In this document: positions 1-64,000 of the stretch, in pieces
How the letters are laid out: every line of letters starts with the position of its first letter
Position numbering within the stretch: position 1 is the first letter of the stretch
Origin: Dimorphilus gyrociliatus
Taxonomy: Eukaryota; Animalia; Annelida
Direction of reading: 5' to 3'
DNA: 64,000 bases
NCBI GenBank assembly: GCA_904063045.1
Contig: CAJFCJ010000020.1
Coordinates: 62,001 to 126,000 of the forward strand
Notes under the pieces: generated by a model
The model's database searches: none
The model's input: the letters and a program-made list of their open reading frames with translations, nothing else
What the model was told of the DNA's origin: nothing
Program-made: the position numbers and the translations under genes

Positions 1-761
1 GAAGATTTAGACTTCTAAGAATGAATAAATTCCTAGAATTATAATTGTTAGATTTTAAAATAATGGCTATCTATTAATTCATATAATTTTTTATCATAAT
101 ACTATCTTGAATCATTATATCAAATCTAATTTAAGAAATCTTGATATGGTTCGTAGGAGGCAAATGTGTTTTATGGAAAATTTTATAAAAGTAATTTTGC
201 ATTTGCATCTTCTCTTCAATATATTTAACTAAAAGGGAAAGAGCAGAACAGTCTAAAAAGGGAAGAAATTCAAGTATTTCAACTTTTCTTCCGGCTAACA
301 GAAGTTATCTATTTTCTTGTTTACAACTCATGAAAATAGTCTGTAAACTAGTCTTTCTGATTAAGTTTCTTGTCTGATATAAAAAAAAGCAAGTGCTGCT
401 ACACCTAACTGATAAGTAAAAAAATTAGCCTGTTTGAAAAAGAAATTCTGAAAAAGAGAGTTTATTATTGATGATAATGGCATTTTTCATAAAAAAAAGA
501 AAAAAGACAAATTTCAAGCACTAAATACTTCTCTTCAAGCACAAAGGCGAACTAAATCGCAAATTATGGAACAAAAACAAGTGTACCATTTTTTGAGAAT
601 GATTACTGTACATATATTTAGGCGTATATTATATATATTTTGTATATATATATATGTATATATATATATACATACTTTTAATATAATAACTATATTTTTG
701 TAGATATAAACAATTGTATAACGTACTGTAGAAATAGAATACATTAAAAAAAGATTACAAA

Positions 762-2585
762 TCATTTTTTCTGTAATTTTGCAGACAAGAGTTGTTGATT
801 AACGACAGCTAGTAATAAATCAACGATACATTGGTATGACGTTTGAGGAAGGTGGTAATTCTTTCCTAGAGCTTGTTCTAAAGTTAGTTTGTAAGGTTGC
901 ATTTTTTGATGCCAACTTTTGGACGGATCGTCCTCTGTAATCTTCATAAGTGTGTCTCTCGTTGACCATAGCGTATTTAATACGGAAGAGACTGGCATAG
1001 TTGTGACATCCTGAACATCATTGTCTGTGTGCTGTCGTTGATTTAACGAAGTCACCAAACCAGGCACTTGCGGGGCACAAGCCACATTCCAAACTTGAAT
1101 TCCAGATGCGACTGCTTCTTCAAATGTAGAAAACCCTCCCAATTCTGGAGTGTATGAGAGTCTTTTCTTAAATAACTCGCATTCCGCGTGATTTGAACAC
1201 ATAACCAGGTCGATCTTTTCAAATACATCTAACATTGAGTTGGGTATTAATCGACGAAACTTTTCCAAGGTTACAACACAAACAGGCCTGAGTGATTCAT
1301 CCACATTTTCGAGTTCTTCCTCCGTATAATTCAAATAATACCTATGACGGTGTCTTTTCAACCAAATGTCCATTTGGCCCGCAACAGGTGTATTTGGAGA
1401 AAGAGCTTGAAAAAGAATTTCACTGGATTGTGGAATTTGTTCAGTTGCATCTTTAATTAATTTTGCATTTCCATTTAATGCTTGCTCTAGCATCGCAGCT
1501 CCAATAGACTTTGGCTGTGAGGTTGTCAAATTAACGGGCTCATCTTGTTCTTCTAGAGGTAAAGACGCTAAATTATCATGTGGAATATTCGTTTTCAAAA
1601 GAGGCGATAGTTCTTTGCCATTTAATTTGTCACCTTCGGTGTAGCTATGTCTCTTTAAGGAGTTCCTTGGAGGTGAAGAAATTGGAAAACTATTACGTCG
1701 ACTAGATGTTTCCTCTCCATTTGTCAGAAGATGGCGTTGCTTTAATGAATTTTTTAAAGCTGTTTTAATTTGAGAATGTTCAATGCCTTTAGTCGAATTA
1801 GTAGAATTTGTAACACCAGCATTAGTATTTAAGTTATTATTATTACTATTATTGTTGTTATTATTAGCATTTTCATTGTTCAAGTCCATCTGCACTTTAA
1901 CAATATTGTGCATACGATATTTGCCGGAATATTCTTTCCATAACCGTCCTGCTTCTGCTTTCACTTCACAAAAAGAATGAAAGCCTCCAGCTGTGGGCGG
2001 TCTTGATAATTTTGAACGAAACGCCTCTGCCCAAGCGCCTTTTGATTCCATAGCGAATTGTAAATTAGAATCGTACTTCATTGCATTTCTATGACAATAT
2101 TCCTTATATAATTGTTTTGTGACAGGCATTTTCGGCCTAACCAAACGATCAACGGATACTAATTGATCTTCCGTCCAATCAAGAAAATAATTATTCTTAT
2201 GCCGTTCAACAATTATTTTTACCTTTTCCAACAGAGATAACGATGTGTCAGCTAATGATGGAAATAAGTAAGATAGACCGCGATCACACTTTCTGTACTC
2301 TGTTGATTGCTTTTGAACGCCGTTGTTTCTTGATGGTATGGGAGGCTTATACTGCGATTGAACAGGTGATAGAGGAGGTAGAGATAATGGTATATTGGGG
2401 TTAGGAGCAGGTATGTAAGGTGATGAATCATTGCTTGAGGAAGGTGTTTCTTCGTCAATTACTAGTTCGGAGCTACTCTCATCTTCTTCTGAATTTTTTC
2501 TAATTTTCTTGGCTGAAGGAGGTGATGGATTTCCTCTATCAATTCCGTTTCGGCCAAACTTTTTCCATAATTCCACGGCTGCCAT
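762..2585 (-). CDS. Intronless orphan protein (~607 aa) with two copies of an unidentified ~95-aa domain; probable nuclear regulator
   Basis: Long stop-free frame. The track start at 2633 is a TTG just downstream of an in-frame TAG; the first ATG (2585) is in AAAATGG context. It has a basic NLS-like PSPPSAKKIRK, acidic/Ser EEDESSSELVIDEE, a poly-Asn tract and a PVNLT motif, and the internal repeat (aa ~140-235 vs ~423-518 of the track ORF) aligns without gaps. Confidence 0.85.
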   Translation of the reverse strand: MAAVELWKKFGRNGIDRGNPSPPSAKKIRKNSEEDESSSELVIDEETPSSSNDSSPYIPAPNPNIPLSLPPLSPVQSQYKPPIPSRNNGVQKQSTEYRKCDRGLSYLFPSLADTSLSLLEKVKIIVERHKNNYFLDWTEDQLVSVDRLVRPKMPVTKQLYKEYCHRNAMKYDSNLQFAMESKGAWAEAFRSKLSRPPTAGGFHSFCEVKAEAGRLWKEYSGKYRMHNIVKVQMDLNNENANNNNNNSNNNNLNTNAGVTNSTNSTKGIEHSQIKTALKNSLKQRHLLTNGEETSSRRNSFPISSPPRNSLKRHSYTEGDKLNGKELSPLLKTNIPHDNLASLPLEEQDEPVNLTTSQPKSIGAAMLEQALNGNAKLIKDATEQIPQSSEILFQALSPNTPVAGQMDIWLKRHRHRYYLNYTEEELENVDESLRPVCVVTLEKFRRLIPNSMLDVFEKIDLVMCSNHAECELFKKRLSYTPELGGFSTFEEAVASGIQVWNVACAPQVPGLVTSLNQRQHTDNDVQDVTTMPVSSVLNTLWSTRDTLMKITEDDPSKSWHQKMQPYKLTLEQALGKNYHLPQTSYQCIVDLLLAVVNQQLLSAKLQKK

Positions 2586-3302
2586 TTTAATCTGGCCTCC
2601 TGGCCCCGTAGAATAGTTCGAAGATGCTCCCAAAACCTTATCCTTCTATGCTACTTGGTCGGCTTGCAGTTTAGAAGTGAGGGGAGTACTCGCTCCTGTC
2701 AAGGGCGATGTAATCACTGCATAAGGTCGTCTCGTTCGCTTTTCACGGAATTTAAGGCCGTGATCATAGGCCTAGAGGCGCATCTAAGCACTACCGAATC
2801 GGAGACCTAATTTACTGTGATGGGTTTTAGGCTAAATCCACAACTGACATCGTCCAGTCGTTTAGAAAGCGTTACGGACAGATTCGATTAGGAAAACTAA
2901 CTGACCACCTACTTTGATAGACCATAAGTGAATGAATATTAACTAATGCTACTGCGTAACCACAAACAGGTCCCCCTTCGCAGATTTATTTACGATATAG
3001 AGCGGTTCGTACTAGGCCTAAGCGAGCTTTATCGAGCGCTTGACCTAGTTCTCGTCGAGCAAAAAAGAGAACGAAAAGGAGAAAGAAAGAAAATAAGGGA
3101 GATTACACGCTTTTAAATGGTAATAAGAGATAAAAGAAAGATATTTAGAAAAAGAGAAAAGATGAGAGTGAAAAAAGTGGAAATATATAAAAATATATAT
3201 GAAAGAAAGTCACTATCACATAGATAGTAAAGTGTAAGATATAAGATCCATGCTGTATATCAAGATGCAGAGAAATAAAGCACGAGCGAGACACAGATAT
3301 AC

Positions 3303-3397
3303 ATATATATATATATATATATATTTATATAAACAGTGTTTATACAATATATATATATATATATATATATATTTCGAGAGAGAGAGAGAGAGAGAGA
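3303..3397. repeat. Compound (AT)n / (GA)n microsatellite
   Basis: (AT) runs at 3303-3324 and 3347-3372, then (GA) at 3376-3397. Confidence 0.95.
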
Positions 3398-5205
3398 AGG
3401 GCGATATAAAAGGAAAAACAGAAAAATAAGAGATACGACTAAGGAACGATAGAGAGACTTGAGGAATAATGAAGCATTTCATGAAAAGGCAAAATCAACA
3501 ACGCCTTTTTGCCCTTACCTTGTTAGGTACTCGCTAAAGAGGTCGGTAACCGGTTTGATTAGCGAGAGCGACGTACGAACGTCCTTCAACTCCTCTTCTG
3601 TTAAACAGCGGAAATAATCGTGTTCGTGCTTTTCCACCCACGTTTGCTTGAGCTGCTAATGTCGATTTTTCTGAGAAATATTGAAATCGATGAGTCAATT
3701 TAATCGAATAAAGTTTTCTATAGAGAAAAGTTAGTGGCGAATAGAAGTATATATCATAAATACTTTACCCTTTATACACCAATTTTTGGACCTATCTTCT
3801 ACCTCTCGATTTCTATTTATCTAACTGTTTGTTCCTACAGAAAACTCTCTACCTACACTTTTTGCTATATCTAGTTCTTCTAGTGCAATAAACCTTGAAA
3901 AATGGAGAGAAAACTCACCGTTTATTTCAATAGTTAAAAATTCTTTGATCCCCTCACGCCTAATTCGATAACCAGCTTCCACCGACTTGTCATTGTTATA
4001 TTTGTTCCTAAAACAGCTGTTGCTGCTAACGTAATATACATTAAGCCTGGTTACGAGCTGTGACAGTGTTCACGTGATCCATAACTGCAGAGGCGATTTC
4101 ATGACACTAGGTGACCCGGGGGGGGGTTCTTATTACTTTTATAATCCTATAAATTGGAAAACATAATGCATTGCCTATCTTAAAAGAAATCACCTGTACA
4201 TTTAAATTTGTCTGAGTAGAGAAGAAGTCGGTTTAAATTTAAATGAATAATAAATAATATCTGAAGAGATGTTAAAAACTGGTAAGACAATAATTGTATG
4301 ACTTTTAAGTAATTTAAAATTTATCATAAGAAAATAAACCAAACTTAAAATAGAATTTAACACAGATTTTCCATTAATATTTTTTTTTGTTGCAATTTTA
4401 GGCCTACATGTCATATCATTATTAATACGGCACTTTTTGATCGATAGTATAGTTTATTCACGATTTTTACCTGCATATACATCTCTATAAATATATGAAT
4501 TAAACAGGGTTCCTTTAGAAATTTTTTCTTTTGAAAATCTACTAAAAGTAAATCAACATTTCCCTAACCACATACTTTCACAGAAATATCTTGTTTTAGC
4601 ATAAAAAACACATATTTTACTTTCGAATATTTAAAAATAGCTTTAACAATAGCTAAGCAACTAAATATAAATAGAATAAATATACTAACTATATATGGTA
4701 CTATAAATATATTGTACGGCATATACAGTATATCTAATTTTCAACAGAATTTATATATTTACACATAAGAGTATGTATAAATATATATTAATACAAATAT
4801 TAAGAATAGATCTATGATATACATTTCGATATATACGTATAAGCATATATATTTCACTTATGAGCTTGTAAGTATTTTATTAAGATATTTATATATTTGT
4901 AGGCTTTATACACATATACATATACATGTACATATATATAACTTTATTCAGTAAATTACAAAGCCGGTCTAAATCTAGGTCGTCTTGTTTTACTTTTTTC
5001 AGCTAAAGTCGATCTTTTTTTTGAATAGGCCAATAAAAGATCTTGCATTGTACATTATAATAAATCTTCCATATTTTATACTTCCAAAGTCCTTTTTTAC
5101 TTAAATAAACAAATTTTTACCTATAACACGGTTAAAGAATTGTATAATCAAGATGCATTGCAAAAAAGTAAAACTTTTTGTCTGGTTGATTCAATATCTA
5201 AAATG

Positions 5206-5209
<4 letters not shown>

Positions 5210-5256
<47 letters not shown>
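5210..5256. repeat. (AT)n microsatellite
   Basis: About 23 perfect dinucleotide units. Confidence 0.95.
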
Positions 5257-5262
<6 letters not shown>

Positions 5263-7216
5263 CAAGGTAGTAAGCAAGAATTGAATTGCATAGACTTTTT
5301 TTTGTTATTTTCATTATTCTATATTGTAAAGTAAACGTAGACAGAAATACAATAATAGTAGAATGAACGTTATGACAGCCAGCGAAAAATATACATATAA
5401 ATGTTTATATATAAAAAAGGTGTAGATTCTATATAATAATCTATATATCCTTTTTTTTTTTAAATTCGATGATCTGGTCTGTTAAAACATGTGTACTTAT
5501 TTTATGTCTTATATAAGTAAGGGACCTATAAGTAGACTGTAAATGACAATAAAGAACAAAATAAGAGGAAATTCTGACCGATATATTTAAACCAGTTTAT
5601 AAAAAAATTTTTCTAGCTTACATAGATATTGGATCTAGTAGAGAATGAGACAGAGAGAGAGAGAGAGAGAGAATGAATGAATGAACGAAATAGAAAGAAC
5701 ATATATTTAAGACAATCGCTTAAACGCTCTAAGCCTATTGAAATAGCTGATGGTACTTAAATTGAACAGATTTTAAATTCTTTCTCTTTTTTTGCCTTAT
5801 TCAGCTTATTTTGAATTAGTAATGGGATCACTGCTAATAAAAATATTCTAAGAGCAGAAAAAGAATGGATTTCACACATGTGCAAGTAAAAAGTACATAT
5901 GTTTATACTGTTTGTATATAAATATACATATAAATATATAAATACATATATATATATATATATATATACATACATTCATTAACAGTTAATATATTGCATA
6001 TCAATACTCGGAATTATTTTTATTTGATATTATTCAATGAGATAGCAATTCTTTCGTGCTTTATTTGAGGGATATCAATATTTTATATATTAAGCATGTA
6101 TAAACATAGTCTAAGTTTGTCCATTCTATTTCTTACATTTCCTATTAAGGAAAGAAGAAATCAAAGAAAAAAATTTTATATTTATTATTATCTTTTTTAA
6201 CGTGTTTTGTAAATAACAAAAATTGGTTAGGCCTTTTCCATGAATCTGTCTGCTTTAGAGTGTCCTAATCCTAAAAATTTTGTTATAGCCTATTCCCCTT
6301 TACATATAATAAAGCGAAATTCATCATTTATTATAAACATTACCAGATATAAAAGAGTAAACTCTGTTCAAGTATGTTTCGAGTTGCTAAGGGACGTGGT
6401 AGGCCATATTTCTAATGCTTTCTATCAAATAACACATTCAACTCAAGTATACCTGAAAATTATCGCACTATATATAAAAAAAGAGAATTTTACGTACTCT
6501 TTTTTTTGATGGCTTCTATATAAAAAGAATGCAAAAACTAGCCTTTAAAGATTAGATACAAACGACATCTTATTTCTTCTCTAAATACTACTTAATTATT
6601 TTATCTTCCAAAAAGATTTTTTATATGTTTACTGCTTTTTGTATTTCTACATAGATGTTTTCTACTCTCTCTCTCTCTCTCTCTCTTTCAATTCTTTCGA
6701 ACTTTTGCAACTCTTTTTCTTTTCTTTACCTGTGTCTTTCCTTTTCATTCTGTTCCTGTACATTTCTCTCGTTCTCTCTCAAAGTCTCTCTTCTCTTTTC
6801 CCTTAAGCAAAGATGAAGAAGATATAAGGAACATAAAAAATAGATCTTTCGCCTTATTATTTATTTGTTTACTATTAAATAAGCGTATTTTTTGTATTAA
6901 CTTTAAGTAGAGACAAAAAATTACAAGCAGCTTACGTAGATTTCTAAACCTTCTTTAAAACTAAATTGTTAAAAGAATCTAATGGATGAAAGGGCTGAAA
7001 GTAACTTCAAGGTCTTTTCACTATCAGTCTTAAAGTAAATGTCAATAATTTATAAATTTCTTTTGGTCATTAAAACAGAATCGAAACCTTTTTCAAGCTT
7101 TAGAATTTTATTATGAGAACACGTAAATATAGAATTGATCTCCTAATGGTGGATTACTTTATATATTTATATAAAAACAAAATTTCCCTCCCTTTTCTAA
7201 ATCACTTAACTACACT

Positions 7217-7218
<2 letters not shown>

Positions 7219-7263
<45 letters not shown>

Positions 7264-7285
7264 GAGAGAGAGAGAGAGAGAGAGA
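7219..7285. repeat. Compound (AT)n-(AG)n microsatellite
   Basis: (AT) at 7219-7259 followed, after a single C, by (AG) at 7261-7285. Confidence 0.95.
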
Positions 7286-8130
7286 AATAAAGTATATATG
7301 CACATTCTATCTTCTCAGTATTTATTCCAAACTAGGCAACCCACTCTTGTCTCTTGTCTCTTTCTATTTTTTCTTATCGATTTATTTTCATAATGTGGAG
7401 TTTTATTTATAAGTTACAACTATATTCTCAGTAATAACTAATATTAAAAATCTCGTCCAGCAGTTAGATTGATGATAATTGATATAGAACATATGGGGAC
7501 AAGCTGGAACACTTTGACATTAATGAATATACTGTCTAATCATTGTAGAATTAAATTCTTTCAAAAAAACTGACTTTGTTGTTTTTAGATATAATATCCG
7601 ACCTATATGTTATCGGCTTTTCACCAGCTATTTATAAACAGTGATCGGTTCATTCTATAGGCCAACAATTCCAACGACCTTGGGCCTAGGTAAGATGGCG
7701 CTACCATCAGTCAGTTTTTTTCAACGTCTCGTAATGGTGCCTGTCCATATTTCCCGTGAAATACGATCAATAGAAAAATATGGACAGTAACATAGAAGGT
7801 CGATAGGCCTAGATTATGACATATAAATTATTTAACAAGTCTTGAATAATTACGTTTATGTTATAAATCAACGGTAATCGGAAGACGTTAAGATACGTTA
7901 GGACCGGGTAACAGTTCATTTGTCGTAGTCCTATAGTATATCGCCCAGCGTTTTAGTTGGCTGATAATTTTTTATTCTCCTCAAAAATTTTATAATCTTC
8001 TTAGCTTCAACTTATATTTGTTCCTTAATCAATAATGGACTGGATGTTTTATCAAATTTATAATAAACAAAGGAACTAACCTCATGTTTTGCGTAGGCGG
8101 TAATAACGTTTCCCTAGAAGGAAGATAAAA

Positions 8131-8147
8131 TAGCCACCAGATGGAGG
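8131..8147 (+). promoter_or_regulatory. CTCF-like site
   Basis: TAGCCACCAGATGGAGG vs the CTCF core GCCACYAGRKGGCRC. Confidence 0.4.
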
Positions 8148-8969
8148 ATAAATGAATTATAAAAGGAATACTAAAGACTAGTTTTTGTAAAGATTTAGAC
8201 AACGTATATATATATATATGCAAATGTATATATCAATAACATTCGGTTAATCGAATGTAACATGCCAATATGATATATTTCCGAAAACTTATTAAAAAAT
8301 AAGCGGAAAATCTTTTACTGAAAATAGCAAAAACAGCATCAAGACTCAAGCAATAATTAGGAAACTTAAAGGATTTAAAATCCGGAAATCGTTAAGATAT
8401 AAAGAAAATAACTGTGAAATTATCCCCCTATTATTCTTCTCTAAATAGTAATAACATACATAAATAACTTCATAATCTTCATTAATCTTTACCTTGGATT
8501 TGCTTTGAAGCCTGTTAAATGACAAAATCGAACGATTCTTAAGAAAAAGCAGATTAATAGAAGAAGGAAAATATTCAATTATATTATTCTTATGAATAAT
8601 GAACAACATTGTTAAGATTTCTCTTTTATATGAAAATTTTCCTGTTTTTTTTTCGTTTTCGTTTAAATTAAACTTTTTCTGAAAGGAGAGAAACTTATAG
8701 AGAAAATTGCTAAATAAACAATTTTCTTTCTTTTCTCCTATTCCTAAACCTTTTTATTGGGATAACCCGAAACCGTTTCAGTTTGTAAATTACATACAAC
8801 ACTCTCTGTAAACCTTTCAGGTGTGATTTGAGGTTTGATAGATTGTTATAAAATTATAAAAACAATATTAACTCAACTATACATTATCAATATTTTTATA
8901 TGCATTTCATATTCAATGTTACAAAGGGAAAATTTTCTATTATAAATTTTTTGTTTAGCAATCTTTTAG

Positions 8970-10260
8970 CTCCATCTATCGGACTACGCGCAACTGAAGA
9001 ACATGTTTACAGTAAATGAGTAGGAAATATTTTAATTAAAGAATATTTATACACGATGAAATAAATGACATCATAAGTATTTTTAAATAAAAGAGGAAAT
9101 TTATTGTATTACTCCTTTTCAATCAAAATTTCTATTTTGTATTATAATGATTTTAAAGAAGAAGATTAGGGAGAATACAATACGGAAAGAAGAAGACTTT
9201 GAAGGATTGTTACGAAGCATCCGCGAAACTCAAGTGAAAGATGAAAATCTCTTTGAGGCTAGTAAACATATTATAGCAATAAAAATAAAAATTGAGCTTT
9301 GATCGATTTTCTCTTTCATAGTATCAACGCGATTTACGTTTGTTAAAGGAGAGGAGAAGAGGTGTAAATGTAGCTACTGAAATTCAAACGATGAGCTTAT
9401 CAAAGGGAGAAAAGCGTACAGAGGCAAACGGAAAGTACAAGAGGTGTCCAATTGCTGAAAATGAGACGAATAATTGTTACTATAGGCCTATGCGGGTAGA
9501 TGAATTACCAACAATGTCCGAGGGAAACGGAAATTCGAACGTCTTACTAACAGAGATCGCTAGAGCTTTTACTTTTGGAAACTTCAAACGTTCTTTACCA
9601 CAGAACACCCTTAATTGGTCGCAGTTGGATTTGTACGACTCCTACATAGAATATTACGCTGAATTACGAAGGAAGACCATAAAAGGAGATTGTAATATAA
9701 AAGTTCAGGAAGAAGCCGATGATAATCAGCGTGCTATTTCAGAAACTACATTAATAGAAAGAGACGACTATTCGACCGATTATATGAAAAAATTCCCTTC
9801 TCCTTCCCCAGCGGAGACTGGTGGACATCCTCTGACAAACCCTAGAGAATCGGAAAAGGAAGTCGTTCAGGTTCTGGATAAAGAATCAACAAGGGCGACT
9901 GAACAACTGTTCGTTAGTGACTTCCAGTCGAGACGTTTCCGAATTGACGTCCATCGGGAGGAAGGAATACAGATGGCGCTTTCTAAAGCGCAAAAAGCTA
10001 CCATTGGATGTTCAATAGCAATGAAGACAATAGAAAATTCTAGGTCCAAAGAATCCCAAAAAGAGAAGACAAAAACGAGCTTAATGTCGGCAAAAGGAGA
10101 GTCCTCACGAAGACATAAAAGAGTGGGCCGAATTGGGGTCAAAAGCAATTCGCTACCAAGAAAATTAGCTAATAAAAAATACCGTTCAAGCCATACGAAA
10201 AATAATTATAATGTCATGGAAGAAAGAGCCAGAAAACCCATATTCGATACTAAATTATAA
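8970..10260 (+). CDS. 3' part of a spliced orphan gene (tentative exons 8970-9011, 9159-9233, 9322-10260); charged, low-complexity, possibly coiled-coil N-terminal part
   Basis: 939-nt open terminal exon after the acceptor ttttctctttcatag (9321). Two upstream phase-0 exons with AG/GT ends join in frame (LHLSDYAQLKNMFT-KKIRENTIRKEEDFEGLLRSIRETQ-YQRDLRLLKERRR). The 5' exons were not resolved and there is no recognisable domain. Confidence 0.5.
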
Positions 10261-13200
10261 AAATTAATAGCAAATAACTTGTTAGACTTTGAAAACGGTC
10301 CTCCACATCAAACGTCAAAGAATGTTCGTTAGCGTTTCTTGCAATGCCGAACGGAAGTAGGCCCCAAAGGTGTTCCGTTTCCGCTGACGTTTCGTTCGAA
10401 TAACAAGCGTCCGCTACTGCAATCTCGCTGCAGCCATGCGTAAAATATGTTCGAATACACAAATTACATTCGCGTTTAATTGGCGACGGCGCGTGTATCG
10501 CAGCGTCTCCTCCTCTCTTGACGCCTCAATTGTTTTAAATGAACTTGAACTCCTAAATCAAAGGTGACAAAAGGAGGGACCTTAAATCTCCATGGGGCGG
10601 GATCAGACACACACACATAATTTGGTTCTGATCACGTGACAGACACGTGCCGTTATCCAATGATCCTTAATTGCTTTCTGCTTCATTGAATTCATGCAAG
10701 TTTTTTCATGTTGTTCCTTGCGCTTCATCAATTTTCAAGAGGAACGGTCTCAGTGAATTTTATTTGTTGCCACGATTTTCGAACGCTTCATTAATTTTCG
10801 GGAGTTTCATTGGAATAGAATCGGTAGACGAGTTGCGGGAGAGGAAGGCAAAGTAATATACCGCCTCGGTTATAATACCGGCGATTAGCATAATAAGTGT
10901 AATTATAAATGGCAGGTTAAATGGGCATATAAAGTTACGACGCGAGCGAAGAGAAGCATTCGTGCAAGTGGCTATTGTCCTAATCTGCCATTCAACAACG
11001 ACGTTGGCGTCACGTGCCCAGATAATTAGCTATTTTCCATATTTCTACAGTCTGTTTGCAGTCGTTCAGTTAACGTCCGTTTCGAAGGGATAGTCTACTA
11101 AGTCGAAAAGCGAGTTGTTTCCATGGAAACAGGCCAAATCAATCGTTTTCGAAAAATTAGACTTGTCGATACCGTTTCTTCATATAAATTCGTTATTTTC
11201 TTCTTATTCCAACAACGCGTATCATCATAGTCAGAGTGAAAACATACATTGTAGTTCGAGTAGTGTAACGCATATGAAATACAATTATATAAACAAACGC
11301 AAACACGCACAGACATATGTATGCGAATAAATTCAGTATACATTGCAATGTTTGCTATCCTTTTCATATTCTAACCAATTAAATTGATAAAACAAGACGT
11401 CTAAGTTTACCAAGCCCAGAGGAAGAGAAGGAGAGGCGGGGCAGGTAGAAATTAATTGATAATAGCTAATTTTCCGTGACCGTTGGTCATGGAGCTAAGA
11501 CACTATGAATGAACAAGACCCGAGGCAAATGTGTACGTCGAGGAGCGTGAGAAGAAAAGAATTCAATACGTCGTCTACAATGACATATCTCAAAGAATTC
11601 TTCGTTTTTAGTAGCCGGAAAAGCATCTCCTTTAATAACGCGGCGAGCATTGTAGGTAACGGAAGGTCTCTTATGGGAGTAGCAGCCTAATGTTTCCTGA
11701 ACACCTTTGCCAAATTATAAAGAATCCGTCTGTGATGTTGGAAAGAATCAGGGCACATCATTTTCGAAACGGACGCTATCTCCCTACGCAAAAACGTTTT
11801 GCGTGTTTAACCGACACCCTATACGCAAACAGTTTGCACAAACATTCAAGCAAAAAAAGCGCTAATTCTTGCAGACATCTAGCCTCAGGGCAGACCGTAT
11901 AGAGATGTCTATCGCTCGTATTACATCACAGATGAAATAGAAGGCGACTATTTGTTAAGTTTCACATGAAAGAGCCGCCGAAACTCACTACTGATTCCAT
12001 CTTACGTTTGCATAGCTCATGTTTTTTCTCACCTGCCTCCCACCTGTACGCTTAATTAGACGCCATTCGAACAGGCAGGGAAAAGCGTGCGCTACTTTCT
12101 GAAAAGAGCGGAGATTAGGACTGACCAAAATTTCCTTCAACATAATCTCTTATAGTGCGCGGCCTGATTGCGTCCACTTCCTGTCACGGCGTCACGAAAT
12201 GGACGTTTTAACTTGTTTTTACAGACGTACCTCCATCAGAATGGAAGAGTTATTTTATAGCAAAAAATTGAAATACAATACCAAAAACTGTGCCCTTAAG
12301 TCTACTGCCACACGCGTCCGCCACGCGACAATCGACGTCCCCAAAAATTATGAATATTGATACTCCGCTATGACATTCATGGGAAAGTAAAGGAAAAAAC
12401 TTCGAGACACTTTTTATCCCTCACAGAACACCCTTTCTTATGAAGGAACACCGCTAAGGTAACGTTTCATTAATCATTTCATACGTGTTCGGGTCGAGTA
12501 ATTTACTGTGCTCAATTCATTTAAGTAGGACAATAGAAATATTTTTATTACGATGATTAATCATCCCCCCGAGCAGGGCAATAGATGGTTTCGATGACAC
12601 CCTAATATACAATCGTTTGACAAACGGACAAACAATAAAAAATCACGAGCATTCTTCCATCCGCAATGTAATAACGAGTGTTTGTTCAGTTTGTCATTTT
12701 CCCGGTGTCATTCAGTCATGACACTTGCTCAACTATAGAAATGCTGTTTGTTTTACCGAAATCGAACGTTTGCCATGTATGACCCTGCAGATTAAATTCG
12801 ATTTAAGACGTTTGCACTTTCGACTTAGTGTTGGCATTGTTTGTCAAATTTAGTATTGCTTTTCGTATTATTTGCTTGAATGTTAAATTTTTTTTAACTT
12901 GTTTCGCACGAAATATAGTCATAGATCATTGGAAAAATATGTCAACCGTCACAAAAGGTAAATTGATATCTATGAATAAAAGTTTATTTTATAAAAAATG
13001 ACTGCAGATAGTTTGATAATCGAATAATCGAGATGCAAGAGCTATTTTACAAATTTTATAAATTAGTTAGATTAACGCTTTCTTCGAATGGTAAAGAAGC
13101 GTCAAAAATTGCTCAATTTGTAGGAGAACTTATATAATATTTCGTATAAAATATTATACCCCCTACAGAGAGTATTTGAACGGCTCAACTAATTAGAATT

Positions 13201-13358
13201 CGCCATCTCAGCATGCCACTCTATTTATTCGAAAATGGATTCAGTCGAGCTTAACGGTTGACACGGTGCATAAAATCAATAGCGATGATCAGATTTGAGT
13301 GATAATAGAGCATGCAAACCGAGTAAACTCGTCTAAAAAACAGACGCTTCACGTCCGT

Positions 13359-13430
13359 CCAATCAACGTCCGGCTGAGCCAGAAGCGGACGCTGATTGGC
13401 CGCTGCTTCCTTCCCTTTTCCTGCTATAAA
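13359..13430 (+). promoter_or_regulatory. Core promoter of the ETS gene: two CCAAT boxes and a TATA box
   Basis: CCAAT at 13359-13363, ATTGG at 13395-13399 and TATAAA at 13425-13430, about 155 nt upstream of the ATG at 13586. Several TTCC/GGAAGT ETS-like cores lie nearby. Confidence 0.65.
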
Positions 13431-13585
13431 GCACGTTATTTCTTCATAATTCCGCACTTTTTCCGAAGTGGAAGTGGAATTTTTGTTGCGTTTATTTACG
13501 TTTATATTAACTAAATGACGCATATTTCCCAATCGTTCTTCTCCGTCCTCCTGAACCAAGAAACTTAATTTCTTGTTACATAACA

Positions 13586-16041
13586 ATGGCGAAACATTCA
13601 GATTATTACAGAGCTGCTTGCACATTTACGGCCGGTCTTTCTGGAATGATGTTTCCAGGTGAGCTTTATTACTTCTATAATTTGTGCAATTTGTAAGAAA
13701 ATTATGTAATTAAGCGTACTTTTATGTCGAATGTTGCATGAACAAAGCAAAAGGTGAGTCTGTTCCGTGAAAAAAGTAGAGCATAAGTGACGCTGACAAT
13801 ATAAATTCCTCAAAGACAGTTGGCGTGTCATGACAGCAAAATAAAAGCCCTGGGTTGAAAAAGCTTTCTGTCGTGATTAGATTTCTCCGATTGTGTTACG
13901 TCAACGTTAATACGGACATGGACAAATTTTTTCGGATGCGATTACGGCATATTTCCAGTCGGTATTCATTCTGCCTGAAGTGACTTTGTAATTGGCATTA
14001 ATTTTATTAGCTGCAAAGGGCACGAAAAGGATTTTTTATTAAGTGCCAAATAAAAAAAAACGCTGAATAAGTCTCTATCTATATTTATTAAAGACCTCTA
14101 GGAAATTATCGCCTTTTTTTGCCCGTTCTATGCAAAGCTTTCGAAAAAGTTAATTGTCGGATGTGTATCTGCTAAAATATTCATTATGTACATATATACG
14201 TGATTGTAGATCTATTGGTGTATAAAAAAATTAGCAGAAGCAATGATTACACTGACAACTTCTGATGTTGAGGAATACTTATATTGCTGATACAGTAAAG
14301 ATATAAGGAAAACAGCAAATTTTCTTAGTTAATTTTAGACATATAGTGTGGATAAATTCCTTTAAGATGCTCTGTTTACCTTTCTATCGAGTTTATATCA
14401 TCTTTAGATGCAGAACATAAATTGAAGGGCGTCTATTATTTAAATTTTATCCTCTATTATTATTCTATTATACTTTTTTGTAAAGAAGAATTTTTCAAAT
14501 TGTTTTACAGATCCATCACCTTACGCCAAATCAGCTTGGCCATCACAACATAGCCCGCAAACTCAAGGTAAGATTGTTTTTACATATTTACGTATGATGC
14601 TCTCTTTATTTATATGAAAAATAAAAGAAGAGAGAAGAGCGTGAAATATACATTACGACCAAACTATATAGTCAACAATAAAATTAGCCTCATAAAATCA
14701 TTGCAGCGCGCTAAAAAACTAGGTCAACACTGCATCGATCATGCACTCGGAAGTGACTCGCACTGCAAAAAGGCACTAAGCAGTATCTGAAACATGCAAA
14801 TGCTTTACTGCAATACTATAATTTATCTTTAATAACCATTTATTACTTGTTGATTAGCCGGATAAAGGTCTTCAGACCCGCTTCCACTTCAATAAACTTT
14901 AATAGGCTGATTTTTTTCAAACGCAGGTTTCCATTTGAAAGCTGATACGGTAAAACACCTTCCTTGGGCTGAACCTGCTCCGGTACCCCCTAGCTCGACG
15001 CCTAACGCTAGTAATTCAGGCGGGGCCGTAAAAACTCCAATGAGCCCTTCAATAGCCGCAACTGCTTGGCAAATTGCTAGACAACCAGATTCTCGGAACG
15101 GATTATTACAGGCGGCGAGTTCTAGACCGGAAACAGCGGCAGGTAAATTAAATTTTTTTACCTCCTATGAAATAGGCATGATAGCAAACGTACAATTATG
15201 ACAGATTTGGCAAAAATAGGTCATTAGACGACAAACAGCATAGAAATATACAATTTCCATTCACAAACGCATAAAACTATATTAAAGGCGTCACGACATA
15301 GCGGGCAAGCAACCTGCTGCGGTGTCTAATGCTAGTCAGGCTTCGACGCCTGGTGACGCCGTCAGGTAACGCCTGCAATCACTTCCTTCCTCACGCACTA
15401 AAAGGTTCTAAAAACGAAGCGTTTCCGAAACGTTCTAACGATCATTTATACCCATCGACGGAGTATTTTTATAGACGTAGAGTGCTGTTGGCGTCCCAAT
15501 TAAAGAGAGAAGACTAATTAGCCGTCATTCACACTGTTGTAGTGGTAATTAAAAAAGAGGGAAAAGCGATATCCTCACAAGTATAAATATTAGTAATTTA
15601 GTAAAAGTTTGCAGGAGAGAGTAACATTTACCTTAATACATAGAGCATATTATCATAAATATCCCTTTCTGTATTTAGATAAACGTATAATTACTTTTAG
15701 AAATGCAAAAGAATTGCATATTTACGTATATATATATATATATATATATACAGATATACAGTAGTACATACTGTATATAGTTTATATTTTATAATATATA
15801 TAGCTTACATATATAGCTCTTTGTACATGTTGTATATATATAAATCTACGACAAAGATAATAATGTCGGGAGAGCAGGAGAAAGCAGCTAATTGCAGTTG
15901 GTTTCGTGATACAGACGGCAAAAGAATTCCGTAAGCGAACGCATTGAATAGCTCGTAATAACTCTCCATAAACACCACTTTTACTTTATTCCACTTTCTT
16001 TGTGTTCTCTCTATTCTTATTCTCTATGCCTAGAATTCTAA

Positions 16042-16073
<32 letters not shown>

Positions 16074-18562
16074 TGTATATATCTGTAACCCCTTAAACAG
16101 AAAAGTGTATACGCCCTTAAGAATGTATTCTATATTATATTAAAGTTATATTACAATCATTAAATATATGCTATAGTCTACATTTGTAACTAATTGTGTA
16201 CACATCACGCGCATATACACGTATATGTAAATATATATTTACGAGTATGTATATAGTATACTTATATAATGTTCATGTCTCAGTGATCCTATGATAGCAT
16301 ATTATATGGTTAGTCTTCGTATCAAGTATACATTTAATGATTTCTTTAATGACAGACGTAATTAGCCTTTTGGTATCATGGCGTACATATCATTTCTAGT
16401 ATAATTTCTTGTATATAAAGTACATAGTATATATCTAGTACAATCGCCTTTTGTAATTTTTGCGATCGGCGTCACTTACGCGCAATGCAACATCCGGGTG
16501 TTTTCCGCCATATTTCCTGATATTTCCGTTCGTTCCGTCGATTCTAATCTAGGCCTATGGGGCGCCTATTGTTTCCCGCAGCATGTTCTTCTATAAAAAA
16601 TATAAATACATTTCCCCTTCCTATTTTTTTCAGGTTATTCGCACACGTCCCTATCTTGCATACCGAAAACGGAAGGAGCACACAACCAATGGAGACCTCA
16701 GGGTGAGTTCTAAGCAAAATAATACGAACGCATATATATTTACGCGCGCGTCTATATATAATAGAGAACAAAGAGTTTAAGAGCAGGAAACTCCAATATG
16801 CTTATTGCAGTTTTCTTAGGAGGCTTCACCGACTTTTATATTTTTCGCAGTCGACTGAACTCTGCGCGATTATTGTATGCGATTGCTGTACACTTTTTCC
16901 TACCAGAATTTGTCACAAAGCGTTCGAATTTTGCGGTAGCACGTTCTTTAAACTAAAGTATTACGTAGAAAGATCCGTATACGTATATGAACTATTATAA
17001 ATCGTTTACCGACACGAATTTTCACTTAGGTGCTGTTACGTAATCATTAGGGGCGGCGCGCGCCCCCTTAGACATTAAACGAACTAATCAGCTCAGGTGC
17101 GCCGGTGCGCGTTGCGGTCGAACAATCTCGGCGGCGTATAAACACAGCTATCGATCGCCGTTGAATGACTCTCTATAAACGGCACTGCCCGAAAGATAAC
17201 AATGACGGCAATCGACTGTATTCAGCTGTCACCAACTGCCATCAGATAGAGTGTTTAAGGCGAAGTTTTACTAAGCTTTTTTCTTTTTTTCTTTCACATA
17301 TATTTAGCCGGCCGCCCCGGTTGTTTACCGAAGCCGTCTCGCCCCATTTTCGTTGCAGTATGTTCGAAATTGCTCTGCAAATACGCTACATCGACGTTTC
17401 GCTTCCTTTTTTTTATTCAACTCTCTCTCTCTTTTTCTCTTCTCTTTTACTTTGCTTTCTTGTTTAACCCCGTTTTCCAACTTATATTTACGCTATACTT
17501 GAAAAAGAGTCGAGCAATTGATTCCGTCCAGTCTTTGTCTTCTGCAACTTTTGCAGTTGCCTTGCTGAGAGTTAACTGCTGGACACCGAAGTAATTGAAA
17601 GTGGGGCCGTCGTAGTGACTAATGCAACGTAATGACTGCGACGGCTCGGCTAAATGCCCGTGATGACACTATTATTGGCCACCTTTCTTTATGCCGCATC
17701 GATTTACAGCGTATTATTGCAGGATATTGTGTTCCTGATCGCACTTTGCGCACTGTTTATAAAGAACGGTCGCTTATAAATCGAAAAGTTGTGAATATAA
17801 TCGCCGGCGCCCAAGAGGCCTGACTTCGTATAAGCGCTCCCTCTCGGAAGAGCGGAAGGAAGTTGTTTTGGTGTATTTTGGCCTCTTTTCCCTCTCGCTA
17901 GCTGAGCGATTGCCTTTTCTCATTTAATGCTCGTTCGGTGTTTCCTAAACGCTTATCCATGCATATAGTCCTACAGTACACTTCAAATTGCAAGTAATAT
18001 ATTTTATTTTCTTTTATAATTAGGTTCTGGTCAGATTCAATTGTGGCAATTTCTACTCGAACTGCTGTCTGATAGTACAAATTCCAATTGTATACAATGG
18101 GAAGGTACTAATGGAGAATTTAAATTGGTTGACCCAGATGAAGTTGCTAGGAGGTGGGGTGAGAGAAAATCAAAACCAAATATGAATTACGATAAATTAT
18201 CAAGAGCATTACGCTATTACTACGATAAAAATATCATGACGAAAGTTCATGGAAAAAGGTACGCCTACAAATTTGATTTCGCCGGCCTTGCCCAGGCGAT
18301 GCAACCATCTTCGACCGATCCAACATCATATAAGTATCAACAAGATCTTCTAATGTCAACGTATCACCACCATACGTCAAAGTTTAATTTCATGAACGCT
18401 CCGATTTCGTCCTCCAACGGTTTTTTTGCATCTAGTCCGTCTTACTGGGGTTCTGGTGCTAATCTCTATTCGAATCTACCTAATGCCATGCCTCATCACG
18501 CTCCTCATGTCACGTCTCATCTTTCCTCTCCATTTTATTCCTATGAACACGTACATCAATGA
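13586..18562 (+). CDS. erg/fli1: ERG/FLI1-class ETS transcription factor; exons 13586-13658, 14511-14567, 14927-15142, 16634-16702, 18024-18562
   Basis: The last exon encodes [17 protein letters not shown]...[42 protein letters not shown] (ERG-subfamily ETS domain) plus the ERG/FLI-like tail (SSPSYW...HLSSPFY). Upstream exons have canonical GT-AG ends, all join in phase 1, and carry ERG-like SAW and PKTE..RPQ motifs. Confidence 0.92.
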
Positions 18563-18805
18563 GGGTACATAATTGAATAATTAATTAATTAACAAGGCAC
18601 ACGTTTTTATAGTATATTTACATGTATATTAATTCTCGTATAGTTCAGAGATATTACATGCCAATTGTGCCAAGAATTCTTGTAAAAAATTTATCTAGTC
18701 ATATTTACAAGAGACACATAATTAACAAATATATCCAGAAACATGTAGATATATATGTACAGTTGCTTGTATGAAATATTTATATATATTTATATAAATG
18801 AATAA

Positions 18806-18809
<4 letters not shown>

Positions 18810-18847
<38 letters not shown>
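18810..18847. repeat. (TA)n microsatellite in the ETS gene 3' region
   Basis: Perfect TA run directly after AATAAATAAA, a possible poly(A) signal. Confidence 0.9.
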
Positions 18848-18850
<3 letters not shown>

Positions 18851-19863
18851 TATATGTATTTATAGTATATACTGTATATTAATATAGATATTTATATAGA
18901 TATATAGGGTATACATACATGCATATATATACTATATACATACAATTTACACAGCGTAAATGTACAAAATATTTAATTATAGTGAAAATGAAATGTTGTT
19001 GACTGTGAAGGAAAGACTACAGCACTAGTTGCATGGTATAAATATTAAGTCCTTGAAAATATCGTTGTGTACATAAATTGAATAAAAAAACATTAAATTG
19101 ACTCAATCTATCAATAATCGTTTGGGAACCGATGATGAATACTGACGGGTACAGTAATGCTATTTTTGCAGTTGTCAGTGTCAACTGCAAGTTTGCATGC
19201 AAGTCGCAGCGTGTAGATTGAGAGCTGTCTCTGATTTATTCGTAAAAGCATTAACGAATATTTTTATATAAATCTACTGAAACGTATCAATCTTTGATTA
19301 TTGATGGCAAACAAGACAAAAGAAATGAAGCGTCGAGAATATTTCTTGTCAGCTTTATTTCGACGACCGGTGAAAAGCGTCGAATTCGAATAAACATTCG
19401 GTTAAGCTCTACAAACATAAGCTAGTACGAGTTTGCCACTGTTACCGAGCTGTCCTATCACGTTTTCTTGTTGACAAACCGACTTGCTTATTCGGACGTT
19501 TTGTTTACTTCTTATTTAGCGCCTCTCTTTTTTTGCTTTTCTTCTCCATATATAGAATTTATGCTAATCGCATTCCGCCTTATCATTCGTTTAGACGCCG
19601 CTTCGCCACCTAATATCGATGGTACCCGACTTTAGCGCACGTCCCAAAGGACGCAACAGATTGAACTTGTCAATTGTTGTTCTTTTACAGAGTAACTGTA
19701 TCTGGGGTATAAAACGTCTTACATAGAGACGATTGAGGCGTCTTCTCTCGTATGTCCGTAACTGTGACAACGAAAACGTTTTATTTTACTTTTAAATAAA
19801 CATTTATGTAATCAAATACTTAACTTTTCGAAACTTCTGTTAATTTTGTACAATTTTAAAAAA

Positions 19864-20328
19864 TGCGCATGCGCACTTAATGTATAAATTAATTGAAGAC
19901 GATTATATATTAAAAAAATTTTGTTAGCATAAAAATAAATACACTTAGTTAGAAGATAATTTACAGTCCTTTGTGCATATATGCACTGCAATATATAGCT
20001 GGGGGCGGTGAAACATCATCTCTGTTGAATGACAACAATAGCATCTCAGCAAGAATCCAAGAAAATTAAGCACAGCGTTTTGAATAGCGCTCGTTCCTCT
20101 CGCTTCTCTTCAAATAAGGCTATACGAATTCGATCAGATAAAAGAACTCTTGAAAAAGAAAACTCGACTCCATCTTTTGAAAGAGCGAAAGAAAAAACAC
20201 TGAATCGGGACAATCACGGTAAACATAACTGAAAATTATCAGTACCTCCCGCGGTAAAATTGGCGCCCTTCACCTGCCCGGAAAAAAAATCGACGATGCA
20301 CGACCGAACTTTGGGATGCGCATGCGCG
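19864..20328. promoter_or_regulatory. Promoter-like region with two NRF1/Ewg palindromes
   Basis: Perfect TGCGCATGCGCA at 19864-19875 and TGCGCATGCGCG at 20317-20328, within a CpG-rich patch. Confidence 0.45.
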
Positions 20329-22424
20329 CTGATCGATCAAGTCTGACATGCCTTATGGACACGGCCGACTGGAGGCGGGTGACAATTCGAAATAGAATAA
20401 TGACCGCTCCGTGTGTGTTTAGAATAATTTTTTTAGCGCCGAGTGATTGATTGAAAAAGGTTGTTGTTTTTGCTTCTCTTCATATTCTAATGAGATTTTG
20501 CGGGTGGAATATATGACATGAAAATTAACTCGTTTCACTCCCCCAAATCCGATTATTTTATAATCCGGAATTGTATAAAAATAATATAAGGTGAATAAAA
20601 AGAGAAGGGAACAGTTGATTAGCATGGCATCAATCAAAAGTCACTAATGACGGTCGTAAAAAATCCAGGTAAGACGCCTATAATGCGTCATCGGTGTTGC
20701 GTTTAAGCGTTGTACTTATTGAGCACCTGGCCGTGAATCTTACGACTCAATTGCCCAATTATTGCGCGCCGCGTATTAATTACAGTCGAGCCATAAAAGA
20801 AGTCGGCTTTGTACTATAAGGATATTAATTGACACCTTTGCCTTCGGCCATCTAACTTTACTCGAAAAGTTCTAGATTTTCTTTCAAAGTTACTCTATTC
20901 GGGCATAGCTGATGGCGAATGGTATATTTCTTTTATTCAATACTTCCTTTTAACTTTTTTCCCTTTTCCTTTTTCTCTCTTCTCCTTTTAAATTCTTTCA
21001 TTTCATATCTCTTTCTTTCATTCTCATTTTTCGTTACTTTTTCTTACTTTTACCACTAATGGTTTAATTATATCGATTCGAGGAATTTCCAAATCCGACG
21101 GTGCGTTGCATAAAAGCACCTCTTCTACCTGTCAACGAGCAGGTGCGTTATATACTCGTTTTTGTCAAGTTTTTTACTTATCGTTCTGCTAAAGTCACTT
21201 GGAGTGGTAGCGAAGAGTTTAATGGAATATTTTCTAGCGCATCTGCCTGCCAAAGCGCACTTGACGAATAAAACACACAGATTGTGTATGTACACATAAA
21301 TGTATTTGTCTAACATACAGTACTACTGTATTATTATAAATATATAAGGTTAGTTTTCGATCGATAATCAATGCCATCATCTCAGCATGTTGAAGGAAGG
21401 GCCGAAATCGATAAGCCATTCATTTTCGGCCGTCTATATATGTATACAGGAAATTTTAAACCACATTGCTCTAATCAAATATTATGCTAATTAAAAAGCA
21501 ATCGAACGTTTCCAGGTAGGAAGTGTTTTAGTTTTTCTACTTCCTCCACTACTCGGCTCGCCTTTTCTGGTGCTAAATATTTTTTCCATTATACCCGAAT
21601 CGAAAATTAACGAACGCTTTCGATTGATTTATTGATATTATATACACGCCTTTTTTCAAAATGAAACATTCGCTATAGAACGCTTCTTAATTGCGTTTGT
21701 ACAAACATGTGCGCCGCATGTAGAGCCTTAAAATATTTCCTTTAATCTTCAATTTATTGTTTATTCAACTCTTAAAGATATTCCTTAATTATTGCACAGA
21801 AGATGCATCTTATTCAACTTCAAAAGACTATCGTATGCAAATTCTCTCTTTCCCTTATCGAAAAATCGTCGATTATCGTCTTCCGCCTCCGCTTATAGAT
21901 TTCTTAATAAGCTTTCCTATATAAAAAAAAGAAAACTTGACGCGGGCTTTATAAAGCTGCGAGCGAATTGTTTGTTCCGGCAAAAATTCTCCAATAGGAA
22001 ATTTCCCGTCCGACCAATTCAGGGCACGTTTTTCAACAAGCTTTCACTATATTCAGTCCCTTTGTTTTTTCCTGGTAACATTTGCCGAGCCTTTTTGTCG
22101 GTTTGACCCGAATGTTTGCTATTACTTTCGGCGAGAATTTAGCATTGATTTTCAGTTTTATTCTACTTCTAAACCTCTTTTTTCTTCTTTTAATTTCGAA
22201 AAGTTCCCCTTCTCTGATAAGAAATAATGTCTTAATAATATTTACGCTCGATTACATTTAATACAGCTGTAAACGCTCTATAATCAATATTATAATAAGT
22301 GTTTAGCGATTGTTATGTAACTTAGAAGCGCGTTCCTCTCTTTCCCGAGGGAATTTAATGCCTTATTAAGCACAGATCACAAGTAACGCTCGGTCCGCTT
22401 CATAAGATCACATCAACTACTGGC

Positions 22425-23146
22425 CACGTGACCTAATCACGTGATCAATGATAAAAGGACGATTACGCAATCGTAATGGAAGTTTTAGCTGCTAGTTGAT
22501 ATTGTTAAGGCTACAATTATCCCGTAAATATTCTTACGAAGCCTGTATATTTATGTAAATACCCTGTTTAATTGTTGTACGACGGGTAACAGCCTGTTAT
22601 GTTTGTCAATATAGAAGCAGAAGTTGCAAATAAATCTTTCATCCTCATAGAGTGGAAGCCATAAGATGGCAATTTAGAAAAACAATAGGAAAACGGAAAA
22701 GGAAGTGGAATCGCCGATGCACAATCATGCCACTCTGATATGATTTTAATCTATCAAACGACTTACAAAATTAAGTAGGAGGGCTCCATGGGCCACTAGA
22801 TGGAGCTTAAAGTTTCTCTTTGTCTTAATTATACAAAGTTCCAAAGAACTCTAGAAATAAGATGCCAAGAGCTGCAGTAGCAGTTTCTTTCTAGTTATTA
22901 TTTGTTACACTTGTATGAGACCAAAAGGAAACACGCGAAGTCGCGATAAAAATCGTGCAAACAAAAGGAAATCGACCGACAAGGGGAAATACGAGTTTAA
23001 AAACAGGAAAAGTCGGTGGAAGAGGAAGTTCAAGCACTTCTCTTTACACCATTTTCCGCTATGCGGCGAAAGTTCCGTCGAAAGGAACTTCCTGTTGTAG
23101 CTTAGCGGCAGTTAGGTCCGGGAAGGTTCCGGTTCCTTCCTGGGAA
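22425..23146. promoter_or_regulatory. Putative enhancer module: paired E-boxes, CTCF-like site and dense GGAA/TTCC cluster
   Basis: CACGTG at 22425 and 22438; four GGAA within about 22688-22710; GGCCACTAGATGGAGC at 22791; 15 GGAA/TTCC cores counted in 22927-23146. Confidence 0.5.
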
Positions 23147-26100
23147 TGATCCGGTTGTTTTTGAGAAGAGGCGTTCTTATGAGGGCTATCGAGAAAAGTA
23201 AGGCTCTAAGTTACACAAGATAATCCCCTATAACGAAAGCTAGGAGACGCCCTCAGTATTCCTGAGTTTTTTTTTACATAATGCGTTGGCGACACGCAAT
23301 AAGCGAACAATGGCACAGCAGAAATAACTAAAGCTGTTCATTTCGTGAGAAAGAAACATCATCCTATATCGTTGACAAACATTCGTGAGTTGGCCATATT
23401 ATGACTTGATTACAAAAAATTGCTCGTTTGACAAGTCTATCTATACTCTTCAGCATAGATTTTATGTACTCGTGGTATAATAAAATGATTGAAAACTATA
23501 TCATTTTTGGAGAGTAGTGCATAAATAAATAGTTTTTTAGTGTACTTGGTAGACTTTTATAAATTACACTAATTGATCGCAGCTTTAGCACTGACTGATC
23601 GCAAATTGCACTTTTTGGCCATAATTTAGTGAAACTATATATGATAAATAAGTATAAATTGTACTTGCTATGAAAATACGCATTGCAAAAGAAATTGATT
23701 GGCAAGAGCCAACTTTTGCAGTGCGGTTATAAGCTTTGTGATTTCATAGCGAACAAAGGAAATGAAGGTGGAAGTGGACGAGAAGAGGTGATTGATTATT
23801 TCCAATCGATAATTGCCTTACGGAAGCCATTTCTACTCTCTGGCTATATATTCGGTTCACTGGTGCAGGCAAAGATCAAAGTAATTAAAGCCAAAGTACA
23901 CCATTACTTTTCAGGAAATGCCGATCGATCGAATGAACTTTTAAAACGTAGTATTTTGTTTCTAGTCAAATTATATAGTATTTTTCTTATATAAAACTGT
24001 ACGTAGGTAAGTGTAATTAATTACGTTTTGAATATTGAGAAGCCTATATAACTGTAAGGAAAAAAAATTTGCGGTCGATCGGGTACGAAAAAAGTTGGCA
24101 ACGGTGATCACGGCGTGCATTAAGCGGACACGCGATTCGCACTTCCTGGCATGCAGGTGAAATGGTAGAAGAAAGTTAAATGAGAGGACGGTAGTTCGTT
24201 TGATGAGTAGACGACGGAAGGGAGAAAGAAAATGAGGAAGCGAACACTGATGTCACGTCATCACGCGCAAAAAACTTCAACCTGCCAACTTTCTAATCCC
24301 CGTAAATTTAGATGATAATTAACGTACTTTTTATTATCTTAAAAATAATACCATTCTGTTAAGGGAGTACTCTCATTTAAAAGCACTTTTATATCATTTC
24401 CATGTATTATAGGCTTACAGTGATGGAGTCTATCAAGAAATATATTAGTCTGAGCGTTTCACAACTTTGATTAGTTAATATTCATTACAGTTTACGCATA
24501 TTTATCTATATTTCTCTAAATATTTATATTCATATAAAGAACCTTCGAGGCAGGCACGTGCCGATCGTGTGTGTTTACCTGAGTCGACCTTGACCTTGTT
24601 CAAATCATCAATCTACCTTTTGTTACCCAGGCGACGCTGACCCTCGGGCAGTTATTGAGGGTATATGATTTATGACAATCTGCTAATTTATGCATGACGG
24701 AGCTAATGGCAGTTGTGGGAACGCATTTCGTTGCATGTCCCTTTTCTTTACCTGTCCAATATATAATTTGATAATGAGAAAAATAAACGGGAAAAAAGGA
24801 AAGGAAAAACAATAATTCACCTGGGAGGAAAAAGTTTAAAAAGGAGAGAGACAGAGAGAGAGAGAAAAAAAACAAAGAATGGAAAAGATTTAAATATTAA
24901 GAAAATAAAAAGTCGACTTTTAATAAAGGTGTCAACTTATATATGCGTTACGAAAATATTAGACGCTTAATTCTAAATTTACATAAGATTCATTAGCATA
25001 AAACACTTTCACAGGTGCCAGGTGTGACATCGATGAATTAATTCGATTTTTATTTAAACTTGTCTATCGTTTGCGGTGCGTGATGTTTTACTAAAAGGAA
25101 TTATTGACGTCTTACTTGGTCGGGCGCCTTCCGTATAAGTTATAAAAGTAAATTAATTACTTGCTATAAATAAATAAACGATCCTCGATATCATAAATTA
25201 TCAATAAGCTTTTAATAACGATTTATTCTTCAAATCCAAATAAGATTTTGTAGTTTCTTGATAAATTAAAAAAAAAAGAAAAGCAAACCGCTAGATGGAG
25301 AGGTTAACGTATAACGGATATTAAACAGAAATGCTATACTAGCGTCATCTAATGTCGTAAAATGTATCATATATATAGAAACACATATATAAATATATAT
25401 GTGTACTTTATTACTTTTTGAAAGCCCAAAAGTAGTGACAGAAAAATTCATCAATCACACACGTGCTCAACCGTTAAATATCCCACTCATCGGGTCTAAG
25501 CAAATCAGTTTAAAGCCGCTTAGAACTGTCTTTATACGAAAATTCGGTCTGTTTCGGAATGTTCTGATTTGTGTAAAGGGAAATAAAATTCGTCTCATCT
25601 TTACTTCAATTCAATAAGTTTTAGTGAAAAAGACATCTCTTATAATTATATTTGAATACTGTCACGAATTTCCTTGATTTAAAAAAGGATCCTTTATCTA
25701 ACGGCCTCAGAATGTATTAATTTGACATTTTTTCCATTTATCGCTTAGAATAACCTTAACCAAAGGCAATTTGTATATCTGATGATCTGTTAGAATCATA
25801 TAACAGCAACTTTTCCAGGGTTTTCATTTATGTCCCGAAAAAAGACTTACTCTTCACAACAAGGATTTCGAGAGCAGTTTAATATTTTCTTGGCTTATTA
25901 ATCATTTATCAATGAGAGATAGTAGTGTAATAACTATTTTGATGGTTCAATTATTCGATCTATACAATGATGAATTTTTTTATAAGATAATCTAAAACTC
26001 ATTTCTCTATAATAGATACTACTATCGGAAATATGTCAATCAAGATCGTATTCAGTGATTAATGAGACTTAGATCCTCTCACCCCCTAATTTCATGGTAT

Positions 26101-28750
26101 TGTTACAATTAGGATGAATATTTACAGTAAACAGAACAAAGCTGCTTTGTATCATTTCTATTTTTCATACCAGAAAATTTCTCTCATTTCAACATTCATT
26201 TCTGTCTTGACAAATGCGTGACATCCATCAAATAATAGGACAAGATGAAAAAATATGTATAACCTTGAATTTCTCCTATATTTTAATCGGATTGCGCTCA
26301 TGTGAAGAATATTTGAGGAAACTTTAGGACGAAGAGAAACAAACGGAAGTCAATAAAATGGTCGGTTTTTATAGTTTTTTGAATAAATCATTCACGCCAG
26401 AGCGATAACATCGTCTAAAATACGTTTCGGTTTCGTTATGGATGATTGATGCGCATCGTCAAAAATTCTCAACGTTCAATCCATTTGTTAACACTTTTCC
26501 TCTAATGGAGTAAAATTTATAAGTGGTAACCTCGAATAAAGAGAAAATGATTTTGTATCCAAAAATAGAAGTTTGTATGCTCTCAAAGATTTCTGCTCGA
26601 AGCTCATCCTCGGGAGTATTAAAAAATATGACAGACACCTCAGAACCAATTAAATACGTGAGAATTTTTTTCTTGCAAGTAGTCAAAACAAATCCAGGAA
26701 TTAAGGTTGAGTCCTAGAAACAGCAAGCTGATAAGGTTCTGATTAAGTCTGTTTTGTTTCCAAAAGAAGGACCTTGAAGATTTCAACAGCGGGTATAAAC
26801 CGTCCACGTCAAAATAACTATAATTCTTTTCCATGCCTTTCACTAGAATTCCGTTGTTTGTTTGTTTTTTTTTCACTATTTTAATTTCACTATTAACCAA
26901 TTAGGTTGAATTTGTAGTAAAAGAACTGAAGAAATTCTCCTAATGAAATACATCTTCTTTGCGGTTTAAGAGAGCTTTTCGAGTAGCATTTGATCGAGAG
27001 GCGTTTATCTATAGTCTAATGGAATTTCAGCTTTTATGTTTTAGAAAGAAAGCTTTCATTGATATTTTGTACAAATCTACGAAAATGACTAATGTTTCAA
27101 AGATCAAGATTGGACACTTCAGAAATCAGATCACCCGAGTAGATCACACCATATCCAGATAAGCTTATACGTCAATGTCGATTAGTAAATTCCAATAATG
27201 AATAAATACGCCATCTACGGTTCATAATCGACATTAAGCTCCCGCTGTTTGTTTTTTATCATTAAATGAAATTTTGTTTTCAATTGAGTGGAGGGATCAG
27301 AAACACGAATAGAAAAAAGAGCAAGAAAAATTGATTTATACCAGTCAACTTATAGAATCGTAGTCAGTATAAAAGCAATGAGAGTTTTTTTCCCTATTGA
27401 ATTTATGGAAAATAACGAATGGATCGGTTATATGCTTTATTACAACTAGCAATTATCGGGATCGTAGCGCACTAACCAATAGACTAAAAGTTTATTTTTT
27501 GTTCCATCCTTCAATTTTTTAAAGGTTTTGTATTAATCGAATCGTTTAAAAAGAATCTTAGGAGAAAAAATGAAAGAACTCTTTACTTTATTAATGAAAA
27601 CTTGCATCTACTCTTTTATATGGATGCAAAATCTTTATTATAGAGTTGATATTCAATAATCGAAGGAGCTAGGGAAGATAGCGTTTTTTGCTCTAAAATG
27701 TTAAGTGATTGCCGGTGGTAATTTACACAGGGAAAATGATTGTCAAAAGATTGTTAAGGATATGAAAATTTATCTTACTTGTATATTTATATAAACTTAC
27801 TAGAGGCAGTGTTGATCTATTACTATTATGCGTAATAATAAATTGAGAAAGTGTATATCAAATTCAGATATATAATATATATACTGTATATTTAGATATA
27901 TAAATATATATGCTCCCTGAAACCTTTCTATAAATATATTTATAATAGAAGAAAACCGTAGAAAATGATAATATATTGATGCTGCGAGAAAGATTTATCA
28001 AAAGCATGGTGAGAAGAATAGGGATTTTTCTATTATCTAATATCGATAGTGTACAAACAAGATTCAATTGTATTTTAAATGGAAAACAAAACAAGTTAAT
28101 ACAGCGTTCCGGTCATGGCTGAAATGGGCAAAAGTCGAATTAACTGAAGGAGTTTGATGGATGGTAAACAATGCTGCTATTCGTGTAGCACAAACTTTAA
28201 GCTTTCGCCTTTCCTTTTCACCAATGATATTTCATTCTAAAAATCACGCACTGAATCCTTTATATGTTTCATAAACGTGTTTTTCGCTTAATTAGCACGA
28301 ATGTGTTGATTGGTGGCAGATGGGTAAAATATGTTTTGATTTACACTATAGATTTTTCGTGACACTTGAAATACAAAATATATAAGTTCTCTTTTCATAT
28401 TTCAGCAAGTAAAATCATTTATATGTGTGATATATATATATACAGTATATAGTATATATACTATATATTCATTGTGGCCTGCATATATACAAATTTGTTT
28501 ATATTTATACAATATATATAAACTTTTCTCTATTTCACCATTATTTACATCTCTGGTGTTTATTTAAGGAGTTTTGTAATTAAATAATTAAAAAATTACC
28601 TTTTTTCTACATTCTTTGTCAAATATGGAGAAATAACCCTTTGATAAGACAAAAAAGCACGAAAGAGGAATAGATTGGTAACTCAAATACCGGACAATCC
28701 AAAAATTCCACATTCATTCGCTCTGACATTATTACAAACGATTTTTTAAA

Positions 28751-29854
28751 TTATTCACCCTCCTCGTCTAAGGAATGTCGTTTAGCATCTATAGTTGAAA
28801 ATTTTACAAGAGAGCTCCGGTAGGTTGTCATATAATAGCTACGTCCATCTGTGGATGGAGATCTCAAAGTGGGTGGTGAAGAAATACAGGGTAAAAAACG
28901 TGCAAATAGTCTTTTATATCCTTCACGTATCTCTCTCATACGAACACCATAAATAACAGGATTAATGAGGAAGTTAAACATGGGAAAAAAGTCTGTCCCA
29001 AAAAATTTTAAGTCAACTACCCATGAGGGTATAGTTGTGATATTAACATGAAAGGTAACAAAAGACATTACCATATAAGGTAACCAAAACAGGAAGAGAA
29101 CTCCGGTAAGTAGGGCGGTCGTCAGGAAGGCTTTAAAATTACGTTCCGTTTCGCTACGATTATCCCTTCTATTTAAATTTCCAGTTTGACGTCTAAGCGG
29201 CTGTTGTGTAAGTTCTGGAATACGCCTTCGGTAGGCAATGACTTCTCGATATATAAGAAGATAAAGGAAGATAATTAGTAGAACAAGAGCACTAAGAGCA
29301 TATGCACAAATTTCTATGCACCTTTGCGACCACGACTGTACAAACTGCACGCAACTTGGGCCGTTTTTGAATATAACAGTAATCGCAGGAGTGAGAGATA
29401 TGACTATTGAAGTAATCCATAAACTCAAAATTCCTGTTAAAGCAACACGTTTTGTTAAACGTGTGGCGGCAAATAATGGATTGCAGATAGAGACACATTG
29501 CTTCGCTGCAAGGCTTAGTAGCGCAAATAGAGTTGAGAAGAGAGAAAAAATTAGAGGAAAAGCTAAGCCCAGTAACTTAAACAAACAATACTTGGTCGGA
29601 TTGTCGTTAGGTATCACTCTAGGCAGTAATAAAGGTGACACTTTATAGAACCACAGGAGTAAACTACCTAACATATCAGAAGCGGCAAGATTAAACAGGA
29701 GAAGGTGATGAACTGTTCTCGGAACTCTCATATGCAGCATAGCAGCAGCTGAAAGAATGTTGAAGACGACTCCAGTAGCCATCAAAGTTGAATAAGGTAT
29801 TAAACGTCTGCTGTACATTGAAAACATACCAGCTGTAGAGTTGTTAGTAGCCAT
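28751..29854 (-). CDS. Orphan class A (rhodopsin-like) GPCR, intronless, ~367 aa
   Basis: Seven hydrophobic segments with TM1 FN, TM2 NLAASD, TM3 SLAAKQCVSICNPL, TM4 W, TM6 FWLPY and TM7 NPVIY. N-terminal NNST glycosylation sequon. Start placed at the first ATG (MATNNST, 29854) rather than the track start at 29953. Confidence 0.9.
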   Translation of the reverse strand: MATNNSTAGMFSMYSRRLIPYSTLMATGVVFNILSAAAMLHMRVPRTVHHLLLFNLAASDMLGSLLLWFYKVSPLLLPRVIPNDNPTKYCLFKLLGLAFPLIFSLFSTLFALLSLAAKQCVSICNPLFAATRLTKRVALTGILSLWITSIVISLTPAITVIFKNGPSCVQFVQSWSQRCIEICAYALSALVLLIIFLYLLIYREVIAYRRRIPELTQQPLRRQTGNLNRRDNRSETERNFKAFLTTALLTGVLFLFWLPYMVMSFVTFHVNITTIPSWVVDLKFFGTDFFPMFNFLINPVIYGVRMREIREGYKRLFARFLPCISSPPTLRSPSTDGRSYYMTTYRSSLVKFSTIDAKRHSLDEEGE

Positions 29855-31760
29855 CGTTGCCGTTGCTCTCTTTATTGCAGACTGCCGCCGATGAAGGTGG
29901 CGCCTGTCTCTGAAAGCGTCAATTTTCAAAAACCGCCCACAAATCTCTTCCACATACGTTTTATAAGTAATATTTTAGCTATCAATTTTTCTAATTAATA
30001 AGGAATCAAGAATACTCACAATAGGCAAATTATTAAATTAACTGAAGTTAAGAGGATGATCTAAATAACTGAACGCAAAGTCTCCACTTTCTCGTTAACA
30101 ACACCAGACTTAATACGATCAGATTTGATAGACTAACAGGCACGGTATCTGTATGAAAACGTCGATAATTACCGGTAAAACGTTAACGAGTGGCCGTATG
30201 GTAGCTGAAAGGATTAACTTACACGCTACGTAAATAAGGTTTGGTTGGACTTGAGAAATATGCAGATGCATTTGCCATTTCATTTACTCAACACAATCGG
30301 ACCCGGAAGTGGATTTTCAGGTAGGAAAATTTCCGCTCCTTCCGCATTTGGGTCCGCCTTTTTGCTCGCTTGTCTGACTGTTTTTATTGCCACCTTGTTG
30401 ACTTTATCCGGCGTTGTTGCTAGATGAGAGTAGGTGAATGAAAAAAAAGGATGTAAAAGGGCAGCAGGAAAATCCTTTTCCGCTCTTTTCGTCGAATCAA
30501 ATTCCCATTCCGTCAAAGGATCAAAAATTATTTTGACTGATCGGTCAATCGATAAAACGAACCGTGCCTTTCTTTTATCTAAGTTAAATCGAAGTAAGTA
30601 GAGGGATATACGCAACGCTCCGCAAAGCTTTAAAGTTATTTCATAGGTAATTAATGGGAATAGAACACAGCTAAATACAATCTCGTCAGTCAATTTTCCT
30701 GCCCTCTCTCCGGATTTGGCTCCGATTTCTTCTTCATTTACGCCTGGGTATTTTCTTCCATTAATCTTCTGTTTCCCAGGTAAACAGTTGACTTTTACGA
30801 GTTACACAGAGGTCTGGGTTTCTGATCAACGATTTTTCTAAATAATGCGAATATAATCATTGAAAGGTAAACGTGCTACGTTAAGTAAGAATTGGCCCGA
30901 AAAGAATGATTGTCATTATTTATAGCATTTTGACAGCAAACAATTTTGTTCTTAAGTAATTTCCGTGAATTATAGCTTTTTACGTATGTCATTTTTATAT
31001 ACAAAAAAAGAATAAAAAAGAGAAAACCTAGGGTTGAAAACGAAGATGCATAAAAAGACAGAACACGCATCATATCCTCGGGTTATTATCATGAGATAAC
31101 CGTTTCGTATATGCTTTGAAAAGTAAGCAAATGGATTTGTAAGATATCAGATAGGCGAAACTATGACCAGCGTATGGACGCTTATTTACGGTTGGTTGTA
31201 CATACATTGCCACCGAAAATCAAATAATTATCTTGCCTCTCTTTCCTCCACTTCTTCTCTTTATTTGTTCCAAAAAAGAGGAAGCCTTTTCATCCGTTAG
31301 CAATCAAAAAGCACGTTCCATTAGAAAACGAAAACGTCATGGCTTTTAATCACGCTAAAGTCGTTTGATTGGCTTAGATCGTCTAAATAGCAAAAGTAAT
31401 TATACGATACGTTTAACTCGGCTGAAATAACAGAATTGCCAGCGAATATAATAAAAGGGGTCGAAAGGTCGTAATGATTGCGTCTAGCCTATGGGCTACC
31501 GGCTCGTTTGCAAACTACTTGTCGACCAGCGCAATCCAGCCTTAATTGATTACACAATAAGCAAATTTCCTTCTTTCATCGTTAGCGCTCAGTGTAAATA
31601 TTGGGCGGAGTTTGCATAATTAGTTTGCGTTAAACTATTTGGAAAGTGATAACGATTGCAATTCAATACGCCTGTCAATGTTCTAAACTCATTCATTGAT
31701 CAGATGCCGTTCATTTAAGTAATGAACTTCGAGCAGAATTGACTTTAGCTAAAAAAAAGT

Positions 31761-32663
31761 ATGGCTTTTTTGCTAAGTAACGAAGGGATAAAAGACAATG
31801 ACATGTTGGATGAAATTCGGTGTAATCCTCTCTTTCCTTCTTTGCAGTTAGCTTTACATACTTATATAGCAGGTGATCAGAAAGTTCATCATATTTGCTC
31901 TCAGCCATTTCCTTCAACTTCATCAGAAGAATCTTCAAGTTCAACGGACAATCAATTACCGAAGGATAATCAATTACAAAATATTCCTCATACTCTAATT
32001 TCTACTGTTAATAATAGAGAAGAAATCGAAAGGACTGTGTATAACTTGCACGTGAATTTGGAGAGGCAATTTGCCGAAATCAGAGCTTACAGGAATTCTC
32101 AAATAAGCGACCTGATGAATTATTACTACAAGCAACGCCATCTTTCCTATTACCATAAGCAAGCAGACTTATCTAAAGTCGACCCTAATGACATAGAATA
32201 CAGTAGTAAAGTTGATGGGATACAAATCGACCATGATCTTCGATTAATTTCAATAACGCAAAGAATCCAGCAAGAATTTGACATGATTCGATCGAATATG
32301 TTTTATGAGCCTAACCAGAGATATGAGCCTTATAATATGGCTCACAGGCAAATGCAAAACGAAGTTAAAGCGAAAAGTTCAGGTAGAACTCGCGGTTCTT
32401 ATAAGCTGGACCCAAAGGCCACAAAGATTTTAGAAGAATGGTGGGCGAAGAATTCTCATCATCCCTATATGACTCAAATGGTTAAAATAACCATGTCGCG
32501 TCTTAGCGGTCTTACTGTTAATCAAGTGAATTCGTGGATTTCGAATAAAAGGAATCGAACAATGTCTACTCGACCCAAGAGAGCAAAGATGAGCGAAGGG
32601 GTAAGCGTTTATGATAGAAAGAAGAGGGCAGAAGAGTTGGTGGAATATGCTTTTTCTAGTTAA
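31761..32663 (+). CDS. Divergent TALE-class homeodomain protein (SPILE / spiralian TALE-like), intronless, 300 aa
   Basis: Homeodomain at aa ~209-268 (LDPKATKILEEWWAKNSHHPYMT...GLTVNQVNSWISNKRNR) aligns to PBX/MEIS with the three-residue loop extension. N-terminal IRCNPLFPSLQLAL resembles the MEINOX HPLFPLL motif. Confidence 0.88.
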   Translation: MAFLLSNEGIKDNDMLDEIRCNPLFPSLQLALHTYIAGDQKVHHICSQPFPSTSSEESSSSTDNQLPKDNQLQNIPHTLISTVNNREEIERTVYNLHVNLERQFAEIRAYRNSQISDLMNYYYKQRHLSYYHKQADLSKVDPNDIEYSSKVDGIQIDHDLRLISITQRIQQEFDMIRSNMFYEPNQRYEPYNMAHRQMQNEVKAKSSGRTRGSYKLDPKATKILEEWWAKNSHHPYMTQMVKITMSRLSGLTVNQVNSWISNKRNRTMSTRPKRAKMSEGVSVYDRKKRAEELVEYAFSS

Positions 32664-33047
32664 ATGGACTGTAGATGGCGTTATCGTGTCTTTCTCAAAA
32701 TACAGTTTTGTAGTCATTTAAACTTGATTAGAAAACTTGAAATTGTTAATTTTTTTCTTTTCGACTGATAACATGTAGTACAAACAATTACATAGCAGAA
32801 CGATTGAAACGTAAAAATGATTCAGAATTGCCTGAATTTTAGGGAATATGGTAACGATGAGAGGGCTCGTAGCTTTTTTCATGATAAATTGCTTGTTCCT
32901 CCACCCCATCAAAGAAGGAATCTCGGCTAAACATTCCCGATTCTTTCGTCGTGTCTACAGCTAATTAGGCATCTTAAGAAACGACTGCTGCATATAACCT
33001 GCGCTTAATAGACGAGCAAACAGTACAATATATTCCTTGCCATGTTT

Positions 33048-35079
33048 TTATACAGCAGGTTTAGTGAGGGGGCAGAAAACGAGAATTGTGATCGACGATA
33101 GGAAGGACCCGATGAGAAAGAGCCAGAATAAAAATCTATCCATAATGTGAGCAACTAGACGCCAATCATTAATAATGTCCTGCATGTCATCTTCGTCGCC
33201 ACTTTTCGAGACGAGAATACGTAAATGATTGGATAAACCGTCATATGAGACGTTGCGGTCGGCTGAACCGACCTGTATGTCGGGAACGTGAGATCGAAGT
33301 CGTCCGTTGTTCTGGTCTTCTAAATTTGATAGAGCTATTTCGTCAGCTCTGTTCTGATCCGTTTGGCGGGTATAGTAGTGTTTCAAGTGCGATTTCATGC
33401 ACAATAGACGACCTATACCCTCGATTACTAACTTTCTCACTAATAGAGGCACTGCCTTCTGATGTGGACCGACATGATGTAGTTGAAGGACGAACACTGT
33501 TAAAACTATCGATAACGATGTCATTGCCATTGTAACGGTTAAATAGATTCCTATTAGGGGTACAAATTCCGACGTTGCAGGCATACTCTCAGCAATTAAC
33601 AGCATGAAAACTGAGAAGGCTAATAGTACTGTAATACCCAAAGTTATCTTTTCACCAGAGTCTGGAGGCAACCAGAAGCCGAGAAGCGATAGCACAGTTA
33701 ACCACAAACATGGGAATATTATGTTAAACAGATAATATAAAGTTCGCCTTCTCATTACAATATAGAAAGTTACATCCGGATATGGTTCATCGCAGCATCC
33801 ATAATGAACTTCATTACGTATCATTTTTATATATAATAATTGCCATTCTCCAGAAAACACGTAGTTATCCAAATCGATTACTTCAGAGCGATTGGTTATA
33901 TCCACCTGATGTCCATCATAAGTCCAGCTACCAAACTTCATATGGCATTTCTGATCGTCGAACGGGAAGTAAGTGATGTCGATCTTACAGCTGAAAAAAG
34001 TTTTTACACCTGCTTTAAATCGGATTCTAAAAAATCGACTAATTAATAATGGGCGTTTCGTAGATGGTGTGCATATTAGTGGGTATTTATATATGTATGC
34101 TTGTGTAGTCTACTAAAATTGTCTTATTTATCTTAATACAGTATATACTGTATTTATATCTATGTATGTTTTTCAGTTCATGCCTTTACATCGCTGTGAA
34201 AACAAACTAGTAGTCCGAACTCGCTCCAATATTGATCGATGAAAATTGATTATGTTTCGCAAGTGTCTAGTCATTGATCTTTGTCCTATAAATCTATCAA
34301 TATCTACGAGGAATGCTGCCAAAATTCTAATGGAGTTGGAAAGAGATAAGAAAGGGTGTGGGAAGAAATTTACGACAACACGGCTCACTTTTACCCTCTT
34401 TCCCCTTCGCCCTTTGCTCCTCTTCTTTCCCCATAAACTTATTTGCTTTACGCATATAATGAGAGAAAGAACGTCATAAACTGTTAAAGAGATTTTTTTA
34501 ACTAGTATGAAAATATCTATTTTCCCTTTCAGTATTGTAAATATTAGGTTAGAAAAGCAGACAATACCCTGTCAAACATTTGTCTCACTATCAACTTGTA
34601 ATACAAGACGATATGACCATTCTAGGGGATTAACAATCAATTACTAATTGAAACAAACCTAGAACGCAATTTCGCTGGAGGCGGCCAAAAAACGTTGCCT
34701 TTAGACGTAACCATAGCCTTAGTTTGCATAAAGCCCTCGGTAAAGTCATCGGCACTATTATATAAAACAATATCCGGAAGCCAGATTCTTTGACAAGGGA
34801 TTCTTAACACTTCTAACCCGTTGTAATCGCTCGGGTCCCACGTTAATCGTTCATCCGTCCATTCTTGTTCCAGCCACACGTTAGTTGTTAATACTTGATT
34901 TACTTCATCCATATCGGCTATTTGGGTAAGGGTCAGACCAAACTTCACAGTTACAGTCTTACTCGCATTATATACGGGTCTGGCGGCTGTGTTGTAATCA
35001 TAGAGGATAGTCTCAAGAAGACGTTGCTCATCAGGAACAACTGCCTTCCTCTTTCTTGGTATAAGAGAATAATCAGGTC
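33048..35079 (-). CDS. Nicotinic acetylcholine receptor alpha subunit (cation-type, alpha9/10-like or lophotrochozoan clade); exons 34659-35079 and 33048-33990, signal-peptide exon not fixed
   Basis: Splicing TCTAG/gtttgt to ttttttcag/C rebuilds the Cys-loop SCKIDITYFPFDDQKC. Also present: loop A WLPDIVLYN, loop B WTYD, loop C vicinal YGCCDEPY, M1-M2 PPDSGEK and four TM helices. Acceptor ttttatttcccag at 35080. Confidence 0.95.
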
Positions 35080-36232
35080 CTGGGAAATAAAATTAGAGAA
35101 AAGAACTAAAAAAATTCAGTATTTTTTTTCTTTTTAGTAACTGTAACAATTATAAAGAAAACTAAGATAAGATCAAGTGAAAGTATGATAAAAGGGGAGA
35201 AGAGGGAGACTACGTAGGGGGTGGCAAGGTAGATTCGTGCTTTAACAAAAAAAAGAAAACAAAATACATGAAAGCTTTCTCTGTCTACCAAGACATTTAT
35301 AACCTACCGTATCCTGTAGAGTGGCCATATTGGTTTCTACTTCTTCTTGAATCGTAATTGTCTTTATTCAATAGTTTTTTGTGCTTAAAGCTGCTGCTGC
35401 CTCCTTTTTTTTGTAAAATTTATTAACGATTTAAAAAGCAATTTACTATATCCATATCCGTTATTGTTATTTATATGACCTTATATTTTCAATACAAATG
35501 GACTGAGGTACATAGGTTTATTATATTGTACGTATACTGAATATGATATACCTATGTAATTTATTTGTTGAAGTAATTAATTCCATGTAATTAAACTGTT
35601 CGATTGTATCAAGATATGAAAATTGTATAATAATTAGTATGCATTACATAAGCAATGAGAAGAAATAGTCTTTTTTCGATCATTTCAACATAAAGAAGCT
35701 CTTAAGTAATGACTTAGCGTTCCAAACAGACTTGGAATGGATTTTATTGCCAATAGAAAGTAAAGAGAACATTTTTTTTCTCCTTCATTTTAGTAACAGT
35801 AACTTTCGAGCGGAAATTTTTCGTTTCATTTTACGGTTTGGCTTATATATTCAGGGGGAAAGTTTTTCTTCTCCTACGTCTCTTTTCTTTTAGCGCTAAC
35901 CCTTTTCTTTAGAACTTTTCTAAACTTAGAAAGGTGAATGAAAGCATGATAACTTTGTTTTCTCATCTACCGACCTTTTAACCCCTCAGTCGATACATAA
36001 TAGGCAAAAAAAATAGAGTAGAAAAAATAATTTATAGACGGATATTTTTTGTAAGAAAGTAAAGTCGTTGGTGAAAAAAGATAAAAGAAAACAACTTACT
36101 GCTTTTCGTAGATGTTACGACAGCTAGTGTGGTGAGGAGTAAAAGGAGTTTAACTAATCGCATCTCTTCACCCGGCTGCACTTGACCTGCGGGCAGTCAG
36201 TCACTATTTTTCCGTAAAACAAGCAATGAGTA

Positions 36233-36381
36233 CCGAGTATAAAAATCAAAAAAAAATTGTGTAAGAAGAAGGCACAGCCCAGCCTCCAAAAAAAACACCT
36301 AAAAGGTTGTCGTACTTTAAGAGAGCGTTTCAACGTCAAAGGTTGGGTTGTTGACCCAGTACTCCGGCGTTCATTAAGCAT
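36233..36381 (-). CDS. Candidate first (signal-peptide) exon of the nAChR subunit
   Basis: ATG ORF with a hydrophobic stretch (CFFWRLGCAFFLHNFFLIFIL). A phase-1 GT (CTCG/gtactc) would fit the phase of the 35079 exon, but it is a weak donor. Confidence 0.25.
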
Positions 36382-39300
36382 CGCTTTTATATTGTAACTA
36401 AAAAAAAATACAAGAGGCGTCCCTTTCTGACTTTTTAGTTGGATATTTTATTCTTTTAACAGAGTAGAAGTCAGTTTGAAACAAATGAGGCTAATTTTCT
36501 GCGCGTCACTCCCCGATTTGGGGATTTGCCTGTGGAAAGGTTCACTGACAGGTAGGCGAAATGAGGCGAACAAAATAGATAATTTGTCTTATTGTTATCC
36601 GTCGCTACCCCTGTTCCGGAATGCATTTGTAGAATATTGATTTATAATTAGCAGAGACGCTCGTACTGCATACTTCTTTTCTATTAAGAGGTTTAGACAA
36701 GACTTAGTAGCGAATATATATTGTTTACAAAATTTTCTCACTGTATAGAATTCTATAGAAGTGTCTGTGTAATCAACAACGCCCTTCGAATCCCACTTGT
36801 GTATGTTTATACGAATTTAGTAAATCAGCGTAATAAACGCAAGAGGTTCCGACAAACACTTCTCACGTTCTACGAAACAAGATTGACTTGTTTATACTTT
36901 ACGATATCTCAACTACTGTTTTATTTCATTAGTTAAGTCGCGAAACAGGCTCCTAACTCATTATTATTTCCTCTTTTCTCGCCTTTAACGGAATAGATAG
37001 CTATTTTTTTATGTTTCTTAGAGGATTTCCCTAATACATTTAATTGATGGAGAAAATATGGAAATTTCTATCGCATCAACTTATAAATGCAAATAAAAAA
37101 ATAGTATGTTGCAATATTCCAGAGTTTTAGTCTGTTTACAAGACTACTACATGCTTTATACTCTTGAGGCGCTAAATTTACTTTAGAAGAGGTGTTTTTG
37201 AACTTTTCAATGTTATAGACCATTTCAAAATACCACAGATACGGCGGACAGTTGTTGGTCGAATTTAAGGACGATTTACAGTTCTGCTAACCAACTGCAA
37301 ATGTTCGCCTGCTAACTGTGAGTACTGTAAAATTGAATTAGCTTGGGACAAACAATCATCCAGATGCTCCTTCCCTAAAAACTATTGGTTATTTTTAAAT
37401 AATGATAAAGAATATTTTTCTTATCAATTATGTGTTATTTTAGGGTACATTCATTGTATATAGTCAACAAAGAAACTTCGTTTTCCAGATGATTTGTCTC
37501 ACGATACATTATAATATTAATATAATGCTGGATAAGTTTACAATTGATTTATTCTTATTAATATTTACGTAACTGTATCGTATATTTAATGCAATTGTTT
37601 AGTAAGAATACCTAAAGCATTTACTCGTCTCTCGGCTACTTTTCGCCACAATCTTCAAAGTTGCTCGCGGAAACGCTCAGAGCGCCGAAGGAATGCATGC
37701 CTTTCACAGAGCTTACGAACATTAGCCTAATTCGAGGATTCTCGCTATAAATAAAGGCGAACATGTATTTAATCACAGGCCTATCATACGCCAAGAATAT
37801 GCCTATAAAAATGCCCCCTTGGACATTATTTTTCTGACGGGATAAAGATTCTCCTGATACTAAAATTAATATATAATTCATAAATGAGCATGTTTCTCTA
37901 TTATAATTAGTCTATTTCTCTTCCATGAGAGGAAGTTGACCATTATTCATTGGCTTTTACGAGAATTGGGTAAGTCGTCGAATAGGAATGACTAGAGATA
38001 AATTCCTTTATATAAACTCCATTCTTTTCCTATTTTCTTACTTTTATCAGCGCTTTATCTAGGAAAATGTTGCATTAAAATAGTCATAAATGTAATAAAT
38101 AATACTAAATTGGATTTTTGAAAAAATTTTATAGAAAAATTTGATTCCTTATGAAATTATAGCCAAATATTATATTAAAAGTATTGAATAAGAGGAGGAA
38201 AAACGCTATTAAAAAGAGTAAACTTATTTGTTTAATATCTATTATAAGACCGAAAAATTACACTTTGATCTTAGGAAACATTAATCTTGTCTTTAATTTA
38301 TACTTTATTTTTCCTTTAGCACCTTCCCACGAACTATACTAATAAAAACAGTAGAAAGGGAAATAATTTTTGGGATTTCTTATCTTGGGTTCTCGTCTCT
38401 TTTTTTTATTATCAGGCCTATAGGTTTTTAAAAATGTTAATTACTTACTTTGCTACATTTCCTGACTTAGATTATCCATATTTGAGGAAGGAGAAATTAT
38501 TAAGATATAATTAAACATCTCGACAGCATTTTATAAACGACTCGTGTACTTCGTATGCCAAACGGGCCTATTTTTTCGGCTTTTACGCTCGATTGTAGGT
38601 GGCGTGTGTGTCGTATCTTCATTTTACTACGACATCTGCGGCAAATTTAACCGTGTGATTTCTATCACTAATTAGGAGAAAGAAACCTAGAGAGAAAAAT
38701 TTTGATATTATCTTCAATAAACTAGAACATTATATTATCTATATCTAGGAAACTTGATACAATATACTAATAAGATCAAGACTAAATTGATTTTCCTAAT
38801 GATTAGATATTTCCCCGCTATATAGAAAAAATAAATGTGTTATACACAATAAAACATACATATTAAAATATATATATATATATACATATATACTGTATAT
38901 ATTATTAATAATATAAAGAGAGATCAATTATATATTGGTAACAATACTGTAAAACATTTAAAATGTACGTACAGAGCATGAACAGAAATTGTAATATTAT
39001 TCATCTTAATCTATTATTAAAGCTTCATTTGCTGAATACTTTAAAGTTGTCTTATATTTCTCATAATTTATATATGAATAGGAATGCTTTAACATGAAAA
39101 TGAAAAATATGTAAAGTAAGGATAACAAATCCTCTTAAATTCATGTATTGAGATATATAAAGACGAGATCCCATGGAAGAGTAATCACAGCTATTGTCGT
39201 TTATTTAATAATGGTAAAAGAGTTCCCAAAAGATTTTGAATCTGGATGGACTACTGTACCACATAACATACTCTTACAAAAGAGACCTAAAAACGTAATA

Positions 39301-40020
39301 CTGGTATAAACTTTCTATATAAGCCGATTATATTTCTGAGAATTTCGTGTTTTAGCTAACAGTCTTGACGGATTCTTTAAGGTTCAGTGAACTTTTTTCC
39401 ACTTTACAATTTAGTAGAAAGGCTTGGATTGATAGAAGGATGAGACTTTATTATAACCATACGAAATATGACATTAATCTAAAAATTAAGGTATTAATGC
39501 TTGAACTAAACACAGACCAGACGTTACAATTATTGATGCTAGCATGGCGGTGAGTTAAAGGAGATTAAGGAATACTAAGGATAGTGTTCGATTGTAATTA
39601 AATTTATCTTTTTCTAGCAGAGATAGAGAAAAATAACACTTTCTGGGCATCAGAGTTACATTTTCGAGAAAGCAAAGGTTAATTTTAGAAAAGACGAATA
39701 AAGCTGATCTATTTTAAGGGTACCTGCCGATAGAACGTATGTTTACTGCTTGACATTTTGCAGGATACAACAAATTTGAGAAAAGGAGAAAATTGCGGTT
39801 GTCATAGGCCTTCATAATCGTGGAAAATGAGTTGGAAAGTTGAGTGAACTCTCGAGAAGCCTATTTTTTTTATTTACCTTGGTATTAGATGTTATATAGT
39901 ACTTAAGATTTGAATACCTGATATTAAATTCCTTGACTCTAAACTACCAAACCAATTTGCCAAAAAATATTACTCAACTTAAAAAAATCTAAAGAGAAAA
40001 ACAGAGAGAAGTTAAACGAA

Positions 40021-40051
<31 letters not shown>

Positions 40052-41518
40052 GGCCAGATAAAGAGGGACAAATTAGGCAGCAAAAAAAAAGGGGTGTGGG
40101 TGTAGGGTGATTTGTTGTTGAGTTTTTAGGCATTAGAAGGTGCAGCCACCTTAATTCACATGAACCTTGGGTTGATAAGGAGCATACATGATTAATATAA
40201 ATACTATTTCCTTATATAATCTCGTGTCATGTTACTCAAAGTAGAAACCTTAAGAAAAGTCCTTTCAAAGCAGTTTTTTACTTCAAAAGATTACCTAATA
40301 ATATATGTATACAGCATAGATAATGTTTGCAGTCTGATAATTATTTTCAATCACAAAATATTAGCCTTACGGCTATTAATCAAAGATCTACCTGAAATGA
40401 ATATAAAATAGCTTTAGCTTCTTTTAACAGCTTTCCGGGGCGTTTGTTATTTCTGATAGAATCAGCTATTAACCTAAAAAAACTAAGCTATTATGTCCTA
40501 GTAAAATCGAAGACGATTGTCATAATAACTTAAAGGCTTCTTTCTTGTTCAAATAGATTGATCATTTGTACGAATATCATAAAAGCAAAAACGTAGGCGG
40601 AATTGAAGATTCAAGGTTTTATATAGCATAAATAATTGAAGTACTATTACGAATAAAGCCTATTAAGTCATTTAAGGCACAAACCAGGAAGTATGCAAAA
40701 AGACTATTCTAGAATTTCCATTAAAACTATAGAGGTAATCACTAAAATAATTTGCAAATAGGGGAAAACTTACCTGTAAAGTAACAATACAGAATAATGT
40801 GAGGTATTACTTATCTTATAAGGTATTACATGAATTTTATTAAATTATCGAACAATAAAACTCTTTTATCTAGCAAAAGAAAAGCAGAATGTCGTTTTCA
40901 ATCTAGAAAACGGAAAAGAAAACTAGTAATTGGCAAAAATATTCCTCATTAAGCATTAATTATAGACAAGGTATAAGATAATTATATTTATAAAGTCAAT
41001 TAACATGATAAACGTGAGAAATGTTAACTTTTTATATCATAAGATAAGAACGATTCAATTTTCCTATACGACTGTTATAATACTATGACTTTAACAAGAA
41101 GGGATAAATTGATTTAGTCGACATGCCATTTTCTTTCAAGTTTCTTCCATTTGATGGAGAAGCACAGAAAAAAAAACAGAATAGCGACAACAGAATGGGG
41201 ATTTATTTTAACTTCTCACCTTTAATTTATTCTTGACGGGGGTTTGTCACAGATCGGAAATTGGTCAGATACCATCAACAGTTCAGACGTTGATTATTCA
41301 GTGTAGATCAACTTTACCACTTAGAGAAGATGAGTGTTTTATGATTAAATACTTAATTATTTCATGCCAATTACAAGGTAGCTAAGTTTCACAATGAAAT
41401 TAGTTATTTTTCATTCCCTAGAAACGAAATAAATTGGCTAATCCAATTCCGCTATAAGAAGAGTAAAAGCTAAAGAATATTTTTCTCTTTTGGGAAAACC
41501 TGTCGAGGTGGAAGAAGA

Positions 41519-42598
41519 ATGGCGAAAAATGCTACCGAATCACCTTTGTGTCTATCAAAGAATCGGCCTTTAGACAAGTTCATATATATCTATGGTATAT
41601 CCGTAGTAGCCTTTTTTGGTATAATAGGGAATACTTTAACCTACATCATCCTAACGAAGCAGAAAACGACTAAAGGGAAAACCTCCCTAACAATTTACCT
41701 CATGAAAGTTTTATCCCTTACCGATTCATCATTCCTCGTAATTGCGGCTTGGTCATGGATTATGCCTACGATCGCAATCGACTATAGAAAAACCTCTTTA
41801 TGGAAATTTTACCTGCTTAAAGTTGTTTTCCAGCCAATGGGTTCTATAGCTGTTATGATTACGAATTATACTTTAGTGGCTCTATCTGTCCATAGATTTC
41901 TAGTAGTTTGTTATCCAATGAAAAAGGGTCTATGGCAATCTAAGATGAATATCAATTTTGTTCTACTTGGTATTATTATTTTCTCAATTGGTTTTAATGC
42001 TCCTCGATTTTTCGAAGAGAGAATTGATTATTCAAGAAAAGTATTTATTACTTGCTTCAACAAAAGCGTTCATATGACAACAGCGACCGGAATTCAGAAC
42101 ACATATTACAACTGGATATACATGTTTTTCTTCAGAGCTGCTTTCAGACTAGTTATACCCTTTATACTTATCTTTTACTCGAATTACAAGCTCCTTAAAA
42201 CAGCTAAAAATCTGGGTAAAGTAGCCCACCAGTCGACAATTGACGGTCCTATAGCTGATTATAAAAGAAAAAGGGAATACTCTTTGAGTGTGATGATGGC
42301 AAGCCTTTGCGCGTCCTTTTTACTCTTTCAAATACCAAACGCAGCCGCATCCGTTTTACAAATACCGTCTTTTCTATTACCAAACAGGAATTATTCGAGA
42401 ATCTATGCGTTTTTAGGCCCTATAGGCAATTTTCTACTCACAGTAAATTCTGCTGTAAATTTTATTATTTACTATGCTTCGCATAGTCAATTTAGATATT
42501 CGGCTAAAGAAATACTCTGTAAAAGAATTATTAGAAGAAAACGTCGTGCCAAGCAATCTGTAATAATCTATACACTAGTTGATTCTCTGCACGACTAA
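41519..42598 (+). CDS. Peptide-type class A GPCR, FMRFamide-receptor-like, intronless, 359 aa
   Basis: TM1 GIIGNTL, TM2 LSLTD, TM3 ALSVHRFLVVCYP, TM4-ECL2 FNAPRFFE, TM5 IPF, TM6 FQIPN and TM7 NSAVNFIIY. The PRFFE and NSxVNFxIY motifs are typical of the FMRFamide/myosuppressin/SPR receptor group. Confidence 0.9.
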   Translation: MAKNATESPLCLSKNRPLDKFIYIYGISVVAFFGIIGNTLTYIILTKQKTTKGKTSLTIYLMKVLSLTDSSFLVIAAWSWIMPTIAIDYRKTSLWKFYLLKVVFQPMGSIAVMITNYTLVALSVHRFLVVCYPMKKGLWQSKMNINFVLLGIIIFSIGFNAPRFFEERIDYSRKVFITCFNKSVHMTTATGIQNTYYNWIYMFFFRAAFRLVIPFILIFYSNYKLLKTAKNLGKVAHQSTIDGPIADYKRKREYSLSVMMASLCASFLLFQIPNAAASVLQIPSFLLPNRNYSRIYAFLGPIGNFLLTVNSAVNFIIYYASHSQFRYSAKEILCKRIIRRKRRAKQSVIIYTLVDSLHD

Positions 42599-45500
42599 GA
42601 CTTTGGTTGTCAAGTAAAAGATTGTTTTTATACCAAAAATTAAACAAGAACCATTTAAAAATATCTTTCTTATTTGTACTTTACAATTGTTAAGTAAAAC
42701 TTAGTTTTTTCAACATTTGCATATAATTTATTTAAATCAAAATTGTTTAAGTAATTAATTTAATCATTATGCAATTAGGTATTTTAGTATTTTTCTGTCT
42801 TTTATACCGTTTGACGAGACTTATGTGTATACTTTGTCATTTTAATTAAAATAGGCATGAGTCCGTGCATGTTAGATGGTATTTGTTTCCGGTTAATTAT
42901 TGAGTTCGAATAAGTCTTATATTGATGCTGGGAAAAGAGAAATTTGTCGTTATCATGCTCTCATTTATCGCAATCTTTACTTTTTACTGAATTATTGAAT
43001 AGAAATCATTATTTCCTTGGCATTAGAAACATAAGAAAGAAAAAATTCTTAAGTGTTATTCTTGGAAACATATGCATTCGTAAAGTACTATTAATCAAGT
43101 TCTACTTTAAAAGACTTTTGCTAAATTTCCGTATATAATGAATTGATGTTAGAATAAATATGTATAATACCTATAATTACGTAATTTGATACCGTATTTA
43201 TATTGTACATATTGTATGCATAAAATTTTGCTATAAACATGTATGATATACATGATGAAACCTTATTTTTATATGTATAGCAGATATTGGTTAATATCCA
43301 AGTTCCTTCCTGTTTCCTCTTCTTGTGTTTATTTTTAACATTTTATGAAATTGTTAGAGACGCAATAATTTTCTCATCTTAAGTGAATGTCAATTTCAGT
43401 GTATATTACTATTATAAAAAATATTAAAATGGAAAAAAATTTGGGCCAATCTAAGCCTAGCATTAGTTAAAGTAGTAATTTATTAAGGGTAATAGCATGT
43501 TTACATTTTTGCATTTCGTCTACAGAGAGAGAAACTTTTCTCCCCATATAATTTTCCACCAAAGCAAAATACAATCAAAAGGGTAATTGGTAACCTAATA
43601 TGGTTTGAATTAACCACTAAACACGGTGATATAAAAAAATAAATGACAGTAAATACTATTTCCTTTCTATTGAACTGTAAATATTTTTTCTTTAAGAATT
43701 AAATGTGACAATGTTAAAATCTTGTCAGTGGTGGCAACAGATTCTTTTATTCTATAAATATCAACACATGCCACAGTAATAAATGCCTTGCGGTATGTCA
43801 CAAAAACAGCTGACATAATTGAGAAAAATTAGGAGATTGCTCCGAGATATTTATAATTGATTAATTGATATTAAATTAATTACAAATATTTAGAAAGAAA
43901 CGAAAGTAAATTATTTAAAACTTGAGTATAACCTTTCTTTACACTATACAAGTTAGACAATACTACAATTGATAAAAGTTCAGTTCTTTTTTGTATTCTA
44001 AATAATTGTTTACAAATAGCTTGTTTACTCTCTTGTTTCTCTCTCTCCCTCCCTCTATCTCTATATCTCTCTCTCTCCTGTATTTGCTTTACCTACTTCT
44101 TGTTATCTGCTACTCTTTATCTTTTCTGCTATACAGAAAAATGGGCGATGGCAATCATAAAAGAAAGTTACTTCTAATAACGAATTAGCAATATTTACTG
44201 AGCTTAGTCATCTTCTGGTCATAAAGTATTATTAGTCACTGTTCATTAAACTTATCAGTAAATAAACATAACTGAAATCAATCACAGAAACACTTTTAAA
44301 GAAATAAATAGAAAGAAAATACGAGTGATGAAGTACCTTAGATATTTTACTAGATAATTGAATCCTAGTTTCTGATTAAACTAGATTCTATTGTTTAATA
44401 ATCGAATAGGTAAGGAATGTTTCTAAATGAAATCTATACAAAAATAAATAAATATAAAATTACTTTTTTATGTTAATTGTAATGAAAAGTACCATTCATT
44501 CGAAAAATAATTAATAGTAATTAAAAGGCAAGCTTATTTCATTTGGGTTATACAGTTTATATGAAAATTAGTTCGGTGAATATCAATCTAAGAATTGTCT
44601 CTCAAGTTTGTTGGCAAATTAGTCGTCAGATTGTTACTAAAATTGACACGAGATTGCTGTTTGAAGTTCGGTTATCCTTAGACAACCGAAAGATGGCGAT
44701 GACGTCACCAATTGCAAAATTGTTTCTTTTACAAAAAACAAGTTTTCATCGAATAAGCTATTTTCATGTTGGGGAAGAGATATGATATATTTAAGCGATT
44801 ATTAATGGCTGGTAGGCAAAACAGGATCAATACTGGTCCAAAAACGGTGTCGAAACGGACTAGGACCAATTTACAGAAACAGTGAGATAAGGAGGTTTAA
44901 CTTACAAAATATACGCTTAATCTACACCCTCCTTCAAGAGGGTATACTATTAGGTATTTCAGATAAAATACTTTGAAAGCAGAACCTATATCACCTACTC
45001 CAAATAGTGAGCTGAGTAGAAACAGTATATACTGTATATATATATATAATATACAGCTACATTTTCTTATATAAACTTAAAATATATCTATAAATACTAA
45101 TAATTATCTATATTCCTAAATTAGTATAAATGTTGGATGAAAGCTTCAAAAAAAGCAAATTTAAGTATTAAAAATGGAAAGTTAAGGCGGTAAAAAATGA
45201 AATATTAAATCTATTATTAATAATATTAAAAAGTGGCTTTATATTGAATGAACGTCTTGTTTCTTGGAATTATTAATAAAATTTAAATTTTTCGTTTTAA
45301 ATATCATTCTTATTTCAAATATAGATTAATAAACCTTGTGGAATATGTACTGTTGTAATCTATAGTACTGCTTACGAGTAATGCGAAACATACATACAAT
45401 GTATTTACTGTAAATATTTATTTATTTATAAAATTAGAGGATAGGAAAGAAAAATAGTTTTCTTCAGCTGTCAATTAACCCAGGGATAGGTAGTAAAACT

Positions 45501-45777
45501 GAGAGGACATTACCGTGTGATGGATGACTTTCTTAACTGTACCGATAGATGGCGTTGTAACAATAAAATTTCTAAGCCTTCGGAAGTTATTGATTAATAT
45601 TAGGCCATTTTATATTAGCTATCTATTTTAATCATAGATTAAATTCACGCAATAAGTGTAATTTAGAAAATAGTTGCTTAGGCGTTTTTGTCATATATAA
45701 TTACTTTAAACGCTTATAAATGATCCATTGAACCATAAATTTTTGGAATATACTTGTAGATTATCTATAAAAAAAAG

Positions 45778-46876
45778 ATGATAAACGGCAATAACATGTT
45801 TACAGTCGATGAGACTCTTAATATACTAAAAAATATATTGTATATAGAAGAAAGCGATATAGAAGAATATAGAAAAGGAAAAAATCAATTGGAATTTTTA
45901 AATAAGATAATAAGATCATTTCAAGAGAATATACCCTTTCATAACATATTCGCTTTGGCATCAACAAGAAAGGCGAGGTTTGTATTCTGTATTAAATATC
46001 TTTTTTTTTTGTTTTTTAAAAGAAAAACTGTATATTATATACTATATATTTTTTATTTTTAACAAACTAGGCCTTCTTTAGATGACATTAAAACGAGAAT
46101 ACAAAATGGTTCGGGTGGCTTGTGCTTTGTTAACAACGTTGGAATATATTTTCTATTAGATTCTTTAAATTTTAATGTAAGTCTAGCATTGTCCAGTGTG
46201 TCCTCTCCGGATAATCATTTAGTTGTTTTGGTGAACATGGGAAATGAAAATAAGAGTTTAGAAAGTTCAGATAAAGTTAATTTGTAAGCTACTTTCTTTT
46301 CCATTTTTAATCAGAAATGAATAAAGTGACGATTCCTAAAATAACTGTTTCAGACTTTTAGAAAATTTCTACTTAGTAGAATGTGGATGTGGCTATCCTT
46401 CTTTCACAGCTGTACCGTTGAAAGGCCTAATTGAAGAAGGCTCTGAGAGTGAAATTTACAAGGAATCATTCTTGACGTACAAATTCGAAAGAGACGGCGA
46501 CCTAATTTTAAGAATGCATGGAAGAGGGTTCATAGAACCGAAAACTCATCAAGCCTCAAAAGGCACAGATTTCAAACGGTTCTATGATTTTCGTACAACG
46601 GCAATTAAGAGTATTGATGAATTACTTCCATATTTTGATAAAGTGTTTAACGACGAAAATGAGGCTTCTTTCATATGTAATATAAGAGCAATAAGATTCC
46701 CATCAGGCAAAGCTATTGGTATGAGGGATAATTTCCTTTTAGAAGAAGAGAATAACGTGCTAAGAACTAGAGAATTGAAAGACAATAATGATATAGTTAG
46801 ACACTTACAAATAATTTTACCAAAAATTCCACTGTCTGAATGCATTCAAGCTGTCCAAAGGCTTTATAATAATTAG
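45778..46876 (+). CDS. nat: Arylamine N-acetyltransferase (NAT) family protein; exons 45778-45977, 46071-46283, 46354-46876
   Basis: IPFHNI (IPFENL-like), GGLC (catalytic Cys, codon 46123), DNHLVVLV (catalytic His, 46216) and YLVECGCGYP (normally YLVDVGxG). Two GT-AG phase-2 introns (93 and 70 nt) keep the frame. Confidence 0.88.
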
Positions 46877-49800
46877 ATTAACTACATAGATATAAATAAA
46901 AAAAAGACTCTAATGACTAAGTATTTTCCATTAAGCACTTGTTAATTCTTGTAAATAAGTTCCTTTATAAGTGTTATGATATGTTTGCCTTTCTCATAAA
47001 AGAAACTGTTTTGTATATCATCCTCTTTCAATAAATAACCAACATTTGTGAGTTTTAGAGATTATGGGTAAAGTTCACATGAGTATAGGTATCCTTCTTA
47101 TCTGCTACATGTGTTCTACGTAGAGAAAAAAACAACTTGCAAACATTTTCTTATTCTTTTTCTTCTTCTTTTTATTGATAAAATATTTTCCCTCGTTTTA
47201 CTTTCTTTTTTTAAACGTAAATTAAGTTTAATAGTTTCTTTTCACCTCCAAAAGGCAACTTTGAGTTATAACTTCCAACTTTGGCTTTCTCAGCAATTAC
47301 AGTTTATAAGAAGGCTTTAGATCTTACAGTAATGCAGTTAGTCGTAACGAAACGACCTAGCACTCAAGTTGTTTGCCATAAGGATGTATTCTAGACATGG
47401 AAGAGTCTTACATAACAATGGCTAATGACGAAAATTCATTTTTCTACGATAATTGAATATTTATTAAAGTATTCAAGTTAATTTATCTGATAAAAATTAT
47501 ATAAAATCATGTTTTTTATGCTAAAAGACCTTGAAAAAGTTAGTATTGTTCGCCTAGAAGATAACAAGGGGTATTTTCAAGTGTAAATGAGAAGGGTAAG
47601 ACATTTACGATCGTCAATCATCTTATAATTTAATGAATGAAAACGCTTATTATCATTATCTTTTAAAACGCCAACCTATCACTAAAGAATGCTACACAAA
47701 TGGCTTTATTAATATCTATCAATCTATATATATGATATACGTATATAGAGAAACAAAGAACTACTTAGACGACATACTGAAAGAGTAGCACTTTTATTTG
47801 TTTGGTTGTTCCCTATACTTCCTATTGGTTAAAATTAAGCGTAAAAGAGTCAATTTTTTATGCATATTTACAAAAAGAATACAGTAATTTAGGAGGCTTA
47901 TTTCTTTATTTTAAGCCTCTATTTGACAATTCATTTGTTAAATTGGAGTGTACAACTGGGACTTTGTTTTTCCCAGAAACTGACAAAGTGTTGAATATCA
48001 ATTAATTTGTATTTTATTTCTTTCACATTCTATGCTTTTTTTTATGTTTTGTTTAATTATAAAGCTTCCTATTGAGTTAAACAACAAAAGATGTAAAAAA
48101 TGGAGTTATCTTTTACTAATTTACGACAAAAAGATATAGAGAAATTGTTAAATTTTAAACGAAAAAATGGATTTTGATCAGTAAATAATTACTCTTTTTC
48201 GTTTTATAGAGGACGAACAACGAGGAGAGAGAGAGAGAGAGAGAGATAAAGTGATAGAAATGATAGAGAGCTAGGTAATTAACGGAAATTGTCCTTTATC
48301 TTTGAAATGCGAGACGTAGGGAAAATGATTAGAATACTTTAAATTTGTTTAGGAAATTAATCAAAAAATCGATAATTTTTTAATTATCTTGCATTGATTA
48401 GTTATAAGGTAAATGATATTAAGGAAGTAGTTTAAAAATCACATTAATTACGTGATAAAAAATATTCTCCATAGTCTATAGACCCTAATAGGCAAAACAT
48501 TATAATATTTGCCGTGTAAACCTAGACGTCGAATGGTACAGCAACTATCCTTGTTGGTAAAAATTGTATATTATATCCTGATGACAATAGCTATTTTCTT
48601 TGATAGTATACAGTATAAGGGTAAAATAAGCTTTCTAGCATTTTTAAGACGTTTGAGCCTTTTTAATATGTCTTTTTCAATTCTTGAGGTCAGATTGAAG
48701 AACTTTAAGAAAGGCCAAGTAAGATTAAATCAAGATGAAGAGGAAAATTTTACTCTTGTTCATATAAGAGCTTTGAAATGAAGGAATTATAAGAATATAA
48801 TTCTAGAGTTTTCCATTTTTCTCTAATAAAACATTCAAAGAGTACTTTCAAGTCTTTAAATAATCTTACTTAACAAGACTCGATAGTAAGTAATATAAAA
48901 GCACTAAGTCAAGTGTGAATCGATAATAAGATCGGGCAGACGTCTACCAGAGCAGATAACATTGCCGTATAAATAGATTGAATTCGAGGTAAAGCTTTTT
49001 ATAGATACTTTTTTTAAAATGCCATCATTAAATGGATTTACTCTCACATCCTAGCGACACTGTTTAAACAAGACAAACTTTACATAGTCTTCATTCCAAT
49101 ACTTTCCAACAGATGGCGTGAATGAATTGAGAGGAATGTCTTAGAAGGAGGAAGTAATACTTTAATTACATAGTTATACACTTTGAATATACAGTAGCAT
49201 GTGCGATAATATTTACCAGCAAATAAACAACTGAATAAGGGATAAACACATACATACAGCATATATCTTTTCAAATATATTACAACAGTATAGATGAATT
49301 TATAAATATTCGTACAACAGCACAAAGATGTAAGAAAAATTATAACAACTAATGGATGATTAGATTAAAGAGATAGATAAAAGAAAGTGTGTGACACAAT
49401 TTTTACTGCAATATTTTTGTTGGAAGGATAAAAATCGATTCACATCAATTTATCACTTCGTGACATATTCTAAGTGCCCTAACTAAGATGATAAAATATA
49501 AGCTTAGAAGAAATTTTCGATCTCAATGTCAGCTAGATTTATTAAACTCGACTTCTTTTCAATGAACGAACTAAACGAAAGAATAAAAATCACTTTTCTT
49601 TTTTTTTTATTTAAAAAAACAAGTTTCTCCTAAAAATAGAGTTTTCAATTAAAGTTCTAAAATTAATTAAATAACCAAAACAACTCTAATTTCAAAGTAA
49701 TTTATAGTTCATTTCTTAGTACCACTTGGAATATTTTTATATATAGATAAAATACATTATAAAAGGAAGAGAGAAAGATAGAGAGGAGGAGCAGGGGCAG

Positions 49801-50611
49801 GAGCAGAAGGAGGTAGAGCAATCAGAGTCATTCATAAGAGTATTAGTACAAAACTTCTTCATCAACTAAGTTTCTTTTCAATTCTGCTGTGCTTACACAT
49901 TTCGCTATTTTTACCTTCCTTTTTACTAGCAATAAGAAAAAGCTGACCTATAATTACTTTAACAATATTCAACTTCATAATTATACGTTACATATGTTTT
50001 TTTAAATAAGATATATCCAATTTCATTTTGTTTACTATTGACAATTTTTAACATTGAATGAGAACAATCTATTGTATTTTACTGTATAATTCTTATTAAA
50101 TAACTAAAAGTTAGAGGATTAGATAGAAATATATTAGGGTTAACTGCGTAATGCGAACCGGTAGAAAAGTTTATCTTATCTGATGTAAATCGACTGCCTA
50201 AGATTGATATACCGTACTTGAGTTAATTTGTTTGTCGAAATGGTTTACAAAGATCTTTTATTACGTAAGGACTAAAAAGATAGGGTTAATAACCAAAGTA
50301 TATGAAAGGATGACAGAATGTTTTTGTACATGTCTTTTTATATTTTCATTTTTGTAATATTGGTTTTTTATATCTGTTTATGCGGTAATTAGTGTTATTA
50401 TTTAGCAAATGGTCTATAATTTACATAAAATCAATAGGAATGGGATCCTTTTTCAATTTCTTTCCCAAGTGATTTGAGATAATATTTGGAAACGTAACAA
50501 TAAGTTATTATTTGTACAACCGTCTATGTACTTTTTTCTAAGGGCTTTTTAAGTAAAGATATGATTTAAGCTTGATGAAAAATCCTCCAGATTTATTATG
50601 TTTTCCTTAAA

Positions 50612-50801
50612 TTATTCCAGTGCATCTTCAAGATAGGAAAGGAGATACCGTTGCTGTTGAAGAAGATTCATAGATATCTGGTCATTTGTTTTCAGGTTAC
50701 ATTCCATGGAATTTCTCATCGGTCCAATGAAATCTCTAGCTAACCAGATGTTGTGTACTATTGTATGGCTAATAATTTCACGCGTTAAAGAACGTCTATA
50801 C
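50612..50801 (-). CDS. Candidate terminal coding exon of an unresolved gene
   Basis: Acceptor aaaatacag/ followed by 62 sense codons and TAA (YRRSLTREIISHTIVHNIWLARDFIGPMRNSMECNLKTNDQISMNLLQQQRYLLSYLEDALE). GC is higher than in the flanks. No recognised family. Confidence 0.35.
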
Positions 50802-50940
50802 CTGTATTTTAATTTATAAATATATGGTGAATGTTACTAAAATTATCATATAACTTTCAAATTATATATCATTAATTAACTTAATAATATACAGAAAGAA
50901 TCATAAAATGTCAATACTCCAATCATTATCTCAACTAATA

Positions 50941-50956
50941 CTAGCGCCATCTGTTG
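50941..50956 (-). promoter_or_regulatory. CTCF-like site
   Basis: Minus strand reads CAACAGATGGCGCTAG, containing the AGATGGCGCT CTCF core. Confidence 0.4.
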
Positions 50957-53900
50957 TTTATTTTGTGAATAGCAGGAACTTAACGAGCAAATCGACCAAT
51001 CTATAGTTTAAACAAATATAAAAGGATCACAAATACATATCATTTTAACAATTATCATCAATAGAGCACAACAATAGTAAATTCATCGCTTTGTTCTCTT
51101 TGAATTATGATATTTAAAGCAAAGTTAAATTTATCTCTAGAGAACTTAGGCTATTTTCAGAAGTGTATGCAGCAATTAAAGTTATAAAAAATTTAAGTTA
51201 TTTATAAAAGCTGTATAGAATTGTCACTTTCATCCTCAATTTTAATCCAAAAGCCAAATTAAGTTAACATAAATCTTCAATTTAATGAGAGTAAACCGTA
51301 AGACAGACTTGAAAGTCCAATTTCTTTTTGACGAATTGAAAACAACATTAAGATTTTAACGTTAAAAGAGTAGAATACAAAATCAAATTCTACAAAGAAG
51401 GACATTGATATATGGAATTAATAGAGTCTAGAAAATACAGAAAAGACATAAATGTAATTTATAACTTTTAATTTCATTTATCATGTTTTAGGAATTATAT
51501 CATTGATCTAAGCAAGGCAAATATATATGTAAATTACTTAGAAATCTAGCAAAATCATTTCAGCCTATTAACTTTACCTAGGTTATCTAATTTATGGATA
51601 TAAATTTTTAGATTTAGGAATTCTATATGTCAAACTTTCCTTACAAGTTAAAGAAATTCCCATCTGGTAGAAATCTCGAATAGATGCTTCTAGTTTTCAT
51701 TTCGTTCCATTTATTTTAAGGTGACATTCTGATTGATATACGTAATAGGTTACAGCTAAACAACTAACGGAATTGATACAAATATTTAAACATTGTTCCT
51801 TATTTTGATAGCCGTAGATATCAGTCATCGTGGAATTATCATTAATTTTATTGAAGAATTTACTAATGGTAATCGTATAATTGACTATAATAAGAAAAAC
51901 AAAAGTATTAGCAATAATTTAATAAATAATTGACAAATAAGGGAAATAATTACATTGAAAGCTATCACAACGATTTATAAACTGTATGACAGATAATACA
52001 ACGTTAACAATCTGTATCGTTATCTAGTATGCCAAGGTTTTAAGTATTTTAACAAATTTGTTACAAAACATTCTTCCAACAACCAATACGGCGCCATAGA
52101 GTTAAATATAGAAAAAACGTTATTTTGCGAGTTAATATAGTTTAAAGAGTGATAAAACTTAAATTGTGTCAAAGCTATAAAATCTTGGTATGTTACACTA
52201 ATTGAAGTGAAGAGAGAAATAAAAATGTGATACATTGGTGTCAATACCAATCTACTCGGCAAACAATTTAAGATACAAGGTGTTAACAGACTATGCAAAT
52301 AACAATAGTTTCCTTTATATTAACTATTATTTAATTAATTTTGTTGGAAGGTTTAGAATTTTTACGACATATTCATTATTTAAACATAGACTATTTTATC
52401 TACATTAATTATGTAAGAGGTATAGAAATATAGCGAAACGATAAGGTATTTCTTAGTAATACTCTACTATTTTATATAAATAATAAAAGAAATCTATTAA
52501 ATATTGCCTTTCCACTCTGTTTCCACCTCTACCCCCTCCCAACTAAACCTGTCTGGCCTCTTTTACGCACCAAGTTGTCTGAAATGAGGTGTGATGATGA
52601 AAAATTACGTCTAATCTAACGTATGATAACAATAACAGCTCTAATTAGAGATCATTAAAAGCGTGTTATTTTAAAATTATAAGAGGAATATAAGTTGTAC
52701 TTAGCCTGTAATACTAGTACTAATAGAGTTCAATTGAATTATAATGTAAACTTGGCTGGAAATCAGTCTATTTACGGTAGAATTAACATAATAAATTACC
52801 ATTGTAACAGTTTCAATACAATTTTTCACCTGTTAATAATTTCCACCTTTATTTACTTAAATTTAATTAGTTTAACAGATTGCTTAAAGCCTTAGTACCT
52901 TATCTTTACCCCATGTAGTTTTGAATGTCAAAATGGCAATAATTAATTTAATTATATTGTAGAGTAATAGTACATTCTTTTTAAAATAAAAAACATGTTT
53001 TCAATTTCAGTAATCCCTTACTAAGCATTTCTCTTAGCTAATTTGCAGTTTATTAAGTTTATTTTGCTTTTTTTTATTATTATTAGATAATAATTTTTTA
53101 GAAAGTAATAGCATACTTTGTCCTTTGTGTAGCTTTAAAATAAAAAAAATGTAGGTGGCGACAGCTACGTATATTTTTGCATGTGATATCCGACAGATGG
53201 AGATAAATCGATTGAAGTTATGCCGATAATTTCTAAGATGTATATTAAAAGAATGATAGATTATGAACATAACTGTAACATATGGATAAAGGTGACATAA
53301 AGCAAAAATAATAAAGACTATAATTCACTTAAGGATAAATATTGCACGTAGAAAGTCAAAAAATTTGCATATTGCCAATGAATTATAGTCTATAAAAATC
53401 CTTCAAATATTTAGTAATGGATTCAATATAAATGCCTATTTTGTAACAAAGTTTTGAGTGATATTTCCATTCGTCTCTATAAAAGAAACGATTAGACCTA
53501 ATGGTATTGTAAGAAAGTAAATCTGTATAGAGTATTTTGCGGAATAAGCTATTAGTTTACATTTACTCAGGCTAGTTTTTCACGCGTTAAATCCGTAAAA
53601 TCGTGCGTAGGTTTAGAAGGCGAATATAATACCATTGTCGTCCCATAGCATCTCAAGCGTTCTGCTTAAATCCCCATTCTCCTGCCTAATAAACCGAAAA
53701 GTAAAACATCATTATAACTTCTTAGTAAGGGACGCTTATCCATATTGAAAATATTTAGGATCAAAGCTTCGAAAACAAATATTTGATGTTATCGATAGCA
53801 TCTGAATTTTGTCAAGTATCAAATGCAGTTTTCTACTAGTTCTCACACCAATCTTTGTACATGATTTTAAAGGAGACGCCGTCAAGATATTGTATACTCT

Positions 53901-56900
53901 ATATTCATTACATGTTTACTTTCGGCGTTCAAATCCCCTGCTTTTAAAGCGACATAGTTCTTTACTTAAAAAATTCATTCTAGTAGAAACTATTGAACCA
54001 AAATGAATGAAAATAAGAAGCTTTTCCATCATTTTTCTGTTTAAGAAAACTTGTCTAAGCTATACATTTTCTAAGTAGTAATTTGAAAGTATTTCATACG
54101 TACCTATAAGGTATAGGTATACTTTCTCGGTCACGTGACATATCTCATTAAACTCCTACTGAGCAGCTCCCATCTTTAAAATGATATTTACCCCAACGAG
54201 TGTTTTTCATGCATATGCCTCGGCTCATCAATTTATACATATATAATTTATAAAAACTAATTGTTTAACGATAAAATAAGCGAAATGCCAAAAGTAAGGA
54301 ATTCTTCTCAAATTAAAATCATATCTTTCGTTTTTCTTGAACCGTAGAAAAAAGCAATTTCTTCGGTTCACCACGAACGCCCTCTCCTCCACCCCTCCTA
54401 TCAAAGTGTACGTCACATTAATATTGTTATGTAATCCCAATGGTAAGATTTGGACCGGGAGGCGTTCATATTTTAACATCTGTCCTACAATTACAATAAA
54501 TTTAGATAAAAATCAGTCGTCTACAGATAAAGAAGATTTAGAGTACTCCACTTGATTTCGAATTCATCAAAATTATCTATAGGGAATGAATAAAGAAATT
54601 AGAACAATTAAGAAAGTTTTCATTAATTAAGTTAGATTCCTTTTAACCTTCCCCGAAAAGTAATTATCATCAGACAGTCTATTGTTTAAGCTGAAAATAT
54701 GATTAAACATTCATTATTGGGTAATCTGAAACCTTGCTTAGGGCAATCTTTAGTACGGAGAGGGTAAATTCTCTTTAAATTCTTTAACTACCGGTGTTAC
54801 ATAACCTAGTTAATCAATCAATTGTTAAGTTTTCATAGTGGAGGAAAAAACAGATTCAACGAAAAATGCTATGTTACGCAAATTTATTTCAAAGAGACGC
54901 CCTTTTAAGTATACGTTCAATAAATGACCGATTTAAGCACGTTTAATTTAAATGTGAACTCTATTATACAACGAACAAAAAAATAAACTGGAACAAAGCC
55001 GTTTTCAACTCTTCAATAATACTCCCTATTCTCTTCTTTTTTTCTTTTCTTCTCTTTTTTTATATAAATTTCGAGGGGGGTTACAGATCGTTTGTTCAAT
55101 GTATTTGAGGGGAATCGGTTAATTAGTGGCAATTTTCACCGCACGTATTGGTCGCACATGATATTTAATATCTAATTACAGTTTTGTAGGGTCGGGTGAT
55201 GACAGACCCTTCAAAAGCAAAAAATCACAAAAAAAACCTCCATCTGCTTAGAGAACAGCTTTTTTTTGGGAGAAGGTTTTGCGAAGACGAGATTGCTTTA
55301 TTCCTCCTTCACCCCCTGCTTACTATTTCTTTTTAAGTAGCCTGAAAGCGACCGAATAAGCGATATGAAGAGTAAATAACCACCAATAACGGGATCAACA
55401 GCAACAAAAAGGGTAGGCCGATGGGTGTCAAGACCTTTGTACATTAATACGCCTTATTCAAATAAGTATGTTTGCGTGAGTTCGGCATACTTCAATGATA
55501 GAAAACTTTTCGTGTGCCAGATGACGGCGTTTCAATTTGAAAAATTACTCGTATTTTCTTTTGACGCCTACCCAGATTGCCTTATCGGACATCCCCGTAT
55601 GTCCCTTTACGAGCATTGTATAATTAATGCATTGAAAACTCGTCGAACGCACCTGCCCTTTTTTAATATGCTAGGATAACGACAATGAAAGGAGGAGGAG
55701 GAGAAGATGGGGATGGACCAAGGGGGGGAATGAGATGAGGGGATATAAGATAAACGAATATAATGCAGTTGATTACCTAATATCACTTTACAGTGTCGAG
55801 TTTTTGGAGAAAAACACCTGCTTTCATAAGCGATTACGTGAACTTACGTTGAAAATAGTTCGTTTGGGGAGGCGTATCTCTTTCTCATCTCTAACGCTTA
55901 ATTCGTTTTGTTTGATTTGATAAAGTCGAATTGTTTTCGTTAAGTGAAATGCTGTGCCGTTTGGGATTTAATGAACACTGGGAAAACTTTGCTGAAAAAA
56001 AGGTCTAACGACGCCGCTAAAACGCTTTACAACCGCTTCCGAACGTCTTAAACAAAAGCGACGGCCCACTTCAAAGAGAAACTTAACCTGCCGTACAAAC
56101 AATACAATCTAGTGCTTTTCAAATATAAACAACTTTTAACACATTTCGGACTTGGTTGATTTTGGAATTTTCACAAACAATACGATTCGTTGTAAAGAGT
56201 AGGGTTAACCGAACAAAAATTTACGATCGTCAACCTTTCAACGCCTAGCTAGCCGCGAGTGGGGAAAGAGAAAAAATCCCTTAAGATTAAAAATAAACGA
56301 CGACACAAGGACCGACTTGTTTGGAAAATATGGCGGTCAGTTTTTCTGGACCAGGTGGACGGACGTACTGAAGTAGTTTGGTACACATCCGACACACTTT
56401 TTGACATATAATACACCGTTAACACTTTGTATGGCCCTATTCGAATCACTTTTGTCTGTTTGCTTATGCGATCTACACCGGACTTTATTAAATATTCTTA
56501 AGATTCTCTTCAGGATCACCAATCCCACACTCTTTGAATCTTACCGTTTACTTCTTCTAACCGCCCACCGCCCATCACTCTTTATTCAAGAATACCGCGT
56601 AACCAAACAGATGCGCTATGTAAAATTGAAAATTTCTAGGGGGGGCGTGAACAAGCTTTACCGGGTTTGTTACCGAATTTTGCATGAATTCGCTATAAAA
56701 CTGTCCTTTCTGAATATTTATTTACTCAGTGGATTATTTACGTGAAAATAATTTTACGCCCAAACGCGTTAAAGACAAATGTTTTTACAGTCGTATAAAC
56801 GCTAAGACAAACAAACAATAAAACGATTAATAGATCGTAAACTACTCATCCCCGAATCCCGACGAGTGACATTTTATAAGCGTCTCTTCGGCCATTGCAA

Positions 56901-59072
56901 ATATTCCGAGGGTTATTAACGACACTTGACGCTAATTTATGATGGGCAAGGGATAACGTTTCTCTAAATCATATGATCAATAAAAGATAGCGATACGACC
57001 ATCATCGGATTTTTGTCAAAAAAGGCGGGCAGCTATCTCATTTCCCAGATTTAACCGTCGAAGATCACGTGCCTCACGTAGACGTCATTAGGACAATGGC
57101 GACGCCGGTCGTCGGCACGCGTAAAGGGTTACCGCCTTTTTTTACGGCATTTTACATACGGCGTAACAAAGGGAACAGGAGCCGTTGACCGTTTGTAATT
57201 ATCACGCTCACGAATCTTTTTTTCGTTGTAATTAGATATACTACAATTTTCCAGCGGAACGTTTTTAATTCGAATGACGTCGACTTTGATACGCGCGCCC
57301 ATTTAAGCCGGGTATAGTTTCCAAAGTCGATCTAGTTTCGTCCGATTGAGTACCGATAGCGCAAAAAGAGAAGATATTTCTCATAGTTAAAAGAAAAAAA
57401 CGGCGTTTTCTTCCCATTCTCTTTCTTCCCTTCCCCCTAGCCTTTAACTTCTCCTATTTCAGAAAATAATAAAAAAAACTTCTTCTTCGTCTTTCTTCCT
57501 TCCTTTTTTTTCCTTTGTATATCCTTATCTTGACCATCTAAGAATATCTTCGTTCAATTGTTTGGGGGAATAAAACGTCCGTAATTTAGCTCGTCGTTGC
57601 GTCTATTCACTCAATTACATTGAAACGATTTGAAATAGTAGTGTATAGATTCTTTTCTTCAAGGCAAAATGTCGTGATTCTCCACCCCCCACTTACATTT
57701 CCTCCCATTTCTTCCTCCTCCTCTCGCCGTCAAATTTCTGTAACTCCCCTTTTATTTTGGAAAGGTAAAAAATTGACATCTCCAACGCTTCCGTCATAGC
57801 CGTCGGTTAGTTGAACCTTAGCTGGTGGCCGGAGTTGTCTTCCCCTCCTCCCAAAATCTTATTGTACGCCCTTCTGCTCTAATGATTGCAGGCCTAACGG
57901 CTACAATAAGGCCGACCCTTCGGGTAGCTTGACATCTCAGTCAGGAAGCTGTGCTTATCTGAGAAAGTAATAGGACAGTAATTAGTACAGTTAGTGTTCT
58001 GACCAGGTCCCGCTGCCAGGTCCCTTGCCGCAAACTAGCGCCGATGGACAAACTACGATAAGATTGACATTTACTCCGAGATAGTGAGGGGATGCCATCC
58101 GGAATGAAATCTGGGTCGAATTAATTAGTCATTATTCGGTTTGGATGAGGGGCATAGAAGACGGGAGATTTTATCGCCTATATTGATACTATCGTCGCTA
58201 AAACGCTCGCGCGCACTTGAAAAAATAAGTGTTGAAATTAAATTTACATATGGATAATAGAGGGAAAGACGGTGATGGAAGGAGGAAGATGGGAGAATAA
58301 CACCTGGCCAAGGTTTTCTGAAAAGGAAAGACCGTCCCTGCGTTGCGTCGTTATCAATGAGCTCGATAAGCGACGGCAGACTGTTTGTTCTGTCCTAACT
58401 TAACTGCCCTACGGCTATGGCTAATGTACAATAAGCTTTTCCTTTAAGAAAAGAGTGTGGAAAAAAGGGAGAGCTCTAGAGAAAGAAAAAGAAAAGAGAA
58501 GCGTGTGCGTGTTCTTTATAAGGCAAACCTTTTGATCTCCTCCTTATCATAGCAGTTCTTGCTGCTTCTGTAATGGCGCCTTATGTAATCTTGGCGTGGT
58601 GCGTGCTAATTGTCGCATTTTGAACATTGTAAATCAATTTGAGCGCGGCACCAGCTAGCTTTTTTCGAAGCGTTCTGTTTGTTTATTCGACCGATCCAAT
58701 GTTCCATTACAGACACGTGGCGTTTTACTATCCTCCTTTTCATGTCTAATAACGACTTTGTAAACAAGGTCGATGTATAGTTTACTTATACTATATAAAG
58801 TTTATACGCTTAAGAGGCTATAAAAAAAGAGAGGAAAAAACTCTATGGTAGTTGTAGAATAGGTGGTTTATTTTTATACAATTTTTCGTGACTGGAATTC
58901 GACTTTCTAACCTAAGGGGGCGTCACTATTTTTTAAACATTCGTACTAAAAAAGAAAAGAATAAAACGAAAAATTTGTCAAAATTTTCACGTAGTTTTAT
59001 TACATGTTCTTAGGCGATTTTTATCTGAAAGTTTACGAAAGACGCCTACGGTACTTTCATCATTATCGAAGC

Positions 59073-59091
59073 ATGCAAATCATATGCAAAT
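59073..59091 (+). promoter_or_regulatory. Tandem octamer (POU) sites
   Basis: ATGCAAAT at 59073-59080 and 59084-59091. Confidence 0.45.
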
Positions 59092-60697
59092 AACCATCGC
59101 AACGCACTTTTCAGTTCATTACCAGCTCAACAGCGCCCCCCAGCGATACGGTGGCGCAATCAAGGGTGTCATTCCACGCACCGACACTGCTGAGAACTAG
59201 TGACGTTGCGAAACCTTTTCCTAACCGGACAGCCCAATCTTCCTGTCAACCCTCCCTGACCAACCTGTAAACACGCCTATCTCACCAGTTTGCTTTCAGA
59301 ATTATCAAGAATAACATTACAAATTGGAAAAAAGGTTTGTTAAACAGTTGTCTTTCTTTCCTTTCTTCTCTTTATGCGCTTTTTATAATTTTTTTATTTC
59401 TTTTAAAATTATGCGGGTATAAGTATTTGCTTTTCAAGCAATAATTATTGAAAAACGTGATTACTGTATTTGTTCGGGGTAGACGGATTGAAAGCGTTCC
59501 CGTGCGAGTTCTTTTCAGCAGGGATGAGTGTTCAGCATGTGTTGTGAACAGATGTTGATTGTATTTGTAAATTATTGCCAATAAGATTTTGGGTTGGTAG
59601 TAGAGACCGTCTATTATATCCTTACAGGCTTAAATTTTAAAATACTTATATACTATTTATAATTGGACAGTATGCGACTTTCTGCATACTTTACATACTA
59701 CTTGTTGCGTCTATAAATGCGTGCGTTTATTTTCGAGTCACTGTAAATGTTTCAATTGCGTAAGAAGCTACCAGTATTGGTCTATTACTCAAATTGGAAT
59801 GCGTAAAAACGATCACCTTCTTTACAGAATAGTTTCGACCCGTAAAAATTGGTTAGTTTCTAAAAAAGACGGTGAGATTTTTACGAGCTATTTGTCAACT
59901 TTCGGTGTAACCTTTTGGGTAAATAAGGAGAATTTTTTTTTATATATACAAAGAAAACTTTTATTTAAATTGGTCTATAGTAAAATACGTGTCATTTTAT
60001 AATCAAAACAGGTCAACCGCCATAGATCGCATAATAGTGGCGTCAAATTGGCGCTGCTGAATTTGTTCAATTTTTTCAAACGAGGTTGTATAAAAATTTA
60101 GACGTTTGTTCAGGGTTCACTATCGGTAATAGTAATAGCGTTTATCGGTCAGTCCACTTACGTAAGAGTCGCGACTCATTTTAACTCGCTTTAGAAAATT
60201 ATTCGCGTGTTTATATGGCTTTATTCATGGGCGTCATAAGTAGTCGGCGAGCAGTCTTCGCCACTCTCTCATCTCAGAGCTACGTCGCGGAGGTAATTAG
60301 CCGTATTTTGACATTTTACCAATATCTCTTATCTGAAGATAATCTAAGACTGCTTTGGAATTTTCCTGCCTGTATCCAGAGAATTCAAACATTCCATTTT
60401 TCAAATTATAGAGGTACGTTAGGAGTGTTTATACTTTTTGAAAAAAAGTGATTTAGATCAGATCATTTGATTAGATATTTATATATACAGAAACTAAAGT
60501 ATTGTACGAAGTTTACTTACTGTATACTGAATATATATGTATATATATTTACCACCCGTCTATATAGTATAACGTCTAGATGACATATTTCCGTTTACTT
60601 CATATCTTAAATATGGCCTAGGATTAAATACGCTTAAAAGTATATGCATAAAAAACCTTTAATAGTTTTATTTACTCTATGTATTTACTCCCTTTAC

Positions 60698-60908
60698 CTT
60701 TGACGTAGGAAAAAAAACCGTCGCTCCGACAGCATTTAGGGAATGTTTTGAAAACGTCATATAAGCGTACTATGCGGGGGAGATTTGTGATATTTAAAAC
60801 GTCACAAGGCTCCTGACGACCTGTCAAAATTTCAATACTTTTGGGTCTTCGCCTTTCCAACTCCCCAGTCGTGCGTGACACGACCCTTTTCCAGATACTT
60901 GATACCAT
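60698..60908 (-). CDS. Candidate first coding exon of an unresolved gene
   Basis: ATG plus 70 open codons (MVSSIWKRVVSRTTGELERRRPKSIEIL...FFSYVK) ending at a good phase-1 donor AAAG/gtaaag. No recognised family. Confidence 0.35.
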
Positions 60909-63900
60909 TAACACCGCTGTTACGAATTATAAGGCCATTTATTATATTTGAAAAATTCTCCTTTAAGCACTCAGCGATTAGCAGCTGACAAACAAGAGAG
61001 GTTCTCATGACAAGTAGTTTGTTTAGGAGATAAAGTAATTTTTCCTACTGGTTTCGCTTATCGTACTATACCAGGGGTAAATGCAAACAATGAAGCTTTG
61101 TCGATAATTATCCGGTGCCAGATTGAAAAGTTAAAAACAAGCGTTACAGTTTTCAATACTTGACTATTAAGACAAATTGTGCTCTAACAATACATTTTCC
61201 CCGAAGGAACTAACGCTAATCTTCTAGGAAGTGGTTTTTTGTTAACGGGTTTTTAAGTGCCAGGTCGTTGTCAACAAGTTTTTATTAAAAACGTGCCGAT
61301 CTAATTGTATACACCATTTGTCGTGCTCAGTAATAGAAAAGAGAGAAGAATAAAATATGAACCGGAAAGGGGTGGATATTGTGGGTGGAGAGATTAGTTT
61401 TGTACTATTTGAAATAGACGCAGAGGAAAAGAGTCCATAGTAGCTGTTTCTTATTAATAAAAGTAGGCCTATTTTTAGTTTATTCGTATATAAACATTGT
61501 ACATAGATATTTTTATACAATTACTTGAGCAAAGAAGAAAGTAAACGAAAATTTTCCTTGACCAGTCACGGTTCGTTGTTGATTTAAAGACTATTTGCTA
61601 GTGTCAAAATAGCAACTTTGCCCCAGACCTTCTCGCCTAATTGGTCATTTCGGTGAGCGTGGTTGTTTCGAGAGGGGTGAGAAGGAGAGAAAAAAAACTG
61701 CCTCATTTTAAGGTATTTATGCGTAATAACTAGAATAATTTACATATTATGTAATATTAACTTTGAAGTACGTTGCCCGGAGTGTGACTAGGCCCGAGGA
61801 AAGCACGCGATTTTGGTGACTGTTTCCTGCGTAATTTCCATTCCTACATCTGTCAGGAAAGGGGAAGTTGTCATCAAAAAGTCACTTTAAATACTGGGGA
61901 CATTCCGGGTCGTAGACATCTAAAAAGTGGAAATAACAGGCCGGAAAAAAAAAAGTGAAAAGTAAGAATTGGGGGGGTAGGTCAGTTTATCGGTATTAAA
62001 TCTAAGCGGAACCGCTTTATACTTAGAGATATTTCGTGAGCACGCAAACTAGACCCCCACGTTTCTTTTTTTCGATCTTACGGTCACGTGCAAAATTCTC
62101 TAACTTCTACTTGGGCCTAGACACTTTCCATCTGCCGGAAAGAGAAGAAAGTCTTATGTCACTCAATCATAGTAGTCAACGTCAGCGAGTTGCGCAACCG
62201 CAAATATTCTTGTAAATCCTTGAAAAATATCGAAGTAGGATGTGGAAGTTGAAGTAGAGAGACTTTTTCCACGACTTGTCAAGTACCGACGCTAATCTGA
62301 ATAGGTAACGGAAATTCAACATAGAAAATTAGCCAACTTCGTTAGGGGCGCAAAGTAGCTGACGAAAAATTCTCCCATCGTGTTGAACAGATTGCCAGTT
62401 AATTAGTTCTTGTTTAATCAACGCACCTGTGCACCCCGGTTCTTTCCCTAATTCGAACCTATACACATATTCCTCAAAGCTAAGCCCTATCGAAACATCT
62501 GCTATCCGTCTAAGAATAGGTTTAAAGGCCTATATGAAGGATAAAGTGAGTAGAACACTACTCTATTCAGTCCGTCTGATTTGAGTTTAACATAGGTACC
62601 AAATCAGACGGTATAATTCGTCAATGTGGAAACCGAGTAGATGAGTTCTATAGACCGTTACTAAGTAGATTTTGATGAATGCGGTTTCTTTCCTTCTTAC
62701 GAACGGTTGTATAATTAAACGTAGACGCCCCTAAACTGATCGCATTTAGAAGTTAAGTAGTTCTTTCCTTAACTATTTTATTATATTTTTTAACCCTGTG
62801 TGGTCCTCTAGCCGGTTATCTTTTTAAAAAGTAAATCAGGCATAATTTATAAAGTATATGGCAGCTAAGACTTTGAAGTGACCGCAATTCCTTAGCAATC
62901 TGTCACCGAAACTCTACTTGCATTCTGCATTCACCTATGACCCGCTAAGTACTATAAAGAGCAAATTATAAGGGAACTGAAAGTCCTATTTGTCCCTTCG
63001 GTCGCACACTGAGATACATATTGCAGCGACGCTCCTTTATTAGGCTATTTAACGTGTCCCACCATCGTTTTCAGTAGACTGGGTGGGGTCTTATTGGAAT
63101 AGAAATGAAAAGTAGGAGGGTGTTGGAAGAAAAAATTGTTCGATATCGCCCGGCTGATTAAATTTCGGTCACCTTTTGACAAATGGCAGGTGTATACAAC
63201 CATGCAAGAAAAACTTACGCGCTTAATTATATCAACAGTTTTCGTCTGTATATACCCAGCGTATGCTATATAGATATTCAATACGATGGTGGCAAAGCGA
63301 TTAGATGAAACGAAAAACCCGCCAGATTTTTTTATATATTCGAAAATATAGCTTCGGGCATATATGAGGTTTTTGGTGTTGCTGGAAGGTTATGGTGCTG
63401 TGGAGGAGTCCCAAACTTGTCTCACATGTGTCTACCATTCGCGAGTGAAAATACTTTTCGTTCTTTCTTATAAGTCCATTACCCCCTTGGCTTACTCTCG
63501 TGAACAATTCCCATTCGGTTAACCAAGATGAAGGAAATATTTACAGGGAGTCGACAGTACTGACGTAACAGGCAATCGCTTTAATTTTTTCAATGTTGGC
63601 GTAGCCACTGAGATGAAACCCAACTTGTTTATAACAGTCCTCGGAGGGATTTCGGAAAAGGTTAATGGAATTGATAAACGATACTTCTTCCACCTTCGAC
63701 TTTCTCCTTTAAAAACTTTATCAGTATCGCATTCGTTCCTCCGCTACAAACTTTCGAATATTTTTCGTGTTTGGTTACTTTTGATAAGCCTTCCTAATGA
63801 TGTCGAGGAAATGCCGTGACGCAATCGGATAGGAAGATAGGAATCTTTGCAAACAGCAAGGCAACTCGATCGTTATAAGAGCTTGCAGGGTTGGGTTTTA

Positions 63901-64000
63901 GTAAATTGTGGACGGGTAGCAGGGTTAAAGTTTATGTCAACAGGAAATTCGCGGGAGTAAACATAAATTTTAGTGATAAACTACCCTCTAGATAAACCTG

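What the first reader, a model, noticed from the sequence alone, without database searches (positions are those of the whole stretch)
46123..46393. Animal arylamine N-acetyltransferase with an apparent Cys-His-Glu catalytic triad
Seen in the sequence after splicing: Cys (TGC 46123, GGLC) and His (CAT 46216, DNHL), and in the YLVDVGxG motif position YLVECGCG, with GAA (Glu) at 46379-46381 where Asp is expected. The His-to-acid spacing is also about double the usual ~15 residues because of a loop insertion spanning intron 2. Established: NATs use Cys-His-Asp almost invariantly, and a natural active Cys-His-Glu enzyme is known from Bacillus cereus NAT3. Inference: an independent eukaryotic origin of the non-canonical triad, or a shifted or non-catalytic function.
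Basis: partly seen in the sequence, partly recalled or inferred. Interest (0 to 1): 0.7.

Follow-up and report, generated by a model that had tools for sequence, protein, structure and literature searches.

The report
Annelid NAT enzyme with Cys-His-Glu triad
This is a real, expressed three-exon gene of the small worm Dimorphilus gyrociliatus for an arylamine N-acetyltransferase-family enzyme whose third catalytic residue is glutamate instead of aspartate, but that swap turns out to be common among the invertebrate and protist relatives of this enzyme, so it is ordinary for its subfamily.

Summary
A three-exon gene (45778-46876, + strand) encodes a 311-residue protein with Cys85 (TGC 46123), His116 (CAT 46216) and Glu147 (GAA 46379). 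The His-to-acid spacing is 31 residues.

- **Expression and splicing:** a 1263-nt spliced contig in an independent public run matches all three exons with no mismatch and skips both GT..AG introns.
- **Identity:** the product is identical to a deposited protein, DgyrCDS12283 of Dimorphilus gyrociliatus.
- **Family:** it passes Pfam PF00797 (32.5 bits against a cut-off of 22.8). It folds with pLDDT 91.4, and the 40 best PDB matches are all NATs.
- **Conservation:** a syntenic orthologue keeps the Glu with a synonymous codon (GAG).

Among 68 full-length relatives (one per 50%-identity cluster), the acid column holds Asp 44 times, Glu 24 times and nothing else. The tree needs at least 18 Asp/Glu switches. 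Glu forms occur in molluscs, a brachiopod, a hemichordate, amphioxus, a centipede, a ciliate and dinoflagellates. The Glu is therefore a routine variant, not a peculiarity of this gene.

Specific to this lineage are a 13-residue, low-confidence loop insertion and two introns in a family that is otherwise intronless. I read the protein as an active acyl-CoA-dependent transferase. Its activity and substrate are untested.

The parts
45778..45977 (+). Exon 1 (ATG at 45778; 66 codons plus 2 bases). It encodes the N-terminal helices with the IPFHNI variant of the NAT 'PFENL' motif.
   Evidence: Sequence. The spliced contig in run X2 has 0 mismatches. P0098 is identical.
45978..46070 (+). Intron 1, 93 nt, GT..AG
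   Evidence: The joint 45975->46069 (cut +2) skips 93 nt in the X2 contig. The orthologue L001 has an intron at the same place.
46071..46283 (+). Exon 2. It encodes residues 67-138, including Cys85 and His116.
   Evidence: On its own it hits Pfam PF00797 at E 0.014.
46123..46125 (+). TGC, catalytic Cys85 (GGLC)
   Evidence: The column holds Cys in 66 of 68 relatives.
46216..46218 (+). CAT, catalytic His116 (DNHL)
   Evidence: The column holds His in 67 of 68 relatives.
46261..46283 (+). First part of the lineage-specific 13-residue insertion (residues 131-138, ESSDKVNL), at the 3' end of exon 2
   Evidence: These alignment columns are filled almost only by P0098. pLDDT is 59-73 here.
46284..46353 (+). 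Intron 2, 70 nt, GT..AG, inside the insertion
   Evidence: The joint 46283->46354 skips 70 nt in the X2 contig.
46354..46369 (+). Second part of the insertion (residues 138-143, LLLENF), at the 5' end of exon 3
46354..46876 (+). Exon 3 with the TAG stop. It encodes residues 138-311, the rest of the NAT fold.
   Evidence: The profile search with this exon found 97 relatives.
46379..46381 (+). GAA, Glu147, the acid member of the triad (YLVECGCG)
   Evidence: The X2 contig shows no difference here. The orthologue L001 has GAG. It aligns to the Glu of 4dmo, YLIEVGFG. The column holds only Asp or Glu in all 68 rows.
46370..46513 (+). Block of 48 codons with no amino-acid change and unusually few synonymous changes against the orthologue
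   Evidence: pS is 0.16 here against 0.51-0.71 elsewhere in the CDS.

Best explanation
The gene encodes a working member of the arylamine N-acetyltransferase (NAT, PF00797) family in the annelid Dimorphilus gyrociliatus. By analogy with solved NATs, Cys85 would take the acyl group from an acyl-CoA as a thioester and pass it to an amine acceptor (ping-pong mechanism). His116 would activate the cysteine, and Glu147 would orient and polarise the histidine in the place that Asp holds in the textbook enzymes. The Glu is not a special invention of this gene. It belongs to a subfamily of invertebrate and protist NAT homologues in which Asp and Glu have replaced each other many times. The 13 extra residues between His and Glu form a poorly ordered surface hairpin extension that probably leaves the catalytic core unchanged. 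Shown here: gene model, expression, family and fold, residue equivalence by alignment, conservation, and the distribution of Glu. Inferred: catalytic activity, the ping-pong mechanism, the position of the loop outside the active site, and the substrate.
For: A spliced transcript contig matches with 0 mismatches. The product is identical to the deposited protein P0098. Pfam PF00797 scores 32.5 bits against a cut-off of 22.8 over residues 38-289. The AlphaFold2 model has pLDDT 91.4 and pTM 0.91, with low confidence mainly in residues about 123-140 (the insertion) and about 190-210. The 40 best Foldseek PDB matches are all NAT-family proteins (E 2e-13 to 6e-10), including 4dmo, and the next match is at E 0.03. 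phmmer aligns YLVECGCG with YLIEVGFG of 4dmo, and so does the subfamily profile (E 1.7e-22). The acid column is Asp 44, Glu 24 and nothing else, with at least 18 changes on the tree. Glu forms are named from Saccoglossus, Branchiostoma, Patella, Nucella, Lottia, Lingula, Strigamia, Tetrahymena, Noctiluca and Polykrikos. The syntenic orthologue keeps GGMC, DNHL and YLVECGCG with a GAG codon. dN/dS is about 0.26 at dS about 0.86. P0098 keeps all seven nearly invariant family residues: P53, G82, G83, C85, H116, P153, P294. B. cereus NAT3 with Cys-His-Glu is reported to be active (PMC11213898, citing Kubiak 2013).
Against: No enzyme assay exists for any member of this eukaryotic subfamily, as far as I could find. 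The 13-residue insertion lies between two triad residues and could in principle disturb the site. The canonical Arg of 'RGGYC' is Ser here (SGGLC), and 'PFENL' is PFHNI, so substrate or acyl-donor preference may differ from classical NATs. The relatives were collected with a profile built from exon 3, which itself carries Glu. This could bias the Glu share slightly upwards.
Confidence: 0.75

Rival explanations
1. The protein keeps the NAT fold but has a shifted chemistry. It might use a different acyl donor, as the Fusarium N-malonyltransferase does, or act as an amide synthase or acyl-CoA hydrolase rather than an arylamine N-acetyltransferase. It would still use the Cys-His-Glu triad.
For: The NAT-fold matches include an N-malonyltransferase (7qi3), the amide synthase GdmF (8btm and others) and an N-acyltransferase (8k51). 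The motifs around the triad deviate from the canonical ones: SGGLC in place of RGGYC, and PFHNI in place of PFENL. Pfam's score is only modestly above threshold.
Against: Nothing in the sequence points to a particular alternative substrate. The deviating motifs are shared by the whole subfamily, whose profile still matches classical NATs, including human NAT1, at E 1e-16.
Confidence: 0.2
2. The protein is a non-catalytic NAT-fold protein, either a pseudoenzyme or a binding protein. The Glu and the loop insertion would then be signs of relaxed constraint on the active site.
For: The insertion between His and the acid is unique among the 68 rows and evolves fast between the two dinophilid sequences.
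Against: Cys, His and the acid are all kept in two species that differ at most synonymous sites. The 48 codons from YLVECGCG onwards carry no amino-acid change. dN/dS is about 0.26. The acid column is never anything but Asp or Glu across the subfamily, which is what selection for a carboxylate would give.
Confidence: 0.04
3. The Glu codon or the gene model is an assembly or annotation artefact.
For: None was found. The first-stage reader could not check reads.
Against: The X2 contig, from another study, agrees at every base of the three exons and uses both predicted junctions. The orthologue has GAG at the same place. The deposited annotation gives the same 311 residues.
Confidence: 0.01

Closest known systems
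(BACCR)NAT3 of Bacillus cereus, PDB 4dmo, the characterised NAT with a Cys-His-Glu triad
   Same: It has Glu at the acid position in the same motif context (YLIEVGFG against YLVECGCG). It is the best match among solved structures for both the protein (E 5e-5) and the subfamily profile (E 1.7e-22). It has the same fold (Foldseek E 5e-11)..
   Different: It is bacterial and 265 residues long, with a His-to-Glu spacing of 15 against 31 here. Identity is only about 17%. The Bacillus genes sit in NRPS-type clusters according to PMC11213898. This gene is a spliced animal gene next to a GPCR gene.
Uncharacterised invertebrate and protist NAT homologues. Examples: Saccoglossus XP_002735022.1, Branchiostoma XP_019616289.1, Lottia XP_009055315.1, Lingula XP_013393725.1, Patella vulgata XP_055958681.1 ('YvcN-like'), and Noctiluca, Polykrikos and Tetrahymena proteins
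   Same: They belong to the same subfamily by profile search (E down to 7e-19). They are 25-33% identical over the full length and share motifs (PF[QH]N, GG[LIMV]C, NH, YLV[DE]VGCGYPTF). Many carry Glu..
   Different: Their His-to-acid spacing is 18 (61 of 68 rows) or 15. None has the 13-residue insertion. The six whose gene range I checked (five named, plus P0002) have an uninterrupted coding region, whereas this gene has two introns.
Vertebrate NAT1/NAT2 (for example human NAT1, PDB 2pqt/2ija)
   Same: Same Pfam family and fold (Foldseek E 3e-12; profile E 1.7e-16), with Cys and His in equivalent positions..
   Different: They have Asp122 as the acid, a spacing of 15, and the RGGWC and PFENL motifs. 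They are more distant in sequence from this subfamily than the Bacillus NATs are.

Membership tests
Arylamine N-acetyltransferase family (Pfam PF00797, Acetyltransf_2) | Whole-protein score above Pfam's gathering threshold | tested here: met
   P0098 scores 32.5 bits against a cut-off of 22.8, residues 38-289 on profile positions 2-227 of 240. Single exons alone do not pass.
Arylamine N-acetyltransferase family (Pfam PF00797, Acetyltransf_2) | NAT fold | tested here: met
   The AF2 model has pLDDT 91.4. The top 40 Foldseek PDB matches are all NAT-family structures, with TM-scores (by target) of 0.64-0.81.
Arylamine N-acetyltransferase family (Pfam PF00797, Acetyltransf_2) | Catalytic Cys in the GGxC motif | tested here: met
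   Cys85 in SGGLC. The column holds Cys in 66 of 68 rows.
Arylamine N-acetyltransferase family (Pfam PF00797, Acetyltransf_2) | Catalytic His | tested here: met
   His116 in DNHL. The column holds His in 67 of 68 rows.
Arylamine N-acetyltransferase family (Pfam PF00797, Acetyltransf_2) | Asp as third triad member in the 'VDV' motif (motif list in PMC11213898) | tested here: not met
   The residue is Glu147 (VEC). A carboxylate is kept, and Glu is a known active variant (4dmo)..
Arylamine N-acetyltransferase family (Pfam PF00797, Acetyltransf_2) | N-terminal 'VPFENL' motif | tested here: inconclusive
   It is present as IPFHNI. Pro, Phe and Asn are kept, and Glu is replaced by His. The subfamily consensus is PFQN.
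Arylamine N-acetyltransferase family (Pfam PF00797, Acetyltransf_2) | Acetyl-CoA-dependent N-acetylation of arylamines or hydrazines | not testable with these tools
   This needs a recombinant enzyme assay.
Cys-His-Glu NATs (type: B. cereus NAT3, 4dmo) | Glu at the position equivalent to the catalytic acid | tested here: met
   The pairwise and the profile alignment both place Glu147 on the Glu of YLIEVGFG.
Cys-His-Glu NATs (type: B. cereus NAT3, 4dmo) | Triad geometry: Glu carboxylate hydrogen-bonded to His, and His next to Cys | not testable with these tools
   The model's coordinates are not exposed, so no distances could be measured.
Cys-His-Glu NATs (type: B. cereus NAT3, 4dmo) | Common descent of the Glu with the Bacillus enzyme | tested here: inconclusive
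   Within the eukaryotic subfamily Asp and Glu switch at least 18 times, so a shared Glu says little about descent. No bacterial sequences were included in the tree.

The most novel reading that the evidence does not exclude
Two readings remain open. First, the Cys-His-Glu triad, published as unique to one Bacillus enzyme, may be a common natural state of a large, biochemically untouched subfamily of invertebrate and protist NAT homologues. In that subfamily the acid toggles freely between Asp and Glu, and the subfamily is closer in sequence to Bacillus NATs than to vertebrate NAT1/2. Second, within that subfamily the dinophilid annelids have put two introns into an otherwise intronless gene. 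One of these introns sits inside a 13-residue insertion between two catalytic residues. That pattern would fit an intron gain that left part of the inserted DNA as coding sequence.
Probability: 0.4. Interest if true: 0.45.

Novelty: new member of a known kind. Interest (0 to 1): 0.3.

Why it matters
For this gene alone, little. It is an already deposited, automatically named NAT homologue, and its Glu is normal for its subfamily.

The family-level picture is more useful. About a third of the sampled eukaryotic relatives carry Cys-His-Glu, and sister proteins differ at this site. This gives NAT enzymologists natural Asp/Glu pairs in which to test how much the length of the acid side chain matters. 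It also shows that Asp should not be used as a filter when annotating NAT genes outside vertebrates and bacteria.

The two introns and the insertion that straddles one of them are a small, testable case for how introns arise in a compact animal genome.

Tried and rejected
- **Single-exon family scans:** these gave only a sub-threshold NAT hit for exon 2 (E 0.014) and nothing for exons 1 and 3. Exon 3 alone has no meaningful PDB sequence match. The family call therefore needed the full-length deposited protein.
- **Word search with exon 3 (173 aa):** it found only an ORF fragment of an orthologue, because the full protein (311 aa) lies just outside that tool's length range. I repeated the search with the open frame window:46340-46873, which adds five codons of intron 2 and is 178 aa long. 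This brought in P0098.
- **Paralogues in the window:** none (tblastn).
- **Model coordinates for triad distances:** no file was available.
- **RNA explanation for the low synonymous change at 46370-46513:** there is no Rfam match at E up to 1 and no excess folding energy on either strand (z -0.07 and 0.04).
- **Literature:** four searches found the B. cereus case and microbial and vertebrate surveys, but nothing on Glu in invertebrate NATs. The Kubiak 2013 paper itself is not held.
- **Earlier notes of this scan:** nothing on NATs.
- **Recent bacterial transfer or contamination:** rejected. The gene has spliceosomal introns, lies in a syntenic block shared with a related species, and has relatives across animals and alveolates.

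Full report
**What is in the sequence**

The region 45778-46876 on the + strand reads as a three-exon gene.

| Part | Coordinates | Note |
|---|---|---|
| Exon 1 | 45778-45977 | ATG at 45778 |
| Intron 1 | 45978-46070 | 93 nt, GT..AG |
| Exon 2 | 46071-46283 | |
| Intron 2 | 46284-46353 | 70 nt, GT..AG |
| Exon 3 | 46354-46876 | TAG stop |

TGC 46123-46125 is the Cys of GGLC. CAT 46216-46218 is the His of DNHL. GAA 46379-46381 is the Glu of YLVECGCG. In the 311-residue product these are Cys85, His116 and Glu147, so the His-to-acid spacing is 31 residues.

**How the spliced product was handled**

Exons were searched singly by reference. A word search with the open frame around exon 3 returned a deposited protein, P0098. 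That reference, window:46340-46873, is 178 aa and includes five codons of intron 2. I chose it so that a 311-residue protein would fall inside the tool's length range. P0098 is NCBI DgyrCDS12283 of Dimorphilus gyrociliatus, 311 aa, named arylamine N-acetyltransferase by UniRef. Its sequence is exactly exon 1 + Arg + exon 2 + Leu + exon 3. Its gene range of 1099 nt on contig CAJFCJ010000020.1 of assembly GCA_904063045.1 equals my model. All full-length work used P0098.

**Expression, splicing and the codon**

Run X2 belongs to a different study from the probable source sample. Its kind is not on record. It holds a 1263-nt contig that lies on 45700-45977, 46071-46283 and 46354-46950 with no mismatch and skips the two introns at GT..AG. 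A contig without the introns is best explained as mRNA. This confirms both junctions and the GAA codon.

A contig in run X8, from another organism label, is spliced at about the same places. It carries 242 unalignable letters where 239 are expected, which suggests an orthologous transcript with a diverged exon 2 that is one codon longer.

**An orthologue**

The only close protein hit to exon 3 was an ORF fragment, P0001 (73% identity). Its contig L001 is collinear with the window over at least 5 kb at about 69-85% nucleotide identity, so it is the orthologous locus of a related species. It has the same three exons of the same lengths, with GGMC, DNHL and YLVECGCG. Its Glu codon is GAG, so the residue is kept through a synonymous change.

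Summed over the exons, dN/dS is about 0.26 at dS about 0.86. The loop between His and Glu has the same length but a largely different sequence.

**Family and fold**

- Single exons barely register. Exon 2 hits PF00797 at E 0.014, and the other two give nothing.
- The full protein passes Pfam's threshold, with 32.5 bits against 22.8 over residues 38-289.
- With a 68-sequence alignment, AlphaFold2 gives pLDDT 91.4 and pTM 0.91. Confidence is low only at the termini, at about 123-140 (the insertion) and at about 190-210.
- The 40 best Foldseek matches in the PDB are all NAT-family structures (E 2e-13 to 6e-10). The next match is at E 0.03.
- By sequence, the best solved structure is 4dmo (E 5e-5). 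Its PDB title names the 'unique Cys-His-Glu' triad of B. cereus NAT3. The alignment puts YLVECGCG on YLIEVGFG.

**How unusual is the Glu?**

A profile of exon 3 and its orthologue was searched against 1.84 billion cluster representatives. It found 97 relatives at E up to 0.001. I aligned the 67 of at least 260 residues with P0098 (alignment A2).

| Column | Content in 68 rows |
|---|---|
| Cys | Cys in 66 |
| His | His in 67 |
| Acid | Asp in 44, Glu in 24, nothing else |

A maximum-likelihood tree built without that column needs at least 18 Asp/Glu changes. Strongly supported sister pairs differ: P0008 Asp and P0009 Glu are two hemichordate proteins, and P0032 Asp and P0036 Glu are both from Lottia gigantea.

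- **Named Glu forms:** Saccoglossus, Branchiostoma, Patella caerulea and P. vulgata, Nucella, Lottia, Lingula, Strigamia, Tetrahymena, Noctiluca and Polykrikos.
- **Named Asp forms:** Glandiceps, Gigantopelta, Liolophura, Lottia and Haliotis.

The sampled relatives pass PF00797. The subfamily profile matches 4dmo best (E 1.7e-22), then B. anthracis NAT C. Human NAT1 follows at E 1.7e-16.

The Glu is therefore a routine state in this subfamily.

Two caveats apply. The 35% figure is for this subfamily and for clusters, not for species. The query profile itself carried Glu.

**What is specific to this lineage**

The His-to-acid spacing is 18 in 61 of 68 rows, 15 in four, and 31 only in P0098. The extra 13 residues are placed by the aligner at 131-143 (ESSDKVNLLLENF). 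They are the only sizeable insertion in the protein and they straddle intron 2.

The coding regions of the relatives from Lottia, Lingula, Patella, Saccoglossus and Branchiostoma, and of P0002, are uninterrupted. The Dimorphilus gene and its orthologue have two introns. An intron gain that also added coding sequence would explain this. That is inference only.

**Function**

I read the protein as an active acyl-CoA-dependent transferase that uses Cys85-His116-Glu147. The grounds are:

- conservation of the triad and of all nearly invariant family residues;
- purifying selection;
- expression;
- the reported activity of the Bacillus Glu enzyme (PMC11213898).

Activity, acyl donor, acceptor and triad geometry are untested. 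A shifted substrate or acyl donor is a live alternative, because the NAT fold also houses malonyltransferases and amide synthases.

**Literature**

Within the held library I found the Bacillus case and surveys of microbial and vertebrate NATs, but no description of Glu in invertebrate NATs. The original paper, Kubiak 2013, is not held.

**Verdict**

This is a new member of a known kind and of low to moderate interest. The worthwhile points are at family level: frequent Asp/Glu toggling, and the link between the introns and the insertion.

Noticed in passing
window 46370-46513 (exon 3 codons 6-53): Against the syntenic orthologue L001 this block has no amino-acid change, and only 5 of about 31 synonymous sites differ (pS 0.16, against 0.51-0.71 in the rest of the CDS). 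There is no Rfam match and no folding signal on either strand. The same block probably accounts for the many runs of other organisms that hold about 9% of the sampled words. Unexplained.
   Followed up: partly
window 45978-46070 and 46284-46353; loci L002-L006: This gene and its orthologue have two short introns, whereas the coding regions of six relatives (Lottia, Lingula, Patella, Saccoglossus, Branchiostoma, P0002) are intronless. Intron 2 sits inside the only large lineage-specific insertion. This may be an intron gain with partial exonisation.
   Followed up: partly
window 41519-42598 (+): An intronless 359-aa ORF about 3 kb upstream is a rhodopsin-family GPCR (PF00001, E 1e-14, 54.9 bits).
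   Followed up: no
window 48651-49559 and 50118-50776; L001 3436-5992: Further blocks downstream are conserved with the related species at 74-79% nucleotide identity. They are probably exons of the next gene and were not examined.
   Followed up: no
Alignment A2 / PDB search: The profile of the invertebrate and protist NAT subfamily scores higher against the Bacillus NATs (4dmo, 3lnb) than against human NAT1/2. One mollusc member is named 'YvcN-like' by NCBI. The relation of this eukaryotic clade to bacterial NATs was not tested on a tree.
   Followed up: no
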